From NCBI RefSeq assembly GCF_000315625.1, contig NW_005434662.1, forward strand, positions 526,307 through 590,306: a stretch of 64,000 bases of DNA, written 5' to 3'. Below the pieces are notes generated by a model. That model ran no database searches. It was not told where the DNA came from and saw only the letters and a program-made list of their open reading frames with translations. Positions 1 to 64,000 of the stretch are shown here, piece after piece. The DNA is from Guillardia theta CCMP2712 (lineage: Eukaryota > Protista > Cryptophyta). Positions within the stretch are counted from its first letter, which is position 1. Each line of letters begins with the position of its first letter. A program made the translations under genes and the position numbers.

Positions 1-106
1 AGCATCATCACGACGGCAATTGCCTAATGCGATCAGACAGGAGCACTTTTGTCCGCCCTTTCAAGGCAATGCTTGATCTCATTAGCAGCCTCACAGGGAG
101 GGGAGG

Positions 107-2909
107 ATGAGCTTCCTCCGCTGCTTCTCGTGCAAGGTCGAGCCCGACGACAGCCATGACGGGTCGGGCTCGTCGCTCCAGCGAAGCTTGGAGGAGGCGA
201 ACAAGACGATCTCACAGCTCCAGGCGGAGCTCCAGCAGGCCAAGGATCGTCTGGTCCACCACAAAGACATCAAGGAGAAGCTGCCAAGCATCTCAAGCCC
301 TACTCTTAGAGTTTCAGACCATGAGGAGGAGACTCAAGCTCCAGCCTCGTCATGGCGCCTCCCGGACGAGATCCGATCTACCCTCCAAGAGCTTTTCCAC
401 ATCTCCCACGACCCCCAGCGATCCAAGCTCCTCCACAACGACCTCCTCGTCTCTCTCGGCGTCGACGTCTCGGCCCTCATCCAGCACGCAAGCCCTGGCA
501 AGCTCTCGTACGAGGACTACGAGGTCAGAGTCGCAAGGGAGTGGGAGCTCGCTCGCAAGGCCAGCAGCCTCGCTGACATGGACATGCTCCGCGTCATGGC
601 GGAGTGCATCCCCGGTGGGAGCGTCGAGAGTCCTCTAGCGGGGCTACAGGGGATGACTGCGAGCGCTCTGTCGGCTCTATGGCAGACGGCGATAGCGGGG
701 AAACTGAAGGAGGCGCTGGGGAGGCCGGGGGAGGCTCGAGGGCGGGAGGCAGGAGTCTGTTCGACCTTGCACAATAGCAAGTACTCTCTAAACGAGGCAG
801 AGGCTACAGACAGCGAGGAGACGCGCGAAGCCGTGTACGGGAAGATCGAGGAGTACTACCGGGGGCTGATCGACCGGATTGGGCTGCCTCAGACAGGACT
901 GATGAAGGCGATGGAGGAAGAGCACTGCCGGGGCGAGGACGCAGAGGAAGGGTTTACGACGAGCAACTACGGCATCAGGACGACAGCAAAGGAAGAGTGG
1001 CTGAACGTCACAGACCCGGAGAGGAGGCAGAGGCTGTCTGAAGGAAAGCGGATCATCCGAGGGATAGAGGAGCTGAGGGAGCATGCGATGACGATCAAGG
1101 CGGACCTGCGGGAGGAGGAGCTGATCGCGCTGCAGCTCTACACAGGTAAGCAGGAGAGAGCGAGGCAGGAAGTCTTTGTTGGATGAGACAGGTACCACAG
1201 GGCCGTTGTACTACAAGTATAACTCCATCCTCCGAGCCCCAGACCAGGTGGCCAACAAGTACACGACGACCCTGCACTGCATGGTCAGCGGACTGGTCAA
1301 GCTGGCTCGTCACACGCCTCTGACGGAGGATCGGCGAGTGTGGAGGGGGCTGAAGGGGCTGAAGCTGCCGAAGAGCTTCCTCGAGGAGGACAAGCTCGGA
1401 GTGTCGGGAGGGGTCGAGTACGGGCTGCTGAGCACGACGACAGACGTGGGGACGGCGATCCAGTACGCGGAGGAGGGTGCAGAGCCGATCGTGCTGGAGA
1501 TCAGCTGCGGGGCGATCGACCGGGGGGCGAGCTTGGCGTTCTTGTCTCAGTATCCCGGGGAGGAGGAGATCTTATATCCTCCGCTGTCTTACCTGGAGGT
1601 GCTGAAGAAGCCGCGTCAAGAGGTGATGGAGGGGAAGCGAGTGAAGGTGCTGCAGCTGAGAATCAACGCGAACGTGATGAGCTCGACGATCGAGGACATG
1701 CTGGGGAAGAGGAAGCAGCTGTATGCGGGGCTGATGGAGAACATCGCGAGGGAGGTAGAGCGAGACCTGAGGGAGTGGGAGCCGGAGATCCAGGAGCGAC
1801 TGAAGAGTGCAGTTGCTGATAGGTGTAACCGGCGTGATAGGGTGCTGTTGGAATCGATTAAGGAAGAATGCCGCACGCTTGTCGAGGCGAGTAGACGGAG
1901 GGAGGCAGAGTGGTACAACGAGGACTCGAGATACAAGGAGGCAATCGAGCTGTCCAACTCGATGAAGGACATGGCGATCAACAAGCTCAGACATTGGATC
2001 GAAGACACTCAAGGAGACTGGAAATGCCCAGCTTTGACAGGCGACTCGATGAAGTCAGTGTACTGGAAGACGATGGCTGGTCTGATGTTCAAGATTGCCT
2101 CCCTGACTCCAGCAGACAGTGGCAGACAAGAGCTGTGCAAGCGACTGTGCGGGATGTACGGCTTGTCGATCGCAAGCGAAGAAGAGCAGGCGGAGCCGCC
2201 GACAGTCACAGCAGTCGTACGAGGGCAGGGAGAGCTGATCCCGCTACTGAAGGCGGCAGGATGCGACATGGATGGGCGGATAGAGGACGGGAGGACAGGG
2301 CTGCATGTAGCGGCGATGCTGGGGAGGGCGGGAAGCGTGAGGGAGCTGATAGAAGCAGGAGCGGAGGTAGGAGCGAGAGACGGGGAGGGGAGGACATGCA
2401 TTCACTGGGCGGGAAAGTATGGACATGTGGAGGTCCTGAAGAGGTTGAGGGAGATGTGTGGGGTAGAGAAACTGAGAGATTATGTAAGGGAGAAGACGAA
2501 TGACGGCTGGACATGCACGCATTTGGCGAGTGTTGGAGGGCAGGTGGAGACACTTCGGTACCTTGCAGAGACATGCGGGAAGGTGCTGCTGAGCGAGAAG
2601 ACGAATGACGGCTGTACGTATGATGGCTGGACATGCGCGCATTTGGCATGTCAACGAGGACAGGTAGAGGTACTGCGGTACCTTGCAGAGACATGCGGGA
2701 AGGAGCTGCTGAGAGAGAAGACGAATGACGGCAGGACTTGCGCACATGTGGCAAGTCTAGGAGGGCAGGTGGAAGTACTGCGGTACCTTGCAGAGACATG
2801 CGGGGAGGAGCTGCTGAGAGAAAAGGACAATTTCGGAAAGACGTGTGCTGATGAGGCAAGTGAACACGAACCTGTTGTCGAGTATCTTCAAGGTATGGGG
2901 ATCGAGTAA
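107..2909 (+). CDS. Mono-ADP-ribosyltransferase (R-S-E / cholera-toxin-like clade) with N-terminal coiled coil and C-terminal ankyrin repeats; 2 exons, intron 1146..1200
   Basis: ORFs 107..1186 and 1176..2909 join through a GT..AG intron (1146..1200) to give LYTGPLYYKYNSILR. ART motifs: VWRG (catalytic R), LLSTT, YPGEEEILY (E-x-E). Ankyrin repeats: GRTGLHVAA, GRTCIHWAG, GWTCTHLAS and others. Confidence 0.88.
2490..2840 (+). repeat. Near-identical 105-nt tandem coding repeats (ankyrin units)
   Basis: Units start at 2490, 2595, 2715 and 2820 (partial) and share cggtaccttgcagagacatgcggg. Unit 2 carries a 15-nt in-frame duplication. Confidence 0.9.
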
Positions 2910-4053
2910 TCTCAGACTGATTTTATAAGTACAACTGCGAAAACAAATATGTCCTACCATCGTGGCATTGCTTTATGCTTGGGCTCAGGTAAAATGTGCA
3001 CCGCAGGATCCAAAGGGTCCAAAACCTCGAACGAACGAGAAAGTGGGGATTACTTTCGCTGGCCACGATTAGCATTAAATCACAAGGAGTTGGAGGCAGG
3101 TTCTACATGCCACTTCTGCTACCTATGGGACGATGGATATATCTCCTCATACCGCACGATAATCAAATTATTCACACAATAGACACAATCGACACAATTC
3201 CATACCCACCACTACGGAGATGGCTGAAGAGGTTCCGAGAAGAACTCGAGAGGCACACAGGATGCAGCTGGAAGATGGAAAGCAAATTTAGAACTATGAT
3301 TTCAGGGCTCCACCTCATCTTTACCCGAGCAGCTCACGTGCTGTGGGAAAAGATCTCGGGAGAGGAGCAGGTATCTGCTCTGAAACAAGGTGGATGGAGG
3401 ACATGTCAAGCTGCACACTTATGATAGATAGAATGCTAGTATCGATCTGCATAAAGATAGGAGAAATAGATGTAAGAGAAGCACTAACAGTCATGAAGGA
3501 ATGGGGGAATGTACCAAGGAATATCATACTGCGACCTTGTGCGACAGTTGATCACGGTTCTTGAGAGCATCGACTCATTGAAAAACAATATCACAGCAGG
3601 TATCAAAGTGACAACAAAACTGATTCATCTTGTTCCTAGAAGACATTACACGACGTAGACTGTGATGTGCTCATACACAGGTAGGTACCGAGTCTCCGAA
3701 ACACTAAATTGTCATGATTTTTTTAATGACTGAAAAAGAAGGCAAACTACAAATCCGCCTCAACAAAATACTAGGAAAGGGAGGAGTGGAACTGGAGTAG
3801 CGGTTTCCAGAGCGGTTTCACCTGCGAGAGGGCTGTATGAGGGCTTGATCAGCACTTTCCTGGGGCGGGTCGGTTGAGTTTTATTTAGCCCCCGATGCCG
3901 TCGGGGATCTGAAGCAGAAGGTTGCGATGGCGTGGGAAGCGAAGAGAAACCTTGTGAGGGGACGAGCCTCAAGTCAAGTAGTCATAGTAGTTGAAGCATG
4001 CCTGCAACGAGGGACGGGCAGGTAGGATGACCTCTACTTGACCTTCTCCTCCT

Positions 4054-4074
4054 CCCCCCCCCCCCCCCCCCCCC
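4054..4074. repeat. poly-C tract (21 nt) upstream of the OGT-like gene
   Basis: Direct read of the homopolymer. Confidence 0.95.
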
Positions 4075-4124
4075 GCGCAAGCACACGGCTTGCTACCACG
4101 TTGTCTTTGTCCAGCAGGCAGGCG

Positions 4125-7100
4125 ATGAGCGCTGCCAGACTTTCAAGCTACAATCGTACCGTCCTCTTGGTCGCACTTACGCTTTGGATTTCTAATCCTG
4201 CGAATGCTAGGAGGAAGAAGACTAGTCAAGATGTCCATCCGTGCGATTCTTTCGAATCCTTCCAGGAGGCGATGGAAGCAGCAAACAATCTTGCAGCTTC
4301 GAGGAGGACGAGAGAGGAGAGCAGATGCCTGCAGAGAGCTATTCAGCTGTCTCCGCGCCACCCTGAGCCCTTCGCTCGCCTGGCCGAGATCGCGGTCACT
4401 GACGGCCAACACCTCCAGGCTCGTGAGTATGTTGAGCAAGCACAGCGACTGTCACCAACCTCATCCAAGGTGCTGTCGATATCGGCTGCCATCTACTACT
4501 CCCTTGGTGACCTGCAGAGATCAGTGGCCGACTACGAGGCCGCCATGCTGCAACAGGATGGCCTGACGATGCACAACTTCAACAACCTGGGGATCTCGTA
4601 CGCGGCCAGCAACCAGCACGCTTCTGCGGTGCGATCGTACAAGTCCGCCCTGCGCCTCTGGACCCCTGAGTCGGGTATGATGACGACAAGCATTCTTCTG
4701 AACCTTGGGAACACGTTCGTCGACCTGAGAAGATTCTCTGAGGCCTTTGCCTCCTACCGGCGCATCCTTCACCTAGATCCCTCGTACGCCATCGCCCATT
4801 ACTCACTTGCACGTGCTCTTGATCGTGCAGGAAATCCCCTCGAAGCTCTCTCAGTCTACAGACAAGCGACGATGGCGGACCCGTACCTTCCTCACGCCTA
4901 CAGCAACATGGGCATCACCTTGTTGAATCAGAATCGACCCAATGACGCTGTCAAGGTGCTGGAGTATGCCGTCCGGTTGCGACCGATCTCTGCTGAGTTC
5001 GACAACTTGGGGGATGCATATGGTGACAGTACGAGGTACGAGGACGCGATCGCAACCTATCAGAAGGCGATAGACGTGGCTCCCAACAGGATCTACCCCA
5101 AGTCCTACTACAGTCAGCTGCACTACCTGATCCACACTTGCAACTTCGACCGTCTGAGGGAGGCCTGCGAGAACCTTGAAAACACCTTGAGCTGGGAGCT
5201 GCAGACAGGGCAGGAATCCGGAATGACTCCGGTGGAGGCTCTTGTGCTGATCGGAACTTACACCGACCACAGCTTGTTTCTTCGCGTTGCCCGGAATTTC
5301 GCGACCCGTTCACTTGCCCGGGTGAAACAGGCAGGTTGGGTTCCCTTCAGCAAGCACGCAAGGATGAAACCTGGGAAGAGGCTCAGGATCGGATACATCA
5401 GTGGAGGGTTTCGACATCATCCGGATGGAAAGAACATGCAAGGAGTGTTTGAGCAGCACGACAGGTCGAGGTTCGAAGTTTTCTGCTTCAGTTTGAAGAG
5501 AGATCATGGCACTCCCGTTCAGAGGAAGCTTCAATCGACGTGTGAGCACTTCCTGGACTACACAGACCTAGACAACTATCATGCAGCTTCACAGGTCAAC
5601 CAGCTTGGCATCCACGTCCTCTTCGACGTGAATGGGTACACCGGCGAAGGCGTGCGGCAGCAGAGGAACATTATCCTCGCCTTGTCCCCAGCAAAGCTCC
5701 AGGTGAACTTCTTGGCTTGGGTCGCAAGCAGCGGCGCTTCTTTTATCCAGGTTCCCTCAGTTGGCTCAGGATGGTTGATGTGACTATGTGGGCAGTACTT
5801 GGTCTCCGATAAGGTTGCGAGTCCACCTGAGTTCGTTCAAGACTACTCGGAGAAACTTCTGCTATGGCCACACTGTTACTTCCCCTCCGACCTCCGACAA
5901 TCAGGGGGAGAGATCCGCCTGCCCAAGGTTTTAGGCCTGTCCAAGGTTGATATTGAGAGGTTCTAATCGTCCATGTCCAGGGGAGGGCGCTGAACAAGAG
6001 GAGGTCTGACCTGGGGCTCCCTCGTGACGGTCCTCTGTTGTCAGGGTTCAACCAGTTGTGGAAGATAGACAAGGCGTGTAACTCAATCCTTTTTCCCATC
6101 GGAGGAGCTGATGTCTTGATGTAGAGACTGTTCCTGACTTGGATGGACATCTTACGACGAACGACTGAGGTGAAGGCAACATTCGTTATCGCTGCGTGTT
6201 TGCAACGTAACGTCAACGCAGCATCACACAACCCTCTGGCTTCCTCTGTTTCCAGATGTGGCCAAACCGCAGCTGATGCGAATAGCGAGAGCAAAGTTGG
6301 GGAAGGTGGAACGCAACTGGGCAGTCTACACACGTTGTAATGCTGACGTCAGAATGCAACGACGAGGATCGTATGGACGAATCTGTTTGACGAGAGCGAA
6401 CATCTGCAAGTGAAGAGCCTTGCAACCATGCAGGTCCTGACTTCTCCTCCTCCCTCTCTCCATCCTGCTGCTCGTCTGATCATTGGACAGCTCGACACCT
6501 TCCTCTACTGCGGTCACACGTCGGGCGCCGACATTCTCTGGGCTGGCGTACCAACCGTGACGCTTCCTGGAATCATGCAGGTCCTTCCTGTTTCTCAGTG
6601 ACCGTCACCTTTCTTGTGACTTGATCTAGTCGGCGCGAGTCGGCGCGAGTCTCCTCAAGGGCCTCAGCCTGCACGGCCACCTGGTCGCCAGGTGCGGTTG
6701 CAGGCTCACGCGACTTTACATAACTCAGTCCGGAGCAGGACGGCAGAGGACTATGCGGATGTTGTAGTGAGAGCGATCCGAAGCCTGCAAGCCAGCGGCG
6801 AGTCGAAGTGGCTGAGTGAGAGAAGGAGAGAATGTGCGGGAGTGACCTGAAGTGGCGGATGCGATGATACAATCAGGTTCGGTGAGGGCGAAACTTGCAA
6901 CGGAGAAGCAATCTGGTTCGTTATTTGATGTCTCAAAGTGAGATGAGCCTTGCTGGGTCCATTCTCTCATGATGCAAATGTTACAGGTGGGTAAAGTCCA
7001 TGGAGTCAGCAGTCTCTATGGCCTGGGATATCGACTCTTTCAGGTTCTTTGTGTCTATGTTTTGGATGTCAATCGCGATTGACGTGCATAAATGTAATCG

Positions 7101-7146
7101 CAGTTTGAATCCAAGAAACGTCATCATCTCAGGACATGTTTTCTAG
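4125..7146 (+). CDS. OGT: TPR-containing O-GlcNAc transferase-like protein (GT41, OGT/SEC type) with predicted signal peptide; multi-exon, 3' end approximate
   Basis: Multiple TPRs, then RLRIGYISGGFRHHP, HDRSRFEVFCF, GIHVLFDVNGYT. Downstream exons give FNQLWKIDK and LDTFLYCGHTSGADILWAGVPTVTLPG. Confidence 0.88.
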
Positions 7147-7189
7147 CGTAGTCACGTCCTCGCATCGCCATTGCGTTATCGCGTGATGA

Positions 7190-9295
7190 TCATTCTGCTG
7201 AAGCGTCTGCCCGATGAGCTTTTCGATGATTTTCTGCCGTTGATTCTTGATTAACATCGATGCATTTGCGAATTTGCTCTGATGCTGTAAATACAAAACT
7301 CAGGGGAATCTCCCAGAGAAACTTATTACCTGGATCTTGAGGTAGCCTCGCTCGAGACTTGTAAGAATCTGAGATTCCAGCCATACATCATTGCTCTTGC
7401 ACACCTTCACATGTGCCTGACAGAGGATTCTAACGTGGAGCAATCATTCCAACTTCGTAAAGGTGAAGCAGTCAGACCTTAAACCTTCTTCGAATTCGCA
7501 AATTTCATCCTCCATGAATAAACTTGCAAAAGACATTCTGATCCATACATCCAGTTCAAGATCGTAACTGGACCCTGAAATCATCTGCATGCTAGCTTCC
7601 AACATTTTCTTTGCATCTTCGACCTGTACGTTAATATCATGTGAATTCAAAAGAGGAGATAGCAATGGTTTACATTGGAACCAGGACCAGCTCTTCTAAG
7701 GTAAACAGCATTCACTGACAGGAATGCTGCTTCAATCCACCTCGAAAGATCGCCTTGACAGTTCTCTTTGATATTTCTTATTTCCTTTGTGAGGCTCTGA
7801 AGCTGATAAAAGATGTTTTCGTTGATGTCATCTAGGCTCAATAGTATCATGCAAGTGTACAATGCAGCCCACATTCTTTCACTGCTGTGTTTAGAACGAT
7901 GACGAACCCTATCCAAATGCTCAATAGCGATTGCTGGGAGTTTACATCTCCAAAGATACTTTGCAATAAGACAATGTGTAGCTGTTGCGAGATCATCTCT
8001 TATACATTCTGGCCTTATGTGCTTCAAGCTTGATGATTTCACAATGGAGCAAAGTCTTGATATAGTGCTTTGTGCACGCAACAATTCGAATTGATCAAGT
8101 TGTATCGAAGCTGCCCTTTCAAGACATGTTGCAAACAGGATGAGATGAGAAAGGTTTTCATCGTAGAAAGTGGACATCTCATGAACCGGTTGTTCGTCTA
8201 GGCAAAGTTTTCGTTTCTTTGTGCGTCCCTCCGACTGGTCAGCTGCTGAATCCACTTCATTCATTCGACTTTGGGCCTTCAGAAACAAGGAGCAACCCTT
8301 TGACTTTTTTTGAGACAAGTTTGCAGTCGGATCGCAGGTGCCCAACTCTTCACAACCTTTCAAATGAAGGTTCAGAGCTTCCAGGATTCTTGCGCTGCCG
8401 ATGCAACAACGTGAGGATCGAAAAGTCTGCAAAACCGCAAGCTGATGTTGCCGGGCAGGTGCAAAGATCCGATGGAATGTTGGAACTATTTTGCTCGACT
8501 GCTCACAAACGGGAAGAGCTTCTTCTCCAGAGAGGTTGTATATTCTCCTCAGGACCTGGTGATACTGTTGGATTTGTATGCATGATGTGCTTGCTTGTCC
8601 ACCATTCAAACGCTCCATGATGCCCGATGCTGCGTTCAAGTGCTCTAGAGCACACGGCCGGTTGTTTGACCTGGACCTCAAGATGATTGGTGTGTCATCA
8701 CAAGTTGAGATCACCTGAGCTCTATGTGGGCGGCAGCCAGGCAGCAGATGGCAGTCTTGTCACTGCTGCTCTCCTTGTCAATCGCAACCTTGATGCAGCA
8801 CCTGGCGCCCTCAATGTCCCCCTGCATGACATGCACGGAGCTCTGCACGAGAGCAACGTAGCTCACGCAGTCTCTGGACTCAGAACTTAGTGCATGCTCG
8901 AGTGCGGCAGACAGGAACGCATGCGCTTGCTTGAGGTCCCCCTCCCGAACGAAAGTCTCCGATATCATCAGGGACATGTACGATTTGATCTCATCGGCGC
9001 CCCGGGAGACCTCGAAACTCTTGATGCACTTGCAAGCTCAAAACTTCAGGCAGAACACGCTCGTCCTTGACACGCTCACCTCCAAGGCCTTGCGGAAGTG
9101 TGAACGTTCGTCCACGACATTGTCGGTGTAGGAGCGGTAGAGGCAGCCCAACCGGACATGCAGCCTCATCAGCTCGAGGTTGAACAGCTCAGCTGCTCTG
9201 CTCGCGATCGTCTCCTTGAGGAGAGCGATGGCGGCGGCTACGTGACCTCCTTCCTCTAGCATGCGCGAAGCATGCAACAAACCCTCTGCCTGCAT
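7190..9295 (-). CDS. MAU2: MAU2/Scc4-like cohesin loader subunit (TPR-like helical); multi-exon
   Basis: N-terminal exon LMRLHVRLGCLYRSYTDNVVDERSHFRKALE resembles the MAU2 N-terminal signature (recalled as EARTHLQLG..L..HT.N...AR.HLEKA). Successive minus-strand ORFs are separated by short introns. Confidence 0.6.
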
Positions 9296-9402
9296 CTTTT
9301 GGCGGGAACGGGATTGCTAAGTTTTCAAGAGTTTGTGGCACTTTGACTTTTTTTTTGAGGGACTTTTTCGGTTTTCAAGCTAGAGCTAGCATGCGTTGTG
9401 TT

Positions 9403-9473
9403 GAGGAGGAGGAGGAGGAGGAGGAGGAGGAGGAGGAGGAGGAGGAGGAGGAGGAGGAGGAGGAGGAGGAGGA
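9403..9473. repeat. (GAG)n microsatellite, about 23 copies
   Basis: Direct read. Confidence 0.95.
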
Positions 9474-9520
9474 CGGCTGCTGACCGACGAGCACACAAGA
9501 GCAGAGGAGGAGGATTCCAT

Positions 9521-12500
9521 TTACACACAAGAGACGTCATTGCAAGCGCGAGCCGCCTCTCACTGCCAGCATGGCTCTCGTCGATATACCTTACCCTAGA
9601 ATGCTGCATGGCCCCTGCGGCCTCAAGGACTTGGCTCCAAGGACTTCTCCAGCTTCAGCTTTGCTAGCCTGAGAGCCCCCAAACGTCTCAGCGGGAGTGC
9701 TGAAGAGCGTCCCCACTCCCCACTCACCTCTCCTGCAGGCTCAGGAACGAAGACCGTTTGTGCAGCTCGGAACCTGTGACGTGGGTGAGGATGAGAAAGT
9801 TCGCGGCATCGCACGCGCACCAGGGGTTTCAACATGAGCGCTGGGAGGAGGAGACTCCATCATCTCGCCGCTGGTGTTTTCTTCCCTAGGGCTATGGAGA
9901 CTTTAGGCAGAATCTATAGAGGAAGAGTAGGACAGGAGGAGAGGGGATAGGAGGATCGGGCGAGAGGAGGAGAGGAGGAGAGCAAGAAAAGTGGCAAGGA
10001 AAGTTACCTCTGATTCGCAAGCAGCGAACGGAGCTGGTGAAACTTTTGGATCAACGGCGAAGTTGCGGAGGGACCTTTGAAGCACGTCAAGTGCTTCTTC
10101 TCCTCTGCAGCGCTGGTCTCCATCGACGTTTCGTCCTGCGAACTGTCATCCTGTTGCTCGCAACATGAGCCATGCTTGCTCTCCACTCGTGCGTGTATCT
10201 TTGCCAGGCCTCTCTTGACGTGGACTCGGAAGTCTGCTGGGCGATCCGACATGTAGTCATCCAGATCAAAGTCGTCGTTCTCCTGGATATAGTCGTGCAA
10301 GCTCTCGAAGCCGGATCGTGCAACAGAGGAGTCCTTGCTGACTATCTGGTCAAATATGCTGTGCACCCTTGAAAACGATTCGGAGCTTTCCTTGGTCATC
10401 TTTGCGCCTTGTTGTTTGAACACCAGCTCAAGGTAAGAGCAAAGGATGGGATTGCTGTGAACAGGTATCAAAGTCAGATGATTCTTGATAGCTGTCCCTT
10501 TCAGCTTGACCAACTCGTTCAAAATCATCTTCAACAGACGCAGGGGCCTGAATTCCTTCCCTTTGTATTGGGACGGCGGGTGTGCAGTCAAGAACTTGTG
10601 TATGTCTCTCAGAAGAACGTCGATGTTCATGTCGTCCAGGAAAGTTGAAATTCTCCTAGTCATTTCCAACAGACACCGCAAGACACCATCAATGAAATCA
10701 AGAGTTGGTTCCCGAAGGCCCGACAAAGGAGCTTGATCGTAAAGAAAGTTGATCAGGATGGTAAAAACTGCATTCGGCCGCGCGAAGTGAAGCACATCCA
10801 CGACCAGCTCATTCATAGAGCGAACAACCTGCTCCATCATCTCGTCGTCGTGGAGATGCGGATCATGCAAGGTCCATAACAATTCTTCCATGAGACGACT
10901 TAAGACCCTGTCGCTCACAGTCTTGGCCGCTGTGGGGACGCTTGACAACAAGTAGTGAAGGGAGCGAAGGGCATCTGTGACTCCTTTCCGTGTATCCGTA
11001 TCATCCCAAGTCCCCCCAGTTGCAATACTCTCACCGACAAGTGTGATAAGAGTATCAACAATGATGTCCACATGAGCTAGGACTTCGTCCGCGTCCCCTC
11101 TTGTCTTGATGGAGTCGATGATGTCACATAGTTGAAGAACAGCTGCTGCTTGCTCTCGAGCTGTTGAGCTCGCACGAATGTCGTCGATCAATGAGCAGAT
11201 CATATTGTGCATGTTTTGATCACAAAACAATGATTTCTCTGCTGATTCGAAGCGCCTTTCCCCATGAGCCGATCTGGAAGGCTTGAACGGGTCCACACTG
11301 ATCAAGTCTACCATCGGCTTGTGCACAGAAACATTCTTGTCGCCATGCAAGGAATGAGATTTCATTTCCATGGAGGACCTAACCGCAAAGCCATGTTCCT
11401 TCACCGTCAGTGGCGATTCTGAATCGCTTTCATGACGGGGCAATCTCTCATGAGGGTAATTGGAAGGGGAGGGTTCTTTCATCGACCCCCGGCAGAGTTT
11501 CATTTTGTTCAGTTTTGTGTCTATCAGGTCCTTGTCCTTGATCTCCAACTTACTCAGGTGCTTCCAGACCTTTTCACCGATCATGCTGTATACCGCAATA
11601 ATGAACTCGATGGCCGAATTTCTAACTGACGCATCTCTCTCCGAAACAAAGGTACCTATAGTCGATATCACCTTGCCCGGATTACTCGTGACCTCGTCCA
11701 ATCCTTTTTCTTGAACCATGTAGCAGGCTACAGAAAGACATTCTGCCTTGGCCCGTTGATTTCGGGTGTGGAGCAAAGTATCCAGAAGGAGATTGAAGAA
11801 CTTGCTCGCTGGATACAGCGCAACAAGGATCAGAAGAGCTTCTCGGATCTGCTTGCGGACGTTCTCGTTGTTGGCTCCGACTTCTTCCATCAGGCAAGGC
11901 AAGCACATTTGCGCTTCATAGTCAGATAGGCAGTAGTTTTCCTTGGTCAAGAAATCAAACAGATTCCTCAACAAGTCCAAAACTGCCAACACAACAATTG
12001 TGTTGTTTCCTTTGCCAACCAGACGCAAGGAGCAAAATTTCAGGATCATATCCAGATTGTCAATCACCTCTTCAGCTTCAATTTGAAATGAATTCCCCAT
12101 AATTCTCATGCCTTCCACTTGCTTTTTGAATTCCTTAGAGAAAAGTTTCGAGTGTATTTCAGAATCTATACATTGAAACATCTGCTCGCTCATGGCTTGT
12201 ACCAAACTTTCGACCTCTTTGGCGTTGTCAAGTATCCATTTGAATTTCCCATGTCGCTTTTCTCTCAGGTCCTTTTGATTGGTTCGCCGAAAAATCCTTT
12301 GATTCAAGTTTGAAGGTGCAGATGCGGCAGATCCTTGGGAGGATGAAATGTTCTCCATAGCGTCAGGCTTCAGAATACTTTTTCTTACCATGGATGTGGC
12401 AGTTGAAGGCCTGCTCAACGAAAGACTCTTACGAGAATTCCGTGTTTCGCTGTCTTTCTCTCTGAACTTCGCGCTTGAGATGTTCCTTGACAACAGCGAG

Positions 12501-15500
12501 CTCCGCACGTTCCCATCTCTTCTGTCCTGTATGGGCGATCTCATGGATGAAGAAAGTTGAGGCGAGGGAGGCCTATGGGCGCTCAAAACCCTTCCGTTGG
12601 AGTCTTGAGGGTCAGGGCTACTTGGCGACGATCGATGGGGCGGTCTGTCCTGCAAGTGATGTCCTGCCGCATGACTGGAAGAGCCCTCTTCGTTTGCTTC
12701 TTGCGCTGCCCTGCTACAAACAGCTTGAAGGGTTTCTGCTAGAGCAGGCTTCTGATCTCTGATGATCTTCTCTAACGTTTCTGTGCCGTTCAAAGAAATG
12801 ATGGGAACCAGGCATCTCTCCGCTGCTGCCCGAATCTGCATGGATTAGAGATGCCTTAGGATATTCAACGGACTGAAGGGAAAGAGCCATACCTCAGCGT
12901 TCCTGTGTTGCAAGCTATCTATAATCGGTGGGAGAAGGCTAGACAGATCTAAGTCAGTCTTCTTATCCATGTTCTGAAGAAAATCAGCCATCCATCTGTC
13001 ATGGATGTCAGTATCATGCTTGAGTTCAGCCTAATGATGTTCAGCTCATACCTCGTTGCATCCTCACGACCGGCGGGAGCTTCTACTGAAAGAGCGAAAT
13101 GCGCATGACGAACAATGATATCGGGAGAAAGGTTCTTTGACAGCGTCTTCATGCATTCAAGAACCGCATCTCTTACGACCTTCTTATTGTCTCCTATGAG
13201 GGGAAACAGGGAGGGCAGCACAATCTTGTTCACTTTCTCCATGTTGGGCCCAATCGCTTCCGTCAACTGGCTGAGCAACGAGATCGACAGCATGACAATA
13301 TTCTTATTGCTATCTCGCAATCTTGCCTTGAGCTGTGTCCAGAATTCTCCACCATTGACGTCCACGTATGGTCCTTGATGGCCCAGTGGTTTCGCTTTCT
13401 TCAAAGCGTCTTCAATGGCAATCAGAGAACTGTGGCGATCCTTCCAGTTGCTGTTCGAGAGCCCTTCCAACGATTTATGGACAATGGTTGCAAGCGGTGT
13501 TGCCTTGAATGATGCGTCATCAGTGAGCAATTCTTTCTCCTTGCCCGAAGCCTTGCAGACACGTCGAGGGGCTGCTGTTGTTGACATGGGCGCTTCTTGC
13601 AATTCAGGAATGGAGCTGAACGCCTGCATTGAGTAAGTTCGTATGACATGTAGCGCATGCAGTTACAGTTCACCTCATCTATCACTGTAAGTAAAGCTGG
13701 CTTTACATCCGTCAAGAAGTTTCGGATGTCAGAACCAAGATGGATTCGCATGGTCTTAAGTATTTCGATTGAGCTCTTTTTCACCGTTGGATTTGGCGAG
13801 GTCAGCCTGAAAATTACTGGTGTATGAGGAACGATTTGGCGCAACAAGGAGGGATTTACATGTTCTTGATGAATCCCAAGAGCATCTTTGGATCCAAAAC
13901 AGAGAATCCGAATTCCAAACAATATACTTGACAGAAGGCAAGAGCTTCGGAATGCACCTTCAGCATGTTTCAGTGTTTCACGATCCACATCAATGGCATG
14001 CGCTTCGAACCTTTGGATTCTTGTGTTGACTGACTTGATCGATCACAGCATCCAGAACTTGCTTTGGATTGATCGCCTCTCCAAAATTTAAGAGACAGTC
14101 GGTCACAACTTGCTTGAGCTTATGGCAAATCTCGTCAATTCCAATAGCATAACAGGAGGAATAGATACCTTGGCGTCAGAAAATTTGTCAACAAGTACCG
14201 GGATGTAGCTTTCGATGAGGTTCATGCTTTGCAACGAACGCTGCATTGAGACATGGTTACGATTGATCATAGATTTCCATCAAAAATATTTCTTCAAACA
14301 GAGCGTAAATGTCCATTGTGCATACAGGAATTGATATGATCAGTGCAAAAGAAAGGAAACCAGTCGGGTCCCTGTAATCCTTACCTTCAAGAACAGATCT
14401 GCAGCAATCTGAAAGACTTTAGCCAAGACCTATGCACAAGCATCATGATTGCCGTCTTCTCACCAGGAGACTTACCTGCATGTTGGTTTCTTTGCGATCG
14501 ATGAACATTGCAGTCAGTAGCCTCAATAATGCCTGGTTTGATGAAGCATAAGTCCGAAACAGAATCCTAGGACACTCACCTGAGCAATGTTCTCTTGGCC
14601 CATAAACTCCTCTATCTTGGTGACGTTCTCGAGTTCTGTGAGAGCTTCAAGCTTATCCTTCCATGCCCCAGTTTCCAGTCGCTCGAGCATGTTGGGATAC
14701 TTGGTGTTGATTGCTTCTTTAGCAAAACTCTCTAACTCCTCATCTTTCAGGGCTGTGACTGACGTGCTGCTTGCTGTATCCTTCGCTTTTTTGACCGCAT
14801 TCGAGCTTTCTCGAGCTTTACTTCCCAATGGTGTAGCTTCGACTTTGGTCGCCTCCCTTCCATGACCTTTCGCAGGCGATAGCTTCGGACTAGATTTTGC
14901 TCTTCCAATCACTTCCTTCGGGTTGCCTTCACTGCAGTCACACGAAGAAAGCAAACCTTAATTTCAGCCAACCTGCATCATCTTCCAGCGTGAGCAATCT
15001 CGGTTTACTTCTCGTCTTGACGCTCGGAGAATTCCTCGCTGGTGAGGAAGGAACAGATTTGGTTCGCTGACTTGTTGAGCTTTCAGCAGTCTCTTCATTC
15101 TGCCTGGACTCCAGGCGTGCTCTCAGCTTCTCGTCCAATATCTCCATTGGAATATGAAGATTCTCTACAGCAGCTGCAGACGCGAGACACGACATTGAGG
15201 CCTTTGCTGCATCTCGAACCTCGGATGCACTGCATTCGATCACTGCTCAACCGCGAATGAGAGGTAGCAAACAATTACTTGTCATTCGTTGCTTTTCCAA
15301 TGACTTCAACCAAATGCTTCACCCAGAGGCTCAAATCCTGCCAAGTACGTCAGAAGCATGTTCCGAAACGGCCCATCACTCAATGAACAGGAAACGAGGG
15401 ATCTGAATTGATCCATACATCAGCTTTTCTGCGCTCTACCAACACTTGAAGCAATTTCACCGCCTCAATCTTAGCCTGTTGCCCATGTAAATTCAAGAGC

Positions 15501-17063
15501 AATCTGGAACATGCGATGCAAAGAAACCAACCTTGATACTAATTTTGGGTTCGAGAACTTTGGAAATTTCGTCCAACACATCGTCTGCACACAAGGAACT
15601 GAAAAGGAAAACGACTGAGGGATTGAACACTCAGTTTTGCGCTGACCTAGGATACAACGAAAGGAACGCAGCATGCAGCGCTTCGGTCACTCGGCGATCT
15701 TTGTCTCGAAAATGATCCAGTAGGGGTCCAATACACAATCTTGCATATGGAGAAAAAGACTTGCGAAGTCCTGTACGAAAGTGAATGGAAGGACCTAAAT
15801 TCGACATGCGAAAACTTCATTAACAAACCTCCTGCTAGATTTGAAATGCAAGTTGCAGCGGTGGAAACAACCAGTACCATCGAATCGTTGAAAAGTTTGA
15901 GTAGAGTTTTTACAATCTCCCCGTAATCTCCAGGAGCTATCCTTGGCACCTGGAAGCAATGCTACTTCAAAAGAGACACAGGGGGTAAAAGAGAACGAAA
16001 ACGCGAGCAAGAAAGACGTCGAATAGCATTACCTTTGAAAGTTCCATCAAAGTATTCAATTTCTCGAGTCTGATTTGCCATTTTGGCTCAGAGGTCACTT
16101 GCTGACACCAATCCTCTGGGATCTGCTTCAAAACATTCACAGGATCTGAAATCTCCCACAGGTCCAGCTCTGGGAGAGTTTGGACTGGTTGATCTTCCAT
16201 GGCCTTGACGTCCGACCCCTGTCCAAGGTTCTGATCGCGACCCGTTGTATCTGCTGGGTCCTCATTCTCCTTGATTTCCACGCTCGACTTCTCCATTTGT
16301 GCTAGTGCGTCATCGATTTCCTTCTGCTGCGCAGGCCGCAGATTTTGATACTTTTCCCTGAGAGACGAGCCTGGGGAAGAAAGATTTAGCTGCTGCACAC
16401 CACAAGAACGACATCACCAAAGACTTTGAAGATTGACAGGGCGATGGGGAGTGCTTCAGCTCTCACAGAGGTCACGGTGCTATCGAAGAGCTGCACAGAA
16501 AGCGATATGATCTCCTTCAACAGCGCCTTGTCAAAGGTGGGCAATCCTTCCGACTGCAAGTAAATCCGCAGGGACTCCACGGCGGCGGCAGCTATCTTCG
16601 GCTGTTTCGAAGAAGCGGCTGCCATCAGTTCGGTGACCACCACGTTGGAATGAAGCTTGCACATCTGCAGCAAAGCTCTCTGTGCTTTGCCTCGACATTT
16701 GGCTTGAACCAGCCCCTTGTAAACGAGCCTGGCTGACAACTGCGGGCTAATTTCCTTCATCGAATGCTCGGAAGCATTTTCAATGAAGCACACCGCCGCC
16801 TCAATGCCTTTCTCTTGCACAATCACATTGGAATCATCGACGCCTTCGAGAACATAGCGCATTACCTCTTCCTCCTTGCATCCTTTGAAACCGCTCCTGA
16901 CCTTGGCGGCTACAGCTACCAGGCAGTCGCTGCGATCCTTCCAATTCTTGCTTGCAAACTTCGACTCAAGGGCACCCATGTCCAGGTCCGCCTGCCCTTG
17001 GCCGTTCTCTCCGTCCCCTCCCGCGGTATCATCGAAGTCGCTGAACTTTCCCGGTCCCAGCAT
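9521..17063 (-). CDS. CKAP5: XMAP215/Dis1/ch-TOG (MOR1) microtubule polymerase with five TOG domains; multi-exon, 3' end approximate
   Basis: TOG HEAT-A signatures SKNWKDR, PKWQIRLE, GAWKDKLE, SNWKDRH and SKEFKKQ. PRIAPGDYGEIVKTL motif. C-terminal domain DIHKFLTAHPP...PLRLLKMILNELVKLKG. Confidence 0.92.
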
Positions 17064-17546
17064 GTTCAGCCCTCTCGTCCTCTCATCCTTTCCTCCCCCT
17101 GGATCCCGCCATATTTTCCTCCAAATCTCATTTGATGATGTCGACCCGCCTCATCAGCCCCCTCACATCTCAATCCAACATCACTGACCCGCCTCAGTTA
17201 ATGACAGGCCGGCCCAGTGATCGGACCGTCGACGGGCCGCCGGGGACCCGGGCCGCTCAGCTGTGGGCGAAGGCGACGGCCCGGAGTCGGATCATTGCTT
17301 ACAGCCGAGACGGCCGGTCGCCGGACGGCTCAGCTCGTTTAAAATTCTCTGGTCAATCTGAGTTCCTTCAAACGAGTCACACTCTCGGTGACTAGCTAGT
17401 GACTCGTGACCATACTACTGCCGATCTGAGTGGCTCCGAGGCTCCAAGGTTGATTCATTTCTCACGATCATGACGACTTCTAATTTACAGTGAACGCGTA
17501 AATGCTTGGAGAAATTGCAAGCCTCCCTTCCTGTAGCAGAAAAGCA

Positions 17547-18935
17547 TCAATTCCTAGGTTTGCCTTTCGCACCAACCATTACATCATCGCTGTCATAGTC
17601 TTCATTTGTCTCTGCTGATTCCGTAGGATCCATATCAGACAATTCTCGGCGACGCAACGCCTGTTCGAAGCAAAAGGCCTCATCGACGTATTTGTGCAGA
17701 GCAAGCAACGACTACCTTTGACAGAAACGTGAAGAGCTTGGCGTTCCCCTCTGCTAGCTGAGACCTTGCTAAGTCTAAAGCTGTCTTGCCCCACTCATCG
17801 GGCCTCGTCACATCTGTGTGAACCACGAGTCACGTCGTCCACCCACATCCCTCACCGCATCACCTGCTCCATGATCGATGAGCACCCGCGCGGCCTCGAG
17901 TTGCTCACACCAGACTGCCTCATGGAGAGGCGTGTACTTGTAGCCTGCTGCTCCTGCACAGCCATGAGCACGCATCCAGCACTTGGAGGTCCATGGGATA
18001 CCTCTCTCTGCACCATGCACATCAGCTCCTGATCTGATCAAGACCCGGATCGTCTCGATGTGCCCGCCGGCGGCTGCTCTGTGCAAGGCAGTCCATTGCA
18101 TCTTGTCGTGGTGGTTCACATCTGCACCGAGTTGAAGGAGTTTGATCACAGTCTTCACGCGGCCATCAGCGGCAGCATACTGCAAAGGAGTGTAGCCAAA
18201 GTTGTTGCTGGCATTAACCAGCCAAGAGGCATTCTTTGCGATCGTCTCTACTGTATGTGTGTGTCCATTGTATGCCGCATAGTGAAGTATGGAGCTCCTG
18301 CGCTTGTCAGTAAAGTTCATGTCGGCCCCAAGGACTGCCAACAAATCGACAGCATCCTTGTGTCCACATTCGGCTGCTTTCAAGATCGCACATTGATGTT
18401 CCTCGTTGATGAAGTTTACATCAGCCCCCATCTGTACAAACTTCCTGATCTTCTCTAATTTGCCCTTCTTCGCGGCTCGAATCAGTCTTAGATTGGCTTC
18501 ATTTTCTCTGTCCAAACTGAAGCCAAGACACGCACCTCCACCCGTAACTCGCAGGCAGAAGTCTTTTCGCATGGCCTCCAAGTGTTTCAATCTTGTTTCG
18601 AATTGAGCTGCCGAAACAAGACCCCTGTCCAGGGATCCATCCCGAGTCACCGAGAGGTTCCTTGCTCCAAAACAGATGTCCGGTCCAAAATACGATCTGC
18701 TAACGAATGCACAAGGTAGTTGGTATGAATTGTCGCGGCAAAGCGAAGAAACCCTTGCTTTGTGCTCTCCCTCCGTCAGGCAAGCATAGAATCTCGCAAA
18801 ATTGAAAGTACCGGACAACCCCTTGCAGGTGGTGGCTGTCTTTCCAGGTATCATCAGAATTGAAAACAGCAGAAACCATTGAGGGGCCCGTAGCTTCAAA
18901 ACTGAGAATGGAATCATAAGACAAGGACTTGTCAT
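17547..18935 (-). CDS. Ankyrin repeat protein with N-terminal hydrophobic (signal-like) segment
   Basis: Ankyrin repeats GYTPLQYAA, WTALHRAA, YTPLHEAV, plus a later exon EWGKTALDLA. N-terminal PQWFLLFSILMIPG. Confidence 0.8.
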
Positions 18936-21632
18936 GTTCGTCCCATGGATGGTTGGGCCCTGTTCCTCTCAACAATGTGAGTGTAAGCTTCGATTGGTAT
19001 TGTGTGTTGTTGTGTTTGAAAATTTCTTTGCGGCAGATGACGCGCACGAATCAATTTCCATTGTTCTACGTTGAGGCGTGTCTGCTCTTTGCAAGGCTTC
19101 AGAGTTTTCAAGTGTTCATCACCACCCACTGCGTCTTGAGCAGAAGAGCCCTCAGGTTGTGCTGAGACCCAGCCTAGGATCACGCTCTTGTAGTGCGAGA
19201 CATGTCAGCCTCTCCGCGACATCCCCTCCTTCTTTCCACTTCCTGCCTGCCTATTGCAACCGCACGGCCCCCTGTGGCTCCTGCATTAGAGATCCGTATC
19301 CCTGACGGGGCGGGCTTGTACAACTGTCGTGACTCGGGGCACTCGGAGCGGCCGGGCCGGGGCGCCCGGGCCCGACTCAGGAAACTGCACTGCCGCGCGG
19401 TCGACAGTACGTTGAACGATCAGGGTAAGGCTTCGGACCGTCAGACGGTCCGATCAGAGCGCCCGAGCCTGATGAGAACCAGTCGGTCTCTCCAGCTCGG
19501 TCATGCCGCAGTGCCCGGCCGCCGGCCGGCGGGGACTCCCCGTCAGTCCACTTAGGTGCGCAGTAACATTGGGTGACTCAAGCTACACACGCAGGCAGAT
19601 TCTCAGTGAAAACTTTGTACATGCGGCAGCTCACGGGTTGACCTTTCACTTGTGAAATCTACCGACCTCCTGCGGGGTCGCTGAAGGACTTTCTACCTCA
19701 GGTTGGTTCCAACCCAGACGTATCTCTACAAACGCCTCACTTGTTTCTTGTCTGTCCTGCGATCACCATGATGTCAGTCAAGAAGTGAGAAAAGGAACTT
19801 GCCTCAGGAGGAGGGGTCAACGGCAGCAAGTTGGGGCACCCATCGAGCTCTGAACTCAAGCTTAAGCGCCTGCAACTGGAGAATCAGAAGAGAGTAGGCG
19901 CACCAGAGCAGAAAAGGATGCACGCAGCTCACAATGAGTTACCTGTTGTTTCCCTCAGCCATCATACTCGAAAGCAAGGTGTCATGTTCGTATGCTTCAT
20001 GCTCGTCATGATGTCGAGAAATCTCGATCAGAGAAATCTACGTTCCAAGTATCACACATCAAGGCCTCGGAGTATCGCACCTACCGGTTGTATTGTTGAG
20101 ACTGAGTAATTCGATCGTCTCCCGCTGCAGCTCGACGTTAACGTAAACAGCACCACGAGGAAAGGCTCTCACTTCTTCACAACAAACACGAGTCTCAACA
20201 ACCTTACAATGTCCCTTATCACACGGCTGGGCGGCAGAGAGTCAGCACAAGAGCAATGGAAACACACGGATACATGAGAAGGGCCAAATCTTCTTCCAAG
20301 GTCTCTGAGATTGCCTGGCTAACTGTTTCAAAACATCGCACTTGTGAAAATTCCATACCGGCATATAAACAAACGCAAAGAGCGCTCCGACACACATCAC
20401 AGCAAGAACCTGTACACGCCAATTTAAATTCCTGGGGCAAAGACGTTCCGAATACCGCATCGAATACGTTGGAACGATTTGAGCAGAAATTCCAAAATCC
20501 TTCAGCGAAGGCCTGAAAAAGAAAAGGAAGGCATCAACACCATCCTCCTATTTGCATCACTTGCTCACCCGAATCATGACCTCCACCAATAGCGCAACTG
20601 TTATGAAAACCTCCAACAACTGCAACACATGACGTCACAAGATGTCAGGTTGCAACGTCCCCAACCAGAAACCACACGATGTGTGGAGCCTCGTCGTACT
20701 TGTAGAAGCTGTATACAATAGCAAATACATTTATACATATCATGAGAACCTGCAGACTCGTGTCACGCCATGAAACTTTTGAGTTGGTTGATTACGTAAT
20801 AGTAACTGAACCATGAGGAGAAAACGATCAGTCGAGCATAGCCCCTCAGCTGTTGCGTTTCATGCGCGTACTTCCTCTTGTTGTAGCTGAGCAAGAAGTG
20901 AGTCGCTTGTACTTTCCACGATGTCCATCTCACCGGAAAGGAATTTTCCCGAAAGAGCTTTTGATGCCGGACAGTTTCGGCAAGCCCCTGAACCCTGACA
21001 AACAGCGCATCAGCAGAAGCTGCTTCCCTCCAACATGCCAGTACCTTTCGATGTCTCGAGCTGGCCTGCGCACAGTGTGGGAATATTTTCGTCTCCTTGC
21101 TCCGAGTCTCCAGGATGGTGGTGGCTGGGACTTTCTGACTCGTCCGCCAGCTCCCCGAACGGAGTGGGCAACATCCCTTGCGGTCAGGGTAGCAGCAGCC
21201 AAGGAGGCCGAACTATCTAGAGCGAGCTATCTCCTTCCTGTCCTTATCTGCAGAAGACCGAATCAACATGGTCAGTTCGCTATAAGTTATGGCGATACCC
21301 TGATGACCTCCCGACGAAGCCACAAATGCATGCTGGGAGGAGAAACCAGTGACCCAATATTCCCAGACCTCCAAGTCACGTGCCTTCGTTCCTTCAAACT
21401 CGGCTCTACCTAACTTATCATAGCTCATGTCCCTTCGGCGTCTCTCTCCTACACCCGTCTGCTCCTCCTTCGCTGCCCTCCTCTTCCTCCTCCCTCAGCC
21501 TGCATCGTTACACCGGTCCCAGCAGAAAAACAAATTCGTGTAAAAGAGAACAAAAAAACCGACCTTGCAATGCTCCGATCAGAATCGTATGGCCGGGCGG
21601 ATGAGCATGGGATAAGGAGAAGAGTGAGGAGG

Positions 21633-21674
21633 CAGGAGGAGGAGGAGGAGGAGGAGGAGGAGGAGGAGGAGGAG
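21633..21674. repeat. (GAG)n microsatellite
   Basis: Direct read. Confidence 0.9.
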
Positions 21675-21757
21675 AGTAATGATGACATGGACCAAGTAGA
21701 TGCAAGGTTTATCTCAATAGCCTGTACGCACTTTCTTATGTGACACCTGGAGACACG

Positions 21758-23215
21758 ATGACCAGGAGCTGCAGCTTGTCTAGTTGCTCCCTCATTCTCC
21801 TCCTCGTTCTCGACTTGTCTTGCTGTGTTCCGCAGCCATTGAGCCAGACCCCGAGCGCTGACGAGAAGGTCAAGCACAAAGATGTGTGCAGGACACGTGA
21901 TATCGAAGCCATCTACGCTCGTGAAGGGCTTGCAGAGTTCTTCCGAGTCCATGATAACGAGCGGAGACTTCATGAGGAAAGGCCTTGGCAGAGGAAGTCA
22001 AGACGGTTTCTTGCTTGCAAACCGATGGGTGGGATTGGAAACTACATCAGCGGTTTGATGTCATGCCTGGCTATGGCTATGGCCACGAACAGAAGCCTGT
22101 TGCTGGCAAAGCCTCCTCCCACTCCTCCTGAAAAGACCACAACCTATGATGTTCCAGTATCACAAATGTTTGACTTCCCGGTCAACATGTCTCTTGGAAT
22201 CTTTGGTCCTGTGGAAGACATCCCATTCTTGGTGGACAAAGATGGAAATGCTCAGGAGACAGCTGACTTACAGATGATAGACATACGTTCCCATGATCTT
22301 CTTTGCATCAACTTCTCATCTGTTTACCACAAACCGATTGTGGTGATGCCTGCACATCTGTGGTTGAGCGCGATCACAATGAACAAGTTCCATTCGCCAT
22401 GGTTTCAAGAGCATTACGGCGTCGACCGCCACGGTGTTGTGCCGTTCGTACAGAAGGTTGGCCCAAGTTTCGTCCGTCCGAAACGGGAGCTTCAAGCTTT
22501 GATCGACCAGCTCTGGGGGTTTCTGACCAAGGACGTCAATCTTAACAATGTCATCGGCCTTCAAGTCCGTGTGGGCATGCCCATTGACACCAGAGCTTAC
22601 AACGACAGGCCTCCACCGGGTTCTGCTCCCGAGTTTGTCCGATGTGCCTACTCCTACATGTCGGCGCCATGCAAGGAGAGGCCTTCGGCATGGATCATCG
22701 CAGCAGACCAGATGCAGAGCAAACGCGAAATCATCGTACAGATTGCTATCAACGAAGGCCCCGTGGTTGCTGCTGCAAACGAGGAGGGTCTCAGAAACAC
22801 TCTGGGCATTCCCGCTGATTTCTTCGCGCACGACGGCAAACTCTCTCCTCCGGCTGGCACTATCAAGCAGTTGCCTTTCTCTGAAGCTCTGGCCCAGCTC
22901 GGGTTCGCTTTGCTGGAGTTTGCGTCCGGTGCGAGGGCGCTGGTCTTGGCCTCGTCCTCTCCTATGAGCACCATCAGTAGCATGAGGGCAGCGGTTGTCG
23001 AAATGTTCCTCCTAAAGCTGGCCGATCTTCTGGTGATCACTGAGAACTCGACATTCTGGATACCAGCTGTTGCCTTCGTTCCAAGGAGACGCTGGGGGGA
23101 CGGAGAGAAGGAGCATCGTTGTAAGGAGCGAGGAAGGAGCTGTTGCGATGATGGTGTGTACATCATGACAACGACTAGGAGGTTGTGTTGGACCTCTAGC
23201 TCTCTCACAAACTGA
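21758..23215 (+). CDS. Secreted/type II GDP-fucose-dependent fucosyltransferase-like protein (NodZ/FUT8/GT37-like fold)
   Basis: Hydrophobic N-terminus. Motifs GGIGNYISG..A.ATNRSL, IGLQVRVG (motif I), WIIAAD (motif II) and AVVEMFLL..ADLLVITENSTF (motif III). Confidence 0.72.
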   Translation: MTRSCSLSSCSLILLLVLDLSCCVPQPLSQTPSADEKVKHKDVCRTRDIEAIYAREGLAEFFRVHDNERRLHEERPWQRKSRRFLACKPMGGIGNYISGLMSCLAMAMATNRSLLLAKPPPTPPEKTTTYDVPVSQMFDFPVNMSLGIFGPVEDIPFLVDKDGNAQETADLQMIDIRSHDLLCINFSSVYHKPIVVMPAHLWLSAITMNKFHSPWFQEHYGVDRHGVVPFVQKVGPSFVRPKRELQALIDQLWGFLTKDVNLNNVIGLQVRVGMPIDTRAYNDRPPPGSAPEFVRCAYSYMSAPCKERPSAWIIAADQMQSKREIIVQIAINEGPVVAAANEEGLRNTLGIPADFFAHDGKLSPPAGTIKQLPFSEALAQLGFALLEFASGARALVLASSSPMSTISSMRAAVVEMFLLKLADLLVITENSTFWIPAVAFVPRRRWGDGEKEHRCKERGRSCCDDGVYIMTTTRRLCWTSSSLTN

Positions 23216-23549
23216 CTAGTCCATCAGATGCTATCCCTTGCCGACCTTTGAGCCGACGTCCGACGCGGGGTACCGGAGTCGTGCAATGACTCGTTCTCCC
23301 TGCTACTCTGACTCGGTTCTTGACCCTTCAGTCACGTGGCTTCCCCCCTCGTGATATCAAAGTCTTGCAAGACCGTAGTAGGTCATCTTTAGAGATGTTT
23401 ACAGACATTCAAAAAGGAGAGAGAATATGTGGTTTCGGGTTAGGTTGTAGGATCCTCAAAAAACCCAACTAGCAGATCTTGGCTCCAAGGCAGACAAACA
23501 AAATCAGGACAGCACACTGCTTTGAAGATCTTCCAGGCAGTCTAAGACA

Positions 23550-25028
23550 TTCACGAGGTCATCCTTTGCATCTTGTAGACCTTGTATTTCCCTGTCATTG
23601 CAGTCACACCAAAACGGCAAAACCCTTTTCATCTTTCACGTACTTCTCCACAGTCATTAGCTGCAGCAGCGACAAGTTTTTCTGCAAACTAGATCATCTC
23701 AAACGCTCTCTACAGCTCTCAAAGAACCTGATTGACCCCATCTTCGTCCTCCTCGTTCGAGCTTGGCTGTTTCATGAGCATGGTCAGCCCGAATGCACGC
23801 AAACTTCTCATGGCACAAACCTCTGCAAGTACTTCGATAAGATGCTGCAGCTCCGGATCTGATTCGTCACGAATCTTCTTTGATCGCCGTACAGCCGGTC
23901 CACTCTTGTGAATCTTGTTTTGAAGATATGGCTGTGAACAGAAAACAAAATTGTAAATGGGCCAACTTGCAACGAGAAAATGTCGTTATGTAGCAAAAAT
24001 GATCACAAAGATTCAAAATTCATCACTTGAAGGCTTTGGAATAATTCTTGTTTGGCCCCATTCTGTTGACCCCACAAACCATATGCTTGACGCAAAATCT
24101 TTTTGCGAACTTCCTTTTTCAGCTTCTTTATCTGGAGCATCTCAAAGTTTTAGCCACTCCATGACAAGATGCCTTTGCAGAACCTGATCGTAGCAGGGAT
24201 TCTCGTAAGGGCTTCTCAGATTCTTGTCTGGGGTAACGCTTTCAACTATAGCTTTCAGCCTCAAAGCTTTTGTCTGTCGCACTCAAGTTACTTTCTACCC
24301 CAACGGACTCCAAGCTTGCCTTCAATCTCTCCAGGTCTTCGGCAGGATCTTTTGTGGCCGGCCTTGCAAGCGGCAGCTCTTGCTTTGCAGTTCTACTCCC
24401 AATGCAATCAATCTCACAGTGATACTGGCCTGGACCAGGGATCTGCATAAAGTGAGGACGGAGCAATCTCTGAGCGCGTTCATATCACTTTCTGACTCCG
24501 CAGAATCTTCCATTCGAGATCAGACTTGGCCTTTCCGGTTGGAAATCGGACGTATCTTGGTTCAGAGACCAGCCTTCCTCGGTGAGTGATAGGAACCTGA
24601 TACCTACACAACAGAAAAGCAACGATACAATCATCAGGCGCGTCCCAACACCTTGCAGCTATCAACACTCACTGTCCTGGCCCTGGCATCTTGGCCTTGT
24701 AGTATTCGATCCATTCAAGCTCCGTCTTAGGCTTGGCTGTACTGAAGCGAACACCTTCATTCTCCTGCCGTTTCTGGGGACTGTACGATCCTGGCCCTGG
24801 GATGTTCCTGGTCCTCCTGATCTCAAGATCTATTAAGGTCTGAGCCGTACATGTCAGTGAGAGTCAGATCGCACAGACTCTCTGCCGTGAGGAGGAGGAG
24901 AGTACCGGTAGCTTCCCCTCGCTGAAGATCCCTCCTCGAGCACCGAACATGTTGTAGCGGTACCGGACATGCTCCTCTCGGGACTCGCTCGTCTTCCTCC
25001 CCGGCGACTGCGAAACCTCCGACATCAT
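23550..25028 (-). CDS. PG-rich repeat (SHIPPO/STPG/ODF3-like) axonemal protein; multi-exon, ends approximate
   Basis: Minus-strand exons encode IPGPGSYSP (about 24780-24810), MPGPGQ (about 24670-24695) and IPGPGQYH (about 24420-24445). Confidence 0.6.
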
Positions 25029-25814
25029 GCCATGATTTTATAGGCAACCGCTCACTGCGGCGGCTACTACCAGACCTCTACCGTTGAAACAATTGACCCG
25101 ACCGTTGCAGCAGTTTGACCACATACATGAAAAAGGAGTCGATTCGACCTTTTCTTTTTTTGACCATATCAACATCGTTTTTTTTCCATCGGACCATATC
25201 AAGGGCACACTACTACTGTGACGGTGTGTAGAGCATCGTGGTCAGAGTGAAACAAGTTGAGAGAAAGGGAGTCCTCGAGATACTTTGATGACGTTACGAA
25301 GAAGTTTAGACATCAGTCGCAGTGCAAGTTGGCATACTTTGTTCATTTTTCTATTCCATTTGACCAGTCTGCTCACCTTTACCCTCCTCAGACCGTGGAT
25401 CTTCATGCTCTCAAGATAAGATCATGGTACGTCCTGCAGCTACAGAGGAAAACAAATTCATCGGGCTACATTTTGCACTTGCGGTGAGTGGGAACCAGAA
25501 AGAGGAGACTCATTTAGCACTCCGCTGAACGATTGGCAGGTCACCGTTCCAGTAACTAGCGTTACGCAACAAGTTGGCCACTGCATCATAGCTCGGACTG
25601 GTCGCTACTCTATTTTCTCAGCTCTGCAAGAATGCTGTCCAACCATCATCAGGAGCGAGGAACCCTTCATAGGTCGCTACGGGATGACGGAGATGGAATT
25701 CAACAAGGTCTTGGAGAGGAATGGCTTTACCAAAGTCAGAGATCGGAAAGGAACGATTGGACCTGCTGCCGAAGACTGTAAGGACAGAGGATTCCTTTGA
25801 AGTTTGGCTGATTT

Positions 25815-26756
25815 TTGTCTCTTGCTGCAGCGATGAATCATTTCTTTATCGATCGCAGATGGAGGAACCCCGAGGTGGTCAAAGAGCGAGAAGAGCTAAA
25901 GCAGAGCTTCTTACAGCTGAGAGAATCTGCCCATGTGTTTGCTGGACAGTGCACAGTCGAACGATTCTTGACGATTTGCCACAATTATTTTGTTCAGTGG
26001 GAGGCTCTGACCAGGTTCCATCATGATTGCAGGACAAAGGGCTCGCGGGGTTTGTCAAAACGGAATCTCTTGCCGAAGCCAATCGCGAATAAGCCAACCA
26101 TCCTCCAGCTGAAATTTTCTTCGCCTAACTCCGCGTTCCAGCCCGTTATCAAACTGAAGCCACAGATGAGAACTTGGGGCATTCAACCAATCGATTCCTT
26201 AACAGTCGTTTCGCCTGCAATCGTGTCAGAACAGGAAACGATAGATTCTTCTGATCAGGGGGCTAATATCTGCAGGGACTTTCTATGCTCAGAATACCAG
26301 CAGCAACATGCGCAGCAGCATCATACGCAGCATCAGCACGAGCAGCAGCAACATGCGCAGCAGCTGCACGAGCAGCAGCATGAGAGACAGCAGCAGCAAG
26401 CGGAGCATGGGCAGCATGGGCAGACAGACCAGCAGCCTTCCGATCAGGCTGTATCAAATCAAGACAAGGAGCCTCGTCAACCCACCGACTCTGAGGTCGC
26501 TGGGCTCGCAGCCATATGGAGGGAAACAGAAACGTTGAAACGAGGTTGGCACGAGGCACTGTGTTATCCTAAATGCTACAATCCCTTCGCCATGGCGCCG
26601 ACCTCCATGCTGGTGCCTGCGGATCAGAAGCCCAAGCGATCACGGGGGAGGCCGCCCAAGCATGGCTCGGGAATGCACTGGCACACAGAGGAGCCACTTG
26701 TCTATCAAGTAGTTCACGGGCAAGTGCATCTGATGGGTGCAAAACAAGAGGCGTAA
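25815..26756 (+). CDS. Hypothetical nuclear protein with Q/H-rich tract and AT-hook; upstream exons likely
   Basis: 313-aa ORF, QQHAQQHHTQHQHEQQQ tract, KRSRGRPPK AT-hook. Confidence 0.6.
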   Translation: MSLAAAMNHFFIDRRWRNPEVVKEREELKQSFLQLRESAHVFAGQCTVERFLTICHNYFVQWEALTRFHHDCRTKGSRGLSKRNLLPKPIANKPTILQLKFSSPNSAFQPVIKLKPQMRTWGIQPIDSLTVVSPAIVSEQETIDSSDQGANICRDFLCSEYQQQHAQQHHTQHQHEQQQHAQQLHEQQHERQQQQAEHGQHGQTDQQPSDQAVSNQDKEPRQPTDSEVAGLAAIWRETETLKRGWHEALCYPKCYNPFAMAPTSMLVPADQKPKRSRGRPPKHGSGMHWHTEEPLVYQVVHGQVHLMGAKQEA

Positions 26757-27008
26757 GCAATGAGATGTATCTGTTATAGACTCCACTTGGTTCCCTACAC
26801 GTCTCGAAGCATCACAGACTCTCCTGCCTTCTCCGCGCCATGCCAAGTGAGATCGTCTGAGTTGATCAACCTCGGTCCACTGTTGATTTTCCACCCCTAC
26901 CCCCGATCACATACCTACCACCCCTTCTAAGATATGTTCAACACCCTACCAAAATACCCTAACCTACCCCACCCCACCTACCCTTCCCATTCTCCGCCGT
27001 CTGCCGCA

Positions 27009-27584
27009 ATGGACGGCTTCGCAGATTATGAGAGCGATGAGGAGGCACAGGCGCCAGCACCAGCAGCCATCCAGGACGAGGAGAGTGACGAGGAAGAGGA
27101 CGAAGATGCTGGAGCAGGGGAGAACGTAGAGCAGTCCAAGGGGGGGGAGGAGGAGGAGAGCAAGGAGGCGGAGAGCAAGAAGGAGGCAGCCCCCAAAAGG
27201 AAACTTCCTTCCGCCTTGGATGCACTGGCCTCTGGAGGAGCGAAGCCATCTTTCCTGAACACTGGAGGAGGCGACTTTGAAGTCGAGGAAGTGCATGTGA
27301 AGGACAAGGGTGACTCGAGCGACCGCCAGCAGGAGCAGCCGCAACTGAGCATCGCTGCTGCTACTCCCTCTTCAAACGACCCTGCAGAGTCAGCAGCTGG
27401 TGGGCTCAAGCAGTCATCAGATGCCGCGAGGAAGCGCAAGGGAGCAGGGGATGCTCTTGCAGGGCAGAAGAAGGATGTGAAAGAGAAAGTCAAGCAGCAA
27501 CGTGTCCGTGGGCAGACACTTGGAGGCGAAACAAGGCGATGGAAATCGGAGGGAGAGATGTTGCTGAGACAGCAGTTCGACTGA
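27009..27584 (+). CDS. Small acidic conserved protein with C-terminal WKSE.EM.LRQQFD motif
   Basis: Intronless ORF from MDGFADYESD. The C-terminus KEKVKQQRVRGQ...WKSEGEMLLRQQFD resembles a conserved uncharacterised plant/algal motif (from recall). Confidence 0.75.
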   Translation: MDGFADYESDEEAQAPAPAAIQDEESDEEEDEDAGAGENVEQSKGGEEEESKEAESKKEAAPKRKLPSALDALASGGAKPSFLNTGGGDFEVEEVHVKDKGDSSDRQQEQPQLSIAAATPSSNDPAESAAGGLKQSSDAARKRKGAGDALAGQKKDVKEKVKQQRVRGQTLGGETRRWKSEGEMLLRQQFD

Positions 27585-27932
27585 CTTGGCTCTTCTTTGC
27601 AATAGATCCAAGTTTCCCAATACTTTGGTTTGATCTTGAGATGTGTTCGCAAAGGAAAGCAAACAATAAATACCTTTTGGTCCCTCTACTACAACAACTT
27701 CATCACCTGCGTTGACTTTCAAACCATTTTCCAGAATTTTATGTTTTCCCTTCAAGACAGAGTTCCTGAAGTGTAAAATGAATATTCTAGCCAAGAACAC
27801 CTGACACACAGTACCTGTGCTGTGTGATTTTCGATCGTCTTGTCACAACTCTGTGTTGTTGCATTGAGTCCATGCGAGGTGTCAGATAAATGCGAAGAAA
27901 GAGGACGAGCCCTCCGATTCTCTTCCACAGTT

Positions 27933-28988
27933 TCATTCACTTCCTGAGAGCTGCTCCTGCTGCTCCCTGCTTGGCTCGGCAAGCACGACCTTACAATGAG
28001 GCGTCAGCAAAAGCATCAGGGCCATAGAAGTGGACCACACCTCAAAAAAGTCTTCTGCAGTTTCCGTGTTTGCCGATTCGTATGTGCCATATCCACATGC
28101 CCCTCGATTCGGTGCTCGAAACAAGCAACCTGTGCTGTATGAGAGACAGCCTCCCACCACCTCTGAAGTCCTCAATCCTCCACTCACCGCTAACCCATCG
28201 ATCTCGCTACCAAAGCACGCTCTTTTTACGCATCCTTCTGGATACAAACACCTTCGATGGCGCAGATCCAGCATATCAGCGGTCTTGTGCTGAGCACACC
28301 ACATTCTTGCATCCCCATCCACACACCCTTTGGCCCGATACCCGAAGGAAGGATTCTTGGTACAAGAGGGGAAAGCACACTTTGCGTTCTTAACATCAAC
28401 ACAATCGTCTGGCCGATGATGAGAGCAATACAAGGCCACTCCTGATTCTCGCTTCCCGAACACCGGGCGCTTTTTGCATCCTTTCGAGATGCATGTCGGG
28501 TTCACCACGTCCACAAACGTGGCAGGCTTGTGCTGCAAGCAAAACATCGCACACCTGCCAGGGGCGCCCACGGGACCGAAGGTAGCCTTCTTGGCGCAGG
28601 TCTGACACTTCCCACGGAGAGAGGTCAAGGAGATGGTATCAGAATTCCCAGCGCATCTGACAGCTTTGACATGCTCTAGACACAAGAACGCTTTCCACCT
28701 TCGCTCCCCCTCAGCCCCGACGACGCCATACGAGATATCTGGTGATTTGCACAAACAACATGCCCTCAGGATGACGTGCCTATCATCAAAATCCCCAGAA
28801 TTGGTGTCTGGCTGCAGCATCGAATCCCCACCGTCGCTGGATATGGTTGGCTGTGTGCGATTGCAACGTTGGGGAGCAGGATCAACCTGTAGGAGATCTA
28901 CCTTTGGGATTGAGATCTCATTGATTGCCGATTGAGCTATCCACAAGTACGTGAGGAGATGGAGCAAGACCCTCATTGAAGCAGACAT
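27933..28988 (-). CDS. EsV-1-7-type cysteine-rich repeat protein with signal peptide; 3' part spliced
   Basis: Repeated C..C.K...FG......C..H.....D units (CQTCAKKATFG..FCLQHK, CISKGCKKRPVFG..YCSHHR, CAFPSCTKNPSFG..WCAQHK). N-terminus MRVLLHLLTYLWIAQSA. Confidence 0.82.
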   Translation of the reverse strand: MSASMRVLLHLLTYLWIAQSAINEISIPKVDLLQVDPAPQRCNRTQPTISSDGGDSMLQPDTNSGDFDDRHVILRACCLCKSPDISYGVVGAEGERRWKAFLCLEHVKAVRCAGNSDTISLTSLRGKCQTCAKKATFGPVGAPGRCAMFCLQHKPATFVDVVNPTCISKGCKKRPVFGKRESGVALYCSHHRPDDCVDVKNAKCAFPSCTKNPSFGYRAKGCVDGDARMWCAQHKTADMLDLRHRRCLYPEGCVKRACFGSEIDGLAVSGGLRTSEVVGGCLSYSTGCLFRAPNRGACGYGTYESANTETAEDFFEVWSTSMALMLLLTPHCKVVLAEPSREQQEQLSGSE

Positions 28989-29687
28989 GGGCTTTCCTCC
29001 GATCAGAGGTAGGTTTCATCCCTGAAAACTGCGGGGGCTGGTTGAGGAGGAGCTTGCGTTGTGAGCGCCCATGACACAACGTGCCGCTTCACAAGACGAG
29101 AGCGACTCTGTCGTCCTCACCTATCGTCTTGATCACTTCGTCTTTACAGCATGAACTGATGCATCTATCCTGCTCCTGCTCCTGCTCCTGCTCCACTTCT
29201 TATGCTATCCGGTCGCATCCTGGGCTTTCCTTGCTTTCGCCCCCATCGACATCGAAGAGGGTGGGTACATGGATAAGGGGTTAGTCCCCATTACCATGAT
29301 GTACCCCTTGTGGGAATATCTTTGCATCCAAATGGAGTTTTGGGGGTTCAGAAGAAAGAGGGTAGGGTGAAGACATTCTAGGTACTTAAAATGAGGGGGT
29401 AGGGGGTAGAAAGTCATTCAGACTGAGGAATCGGACGTCGTTTTAGCGAGTTTGTCGGCAAGACAAGGAAACTTGTAGCTTGACTTGTTCATTGGGATTC
29501 CGACAGGAGCGCACAGTGTTCTCAGTTGTCTGCCCGTCAATGGAGATCGCGCACTGCGTCGGAGCAGCTCCTCAGCAGACAGCTTCGGCCTTGCCGCCCC
29601 ACTGTCATAAGGAGAAGAATGGGTCGAGCTGAGCCGGCATCTCACGCAGCCAGTACTCGCCACCCTTCCCTATCCTCATGTTCTGCG

Positions 29688-31952
29688 TTATCTGCTCATA
29701 CCGTCACTCTGCAAGCCCGACGAGCAAAGAACGCAACTTACCCCTGTGTCCCATACGACCATGGCGGTACTTCCATGGTGGACCTGAGTGACGGTTCCTG
29801 GACCCTGGCACGGGATCCCGTTGGATACCCGGACGCGCTGCCCAAACCTTCCCATCAGGTCCCTCCCAATGACCCGGGGATCGTCGAGCTCAGCGGAGTT
29901 CTCGAACCCGCTGCTGTGTTGCCTCTTCTCGAGCTCCTCAAACATCTTGTCGGCAAGTTCGTGGAAGTCTTGACTGCTGATCCTGGGGATCTCTCGGGAG
30001 GATTGCAGGATCCTCTCCGGATCGAGTTCCATCGATTCCATGTGGGTCAGGATGAAGAGCAGGCCCTCGAAGTCCGCGTCTAGCAGCTTAGCGGAGATGG
30101 ACTTGAGGATGGCGATCGAGATGGACACCAGCGATCCCACGCCCTCGAAGAAGAGGATGTCCCACAGGTGGCACACTGTGTCGAACCTCAAGAAGGACGT
30201 GAATAGCGTCATCCACCATTCGAGCAGAAAAAGCTTCAGGTCGATCTTGACCCTGCTTATGTGCGCGTACACCTTGGGGAGGTGCTTGGCAAGGAAGACT
30301 TTGAAGGCCATCAGGTAGCTGTGGATGCGGCCCATGTTCATGTGAAACAAGTTCTGAAACAGCTGATTGTCGAGGATGTTGATGAACGACACAAAGGTCT
30401 CCTCCAAGCTTGTGTGCAGCAGCAGCACACCCGCTATTGACCCCATCCCCTGAACGTAGCCCATCCCGGGGTCATAGAGGACGAATGCTTCGAGGACCCG
30501 CCTGAGATTTTCTGTGTAGCTGCCTCCTTCGCTGAAGATTTTCAACCTCGGGAGAGTTCGAATGAGGTCGAGACGCACTTGGATGAAATTTGTCAGGATG
30601 GAATCAGACTGGGATTGAGCGGTATCGTCGTTCTCCGTCGTTCGAGCTCCAGTTTCTCCCGCAGACTGGTGCTTGCCGTCAAGTAGCATTGACTCCATGG
30701 CTTTCTTGTCTTGTAGTGCTATGGCCGAGTGCAGATCTCTTGCTCTAGCATCGTAGGTGCAGAAATCGTTGATGTCTATTCCCTTCTTGTTGCCGATCGC
30801 AACCATCCACGCAGTTCCCCGGAGACTTGGGGGAATGCCCTGGAAAAGAACTTTATGGACAGTCCTTTGCACCTTGTATTCCTCCAGAGCGTTCATGATC
30901 TCCTGCTCTCTGCTTTGAACTCTCTTCGCTATCAAGTCTCGATACCTCTCCAAGACATTGTGGATTGATTTCAAATCCAGATCGTTGCAGAAATGAATAT
31001 TCTGTTCGCTGGACAAGAATTTCAGATCCGGGTTGTGGTAAGATTGCCTGTTTTCCTCAACTTTTGAAACTGCCTGCGACAAGAATTCCACAAAGAGGCT
31101 CAAATCCGCTGGCCCATGATATGACTCTGTACAGATTTTTAGAGGGTGGTAAAGCACAACGAGCCTCGACTCGTGGAAGTCTATAGGAGGGACTGACTTG
31201 ACCAGTCGCTTCAACACCTTGCACTGGTTGATGTCGACGAAGGTGAATCTCAGCGCACCAAAGAAGATGCGAGAGAGAATGAGAAACCAGTCAGGCGGAT
31301 CGCTGCGGGTCATGAACATCAAGACGGTCGGGAACTGGATGTGCTTCCTCGTGAAGAGGTAGCTGAAATCGACTTCCTTGTCTATCCTCTCGACGAAGCC
31401 ATCCTTGCTGAGGTACCCCAGGATCTCGTTGTCCAGAGAGTGGATCGAGATGAAGATTGCCAGCGGGAGAAACTTGGGCTTCCCTCGATAGGGAATGATC
31501 ACGGTGTCGGAGCCCTTCCCCAGCAGCAGGATGATATCAGGTTTCTCTCTGCAGTTTTGCTCGTTCTTGATGGTGAGCTTCGAGTAGAGATGGTCTTGCC
31601 AGACAGACTTCGCATGTACTTCGCTGTCTTTGAGAATGCCGAAGAAAACCCTCCTGCGGAATGCACGGGCAGCACGGGAGAACTGCTGGCGCGGAAAGTT
31701 GGTCCACGGGAACATGAGCAGTCTCGGGAGCCGAGAGTTCTTCAAGTAAAGGTCATTCGTTCCGAACGACTCGTCCCTCCAGTCTGCACTCAGAAAGTCC
31801 TCGAAGTCACAATCATGCACAACCCCATCCGCAGTAGTGGCCGTGCTGCCTGCTTCCGGCGAACATGCCGAATCCCAAGACTCGTTCAGGTCGTCATGAG
31901 CTTGATCTACCACCGTCTCCATCCTCTCAAGGAGCCGCCAACGTGAACTCAC
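29688..31952 (-). CDS. TBC-domain Rab GTPase-activating protein with N-terminal thioredoxin-like region
   Basis: FQGIPPSLRGTAW, VRLDLIRT (IxxDxxR) and GYVQGM (YxQ) catalytic motifs in a 754-aa ORF. Confidence 0.88.
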   Translation of the reverse strand: MSSRWRLLERMETVVDQAHDDLNESWDSACSPEAGSTATTADGVVHDCDFEDFLSADWRDESFGTNDLYLKNSRLPRLLMFPWTNFPRQQFSRAARAFRRRVFFGILKDSEVHAKSVWQDHLYSKLTIKNEQNCREKPDIILLLGKGSDTVIIPYRGKPKFLPLAIFISIHSLDNEILGYLSKDGFVERIDKEVDFSYLFTRKHIQFPTVLMFMTRSDPPDWFLILSRIFFGALRFTFVDINQCKVLKRLVKSVPPIDFHESRLVVLYHPLKICTESYHGPADLSLFVEFLSQAVSKVEENRQSYHNPDLKFLSSEQNIHFCNDLDLKSIHNVLERYRDLIAKRVQSREQEIMNALEEYKVQRTVHKVLFQGIPPSLRGTAWMVAIGNKKGIDINDFCTYDARARDLHSAIALQDKKAMESMLLDGKHQSAGETGARTTENDDTAQSQSDSILTNFIQVRLDLIRTLPRLKIFSEGGSYTENLRRVLEAFVLYDPGMGYVQGMGSIAGVLLLHTSLEETFVSFINILDNQLFQNLFHMNMGRIHSYLMAFKVFLAKHLPKVYAHISRVKIDLKLFLLEWWMTLFTSFLRFDTVCHLWDILFFEGVGSLVSISIAILKSISAKLLDADFEGLLFILTHMESMELDPERILQSSREIPRISSQDFHELADKMFEELEKRQHSSGFENSAELDDPRVIGRDLMGRFGQRVRVSNGIPCQGPGTVTQVHHGSTAMVVWDTGVSCVLCSSGLQSDGMSR

Positions 31953-32326
31953 CGGCTCGACGAGCTTCTTAACGATTCCCTACTTGCCCTATGAGTTGGC
32001 TCGGTTTCTCCTGCTTACACCATCCCCTATCCGCTCCCTCTCACAGCGCTCTTCGGGCACGTTCCAATCCTCCTGGGCTCTCCAAACATGCCTTTAGAGC
32101 ATCTGGCAGCTTCCAGACTCCGCTCCTGCTTTTCTTACCGTCAGTATACATCGCTCCCTTCATCTCCATCATGATCGCCCTCGTCATCGTCGGCTCGCAG
32201 GTTGCCGCATCGCAGGCAGCATTGTCGGCAGGAGCGAAACCGTCCCAATGTACCCTCGTCCCCGCTCAACCCGATGGTTAGCCCTCATCTCCGCCCCTGC
32301 TCCCTCCTCTCCCCGACAGCACGCGC

Positions 32327-33741
32327 ATGTGGCTTCGCAAGGCAGTCCGCGCAGAGCTCGCTTCCTTCCCGATCGGTCGATCGCGATCATGCGGGATTGT
32401 CGGCATGCCGAATGTCGGGAAGTCTACCCTGTTCAACGCCCTCACCAACACTCAAGCTGCTCAAGCTGCAAATTATCCGTTCTGTACCATCGACCCCAAC
32501 GGTGACTGACTTTGCTCGCCTGTTTCGAGTGAGAGTGAACGCATGCACAGTGGGAAAGGTCGCTATCCCCGACATGAGACTTGAAAAGCTGGCCAAGGTT
32601 GCTGCAAGTGCGAAGATCATTGGTACATGGCGCTCCGATGAACAAGGGACTGATCTATTAACAGGGGCACAACTCGAATTCGTCGACATTGCCGGACTGG
32701 TGAAAGGAGCAAGCGAAGGAGCAGGTCTGGGGAACAAATTCCTATCGCACATACGTCAGGTATTACTTCACTTCCTGCTGGGAATCGAAGGGCGCTGAAG
32801 AACGGAGTTCTCAGGTTTCCATGATTGTGCAGCTAGTGCGATGCTTCGATGACAGCAGCCGAGAGATCATCACGCATGTGGACGGCAGCGTCGATCCTGT
32901 CAGGCATGCCCCCTGTTTTGGCTCTTCTACCACTGCTGACCTCTGGTGTGAAGAGACATCGAGACGATCGAGACTGAGCTCCTCCTGGCCGATATCCAGA
33001 CACTGTCCAAGAAGGACGGGAACTCAAAGAAGTCCGCCAACGAGCAGGAGCTAGCTGCCAGGATCCTGAAGGACCTTGACAAGGGGATTCCTGCACGGAA
33101 GTTCATCCTCCAGCCCGAGGAAGTTGCCTCCTTCAGAAACTTCTCACTCCTCACCGGCAAACCCATGCTCATAGTGTGCAACGTTCCAGACTCGCAGCTG
33201 TCAGGCAACAAGTACACCGAGGCCGTTCAACAGCTGCTCCAGAAACGCAAGAGCGAAGATCCCGAATACGTGGAGGAACAAGGGGATGTCATCAACGTCT
33301 GCTCGAAGCTGGAGGAAGAGGTTTCCTTGATGGACGACCCAGAGAGCAGGGAGCAAATCTTGCAGGAGTATGGATTGGAGAAGACGGGATTGTCGAAGAT
33401 CGTGGCAGAGAGTAATCGGAGATTGGGTTTGCAAACATACTACACTGTCGGGCCACAGGAAGCCAGGGCATGGCAGTTTCCGGAAGGCATGCTCGCGCCT
33501 CAAGCAGCCGGCATCATCCATACAGACTTTGAGAAGGGTTTCATCAAGGTAAGGAGAGGGTTTGCTCCGAATCCCAGCACGGCTCACCCCGCCACATTTT
33601 CAGGCTGAAACGATCAGTTATGATGACTACATCGCATGTGGGGGTGAGCAAGGAGCAAAGGAAGCCGGGAAGCTCCGCCTGGAGGGGAAGGAGTACGTTT
33701 GCCAGGACGGGGATATATTCCACTTCAAGTTCAATGTGTGA
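32327..33741 (+). CDS. ychF: YchF/OLA1 ribosome-binding ATPase, bacterial/organellar type; multi-exon, possible extra upstream exon
   Basis: [92 protein letters not shown]. Confidence 0.95.
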
Positions 33742-34878
33742 CGAAGAGAAATGAAGGGAAGACGATCGGATGTCTCTTGTGAGGGATGAGAGTTCAGTGT
33801 TTGCGACCCCCAGCCTACATGAAGATCGCTGGGGATGCCGCATACACAACAGGGGGGCCCTCGTGGACGTCTCCATCCCTGAAGTAGTCGTTGGTGCTGT
33901 TCCATCATGTTAGCTCGCCGGCTCCTCTCACCACCAGCATGCACGCAATACCTGTTGACGGGAGCGCATCCAAACATGCCGGCAATCGCACATGGGCCGT
34001 TGACGCTGTCTCCGACGCCTCCCCACTCAGGAGGGACGCCAGTGTCGCCCGCATGGTGACCCTTGACTTGATCGTCATGCACGAGCGACGCTAAGAAGGA
34101 GAGAGGTCACCGCAAGGTATTCGTCCACCGTCTGAAGCTGATTGAACGGACGTCCGAGAGGGACCAGGATATATTGAAGCATCTGCAAACAACAGTGACC
34201 TCTACATCTTCCACCCATTCTATCAGAGCATGATTATGAATTTTGATATTGAACGGTATGTTTTCTGCAACACTAAACTGAGTGTAGCTCATAAACCAAG
34301 CCTTGCTGCTGTTCATATTCTCAGTCTGACTACAATCATGAGTGCCGGGTCTCCAACTCGGCTGCCAAGTTTATATGCCCATGTAAGCATGTGAGCTACG
34401 CCCTCTCGTCTGCTGCTCTGCCACGTTCTGCTCCTCCTGCCTTCGCGCCTCTTCGTTCTCAACACGTCCATGCCACCATCTGATCCCTCCGCCGCCTGTT
34501 CGGGAATGACTATTCCCGATCATAGCGGAATGACTATTTCTCAGCCCGCCTCAGCTGATGTGTCGACTAGAGCTTTCACAACGGGGAACTTCCGAACTTT
34601 CACAAATTGAAACTGAAACACTGACAGGGCCTCGGCCTCGGAGAGCACAGGGACAGCCTCGGACAGATGATCGGACAGACCGCCGGAAGTTGTGTATTCC
34701 TTTCTCACAGGTTAAAATCATCTATTCAATCATAGGTACGCAAAAAAATTCACAAATACTGCAGATACAAGGCAAGCGTGTCTCAGGCTACCTTGTCCGC
34801 GCAAAAATAAAAAAAATGTGACATGTGGCTAATGTTTGATCTGAAGTTGCCCGCGGCATCAAAATTATGTACACGATT

Positions 34879-36742
34879 TCATTTGTTGCAAGATTCGATT
34901 GCCAGAATCCACTTTGACCGATCAGTTTCTGAAACACAAGCGCACTCAAAAGTTCTGCGCTTCATGTTATCGCGAATAGTCAGTTCCCAGTGATTTCCGC
35001 TCCCTGCCTTTGGCTGAGCAAGACATGATTTCAAGGAGATGCATCCCTGAGGATCCTGGCCCGCAGCAAAGGCATCAGAGCTGACATAATACTCCAATGA
35101 TGTCCCCGACAGTACAAAGAAGCGGTCCCTCCAGGAAGAATTGTACCACCCTCGCTTCTTCATCCAGCCTGTGTATTTGGGCGATCCTTTCTTCGCCGAT
35201 TCTCTACAAGAAAAAACATCAGTGATGAACTATGCTCAGAGCAAAGAATGCAGAAAAAAAAACTCACTCTTCAGTAAAAATCGTGGGTCTTCTGTCAATT
35301 GCTTTGCGTCTGTTTTCAGGCTCAAAACAAGAAATTCCCTGATAAACAAGTGTTTTTACCTGTCATCCTCTACGATCTGTTTCAAGTGATCGATCCATGA
35401 TTTCATTTGAAACTCGTCACTGCATCGACATTCATACGTCCTCTTCTTGACATTATCTCGAATGACGAAAACACTGGAATCATCTTTGTCACGCTCCACG
35501 TTGCATCCCGAAAGAAGTATCGTTCCCCTTGGAGATAGACCATTTTGATACGAGTCGGAGTTTGCGTAGTAGTCTAGACTCCTATTCTGCCTCAAGACGA
35601 AATATCGGCCTTGCCATGCAGTGTTGAACCATCCTCGCTTTTTCAACCAGCCTTCGTGCATTGTGGAGGAAGTCCTGCACAAATGATTAAACAGATATAA
35701 TTTCCTCATGGCTATCTTCAGGAAACAGGATAATTACACTTACATGTCATTTGGCAACATCTTTTGAGAGTTGTTCTGCCTCTGGTTTGATTCCCAACTA
35801 AATAAGTTGGTGAGAGAGCTGCTTCGTTGAATGGTGGAGCTGCCCCTTGGCGATTCGGATACAGACGGGGAAGGAGTATCAGGAGGCTGATAAAGGAGAA
35901 AATGAGATGAAAAAAACACAATAAATCAAATGGAAAAATCTAAAATGACTCACAGAGTCTTTCCATCTTGACTGCATTTTTTCCGTGAAAGAAAACGAGC
36001 TCACTCGACCAGTGTCACATTTTTTCACCAATCTCCCATCGAACAAGCTGTTGAAGTACGGGCACCAGCATTTTCTACAAAAAACAAAATGAAAATTAGG
36101 AGACGATCGATAAAAAGTAAGAAGGTACCTGTGCTCAGGTGAAAGAGAGATCACAATTTCATGCAGCAAAGCAGCTTCATCCCTTCGATCCTGCCGGACC
36201 AACAAAGCACTCTGATGATCGAGGGTGCGTACGTGCTTCGGATTGAGAACAAGAGACTTTTCAAAGCATTCTTCAGCACCATATAAATCATCGAAATCTT
36301 CAAGCAGCAACAGACCCAAATAGGCTAATGTACTGCATTTGAGCTCTTGATCGCATTCCATTGAAAGTGCGGTTTCGTAATGCATTTTGGCAGCATCGCG
36401 TCGTTTCACTTCATGCTCAAGTCTGCCGAGATTGAAAATAATCTTTGGTCTCTCTGGGTCTACCTTCAAAGCGTGGAGATAGAGAGTTCTGGCTGCATCG
36501 AATTGACCAGTCCGATGGTTAATGACCGCAAGCGAATGGAGCGCCTTCACATCGGTCTCGTTATTACACAAAATTCTGCAGAAAATCTCAGAAGCTTCTT
36601 CTAGTCTCTTCTCCGATATCAATTTTTCAGCTTGGACGTGCAGTTTTGCATTGTCTAGTTGTTCTTTTCCTCGAATGAACGAAGATTGATTCAGGTTGAG
36701 TTTTACTTCCATGTTGGGGCTCACGATAGGAGCAAGCGACAT
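34879..36742 (-). CDS. TPR-repeat protein followed by two PH domains (probably one multi-exon gene)
   Basis: TPR ORF 35879..36742. PH domains EGWLKKRGWFNTAWQGRYFVL...SWIDHL (35356..35709) and GWMKKRGWYNSSWRDRFFVL...KWILAI (34879..35163). Confidence 0.75.
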
Positions 36743-38376
36743 CTTTGATTCTGTTCAATCGTCCAAAAGGGGTAATGTAATCCAGGTTGATTGCTAGCTA
36801 AATGTCGCACGATTGAGTCTGCTATCGAAGCAACAGCGACATGAACCAGCAAACAAAGCTAAATGGTAACAAAGTGACAGCCTGGCTGTACCTATGGGAG
36901 GCAGTTGATGGCAAGCTAACAAGAATCAGAAGTGGATAAGAGGGGAGAGGGAGGGAGTGATGAGGCCAGAGAGGGAGAGGAGGTGGCTGAGAGGGGTCAG
37001 GACGGGAGAGCGCGTGGCAAGAGAGCGAGAACCAGAGGGAAGGCGATTGCGGGAGGTGCTGTGGAAGTGAAGGAGGGGTTAGGGGTCCTTTCAAATAGGT
37101 GGGGTGGGTCAACATAGAAACAATTTGAGGTGGGGTGGGTCGGTAGTTCTGTACCCTTTGATTCCAGATGGGGTACCATGACCCGGAGGGACGACCAAGT
37201 GTCGTGGAGTGAAGAAATTTCTCATAGGCCACATAGGAAAAAAACAGGAGAAAGTGAAGCTAGTCAAGAGGGTGAACAGAAGGTCGGGTGGAAACTACGG
37301 CGAGAGGGTACTGTCATCCTTTTGGGTAGTCTGGGAGGTAGGGGCTTGAGATGCTAGTTTTGGGGTAGGGGTGGGGGTTGTATGAACGAACAATCCGCGT
37401 ACTTTTGGGGAACGAGTGGTAAGACTACCCTACCACTTTCTCCGACTCAAGACAGTTTAAAGAGGGGGTAGGGGTCCACCAACATTCCTCAAGAAGGCAG
37501 GAGGCTGGACCCGTTTTTGCAAAAAACTCTGCCACGTTCCACCCCACCCCTCACTGTTCAGCTGACCCTACCCTGTGTCTCCGAGTGAAGCTTTCAGAAC
37601 GACGTGGTTAAGTGGGGGTAGGGTACCTCACCCCCTCGGATATGAACGAGGCTCACTGATGAACCCTACCACTACATTCTGGGGAGGACAAGAGATTCTG
37701 ATATGTACCCCCACCCCCTTTCTGAATATGAATCATACGGGTATTTCATGCGTCACCATCTCCATTTTTCCCCGGATAGTCTGCTCTGCGCCAACAGCTG
37801 CATTCCTCAGTTCGCACATTGTAAAAATTTAGTTGTGGTACAGTTTTAAAAGGTAATAAAATAGAATTTGGCACAGAATTTGCAACTCGAACAGTACTAT
37901 GCATGGTTTTACTAAGATAATTCATGGTACTAAACCAAAAACAAGGGTTCGTCTACGTACTATTTAAAATTATAATACCTTTTCCAATTCGTGACCTTCA
38001 AGTTCCCTTGGACGACTGGTTTTTTTTTCACCGTTCCCTTCACGGTTACGAGATCACACCCGCACTGCAGGCTCGGACTCCCACGGTTCCGCCGGCCCGG
38101 AAGGGCCCCGGGCCCGGTCCTGGTCTGGCCGGCGCCGGCGCCCGCCCCGGTGGAAGCCTGTGACGCAGCCCAGGCTGAGCCTGAGTCACGGTGTGACTCA
38201 GGCCCCACTGAGCGGGCGGTGGCTTTCTCTCGTCACGTGTGAATACGCCGAAAAACGGTAAACTTTCAAGTTGGCAAACTTACTTAGTTCGCGGCACTGC
38301 CGCAGTCACAGTCGGATACTATGATTTCACTGAGTCAGTACAGGCTGATCGGACAGTTGGGCGGCCCCCGGGCCGG

Positions 38377-41000
38377 CTAGGCCGAGCTAGTGCGACTCCC
38401 GACGGTAGGCGGCTTAGGGCGAAGGAGGATCTCAGGAGCAACTCGCACTGAGCCTCGGTAATTCTCAAAGCTGAGCTCGAGTTCAAGTGCGATGACGTCA
38501 TTGACCCCTTGCTTGAGGAAGCTTGCCGGCACATACAGGTCGTGCTGAGGGCCCATCTCCTCCCAGTACATCCCTAGGTTGATGCCGTTGAGCCAGAGGT
38601 ACCCCTGAGCGCATCACCGTCAGCTGCGGCGAGGACGGAAGGACGTGGTAACACTGCCACTGGAACACCGGGAGAGTCGGGATGGGAGAATCTCACCTTG
38701 CCGAGCTTACGGGTTGAGATGAAGGTGTCACCAATCTGATCTGGGCGCAATTTGAACTCGCCCATCAGAAACAAGGGAGCTCGCTCGCGTTCTTTGCCGC
38801 CGGCGCCTCCTGGCAGCGAGAGAGACTTCAAGTCAGGTTATCAGGCTGCACGAGGACAAGGTACTTGATCTGAGGGCGGCGCGCAGAGCTTCCAGCGGGA
38901 AAGGGTCCAACACGAGGGGGAGGTTGAGCCAATCGCCTTCGATTTCATCATCGCCGAAGAACACTGGTCCAAACAAGCCCTTGGAATCTGCAAAACGATC
39001 AAGATGCTTATGAGAGCGTTGGAGTTGCTGGTGCTCCGGTAAGCAGCGGCAAGGCTACCTGTGAGGAACTGTCCGTAGTTGACCCTTCCGAGGTTCTCTA
39101 CCAGGATGTCGAGCTGCTTGATGCCTTGGTCAGGCCCCACGAGGAGCGAGGCAACACTCGGGCCCTCCTCGTGCCGCGACATGACGGCAGCAAACTCGCG
39201 ATCCATGAAGACCTGAGCTCTGTCCTTGACTCTCCCGACGGTCAGATTCTTCTCTCCGTTCTCCCTGCTGTTCAAGGAGATCCCAGGGCGGCTGTAGAGG
39301 ACAAATCCGTAGTCGGCATTGATCAGCTCAAAGGGGAGAGGCCTCTGGGATGAGACTGCAATGCCGGAGACCTTGTCCAGGACATCCCAAAGGGACGATT
39401 TCCACGGCAGCTGCACGGTGCCCAGGTCCACAAGAGGGATTGCAGGCGGCTCAGGAGGAAGAGGCGTTCGAGAAAAGTTCCGCAGCAGAGACTGGAGCGC
39501 TTCAAACTTGTCCAGGTTGTCCGAGCCCACCCCATGCTCCCCACACTCAGATATCGGAGATGAGTAGTCGTAGGATGTGATGATGGACGCATACTGATAC
39601 GGACGTGAGTTGTCTAGAATGTTTGCTCCGCTCCAGAAACCGAAATTTGTCCCTCCGTGCACCATGTACATACTGAAAGAGAACCCTTGCTCTATCATGG
39701 TCCTGAGTGTAGTGACCGCTGCCCTTGTAGAGGTACGGGAGACGTTCGCTTGACCCCAAACGCTGTACCAACCTGGATAGTATTCTGAGCAGAACAGGGG
39801 TGCTAAACCTTTTGGGTTCATCTCCAGCTGAGCAAGCATAGCCTCTGTCACGTTGCCACTGGGGCCGAAGTCGCCAGCGCTGAGGACGACACTTCCATTC
39901 AACGATCCTCGTCGCATGCTGTTGATGTCCCCGAAGTCTGTCGTGTACAAGATGACCTGGAGCACGTGGTCACTGCTTGCAAGACAACTGGAGTGTGGAG
40001 CGAAGACCTGCGGTCCAAGAAGGCTTCTGCAGAGGTGGATCAGATGATTGAGATACTTTCGATCAGCTGCGATCTTCGAGACATCTCCATAGCTTCCGAA
40101 CTCGTTTTCAATCTGAATCATGATGACTGGACCACCGTGCTGGTATAGAAATCTCCGAAACCTGAAAGATCTTCAGCTGAACCTCGTCTTCTAGGTTGAG
40201 AAGGCACTTCGCCTGGGGAGAAGCATCTTCCACCAAATCTCCACCTCCTGGATGTAATTTGGCTCGTAGGTCCGCAGGACGAGCTCTTGATTCTTCAAGA
40301 GCCAAGAAGGGAATCCTCCGAATTCCCATTCAGCACCTGGGAAACAAAACAGCATCAGCAATGCTCCTCTCTCTCAATAGATGCGTCCGACATATGAAAG
40401 GGCCGGGTCTCAGGAGTACAAGCAAACCCAGCTCGTGGGCCAAGGCCATGAACTCTTCAACCTAGGAGAAAACTTCTCAAAATCTTCTACTTGATCGCCA
40501 TACTGTTGGCTGCTATACATTGTGTGACCCCGAGAATCTGTACTGTCGCTTCTTACTCTCGTGAAAATTCCAAGCAACCTAAAGTTCACGCACTCATGAA
40601 ACCTACTCACCAGAGAAATATCATCACATAAGTCTGGATCGCATTAAAGCCCAAGGCCTTGACTCGCTGCATTCGATCGCGCCAGTACCTGCACACGGAT
40701 CGTCATTTCGAATCGTTACATTGCAATGTTCCCCATTACGCTTTTGGGATTCGAAAGTAATGCAGTTCCCCAGCAAATATCTGGAATGGCTGACCATCTT
40801 TGTAAAACTTGTTATCCTTGATGGAAAAGCTCCTCTTCTGGTCTCCTGCCAGCTCCTAGGATGAAACTCAGATGGCAGATAGTCACTTTGTAGAAGCTCA
40901 CTGCATGGATCTCCCTGGACACAAGAGGGAAGCCATCGGCATGAAAATTGAAGATGCAAATCGCCACGAAAAACGTGACCAAGGGGCGCAATACAGCCAT
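38377..41000 (-). CDS. Beta-galactosidase, glycoside hydrolase family 35, with signal peptide; multi-exon
   Basis: IQIENEFGSYG (acid/base), SEYYPGW (nucleophile), YMVHGGTNFG, TSYDYSSPISE, LDILVENLGRVNYG, GPQHDLYVP. Confidence 0.93.
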
Positions 41001-42290
41001 TCGTGGAGAAACCCACCAAGGAGTTCCAATGACTCCCCGTTCTGACCTTCAGTCCTGACCTTCAGTCTGTACAAAGTAGACTATAAATAGCAGTGTGTAA
41101 AACCAAACATGAAATATACACCACAGTTGTTGACATTTCAACTATTGAGGATCAATACAACTATATAATGCTTTCTTCCCCGACTTCCATCAGGCTATGC
41201 TAGATGGCATCGAACACTAAAGACCGCAAATTCAGCAATAGAAAGCATATCAGCACGGACCCTAACTAGCTATACGTCTAGCCACACGTGTAAATCGCCT
41301 CCTGCGACATAACTGAACAGCACATTGCAGTAATTTGAAAGGCAATGCCCTTTGAAAGGCAGATCGAAACGCAACCCTTACTTCTTCAATGGTACATAGA
41401 GCGATATTGTTGTCCCTCTACTCTCTATCGATCCCCTCTTTCACGTGCACACCATACAAGAATGATATCACTTCTCAGGCACCATTGTCAGCTAGAAAGG
41501 CATCGCTGTATCCGCGCCATCCCTGTTCCAACCTGGTTCCGTCGCTCGGACATTTTTGTTGTGCCGCTCCGACAAAAGTCTCATCAGGAAGAACTACTCT
41601 GAGGCGCACCTGATTTCCATTATTCCAATTTCACATTTGGTCCTGTGACTCTGAAATCTACTGCATTCGTACCCTGATTTTGCTTTAAGTACCCTACATT
41701 TGTATTGATTAAGTACCGGTATGAGGTCTCAAAAAGGAAACTATGGTAAGGTGGTGCCAAATTTACCGAGAAATTCAGACCTTACCTCAACTCGTTCCGG
41801 CGACAGCTGTCCAGGCAATGCAGGCGCCGCAGCTACCGACCTCGTAAGTCATCCATGGGCTCTGCCAGCAGTTTCTCTGCTTCTCATGTCCTCAATCCTC
41901 ATCCTACTCATCTCCCATTATCTTTATAGTGCCCCAGCTTGTCTTTCTTCTCCAATGACGGCATATTCCACTTTCAGCATTCCACCCTCCCATTCCAGCG
42001 CTTCTTTGCCTAAGAATGCTGCCAAATTCTTCCACTTCATTGTACATGGATATCCTCTTCATGTCCCTTGAATGTTCTCTGTAATGAAGATGTCTTTGAG
42101 TTACTGTCACTTACTATATCCTCTATTTCTGCCTGTATGAATTGTCCGGATTTCAAATCTGATTTTCACTGCCCACCAACTCCAGCAGTTTTCTGCTCTT
42201 TTCTTTGTTCAATGGTGTCTCTTGTTTTCATTCAATAGAGTTTTGTCCATTCGTCTACAATCCCCGCATCGCTAAAATCCTCATTAGCCA

Positions 42291-43256
42291 GGTGGAACAA
42301 CCGAAGGAAAGTCGCTTTTCGCCATACCAAAACAACGGAGGGTAAGAGATTGGTTTTCGGGGTGGGAATTTGAATTGACCCTGGTCTAGCACTTGCTTGG
42401 CACTTGCTGGTGCGGACTTCTGTATCATAGCAGCAGATTCGAGGTTGAGTCTTGGCTACTCTATCCTTTCTCGGAATACTCCCAAAGTTGCTCAGCTGAC
42501 AACAAAGTACGTTGTTTCCCCGAATGTCGAATCAGTGTCTGATCCGATTTCATCTGCCAGAACATGCATCGCATCAAGTGGTTGCAACGCGGACATGGTT
42601 ACACTTCAGAAATATCTCAAGTTTAAGATTCAGATGTATCTTCATCAACATGGAAAGGTTATCTTCAAATAGCTCTTGACAATGTATATGGCGCGTTGAC
42701 AGCGGTTTTACACAGGAGATGTCAACTCCAGCCGTTGCACAAATGCTTGCCACAACCTTGTATCATCGTCGATTCTTCCCGTGAGCTGATGAGAGTTTCA
42801 TGCAGCTTGTAATGATGTTGCAGCTACTATACTTTCAATATCGTCGGAGGGCTGGACCAGAATGGAGAGGGCTGTGTGTTTAGCTACGATGCGATCGGTT
42901 GTTTCGAACGCTTGAAGTACACGGTAGACTTTGTCATCCATGCTAGGCGTTATGGGAATGACAGAAATTTGCAAGGTTTCGGGAAGTGGTCATGCATTGA
43001 TTGAACCGTTCTTGGACAACTTGGTCGCCTACAAGAACACAGATAACAAACCAACTATTGAGAGGTAATTTTTTTTGTTGAAACTTTATTGTTCTAAAGC
43101 TCATGAATTAGGTCCTGTGATGAAACTTTAGAGCTTGTGAAGGACATTTTCTCCTCGGCGGGAGAACGTGACATTTACACGGGGGATTTTGTTGACATTT
43201 ACATCATTGACAAGAATGGCACTAGATACGAGCAGTTTCCTCTCAAGAAGGATTAG
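42291..43256 (+). CDS. PSMB1: 20S proteasome subunit beta type-1 (beta-6/Pre7); multi-exon. The initiator ATG is on an upstream micro-exon (candidates 42212 or 41743).
   Basis: RFSPYQNNGG, AGADFCIIAADSRLS, LYHRRFFPYY, ERDIYTGD, FPLKKD*. Confidence 0.93.
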
Positions 43257-43840
43257 ATTGATTTCTTGCTTGATTTAGCTGTGATTGAGATCTGGTTGGA
43301 TTTAAAAGCAGAGAGGAATGTAGGCTTGTGATAGACATGAATATTAAAATTTGGAAGAACATTGTTGAACCATGAAGTTTGCTTATCATCAATTTCATTT
43401 GGAATGTCCTACTCAGGCTAGCATAACTTTCCTTATGACAGTATGCTTACTTATCAGAGACGGCAAAGTTGGGCTGAACGGAGTACTGTCCGAATGCTCC
43501 ACGGTAATCGCCGACGGAACCCTGCGGTCAGGACAGTGAGATGCAAGACAGGAAGGATGAAGACATCACGTTGTCGCTGGCAGAACCATCACCAAGATCG
43601 ACTACTCCTCCAAAGGCGATCTCAGACTTCTTGGGGGCAGGAGCAGCGAGGGCAGAGAATTCACGGATGTCAGAAAACATTTTCAGAAGCCTAGCAAAGT
43701 CATGATCAGTTTCTTACACAACGGGAGAAATGCGGAAAGAGCTTTGTTGAACATTTATAAGATTTGTGTGCAAAGCTGGAAATGGAAGAAGCTGCAACTT
43801 CTCCATCCGATGAAAATAGCGGCGTCTCAGTTTGTCACTG

Positions 43841-44019
43841 ATACAACTGATTGAACAGGACTGTGCTCGGGTGAATGGTCAAAAAATACAAGTGATTGAA
43901 CAGGACTGTGAACGGGTGAATGGTCAAAAAATACAAGTGATTGAACAGGACTGTGAACGGGTGAATGGTCAAAAAATACAAGTGATTGAACAGGACTGTG
44001 AACGGGTGAATGGTCAAAA
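43841..44019. repeat. 45-bp minisatellite, 4 copies
   Basis: Unit atacaagtgattgaacaggactgtgaacgggtgaatggtcaaaaa at 43841, 43886, 43931 and 43976. Confidence 0.95.
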
Positions 44020-44739
44020 CCATGAGCTCCCCCAATCGAAACCACTCATAGCTCATCTGCGTACAACGGTATCTCCTTCATGGATTGCTGAGGTTTCGAA
44101 TTCTCTCATCTTCACCGATCAGACTCCCTATTCCTGTCTCCTACCAACACATCGTGTTTCGCAGGGGTTATTGGAAGTACCCTCATGCTGCTTCTCTCTA
44201 CAGCTCATCCCCCTCTGCTCTCGTCTCGACCGCGCTCCATGCGCAGAAATAGAACCGTCAAGGTCAATGGTAAAGTTTGAAACTTTCCTCCAAAACTTGA
44301 CTACGCCAAATATCAAACTTGAAAATTTCTCAAGTTCAACCCGGGACCCCCCGGGCGGTGAATCATCATGGCACGCAGGTTCAGTGCGGCATGCGGCGCC
44401 AGCCTCGGAGTGTCAGGACCGACCGTCCGACGGCGGGGGCGGCCCGCGAGTCTGCCCCGGTTGGCCGCGCCGGCGGCGGCAGCTTCAGCATTGCCAGTGA
44501 GGGCCGCTGCCAGGAGTGGCCCGTAGACGCCAATTTAATGGCTTCGTGGACTTGCTTTAGCCATATGTATGAGTCATTCGCTGGCTAATACCCTGGCCGA
44601 TTCTGAGTTATCAGCCCCCCGCACTGTCACTAAGATCCCAGCCTAAGTGAGCTATGATCAGTGCCCGGGCTGAGCTGCTAATATTTATACTAGACTGAGT
44701 CTCCATTGACGACAAACGTCATCCCCTTTGTTTCTGCCC

Positions 44740-47700
44740 AACACCCGTAAGGTCAGCAGGAAAGAGACAGGCCGACAGACGGTAATCTCACCGAGGTAGT
44801 GCCTGGCGTGTTGGAGGAAGGGAGCCATGTCGTGGTTGGAGATGGGCAGGAGGCCGATACCGACAGCACGGATGATCTCTCTCCTGACCTCGTTGAGCAG
44901 AGGCCCGGGCAGTATCCCGTACTGGAAGCAAATCTGCCGCCCACACTGTCAACCCCCAGGAGTTCAACAGTCGACCGCCGGCTGACCTCGTTCATGGTGC
45001 CTTTGGGGTAAACGGCACCGGAGGCCTTGACCTTCTGCTTCAGGACGTTCTGGATCAGAGACGCTCTGTCCTGTCTGCTCTTCGCGGTCGGGGATGCAGC
45101 TTCCCTGTCTCCTCTCCACCGATGCGCGTCGTTGACTTGGGATGAGCTGCCGCAGGAGTGAAGAGAAGAACCGGGGAGGAGGACTGAAGAGGAGGAGGAG
45201 GAGGAGCTGAAGAGGAGGACTGAGAAGGAGGGCTGAGGAGGAGGACTCGTGGGGAGGACTCAGCAAGAGAGCTGAGCTGGAGAACAACATTGGTACGAGA
45301 TGACAGGGCACCTTAGCTGGACTTGAGAGTGAATGTAGTTTAACAACCGGCTCATGTTGTTGACTCCTGCATGCAATAGGACGGCGTCGGAGAACCTTCC
45401 GAGACTCCCTGGCGGAACATGAAGTGACTCTCCTCTCCTCCTCGTCTGCTGGGGATCTCACCATAGAAAACCTTGAACTCAGCATCTCCCCTGCCGCCCT
45501 CTCTGAACATGGCTGCCACGTGCGGATACACCACTCGCTGCTTGTATTCCAGAGACTTTTCCGCTACATCCTCAGGCACCTCCGCCTTGAATCGTTCCCT
45601 GCGTTGCTGGTGTCAGAGGAGGAGGAGGAGGAGAGCTCGAGTCGACTTTCTCTCATCCCACAGGGACATGTTGGTTAGGATAAGCCCCGAGCCTGGGGCA
45701 AGAGGACAAGGCAGGCGATAATCTCCCTGCAACGCCTTGGGCTGAAGTTAAACAGGATAGCAGCAGGGACAAAGAGAGGAGGGAGAGGAGGAGGATGAGG
45801 AGGATGAGGATGAGGAGACTGGAAAGAAAGATAAGTTAGGCTGCCAAGTCAGACCATATCGAGATAGAGCTCTGGGATAGAGCCGTGAAGAACTGCGAGG
45901 CAGGTTCCGATCTGATCACATACAAGTCAGGAAGCATCCAGCAGCTGCAAGCATCATCTCGCTACCATCTTGCGGATCTGATGCAGCATGAAGCTGTTTG
46001 CGCAGATCTCAATCTTCACGAAAGAGGCTGAGGCGTTTCCCTGATACAAAGGTATCGCTGTCAGGGGCAAGAAGAGAAGGGAATGACGAGGAAATCATCA
46101 CGTCGTCAAAGTGTAAAGTGATTGGCTCGGCGTGACAACGATAAACGACTCGTTTCGAGTCGACAATGGATCTGTTAACACAACTCAAATTCAGTCAAGG
46201 GCAGGAATATGTCGGGTACCTCTTAGGAAACTTTTTCGCACGCCAAAAGTCCAGATTTTCGTCACTGGTGTTCGATTGGGAAGGAACCTGATCAGGAGTA
46301 GGTGCAGCAGGAGCTGCACACTTGAATCAACTTCGACGGGTGCAGCAAAGTTACAAGCCTGCTTCATCGTTGATATCCATGGCACCCTCCTTCGTCGAGG
46401 CGTTCTCTGCCATCGAAATGTTTGCACCAGGTTCGTCGACTTCCATCGCCCCTTCAGATTCCATCTTGACATCTTGGTCTGCGTTGAGATTGACATCTGT
46501 CGTTGGAAACATTCTCATCCTTGAATGATTCTTCTGCATCAGCATGTGTCAGGATTCTCCTGCTAGTTGAATCGATGCACCGTTTGGAACAGAGAATCGG
46601 ACACGCTGTCCCTTCCACAGAAGTTGATGAAGAATTTGTTGCCGGAGAATTTCTTCAACAAGCTGTTGAGTTTGTCCACCTTCTGATCGATGTCAGCAGT
46701 CTGAACATTCAACATTTCCGAGCAAACAAAAGTTATTCCTCCAAGGCTTGCAGCGTGGCTCGACCAAGGGAAAGCAGCAAGTGAGGAGGGCGAGGATGCG
46801 ATGATGGGTGATCAAGGTGCAGTACAAGTGGCGATGGGGCCCAAGAAGCAGCGGGGAAGGATACCTCCGCCCCGAGAAGACAGGAAGGCAGAAGATACTC
46901 GTAGGTTCGCAGGGAGCAGATGTTGCGAGCTATTCAGCTTGTCAGTCTTCCCCTACCTCCTCTCCATCCCTCACCTCTACAGCGTTTTGGAGCTCGAAGA
47001 ACAGCAAGGATCCTTACCGCTCCTCCTCTTTTTTCGCTGATTTCATTCAGCGCCTTCACCTCCTGAAGCCGGGGGAGTGAGATAGTACTGAGAGCCTGTC
47101 ATTGCTTTCACCTCCACGTGAACTCCGTCGGCCTCATCATGGCCAGTTGAGCGATTCAGCTGCAGCTTCATCGAGATGACATTCAACGCTTTAAATCTGT
47201 CATGTTGGCGAAGAGGAGAGAGGAGGGAGGGAGGGATGGATGGATGGAGGGAGGGAGGGAGGGAGGGAGGGATGGAGGGAGGGAGGAGACAACCTGCGTG
47301 CACGCCCTTATCTGTGCGACTTGCCCGGCTCAGGCACCTAGTCTAGAGTAAGGGGACGAGGAGGGAGGGAGAGCAACGAGTTACAGTTGTTTTGGGTTCT
47401 CCGGGTTCAACACGGCGATCAATCCAGCCTGGTGACACACCTGTAGGCCCAAGATGAGAGGAGAGGCTACGGGAGACTCGTCCAGCACCTCCATGAGCTC
47501 TTGCTCCACTGTTGGATGCGCAAAGCCGCGGGTCCCATCCGTCTCCCCTGTGTCCTCACTGACATCATCAGGCATCTCGCCGGAGGGTTGGTCTCTTCTC
47601 TTCACTGTCGATCGTGGCTTGAGCTGGATCTGAGATCCGCAGAACTTGGTCCCGAGGTAACCCACCAGAATCAAGCTGTTGAGCCTTTTCAACTTGTGTG

Positions 47701-48584
47701 ACCGGTAGCTCGTCCCCCCCTGCCCTGCGGCCTTTGGAACTTCATCCCGCAGCGTCTCAGCCTGCCCTTGTGCATCCATCGTCTCAACTCCATTCCCGTG
47801 CGTGGAAGTTTGACCTGAAGATCATCGAGTCACCGGATCCCTTCCTCTTCGCGGCATTCCAACCGCAGGTGAAGAAGCTTCTTATGCCACTGAGAGACTG
47901 GAGCAAAGAAGAAAAGATGGAGCTCGGTTTCTCTTGAACATCCTTCCTCACAACCGGAGCATGTGGCCGTCTTGATCGCGTTCCTCCTCGCAGACGCATC
48001 TGGCAGGCATGAGTCAGTCCTGACACCACCTTCACCATCCCCTCGTGGGCGCTCGAACCGAAGCTGCATCCGTCCTCGCTGCGGTCTCGTTGCTTTCCTC
48101 CTTCCCCAACGTCTGGTTCTCCTGCCCTCGGACATGCTTGTGCTCTTCAGCAGCCCCTTGCAACGTGTCAGGGCAACGTTGCTGCGAAAAGAAAATCACC
48201 AGAGGTCGCGTTGTCATGCTTTAAACTCTTGTGCAGCTCAGAGTCGACAGAGGATATCACACCATGAGCACAGAACCGCTCAAAGTCCTTCTGTATGCTC
48301 TTATCCTTGAAAAAGATTTGGCTGCTGTCAAAACTCTCGTCCTCCCCAGATTCTTCGTCCTCACACGTCATGTATGAGCTAGATCCTCCACGAAGTCGGA
48401 GATTGGAGTGGTGTACATGAGTAGAGCGGAGGTAGATGGAACATCCGGCTTGCGTAATGAGCTTTCCTTGGGTCGCTGTCTGAGGAATTGAGGAGAGAAA
48501 GACAAGCAGCCATGCCAGATATGCGCCAACATGCTGACGTGAACGTGCCTTGCGCCCCTCCGTTCCTTTCCCGCTCACTCGCAT
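44740..48584 (-). CDS. PUS1: tRNA pseudouridine synthase TruA/Pus1 family with N-terminal presequence; multi-exon, ends approximate, 5' exons might belong to a separate gene
   Basis: LVGYLGTKFCGSQ, PTVEQEL and the catalytic SRASRTDKGVHA (about 47297-47338). Confidence 0.78.
47221..47287. repeat. (GGAG/GGAT)n intronic simple repeat
   Basis: Direct read. Confidence 0.85.
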
Positions 48585-48657
48585 GCTTGAATATCACCCC
48601 TTGGTGTTCACTCCCGACCTATACCGTCCACTCGTCTTGTCCCCATACCATCTCTCC

Positions 48658-48720
48658 TTCTTCCTCTTCCTCTTCCTCTTCCTCTTCCTCTTCCTCTTCC
48701 TCTTCCTCTTCCTCTTCCTC
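48658..48720. repeat. (TTCCTC)n hexamer microsatellite between divergent genes
   Basis: Direct read, about 10 copies. Confidence 0.92.
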
Positions 48721-48815
48721 TGCCTCGTGCGCTAGATGAGCATCGCCTGCCAAGGGTCTTATTGAGTGTCCTACGTTTTTCCCACCGTGTGGGGTAAACA
48801 CACAAAGACGCTTTC

Positions 48816-50510
48816 ATGGCTGGCTTATTGTGGGTGGGAATGCGTTGGGCGATGGCGGAAGGAGGAGGAGGAGGGGTGGGTCTGGTGTTGAGGAGAAGAT
48901 CAGAACAATATCAGGACGAGATCCAGGAGCTCAGGGGACAACTCAAGGTCATGGAGGAAGCAGAGTGCTCCGAGGAGGAGTTGATAGAGACTGGTCCGGA
49001 GCAGCGTAGCACGGACCCCGAACGAGACAGGGAGCTGCTCGAGGGGTGTGGGTTGCACGACAGGTCTTTGCAGGATGAGCATATCTCGGGGCTGTCAGCG
49101 ATGGGAGCGACTGGCAGCCGGAGGCTGCAGGTAGTGAGGTGTAGGTATTGCATGAAGGCGGGGGACGTCAATGTGATGAAGAGGTGCGGGAAGCACCACA
49201 AGGAAGGCTGTCTAAGGTACGTCACTTGCCCGCAAGACCTGGTCAACAAGGTTGCAAGGCTCAAAGGAGAACTGTCTGCCGCCATCTCTCGAGCAGAGGC
49301 CTCCGCCAGGGATGACTGTGTCGTGGTTGCGAGGAGGCATGCAGAAGGGCCCGCATGCAGATGCGGAGAGATTGACAACGGGGATGTGCTTGTCGCTGTG
49401 GACAACCATGTCATAGGTGAAGAGCGAGCCTCCGGCTCTTGGCATCCCGTTCCCTGACTTGCTCATCAGGGACTGACGTGCATAAGGCCTCCAGGCTGAT
49501 CCTCGGCTCCACGGGCACCGTGTGCAGGCTCAAGATAAGGAAGGAGAGCGGCGTGCAGAAAGAAGTTCACCTGACTCGGGTTGTCATCTGGGGTCATTCA
49601 GCTCCGGCGGGCTTGTTCGCTCCGGAGAAGAACTACATCGCGATCCCATCTGGCGTCTTGTGCTGACCAGGACCGTCCCTAGGCGCGCAGCTGCCAGGTT
49701 GTGTCTGTACTTTAGACATACAACCTGTCTTTAATTTGAATCTCTTGGGACTATTCCCGTTGAACTACTTCTATGGTGTAGAACACCATGAGTTGAGTTG
49801 TGACATTACCAGCTCATGCTCGCACTCCTGCTCCGCGGTTGTCCCAATTGCGGCTGATAACCATGTCTGCACCAAGAAACATGAGACTAACGAAGACGCA
49901 CTTGCAGTTGTTAACCTTGGCAGCGCAGGTTGGAACCGACTACCCCTCCTCAAGTCCTTTGGTAACGACGATGCTTCTGGAGTCACGTTACCCTGTGAGG
50001 AAGCGCGAGTTGATGGAGTTACGTTTCAACCCGCGCCTGGAGACTTGACCTGCTCAGTTGAGTCGTAAGATCTTCTGCTAGTATTCTCAAAACAATCGCA
50101 CATCTTGTGCAGTCCGTGATGGGTCGTGCGACTGACGAGGGTTCCATTCCTTCCTTCACTTCCCACCTGCCAGTTCCACGGTGTCATCCCACCCGCAAGC
50201 AACGGCTGTGCTGGCATTACCGACTCTCTCCGCTTTCAGGATTGTACAGATAAAAACGCCCTGTTGTTTGAGACTGAAGTTGTAATGTGTCACTCATCGA
50301 GGCAGATCGTGCAAGTATCACCTGCACAAGGTTCCAGCCCTTGGGGGCACGTGGGAGCAGACCGCTTCCAAACGCGCAACTGCCCATCAGTACAAGTCAA
50401 GGAGGTTGAACGAGGGTGCAAGGGTCCTTGCTTTTCGAGGACGGTACTCTCTCTTTGATTGTTCAGTTGGTCTCTGAGCTGATGGAGACGCGAAGTTCAG
50501 AGAATGGTCT
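48816..50510 (+). CDS. PDZ-domain protein (PDZ interrupted by an insertion); multi-exon, 3' end approximate
   Basis: GVGLVL ... VVVARRHAEGPACRCGEIDNGDVLVAVD | GTDVHKASRLILGSTGTVCRLKIRK. Confidence 0.65.
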
Positions 50511-52641
50511 GAAACAGACTACACGCTTACAAAACAAGATGCAAAGACGTGGGAGGTTTGGTCGGTCCATGCCTGTTTGACAGGTAGTCAGATGAGCAGG
50601 TCTTGGTGGTGTTTAAAGATATCACCTGATGTACTGAGCCCTTACCCTTCCTCACAACATACGAGTAGTCGCCTCTCTTGTCCTGGGACTCCTTCAATGA
50701 ATGTTGCACACTACAACACTAGCTGGTACAGCGTGTACTGACAGCCCAGTTTCGAAGCCCTCCAAGGACCTACAGCATGAAACACGTCGGTGAAACAAGT
50801 CCGGCATTGGTTTGAAGTTGAGGTACTGACGGCGCCAGACTGCTGTATGGGACCCGAATGATGCGCTTGCCATGTCTTGATTGCCGTAGAAACATCTCTG
50901 GACCACTGAGCCCACTGTAGTCCGATTTTCTGTGCCCGATAAGTAACACCCTGCAAGGATGATATGAGATCTTCTTACCTGAATAAGATATTGCCTTTCG
51001 AACCCATCTTAGTATCGTTTCTTGTGATCAATCGTGTGTGCCTTTCACCAAATAGTCCCCTGATTTTTGTTCCAGGTCACTGGGAAAACATCGAATATCA
51101 ATGCAGACATCAATTCAAGCACAGAAAGAGCATCTCTTGCAGCATCTTCAATGATCATTGATCATGAGTCTCATGTCCTCCTTCCTCTCCTTCGTCTCTT
51201 CGCTCCATCTTCCATACCTTGTGACATGTCGCCGTCATCCTTGTCCCCTTCTTTTGCATGTCTCCAAATCACTGTGCCTCCACCCCCCTCCAAAGTCCCC
51301 ATGATATATCAAGTACCCCTTCATTTCCCCAGAAATACCCACCCTCCTCCACGTCCACCATCCCCACCCTGGTCAACTTTACAGAAAACCCAACTTCTTG
51401 CAAGAAAAACAGTTCCTGATGTGTACCGGACCCCCTACCCCCCATGTATCCTATTATGACCCCCAGTTCCCCAAGACCCTTCAACCAAGCTGCGGCCCCT
51501 GACCAGACTCCTCGACTCTCCTGATTGTCCTCGTACTGATTTTAACTTAACTTTGAGTAAAGAGTTATAAACCTGAAATTTGCACCGTCTATTTCAAATC
51601 CTGAAACCCGTGACGCCACACCCCCATTGAATCAGTGACTATCGGATACCGCCGGGGCCGGGCGGCCGGCCGCTCGCGACGGTGACCGAAGCCGAAGTTG
51701 ACTTGTGACTCGCCGTACCGTAGTACGGTACCGTACGGTACTTGTGACCGTACAGCTCAACTAGCCTAGTAGTCAGAGTCGCTTCGGAAGCGACTCTGAC
51801 TAATAAGTTGCGGCAGTGCAACTTTCACAGTCCGGGACCGTTCAACTTGCCAACCGTTGAACTGTGACTTGCAAGTCACTGACTCGCAACGCCGTTGGCA
51901 ACTTGGCAAGTTGCCGCGCGGCTGGGACTCCGAAGTTCGAAACTTGAAACGCTACCGTCACCGGGTGACTCAGGCTCGCCGATCATGCATGACCATTCCA
52001 TGGCATTTACTAATGCCCAATTATAAATTAATATCCTTTTAACAAACACTTGTACCTGTTAATTTGATCATAAGCATACAGTTTTTAGTCAATTTTGTAC
52101 CAGAATGATTTGTACCACTCAGTACTCTTTTATATTCGTTTTAAGCATTTGAGTTCCGGCTTACACGCCTCTTAGCTGCTCTCTACCCTGTGTACCGGTA
52201 TGTTTATCTGATATGGAGGGGGTAGGGTTATTCGTATATTTCGATACACGCTCATGAAATCTTATATTAGTGTCAGCCATTGACGAGTGTAGTAAATCCA
52301 GCCAATAAGTATTTTTGTTTTCAAATCAAGGAGTCGTATGCCAGCTAGCAACGGCAATCTTTTTTTTCTACACCGGTTGTTTTATATAGATACCTACCCT
52401 ATGTCTATAGGGTGCCACCGAAACACAGGTCCCTTTGCCCCCGATCAAAGAGCAAATAATTTTCATTAAAAATCCTGAGATCTCCATTGCAAGTATCCCT
52501 CCCCTCCTCCTTCCATGCTCTTCTCCCTCCCTCCCTCCCCCCCTGCTCCCCTCACTTCCTCCCTGCTCCCTCCCTCCCCCCTGCTCCCCTCCCTCCCCGT
52601 TGCTTCCCTTTCCCTTGCGCTCCAGTTATAGACACCAAACA

Positions 52642-54270
52642 AATGAATCTTCACCGTCGTGTATCAGCAACAAATGGAATTCAGAGAAGGCGAAGGCAGG
52701 AAGATTTCGATACATTCTTGGAGCAGGAAGAGACTTGTGATGAGTCAAAGACACCTGAAGATTTGAAGCTTCGAATGATCCTGCATACGTCAGTTGATGA
52801 TCGAGACTTGCCCAGGATGTACTGGAAAAAGCCAGGCAGTAATTTGAATATCATACTTGAGCCTGGCACAGGGGTTCAATATCAGTGTGAAGATCACAGG
52901 GGCGTTGAAGTGAATCGACTGGGCATGATCAAATCGCTGCACTCAGATGCACAGGTTGTCGAAGTGTACATCATGTACAATGGAGTCCTCTTGGAACATG
53001 TAGACGAAACCATTATAACTAATCGAGTGCCCTGTGTGGCCCTGAAAAGAATTTTGAACAAAGTTGGAAACCGTGATTGTTATCAATCAATTTACAAGGA
53101 TACGGATGAAATAAATGCTATACCAAAAATGTGTTTCTTCAGCTTTCCTTGCATGTTGGAGCATGCCAACGATGATCTCCACGATAATTTCAGAGTGCAT
53201 GGGTATATATTTTTTCATGAAGACGACATCGAAAATAATAAATACTGTGAAATCTCTCACTTCTCGATTGCAAACCCGGCACCACTCGTTGAAACGATGG
53301 CGCAAACAACTTTCTGTTCAGCGGCGGAGTACAATCGGATTTGTCGAGATATGACCGAGGTCAAAAAGATGTTCAATCAGTGGTTGAAGTCAAGGAGTGA
53401 GACCTTTGAGAAGAATTTTTGTTTGTTGTTTTCCATTGATTTTCGTTGCTTTCGATTGCTTTACAATTTTTGTTTGTTGTTTTCCATCGCTTTACGTGTG
53501 ACATGCTCGTCACAAGCCATGTTTATGAACTCCGAAAACCTCAGCATCTTTTCGCTGCCTGTTTCACAACCTCGGAATCATCGCCGTCTTTGTCCAAACC
53601 TACATCCGCAAGATGTTCCTATTCGCTTGGGCACCCGCTTGTCTCCATGCTTCTCTTCCCCACAACTGATAAAAACATTACATTCGCAGGAATGATATTC
53701 AATGGAGACTCTACCTTATGTCTTAGCTCGCTGGTTCTGATACTGAGAAGTCCTGAGGGAAGTTCATTCACATCCGGCATTCATGGCGTTGAATAGTTCA
53801 TCGATCTTACACTTGCGATCTATTTGCAATCAAGTTGCCTACACGACTGACATGCCTTATGCTTATGTGCTTGGTTGACACAGAGAGGAGGAAGTATGGG
53901 TCTTGTAGAATGCCAACCAAAACAACAATCAATTGCCTAATCAGAGAGATCCTTTACGAGAACAATCTTGACACCAAACAACTCTACAGTCAGAGATGTG
54001 CTCGAAGCTCAATCATACGAAAGAGGGTTGTGGATGCTTGATCACCAAAAACGAGCAATTCTCCATCTTGCAATGAGCATCAAAAGGATTCGAAAACAGC
54101 CCTAGGCTCTGGAATCCATGGCGATGCTGATTCCTACAGCTTCCTTTGAAAAACAAGCTCGAGCTGTTTGAAACGTCGTCTTGCAGTATGTCGCAAAAAG
54201 TACAAACATTCACACATGATCCAACCTTGGATGGCCTGGAGCTTGAATACGATGAAAGAGCCATTGGCTG
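52642..54270 (+). CDS. Hypothetical orphan protein, lower GC; multi-exon, 3' end approximate
   Basis: Long open exon MNLHRRVS...QWLKSR with protein-like composition. No motif recognised. Confidence 0.5.
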
Positions 54271-55565
54271 AGAGCCATCTGGGATTCAAACAAACGCCGC
54301 CTGCGCCGGCGGGTGCGGATGCAGCAATGGGGGAAGGGTAGGGCAGGCGATTTGGTTGTATATGCACCCCCCAGGCGTGTAAAAGCGTGTAAGGTCAAAA
54401 ATAGTTTTAATGTTTGAAACCTTGTTGTTTGGAGGAAGCAAGAATACTTGTAAACCTAAAACTGCTCGACACGGTCCCCGATTCAAACATACTTTCAACC
54501 ATTATCGAAGTTTCTGGTACAAATTTTCAGCGCGCCGACCATTCAAAAATCCTGGGCTGAGGTACCCCGCTCGAAAATGATCAAAAGCGAGCATTAGAAA
54601 ATGCCATGGAATGCGCCCGGCGCGGCCAGTCCCGGGCCGCCCGGGCGGCCGGCGCGGGGCGGCGGGGGAGGACGCGTACAACTTGGCAACTTCCGGGCCG
54701 CGGCCGTGCTACGGTCACGGCTGAGAGCCCGGGAGTGCAGTCTACCGGCGTGATCATGATGCCCGGCGGCGGGGCCACGGGCCCGCCGTCCGACCGTGTG
54801 GAGTGCAGCCTGGCGGCCGCCGGCGGCGGGCCTCCTGGTCCTGCGCCGCGGGCCTGCGGGCGAACGGGCCGGTCCCCCCGGGCCGGCCAGGGCGGCCACG
54901 GCCGGTACCGGCGCCGCCGACGCGCCGCGGCGGCGAGTCACCGTCGCCGCGCGGGCCCGGCCGCCCGGCCGGGCCCGGACTGCAGTGCGCCAGCCTGGAC
55001 TGCCGCCGGGAGTGTCACCACTGAGCGGGGATGAGGGCAGGGGATAGCACAATGATGAGGAGGTGACGGGGCAATATGCTGAAGTGGCGGACGAGGGCAC
55101 AAGCTGAAGAGCTGGAGGGGGAGGGAGAGAAGAATATGAAAGAGAGGAAGCGGAGGGAATGGTGGAGATGGAGGAATGAGAGCGAGAATGGGGAAGGATG
55201 CAGAGGAGAGGAGCAGGAAAGAGAGGAAGAGATCGGTGAACGCTGAGGAAACGACAGGTGTAGTGTTTCACTAGGAAGGATGCATCTTCTGGTGCGTAGT
55301 TAGCAGGAAAGTACAGGTCAGAAGGAAGGTATACATCAGTGTTGCAAAAATACGGAGTGAGACAACAAAGTTCTCATGGAGTGAGGAAATTCATCTATGC
55401 TGCCACTCTCTCCAATTTCTCCAACTGCCTTACATCTTGACAGTATCGATCCTGAGCGGATGGACTTTCTACACTGAGATCGTCGGCAAAGGTAGGTGGA
55501 TACGTGAAGATGGTTCACATGACAATACATGACGTCTATTCTCAGCGTAGCCTGTCGAACGAGCC

Positions 55566-57353
55566 ATGACAAGGATCAACCTGAGTTTGCTAGCAGTGGC
55601 CGTTGCCGCCTGCTTCTGCATCCTGCTGTGGACAAGATCAGCTCCCGAGCAGTCGCAAGTTCTGTTTGATGAGGCTGACAGCGAGAGGAAGGTCAGGAAT
55701 CGAGTGCAAGGTTCTGAGTTCAACCATGACCAGAACTCTCACTACACTGTGTGGCACCGAGGTTCGTGTCCCTGAAGTTGCGCGTCCTGATCAGTAAGCT
55801 GATTGCCAGCTCATTCTCCCTCCTTCAGCGTCATGCACGTCGTTGAGCCCAAGTCGGGGGAGCGCGACCGGCAGGTTGTGATGGAGGCTCTTGGTATGCC
55901 GGAAGCGACTGAAGATGGGGATGCAGTCAGGTGGGATGGGCTCGTTGATGCGGCATGCAGAGAACATGCTGCAGAAGGACAACATGCAACTGGCGCAGGA
56001 GAACAAGCAGTTTGCAGAGAGCAAGCCCAAGGGACTCTACAACAAGATCCGACACTCGGACGAAAGGCCCGAGAAGTACGAGGAGGAAGCCGTGGACCAT
56101 CAGATCGACTCGCAGTACAAGAGCAAAGAAGCGCAGAGAGAGTCGCTCAAGTCCGAGCTGGAGAGGAGGAGGGGGGATGTTGCGTCTGCTATCGCTGACG
56201 AGTACAAGGTACGGTCAGTGCCGGGCCTCCAACGAGGTTGATAGAGCTGCGCAGGCAAAGATCGATGAGCACAAAAGAGAGCTGAATGCTGAGCGGAGCC
56301 GAGCACAGAGAGAGAAGGATGAGGAGGCAGCGCGGAAGATCAGCGACGAAGCCGCCATGGACAAGGACAAGGCCTTGCGGGATGCTCGCCTGGCAGGAGA
56401 GCTCGACGACAGAGCAGATGAGGGAAGCCTTGAGAAGAGGAGAGCAGAAAGAGAGGAACGGCAGTCGTTGCTGCAGCTGAAGCAGCTCCATGACGAGGTG
56501 CAACCCGCAGTCAGGCGAAGCCCACTCCCCCTTGTTCGCTGATGTTGGTGACGTAGGTGAAGCGTGCCGAGGAAGAGGCGAAGAGGGCGAGGAGAGATGC
56601 CCATATGCTTCGTCAAGCAGCAGCTGATGATGTCAAAGTTGCGAAGAAGTCGCTGCTGACAGCCAAACAGCTCATTACCAACGCGCAAAGCGACAGGTCC
56701 GATTGGCTTGCCAAACCCTTCAAGTCTAATCGATGATGTCAGAGAATCTGCAAGGAACAAGCAGATGGAGCTGTCACAAGCTCGACTCGCCTTGAAGTCA
56801 GCTACTCAGGTCTGGATTGGCACACAACGTGCAAGACAGCTGACAGAACTCCCCAGGTTGAGAAAGAGTTGACGATCAAGGCTGCTCAGTACACGGGGAA
56901 GGCGAAGTTGGACTTGTTGCAGTCGCATCTTGTTCGTGTTGTTGTTCACTTCTGTTTGGTGGTGACCCAGGCGTTGCAGTTGAAGAAAGCGTCACACGAG
57001 CATTCGGATCAGGCAGACAAGCTCCACCACGAGGCGAATTCTCGTCGAGAAGCTGTACCACTACAAGTTTATTTCGTCGCAATGACGTGGCGCACAGATC
57101 GAGAGGCTCAAGGAGAAGAAGGAGCATGCGATGGCACGAGAGAGCAGGGCAGAAGTAGATGTCAGAAGGTACAACTAACACAATCTTGCTCCTCGCCCCC
57201 TCTGATTTGTTTTTGAAGGTTACAAGATCAGCTTCATCTTCAAGAGCGGGAAGACAATCGGAGGCTTTCAAGAGCGCAGGTGGGGAGTGTTCTTTAAGTG
57301 GAGATACAGAATTTCGATTGAAACCTTTTGCAGGCATCAGAGCACAAAGCTGA
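55566..57353 (+). CDS. Hypothetical coiled-coil protein with N-terminal signal/anchor; multi-exon
   Basis: MTRINLSLLAVAVAACFCILLW followed by E/K/R/A-rich exons separated by about 50-nt GT-AG introns. Confidence 0.65.
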
Positions 57354-57528
57354 GATTGCATACAAGAAAGCTGAACTCAAGTACCGCAACGATGATAGCG
57401 AATGAAGGATTGGACATTCGTGGAGCTGAAAGAATTGCAATGACTCCTTCTTTCTCCACTCGAGGGAAAATTCGATACAAGACAGCTGTAGGAGAGAAAT
57501 AAATTACATGCTGAACGGCCTTGGCTCT

Positions 57529-59106
57529 TCAACTTGATTTCTCCTGCAGACATCATTCACTCGTAATGCAAGCACATGTAGGAGCACCAGACCTTCGGCT
57601 TGTCCTCAACCGGCAGCATCGTATCGAAAACATAATCCCACAACTTGCTGGTGATACCATAACCTACAACTTTGTGAGGAATCATCATCAGAGGACTTGA
57701 GACACCTACCAAGGAGCGGGTTCTTGTAGTGATGAGCGAGATGGTATGATTTCATGCTGCTGAAGTGTGATAGGAAGGGAGTACCACTGGAAATCATGCT
57801 GTCAAACAGAACAAGGCAAGTCGCAGCGCCGCACCTGTGATGGAGATAGTAGTGTGTTAAGTCATATCCAACATATCCCAGCAAGCCCCCAGCTGTGAAG
57901 GATACGGCCTCAGGGGTGTCCAGGAATACCCTGGAGGAGGGTCACAAAATCGCAAGATCAGAGTGGAGCGGCGAACCTGAACAGGTTGTAGAAGCCAAGG
58001 AGCAGAATGAACGTTAAGATCGGAGGGAAGACAAGTCGCATGGGGTCCATCGGGAGCAAGTGATGGACACCTGCAAATCGGCCAAGTTAAGATTAGTAGG
58101 CCCGGTGGATTCTTCGGTGGGTACCATGAATCAAGAAGTGTAGGGTGATTGCCCAGTAATTGAATTGGACCCACTTTGTACAAGTCAGTTGATTCTGTGC
58201 TTGCCTTCCGCATATCTACCTCATCTAGATGGAACAGAAATCGGTGGAGGACATATTCTATTAGCGTCCATGTGAAAAGTCCTCCAAGGAAAATCTAGAC
58301 AGAAAATCAGAATCGACATAAAATTCCTGGCAAGAATGCAGTCACCAGTCCAGCGCCAAGAGGTGTAAGTCCCATCTTCAAGGAAAGCAAGACCATTCCT
58401 GTGATGACAGGTAGCCAGACCAGAGGAACCACATACCATCTGACAGCGATCGCGTGAGCGGCTGCCGCCGATCAACAACAAATGACTCACGGTGTTCGCG
58501 AAAAAATTTCCAGGAAGTCAGATTCAAAGAATCGAGCTGGTTCATCCAGAACTTGGGGACGGTGAATGAAATCATTGTAATTGTTGCCAAGATGGCCGAT
58601 CTACAACAAGATACCCACTCAAGACAGGGCGATTAGAGGTGTATCGTTATACCTGCATGATAATCGGTTTACTAAAGTCCAAGGCTTTCATCCCTTGGTG
58701 TTGGGGAGCTGCTTTCCTCTTGGCTCCTGACAGTATTCCAATTCTGTAACGTTGCATCATTGAATGCGCTGCCTTGCTGTGGACATGGACGTCGTCGTTC
58801 GAAAACACTTCAGTGATATCTGTGCCCAGGTGGCTGCAGCAACCGTCAGGGGGATCGCATAGTCTCAAATCCTCATCTATACGGAAGCACGATGGTGGAT
58901 CCACCAGGATGTTCTTTGAGGAACTTGCTCACGTCAAAAACCTGAGGACGACTCAGCATCCTCTCTCTTACGGCCATCGCTTGAAAGTCAACCTCGCCAT
59001 CCTTCACAACCCATGCATCATTCTCTTTGTCGTGCTTCTTGATCTCGCTCCATTCAAACACCTTCAGCGGCTCCCCGTTGGGTTCGTCCACACCAAGTGG
59101 TGGCAT
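57529..59106 (-). CDS. FA2H: Sphingolipid fatty acid 2-hydroxylase (cytochrome b5 + FA hydroxylase; Scs7/FA2H); multi-exon
   Basis: VFDVSKFLKEHPGG (b5 heme motif), LDFSKPIIMQ, YDLTHYYLHH, YHLAHHYKN, GYGITSKLWDYVFDT. Confidence 0.92.
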
Positions 59107-60817
59107 GTTGGTTTTGTCTGAGAGTGTCTAGAATGGCAAAATGTGAGTTCACCAACACAACATGCTGAATTTGTGCGTAAACGCTAGAATCAATCATTGG
59201 GTGACGACAAACATTCGATTCACCTCTAGATTCCCTCCCCAATTCTTTTCTACTGAAATGGGCTTTGCACCCATTGTCTTGCTTTCTTTCACTATAAATC
59301 ATCCTTAGGTCGTCTTCACTCTCCCGATCCCCTCTAATGGACGAGTTGTCAGACACACTGACTATGCTTATGCCTCGTCTCAGCCATGAGATTCCTGCTC
59401 TGAGAATCGTTTCCGTCAAGAAGGCATTTTGTTGAGACCCTCCTCGCCATACGTACATGGGGGACGCCTCTACAAAGGACAGCAAGAGGATTTTTCCATC
59501 GCCTGCTCGTGTCTTCTGCTTGTACTATCAATCTGGAGCGTGCAATAACAACCAGCCTGCATGAGCTGCTTTCCCTCTGTCCTCTCCTCTCTCTCCCGCC
59601 CTCCTCGTCCACCGTCTCATCCTCCCTCTGCACCAAAAATCGCAAACCACATGCCAAAGGCTCACCCCTACCCCCATCAATACTCCTCAACCCTACCCCA
59701 CCCCACTTCATACACTGACCATATCAATTGTACCCCCATGAAGGCTACAGCAGCAAGATCCATACGGGGAGATAGTATGTTGTACATTTTTAATTAGTGC
59801 CTTATCTATAAAATATCTCAGCTATACCGATAGATCTCCAACCCAAACACGAATCTGAATGGGTGGACAGCACTGCTACGTTACCCTCATGTAATCGCTG
59901 TACCCCCACCTCATAACCTGACAAGCCACGTTTACAAGGGTGACCGGTGGTTATTAGGCATTTCCTTGAATCTTTTCCAAATACCTTCATAATATTTCTG
60001 AAACAGAGACAACAATTTGAAAAACCCGTGAAAAAATTCAAATTTGAATTGGATGGGGAATATTACCTGGCGGAAGTCTCTGAGCTGCACCTGGGGTACT
60101 TAATAAGATAGGGGGGAGGGGGTACTCGGGACAGGATTAGCTTTCGAATAGGTACCCGTTAGGTTACGCAATAAGTCCATGACCGGTAGTGTCGTTTTCC
60201 AACCACCACGTTATTGACCCCTACCCCTATGGCTTCAAGATCCACCCCCCAACACCTAGTGGGCCAGGTCTGACAAATAAAGCCTGCGACCACCCCTGTA
60301 TCCGCGGAACTTAACCATGACTACTCTGGCTCATACGCTACTTGTTTTTTTTTAAGTTTTACTTATCTACGCCTGGCGGCCCGGCCCGGGTCGCCGGGTG
60401 CGGCACCGGCGTCAGTCGGAGGCTCAGTTGAGTCACAACGTAGTTACTGATTTTTAACTTAACTTTGAGTACATACTATGACTCAGTTTCTGTCTCACGG
60501 TCATGCCATGATCATCCGGCATTAACTCAAACTTTGGGCATCCGTCTTGTTCCAAGAATGCCTTGCCGCATGCACTAGACGTGGTTAGTAATAAGTGACT
60601 TGCCGCGCCGCCGGCCCAGCTGGTGACACATGCCGGGCGGGCCCGGGCGGGCCGCGTCGGATCACGTAGCCGCCTCAGTGTGCGCGGCCCGCCGGGCGCC
60701 GCCTCCGACAGTGAGACTCGTTGGAATTCGCCGCTTCCCGCCAAAATACCCGTGCTGGGGAGGCATCGAGGGAGGAGAGACAAGTAGGAGGCAACGACAG
60801 AGCGAGAGCGGGTGAGA

Positions 60818-62743
60818 ATGAAGCATGTAGCTCGGCAGGAGGCCAAGAACATGTCGCCGACGAAGCTGCCCCGTCCTAAGAAGCTATTCCATGATGCCGA
60901 GGAGGCGGATATGGAGGTGTATCAACCTGCGAGGGAAGGAGCGTGTCTGACCTTGGCTGGTACCGTCAGTTTGCTCTAGTGGACCACCAGCTGCACTCGC
61001 TCATCGACGAGGGTGCTCTGTGTCTGGCGGACGAGAACGTGAAGCTGCATCACTATGTGCAGCCTGCGAGCATCGACCTGCCGGTTTCTGGCACCGCGTG
61101 AGCTACCCCATCCGCTCCAACATGCATGTCGATTGAAGTGTGCTCAGGTATCTGGTCAAGGAGAAGATCCTTCCTTTCAAGAAGCGGGTAGAATGCAGCA
61201 TGTTGCGCTCCACCTGTGACACTTGCCGGATGCAGGTCAAAGACCTGATAGGGGAGCTAACGCTGGAAGAGAAGAGCCTTACTGGGAAGGGGGCGGTTCT
61301 CCTCAAGGGCCAGGTGCATCCCCAGCTCTTCTTGTCGTTTACCGTGTTCTCATTACATGGCAGTCGTACCTGATCTACTGTGGGGTCATCTGCCTTCAAA
61401 AAGGGCAGCGAGGCTGCCTGAGCCCGAAGAGCTCGATTGGGCGCGTTGATATCATGGTGATAGAGGAAAGGGGCTCGTGGACTCTTGCTTACTGTGTGTG
61501 GTTAGGTGCGAGGGATAGTGGACGGGTGCGGTCTTTACGATGTCGTTCCTGGGGATGGGATCAGCCGCGAGCTATGGCTTGAGATCAGCCCGAGGTCCTT
61601 CAACATCCGGGTGCATGCTGGGATAGCGATGACTCAGTTGATGATCTTCGCTGCTTGCAACGAGGTCGATCGGTGGTGGAGAAGGACTCCTTGTCTTCTG
61701 ATCTGATGACAGGATGACGCATTTCAGACACCGATCAAGAGCGTTTACGATGATTTCGATCACTCTCCGGCAAAGAGCGTGACGCTGCATTCCGAGGAGG
61801 GCGGCGAGATGTGCAAGGAGATGTGTAACTTGAGGGAGGACTTTCAAAGCTTCGCCAGCATCGAAGATGGTGCAGACGAACCAATGAATTCACAAGAGCA
61901 GGAAGAATGTCTTTGCTTCGATACCGATGGAAAAGTTTTGCCTCTCCACCTACACAAAGGAGCTGTTGTTCTAAGTGTACGCGTTCCATCTCAACCAGAG
62001 AGTCTAGCGGGTGACTAACGGCTGATATCATCTGTGTCTTGACACGGTTGTCCTACAGGATTTGAGGCTTTGCCCACTGAAGACATTCTGGACCTTTCTT
62101 TGACGGATTTCCATCATCCTCGCAAGTTCTTCCGCGAGATTTTCCCTTCCGATCAAGGGAGGCTGACCTTGGAGAAGGATCGTTTTTACATCTTAGCGAC
62201 GAAGGAGGTGCTTCCTCCTGCCAAGTTTTATTTTTGCTGAACATGATGGTGTAGAGAGTCTGCGTTCCCACGTATCTCAGTGCCGAAATGGTTCCTTTCT
62301 CACATCACGTCGGTGAACTCCGAGCACACTACGCCGGGTTCTTCGATCCCGGCTTTGGGTACGGAAGGGAAGGAGAAGTGAAGGGAACAGTGGGCGTGCT
62401 TGAGGTCAGTCAATTTGTAAAGCTTGTCTTTCTGTCAGATCAGAGTTGGAACCAAAGAGGCGCATCTGTCTGACCACGTCCCTGATATGTTCTAAGACGA
62501 ATGCGACAGGTTCGTCCTCATGAGACAATCAACATCTATGATGGCCAACCGATCTGCCTTATGGAATTCTTCAGAAACTCCAGCGTTCCGCACCGTCCCT
62601 ACGGTTCGTCAACAACTCTCTCGCCAATCTTCTCACATGCTTGTCCTTCAGGTTTGCAAGGGAGCAATTATCACATGCAGAAAGGGCCGAAGCTTGCCAA
62701 ATACTTCACGGAATATCCGCGTGCAGCGCCTCAACAAGTTTGA
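60818..62743 (+). CDS. dcd: 2'-deoxycytidine 5'-triphosphate deaminase, two-domain bacterial (DCD) type; multi-exon
   Basis: VQPASIDL, SPKSSIGRVD, LWLEISPRSF, GELRAHYAGFFDPGFG, GVLEVRPHE, DGQPIC and SNYHMQKGPKLAKYF. Confidence 0.88.
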
Positions 62744-62902
62744 CTCGAATCATATTCTTTTCTCACATTACAAGAAGATCAAAAGCTACACGTTTGATTG
62801 AACAGCTGTGTGCTGGCGTGAACATGCCAACAACTCAGACTCATAAAATAAACGAAAAATATCTTGTCCATCTCTACAAGAATCGCAAAAATGAATGTCA
62901 AG

Positions 62903-64000
62903 TTAGCCGGTAGTAGTCAACTTGTTATATGCCTCGTCAATCTTTGCTTCTTCATCTTCGATCTGCCAGCAGCAATCAGGACACTCGAAGCTATCTACTC
63001 CTCTTACCATGATGAAAGTTTTGCTCTTGCTCCCGAACTTCTGAGTGTGCCTGCTGACTTCACAGCTCACCCACGTGCCAGAAGGGAATGTTCGCTTCCT
63101 ATGTCCTTTGCTCTTGGGCAAGAATCTCTATAACATCGTCATTTATGCTTGAGGGGTAGGAGGAGCGCCCACCTGCTCGCCCTTGGCGAACCCTTCGGGT
63201 GGCTCGAGCTCTCTTGCGCAGTACCACTCACGGACATTAAGCTCTATGGAAGTCGTCTCCTCGTCCTTGGACTTCGTGCTCCAGTCCTGTTCGTCAAGTG
63301 AGCGTCGGCATGCCGGCACAACGAGACTCAGCGACCTCACTCGCGACTTCGAAGAGTCTGAATCCCCTTTCACTCCTCCACTCCTCCCTGACCGACAGGA
63401 TGAAGTAAGCACCGCAACCCTCGCCCTTTCCTGAGGTCGCAGTCTCCTCCTTGGCCGCAGTCTGGGAGCCACAGCTGTCCACTGAAATGTCATCCTTGGC
63501 TATCGCCGGGTCCACCGCCAGGGGCATGCTCAGCGAGTTGATGTCAAGGGCTGCAGGAGGACTCTCGACCTTCCTCATCTTCCTCCTGCTCTCCTCCGCC
63601 TCGTCATCGACCGGCTCCTCCCTCTGTTCCGCCGCGGGGGCGGAGAGCTCGGGGACAGCCAGCGGTCTCTTTGTGGGTTGTTTGTGGGTTGCGGTGCTTG
63701 TGGGCTTCTGCGGTAAGAGGGTCAGGGAAGCTAGTGTGCAAGCAGGCGGTATTGCCTTCAAGGGTTTGACTTGCTCGGCAAGGTCAAGGTATCCTTCAAA
63801 CGTTCTCCCTGCTTAGTCACTCAGTGCACAGCCGGCCCACCTCGCACCTCCTTGGCTCTCCCACCGTGCACGAGGAAGCGAACGCTCACGCTCGTCCCCT
63901 TCCCCAGCACTTGCACGACTGTTCCCTCCACAGTGCATCTGGGACCTAGACCAGCAGCCTCCATCTTCTCTTTCGTCAGAGCCTCTTGGAGGTCAGTCCT
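62903..64000 (-). CDS. Hypothetical protein, 3' part (runs off the window end)
   Basis: Successive minus-strand ORFs (63294..63761, 63143..63493, 62903..63121) linked by short introns. No motif recognised. Confidence 0.5.

Follow-up and report, generated by a model that had tools for sequence, protein, structure and literature searches.

To our knowledge, the arginine-specific ADP-ribosyltransferases (ARTs) of the R-S-E type known so far come from bacteria (toxins or effectors), from phages or from vertebrates (ecto-enzymes). HopU1 (PDB 3u0j), a mono-ART of 270 aa which Pseudomonas syringae injects as a type III effector, is a single-domain protein that acts on arginine residues of proteins within eukaryotic cells. 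Domains of the ART superfamily are also joined to ankyrin clusters in the tankyrases (PARP5a/b), which belong to the polymer-making H-Y-E (PARP) clade and in which the ankyrin array is N-terminal and recruits substrates. Further, an NAD+-using effector is combined with a repeat array in NLR/STAND receptors such as the TIR-NLRs. The vertebrate ARTC enzymes (ART1-5) are GPI-anchored or secreted single-domain ecto-enzymes, and the R-S-E triad with E-x-E is tabulated for ART1 and ART5 (PMC7955679).

In the window, that is the whole 64-kb stretch of Guillardia theta DNA which was analyzed, a single intact nuclear gene with two exons is located at positions 107-2909 of the plus strand (all features below are on this strand unless stated otherwise). 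It starts with ATG at 107, ends with TAA at 2907-2909 and encodes a product of approximately 914 aa. These borders are supported by the open reading frames (ORFs), by in-frame stops 5’ of position 107 and by collinearity with the closest paralogue, G. theta GUITHDRAFT_119904 (P0001); a further exon 5’ of the window start may exist. The gene consists of two ORFs in different frames (107-1186 and 1176-2909), which are joined by a phase-1 spliceosomal intron of 55 nt at 1146-1200 with the sequence GTAAG...CAG (GT-AG). Exon 1 (107-1145) comprises 346 codons and the first base of a Gly codon, and matches the P0001 locus with 64% identity in tblastn. Exon 2 (1201-2909) comprises 568 codons and the stop. 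Splicing of the intron rebuilds a Y-T-G-P junction. In 61 relatives, several of which stem from transcriptomes, this junction shows a conservation of 90% or more, and P0001 has an intron at the matching site. The intron splits the ART domain, a detail missing from the initial annotation of this DNA; the elements which that annotation did describe were all present where it had placed them. If the in-frame acceptor at 1190-1191 were used instead, the product would be three aa longer, and read-through of the intron would lead to a stop at 1184-1186, ahead of the catalytic core.

Further ORFs within 107-2909 that overlap the gene or run antisense to it, such as 2206-2859 on the minus strand, were rejected as by-products of the purine-rich, repetitive coding strand. 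No second ART copy was found in the 64-kb window. The neighbours of the gene (TOG, RabGAP and GT41-TPR) are eukaryotic. Together with the spliceosomal intron and the exclusively algal origin of all named relatives, they argue that the gene is not of the bacterial-toxin type.

The R-S-E ART domain corresponds to approximately 1019-1682, with bounds that follow the Pfam match of P0001 and the strands in the structure model. The catalytic Arg codon (1344-1346, R48 of exon 2) is part of the VWRG motif at 1338-1349 (exon-2 aa 46-49), which is aligned to YRG of HopU1 and in which both R and G are present in 61/61 relatives. The S-T-T motif (1431-1439, exon-2 S77-T79; STT(T) at 1431-1442) is aligned to STT of HopU1, and its columns hold S in 61/61, T in 56/61 and T or S in 61/61 relatives. 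The E-x-E motif (1560-1568, exon-2 E120-E121-E122) is aligned to E-E-E of HopU1; its first E is found in 59 and the catalytic E in 60 of the 61 relatives, while Q of the preceding invariant Q-Y-P is found in all of them. The initial annotation had regarded R (VWRG), S-T-T and E-E-E as intact. Indeed, all three motifs are intact in the window protein, and the catalytic columns are kept in 59-61 of the 61 relatives.

The two exons were searched separately, and the ART domain is divided between them by the intron. Exon 2 alone, which contains only a part of the split domain, reached 19.7 bits (E 5.7e-4) against PF03496, where the cut-off is 23.4, and 11.9 bits against PF01129, where the cut-off is 22.3. 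P0001 lies above both curated Pfam cut-offs, with 31.0 bits for PF01129 and 25.7 bits for PF03496 (aa 274-456), and among 25 first-round relatives 22 matched PF01129 and 19 matched PF03496. PARP families were absent from the Pfam scans of the exons and of the relatives, and no NCBIfam model matched the ART part. Against the PDB, the family profile which includes the window's piece matched HopU1 with an E of 1.3e-8, and another family profile with 5.2e-9. Further matches of the family profiles were Tre1 (1.1e-4), Certhrax (2.5e-3) and, more weakly, Lmo0066, Vis, XopAI and SpvB. Thus only R-S-E ART toxins and effectors were matched, with R, STT and ExE aligned.

In the AF2 model of exon 2, R48 is located on strand 45-50, S77-T79 are situated between the strand that follows and a helix, and strand 122-124 begins with E122. 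This order of secondary structure elements would fit the split beta-sandwich of the ART fold, with a moderate pLDDT of 57-87 in the ART part. Foldseek with the whole exon-2 model, in which ART, helical and ankyrin parts are combined, returned ankyrin proteins only and is thus uninformative on the ART fold. Judged by its sequence (motifs and profile matches), the domain belongs to the genuine R-S-E ARTs, and its NAD+-binding and catalytic set is complete. The conserved residues suggest that it is catalytically active, and the E-x-E motif and the nearest known enzymes point to arginine as the acceptor. To call these proteins ARTs is not novel in itself: automatic annotation in UniRef already lists relatives as 'arginine ADP-ribosyltransferase' and P0001 as 'NAD(P)(+)--arginine ADP-ribosyltransferase'.

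Upstream of the ART domain, the coiled coil proposed in the initial annotation was recovered as a coiled-coil-type amphipathic helix at 167-280 (exon-1 aa 21-58). AF2 predicts a single long helix here (pLDDT 80-91), and 9 of 12 a/d heptad positions are hydrophobic in one register; a weak match of exon 1 to Mis12 (Pfam, E 0.025) was regarded as a coiled-coil cross-match. Further downstream, the family alignment revealed a family-specific N-region at 362-1006 (exon-1 aa 86-300), which is 72-77% identical to P0001. Its 215 aa comprise a helical part and a conserved motif block directly 5’ of the ART core. This conserved region ahead of the ART domain is not mentioned in the initial annotation. 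Searches of Pfam, PADLOC and NCBIfam assigned no family to exon 1 or its N-region, and the AF2 model of exon 1 (pLDDT 71.8, pTM 0.37) gave no significant Foldseek match in the PDB (best E 1.4). The possibility that exon-1 aa 86-205 form a degenerate EF-hand pair was considered and found to be unsupported, since the EF-hand-like Foldseek rows were weak (probability of 0.15 or lower). In line with the initial annotation, a signal peptide was not found, nor was a membrane segment: the N-terminus is hydrophilic, and Kyte-Doolittle means over 19 aa peak at 1.18 and 1.36.

Between the ART domain and the ankyrin array, a conserved all-helical domain is located at 1689-2162 (exon-2 aa 163-320). It had been described as a helical linker, and it is helical, but with a pLDDT above 90 in the AF2 model it is a confidently folded domain and not a mere linker. 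It is 73% identical to P0001 and 29-36% identical to other cryptophyte relatives, and no Pfam family was found for it. The ankyrin array itself (2199-2894, exon-2 aa 333-564) is well supported by Ank_2 (Pfam, E 2.3e-43), by matches to ankyrin proteins in the PDB and by a pLDDT of 90-98; with the exon-2 model, the Foldseek TM-score to ankyrin domains was up to 0.80 on the target. The presence of the array was thus predicted correctly. However, the repeats number seven (N-cap, five full repeats and C-cap) and not five to six; of these seven, four have 35-39 aa.

Tandem Repeats Finder detected tandem ankyrin units of 105 nt (35 aa) at 2496-2865, which are 81-86% alike at the DNA level; at 2601-2629, 15 nt are duplicated in frame. 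For the three units that resemble each other most, admittedly a small sample, pairwise dN/dS was 0.47-0.63, which is no sign of positive selection. Matches of exon 2 in PADLOC and NCBIfam were rejected as evidence for a defence function, since they are confined to the ankyrin part and lie far below the cut-offs.

The relatives of the window protein match it with E values down to 6.6e-86, which rules out chance. P0001 (844 aa) is 64-65% identical overall; conservation is highest in the ART core (79%, compared with 64% in the ankyrin array), and the N-terminus is only 38% alike. Both proteins show the same order of coiled coil, N-region, ART, helical domain and ankyrin repeats. However, P0001 is encoded at another locus with other neighbours and has a shorter ankyrin array, and it could be a paralogue or a diverged orthologue. 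Literature searches revealed no experimental work on GUITHDRAFT_119904 and no paper on this algal ART family. The family is multi-copy in cryptophytes, with at least six paralogues in Hanusia phi, three in Baffinella and at least two in G. theta, and one relative was found in a haptophyte. It is expressed, since relatives are present in transcriptome data of Hanusia, Hemiselmis, Rhodomonas and Guillardia cultures. When 185,579 prokaryotic genomes were scanned with the family patterns, a method which finds fairly close relatives only, no relative was confirmed.

The initial annotation had raised the possibility of paralogues with swapped C-terminal repeats, and such proteins exist: a shared ART core (N-motif and ART) is fused to ankyrin, ankyrin and SPRY, LRR, HEAT, EF-hand or Myb modules. 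In view of these architectures and of the copy number in cryptophytes, the gene is not a single-copy housekeeping orthologue. In two distant relatives, P0100 and P0101, the ART domain (31-32% identity, E about 1e-11) is followed by an NPHP3_N/NACHT NTPase and a WD40-like tail.

How does the window protein compare with the described systems? HopU1 is the best solved relative, with approximately 150 aligned positions that include R, S-T-T and E-x-E, but the likeness is remote, of low identity and limited to the core, and HopU1 has neither the N-region nor the helical domain nor the ankyrin array. The vertebrate ARTC enzymes share PF01129 and the R-S-E triad with E-x-E; in contrast to them, the window protein lacks both a signal peptide and a hydrophobic C-terminus and carries large modules of the intracellular type. 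It resembles the tankyrases in the combination of ankyrin repeats with an ART-superfamily domain, but differs from them in its R-S-E triad and in the C-terminal position of the array.

The explanation we favour, and consider fairly likely, is that of a cytosolic mono-ART of the R-S-E clade, most similar to HopU1 and to the ARTC/C2-C3 toxin group, with an ankyrin array that binds targets or regulators. From its sequence, the protein is probably an intracellular, arginine-specific mono-ART. A cytosolic algal enzyme, as proposed initially, agrees with the absence of a signal peptide or membrane segment and with the algal origin of the named relatives. The ART domain would bind NAD+ and transfer ADP-ribose onto intracellular protein targets, with arginine as the most likely acceptor given the E-x-E signature. 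The seven C-terminal ankyrin repeats would serve as a module for binding targets or regulators, the conserved N-region and the helical domain are perhaps part of this binding module, and the coiled coil at the N-terminus could serve in oligomerisation. The gene is one paralogue of a family which combines one catalytic core with different interaction or regulatory modules.

A defence role is possible. The ankyrin array could sense a viral or bacterial ligand and free the ART domain, resulting in ADP-ribosylation of targets of the host or the invader or in NAD+ depletion, and thus in defence or cell death; we regard such an immune sensor-effector as rather unlikely. Several features of the family would suit it: the repeat modules are interchangeable (ankyrin, LRR, HEAT, ankyrin and SPRY), the paralogue sets are lineage-specific, the ankyrin array has undergone recent tandem duplication and differs in repeat number between paralogues, and the catalytic set is strictly kept. 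In addition, the NACHT-containing P0100 and P0101 are NLR-like, and the window protein shares with NLR/STAND receptors the combination of a putative NAD+-using effector with a repeat array. However, the NTPase switch is missing in the window protein, where Pfam detected no NTPase family in either exon, and also in the cryptophyte ankyrin subfamily; in the window protein, an all-helical domain lies between ART and repeats. The relatives with NACHT are distant, and the fusions to EF-hand and Myb fit Ca2+- or transcription-linked signalling as much as immunity. Moreover, dN/dS of the internal repeats is not above 1, the PADLOC matches do not extend to the ART part, and the transcripts of the relatives originate from ordinary cultures. 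The parallel to immune receptors drawn in the initial annotation is therefore supported in part, by the swapped repeats and the distant ART-NACHT proteins, but weakened by the missing NTPase, the ankyrin-only PADLOC matches and the dN/dS values. A broader and slightly more doubtful proposal is that ARTs of this clade act as effector domains in eukaryotic innate immunity, in microalgae wired directly to ligand-binding ankyrin, LRR, HEAT or SPRY arrays or via NACHT NTPases. The window protein would then be a switch-less sensor-effector in one chain, which ADP-ribosylates its targets once a viral or bacterial ligand reaches the ankyrin array. If true, it would match, with an ART domain, the TIR-type immune receptors that consume NAD+.

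Not all R-S-E enzymes with E-x-E or Q-x-E are specific for arginine or for proteins; some of them modify DNA or RNA, and others mainly hydrolyse NAD+. Hence the window protein could be active as an NAD+ glycohydrolase or as a modifier of nucleic acids or small molecules, with an ankyrin array that only localises it, and the low identity to the arginine-specific HopU1, with matches that cover only the core, would leave room for this. Against it, transferases for protein arginine rank first in the PDB (HopU1, Tre1, Certhrax and Vis) and in Pfam (PF01129, 'NAD:arginine ART'), and the Q-Y-P-x-E-x-E loop, a region which selects the acceptor in this ART clade, is invariant in the family. Thus, even though an RNA-targeting ART toxin has been described (PMC12340436), we consider an activity of this kind improbable.

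It is very unlikely that the gene encodes a catalytically silent scaffold or is a decaying copy. The window's own product was absent from the matches of both word searches, and three other ORFs of the window lack a record of the exact product, which would suit such a copy. However, the two long stop-free frames, the canonical intron, the intact catalytic residues, which are invariant in the family, and an ART core 79% identical to that of P0001 all speak against it. Least likely of all, and hardly credible, is an exported toxin against prey, competitors or grazers, since the bacterial secreted toxins and effectors among the nearest solved relatives are outweighed by the missing signal peptide or membrane segment, by the large intracellular-type architecture with coiled coil and ankyrin repeats, and by the EF-hand-bearing relatives.

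The gene described here is important beyond the single locus. It reveals an intracellular eukaryotic branch of R-S-E ARTs in cryptophytes, with a conserved N-terminal extension of its own and with varied fusion partners, including NLR-like ones; our literature searches found no experimental study of such a branch. If active, the enzymes of this family would place ADP-ribose on arginine inside the cells of a major group of marine algae, and their fusion partners would map how ART activity is aimed or controlled.

The gene at window positions 107-2909 (+) is represented by two long ORFs, 107-1186 and 1176-2909 (both +), each of which has its own frame. Without splicing, the first frame runs into a stop at 1184-1186. 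We found a canonical phase 1 intron of 55 nt (GTAAG...CAG) at 1146-1200 (+). Joining of 1145 to 1201 creates a Y-T-G-P junction, which is at least 90% conserved among the relatives in an alignment of 61 sequences and is unbroken in proteins deduced from Hanusia, Hemiselmis and Rhodomonas transcriptomes. Since the closest paralogue P0001 (Guillardia theta GUITHDRAFT_119904; scaffold JH993125.1, locus L001) harbors an intron at the identical position, the intron is common to relatives. Use of an alternative in-frame acceptor (1190-1191) would lengthen the product by three residues, but the family alignment favours 1199-1200.

The two exons were searched and folded separately. Exon 2 alone gave sub-threshold matches to the Pfam families PF03496 (E 5.7e-4) and PF01129 (E 0.14) and weak matches in the PDB to Tre1, HopU1 and Certhrax, because the intron splits the ADP-ribosyltransferase (ART) domain. 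Among the NCBIfam models, none matches the ART part. Among 25 first-round relatives, PF01129 was matched by 22 and PF03496 by 19, and P0001 exceeds both curated cut-offs (aa 274-456). A profile of ankyrin-less relatives matched HopU1 at E 5.2e-9, and a profile including the window's own piece matched HopU1 (1.3e-8), Tre1 (1.1e-4), Certhrax (2.5e-3) and, more weakly, Lmo0066, Vis, XopAI and SpvB. Every PDB match of both profiles is a transferase of the R-S-E clade, with R, S-T-T and E-x-E aligned. In the 61 sequences, R, S and Q are invariant, the first E is kept in 59 and the catalytic E in 60. Thus, the intact R-S-E signature described in the initial annotation was confirmed, and at the sequence level the family matches settle that the ART domain is real. 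The structural model of exon 2 places the catalytic residues on the expected strands, with moderate confidence in the ART region; a fold search with the whole model returned ankyrin proteins only.

Exon 1 encodes 346 aa with a hydrophilic N-terminus, a long helix (aa 21-58; pLDDT 80-91) with 9 of 12 heptad a/d positions hydrophobic, as expected for the proposed coiled coil, a conserved N-region (aa 86-300) and, at its end, the first ART helices. The 568 aa of exon 2 comprise the ART core (aa 1-160), a helical part (aa 163-320) and ankyrin repeats (aa 333-564). The latter two were correctly recognized in the initial annotation, but the helical part is a well-folded domain (pLDDT >90) instead of a mere linker, and seven repeats were counted, not five to six. 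Ankyrin units 4-6 are 35 aa each and 81-86% alike in DNA; an in-frame 15-nt tandem duplication (window 2601-2629) lengthens the loop between units 4 and 5 by five residues. The mean Kyte-Doolittle value does not exceed 1.36 in any 19-aa stretch of either exon, and therefore no membrane segment is present and, as previously proposed, no signal peptide. Two Cys are located among the first nine residues (window 107-135), and Cys-containing N-termini are also found in the relatives P0014 and P0004; it is possible, if speculative, that they serve S-acylation and membrane tethering.

The + strand of window 1-4000 has a marked excess of purines (GC skew +0.16 to +0.25, AT skew approximately +0.2), since the coding sequence is rich in Glu, Gly, Arg and Lys, and this accounts for many spurious overlapping ORFs. 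In the product of the next gene downstream (4038-5783, +; the ORF covers part of this gene), TPR repeats precede a family-41 glycosyltransferase domain of the O-GlcNAc transferase/SPINDLY type. A separate ankyrin ORF (17808-18935, -; Ank_2 E 8.4e-32) shows approximately 25% identity to the array described here. An ORF at 27933-28988 (-) contains cysteine-rich motifs of the EsV-1-7 type (PF19114, E 1.1e-25); the name of this repeat goes back to a virus of brown algae. Ordinary eukaryotic neighbours are a TOG-domain protein (10004-12841, -), a RabGAP-TBC protein (29688-31952, -) and a GH35 beta-galactosidase fragment (38841-40121, -).

Word searches revealed approximately 65 distinct relatives. 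Those with names belong to the cryptophytes Guillardia, Hanusia, Hemiselmis, Baffinella and Rhodomonas and to one haptophyte, Prymnesium; the remaining ones are environmental contigs. A pattern scan of prokaryotic genomes confirmed no relatives there. The gene is not single-copy: several species have several paralogues, with at least six in Hanusia phi. The ART core and the conserved block of motifs occur together, and in P0017 and P0019 a second copy of the N-motif is followed by a new L-Y-T-G start, resulting in tandem ART modules within one protein (alignment A3). In line with the suggestion that repeat types are swapped between paralogues, the core is combined with ankyrin, ankyrin plus SPRY, LRR or HEAT repeats; other partners are EF-hands with or without ankyrin, Myb, 2OG-Fe(II) oxygenase and decapeptide repeats. 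In P0009 a hydrophobic segment precedes the N-region and ART, and therefore some family members may be membrane-anchored.

Two distant environmental relatives from JGI sample 3300076284, P0100 (L002:1-2637) and P0101, begin with an ART that belongs to the same clade and has R, STT, Q and E-x-E intact. It is followed by an NPHP3_N/NACHT NTPase, a winged helix resembling that of TANC1 and, lastly, a WD40-like tail; judged from domain order, this layout is NLR-like with an ART effector. These cousins, the interchangeable repeat modules, the lineage-specific paralogues and the recent duplication inside the ankyrin repeats fit the earlier parallel to effector-plus-repeat immune receptors. However, an NTPase switch is lacking from the protein described here, the cousins with NACHT are only remotely related and known from environmental sequence, and EF-hand and Myb fusions are compatible with ordinary signalling. 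Further, dN/dS between the internal ankyrin repeats is 0.47-0.63, and PADLOC matches are limited to the ankyrin part. A putative role as immune sensor-effector is thus rather unlikely.

Neither the catalytic fold nor the automatically assigned name of the relatives is new, while in the literature searched we found no description of an intracellular algal ART branch with its own N-extension and range of fusions. We propose that the protein would act inside the cell as a mono-ADP-ribosyltransferase, probably with specificity for arginine, since E-x-E is present and the closest known enzymes target arginine residues of proteins. Binding of targets or regulators would fall to the ankyrin array, and perhaps also to the N-region and the helical domain. 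Such ankyrin-guided ADP-ribosylation would share its design logic with tankyrase, although the ART domains of the two belong to different clades.
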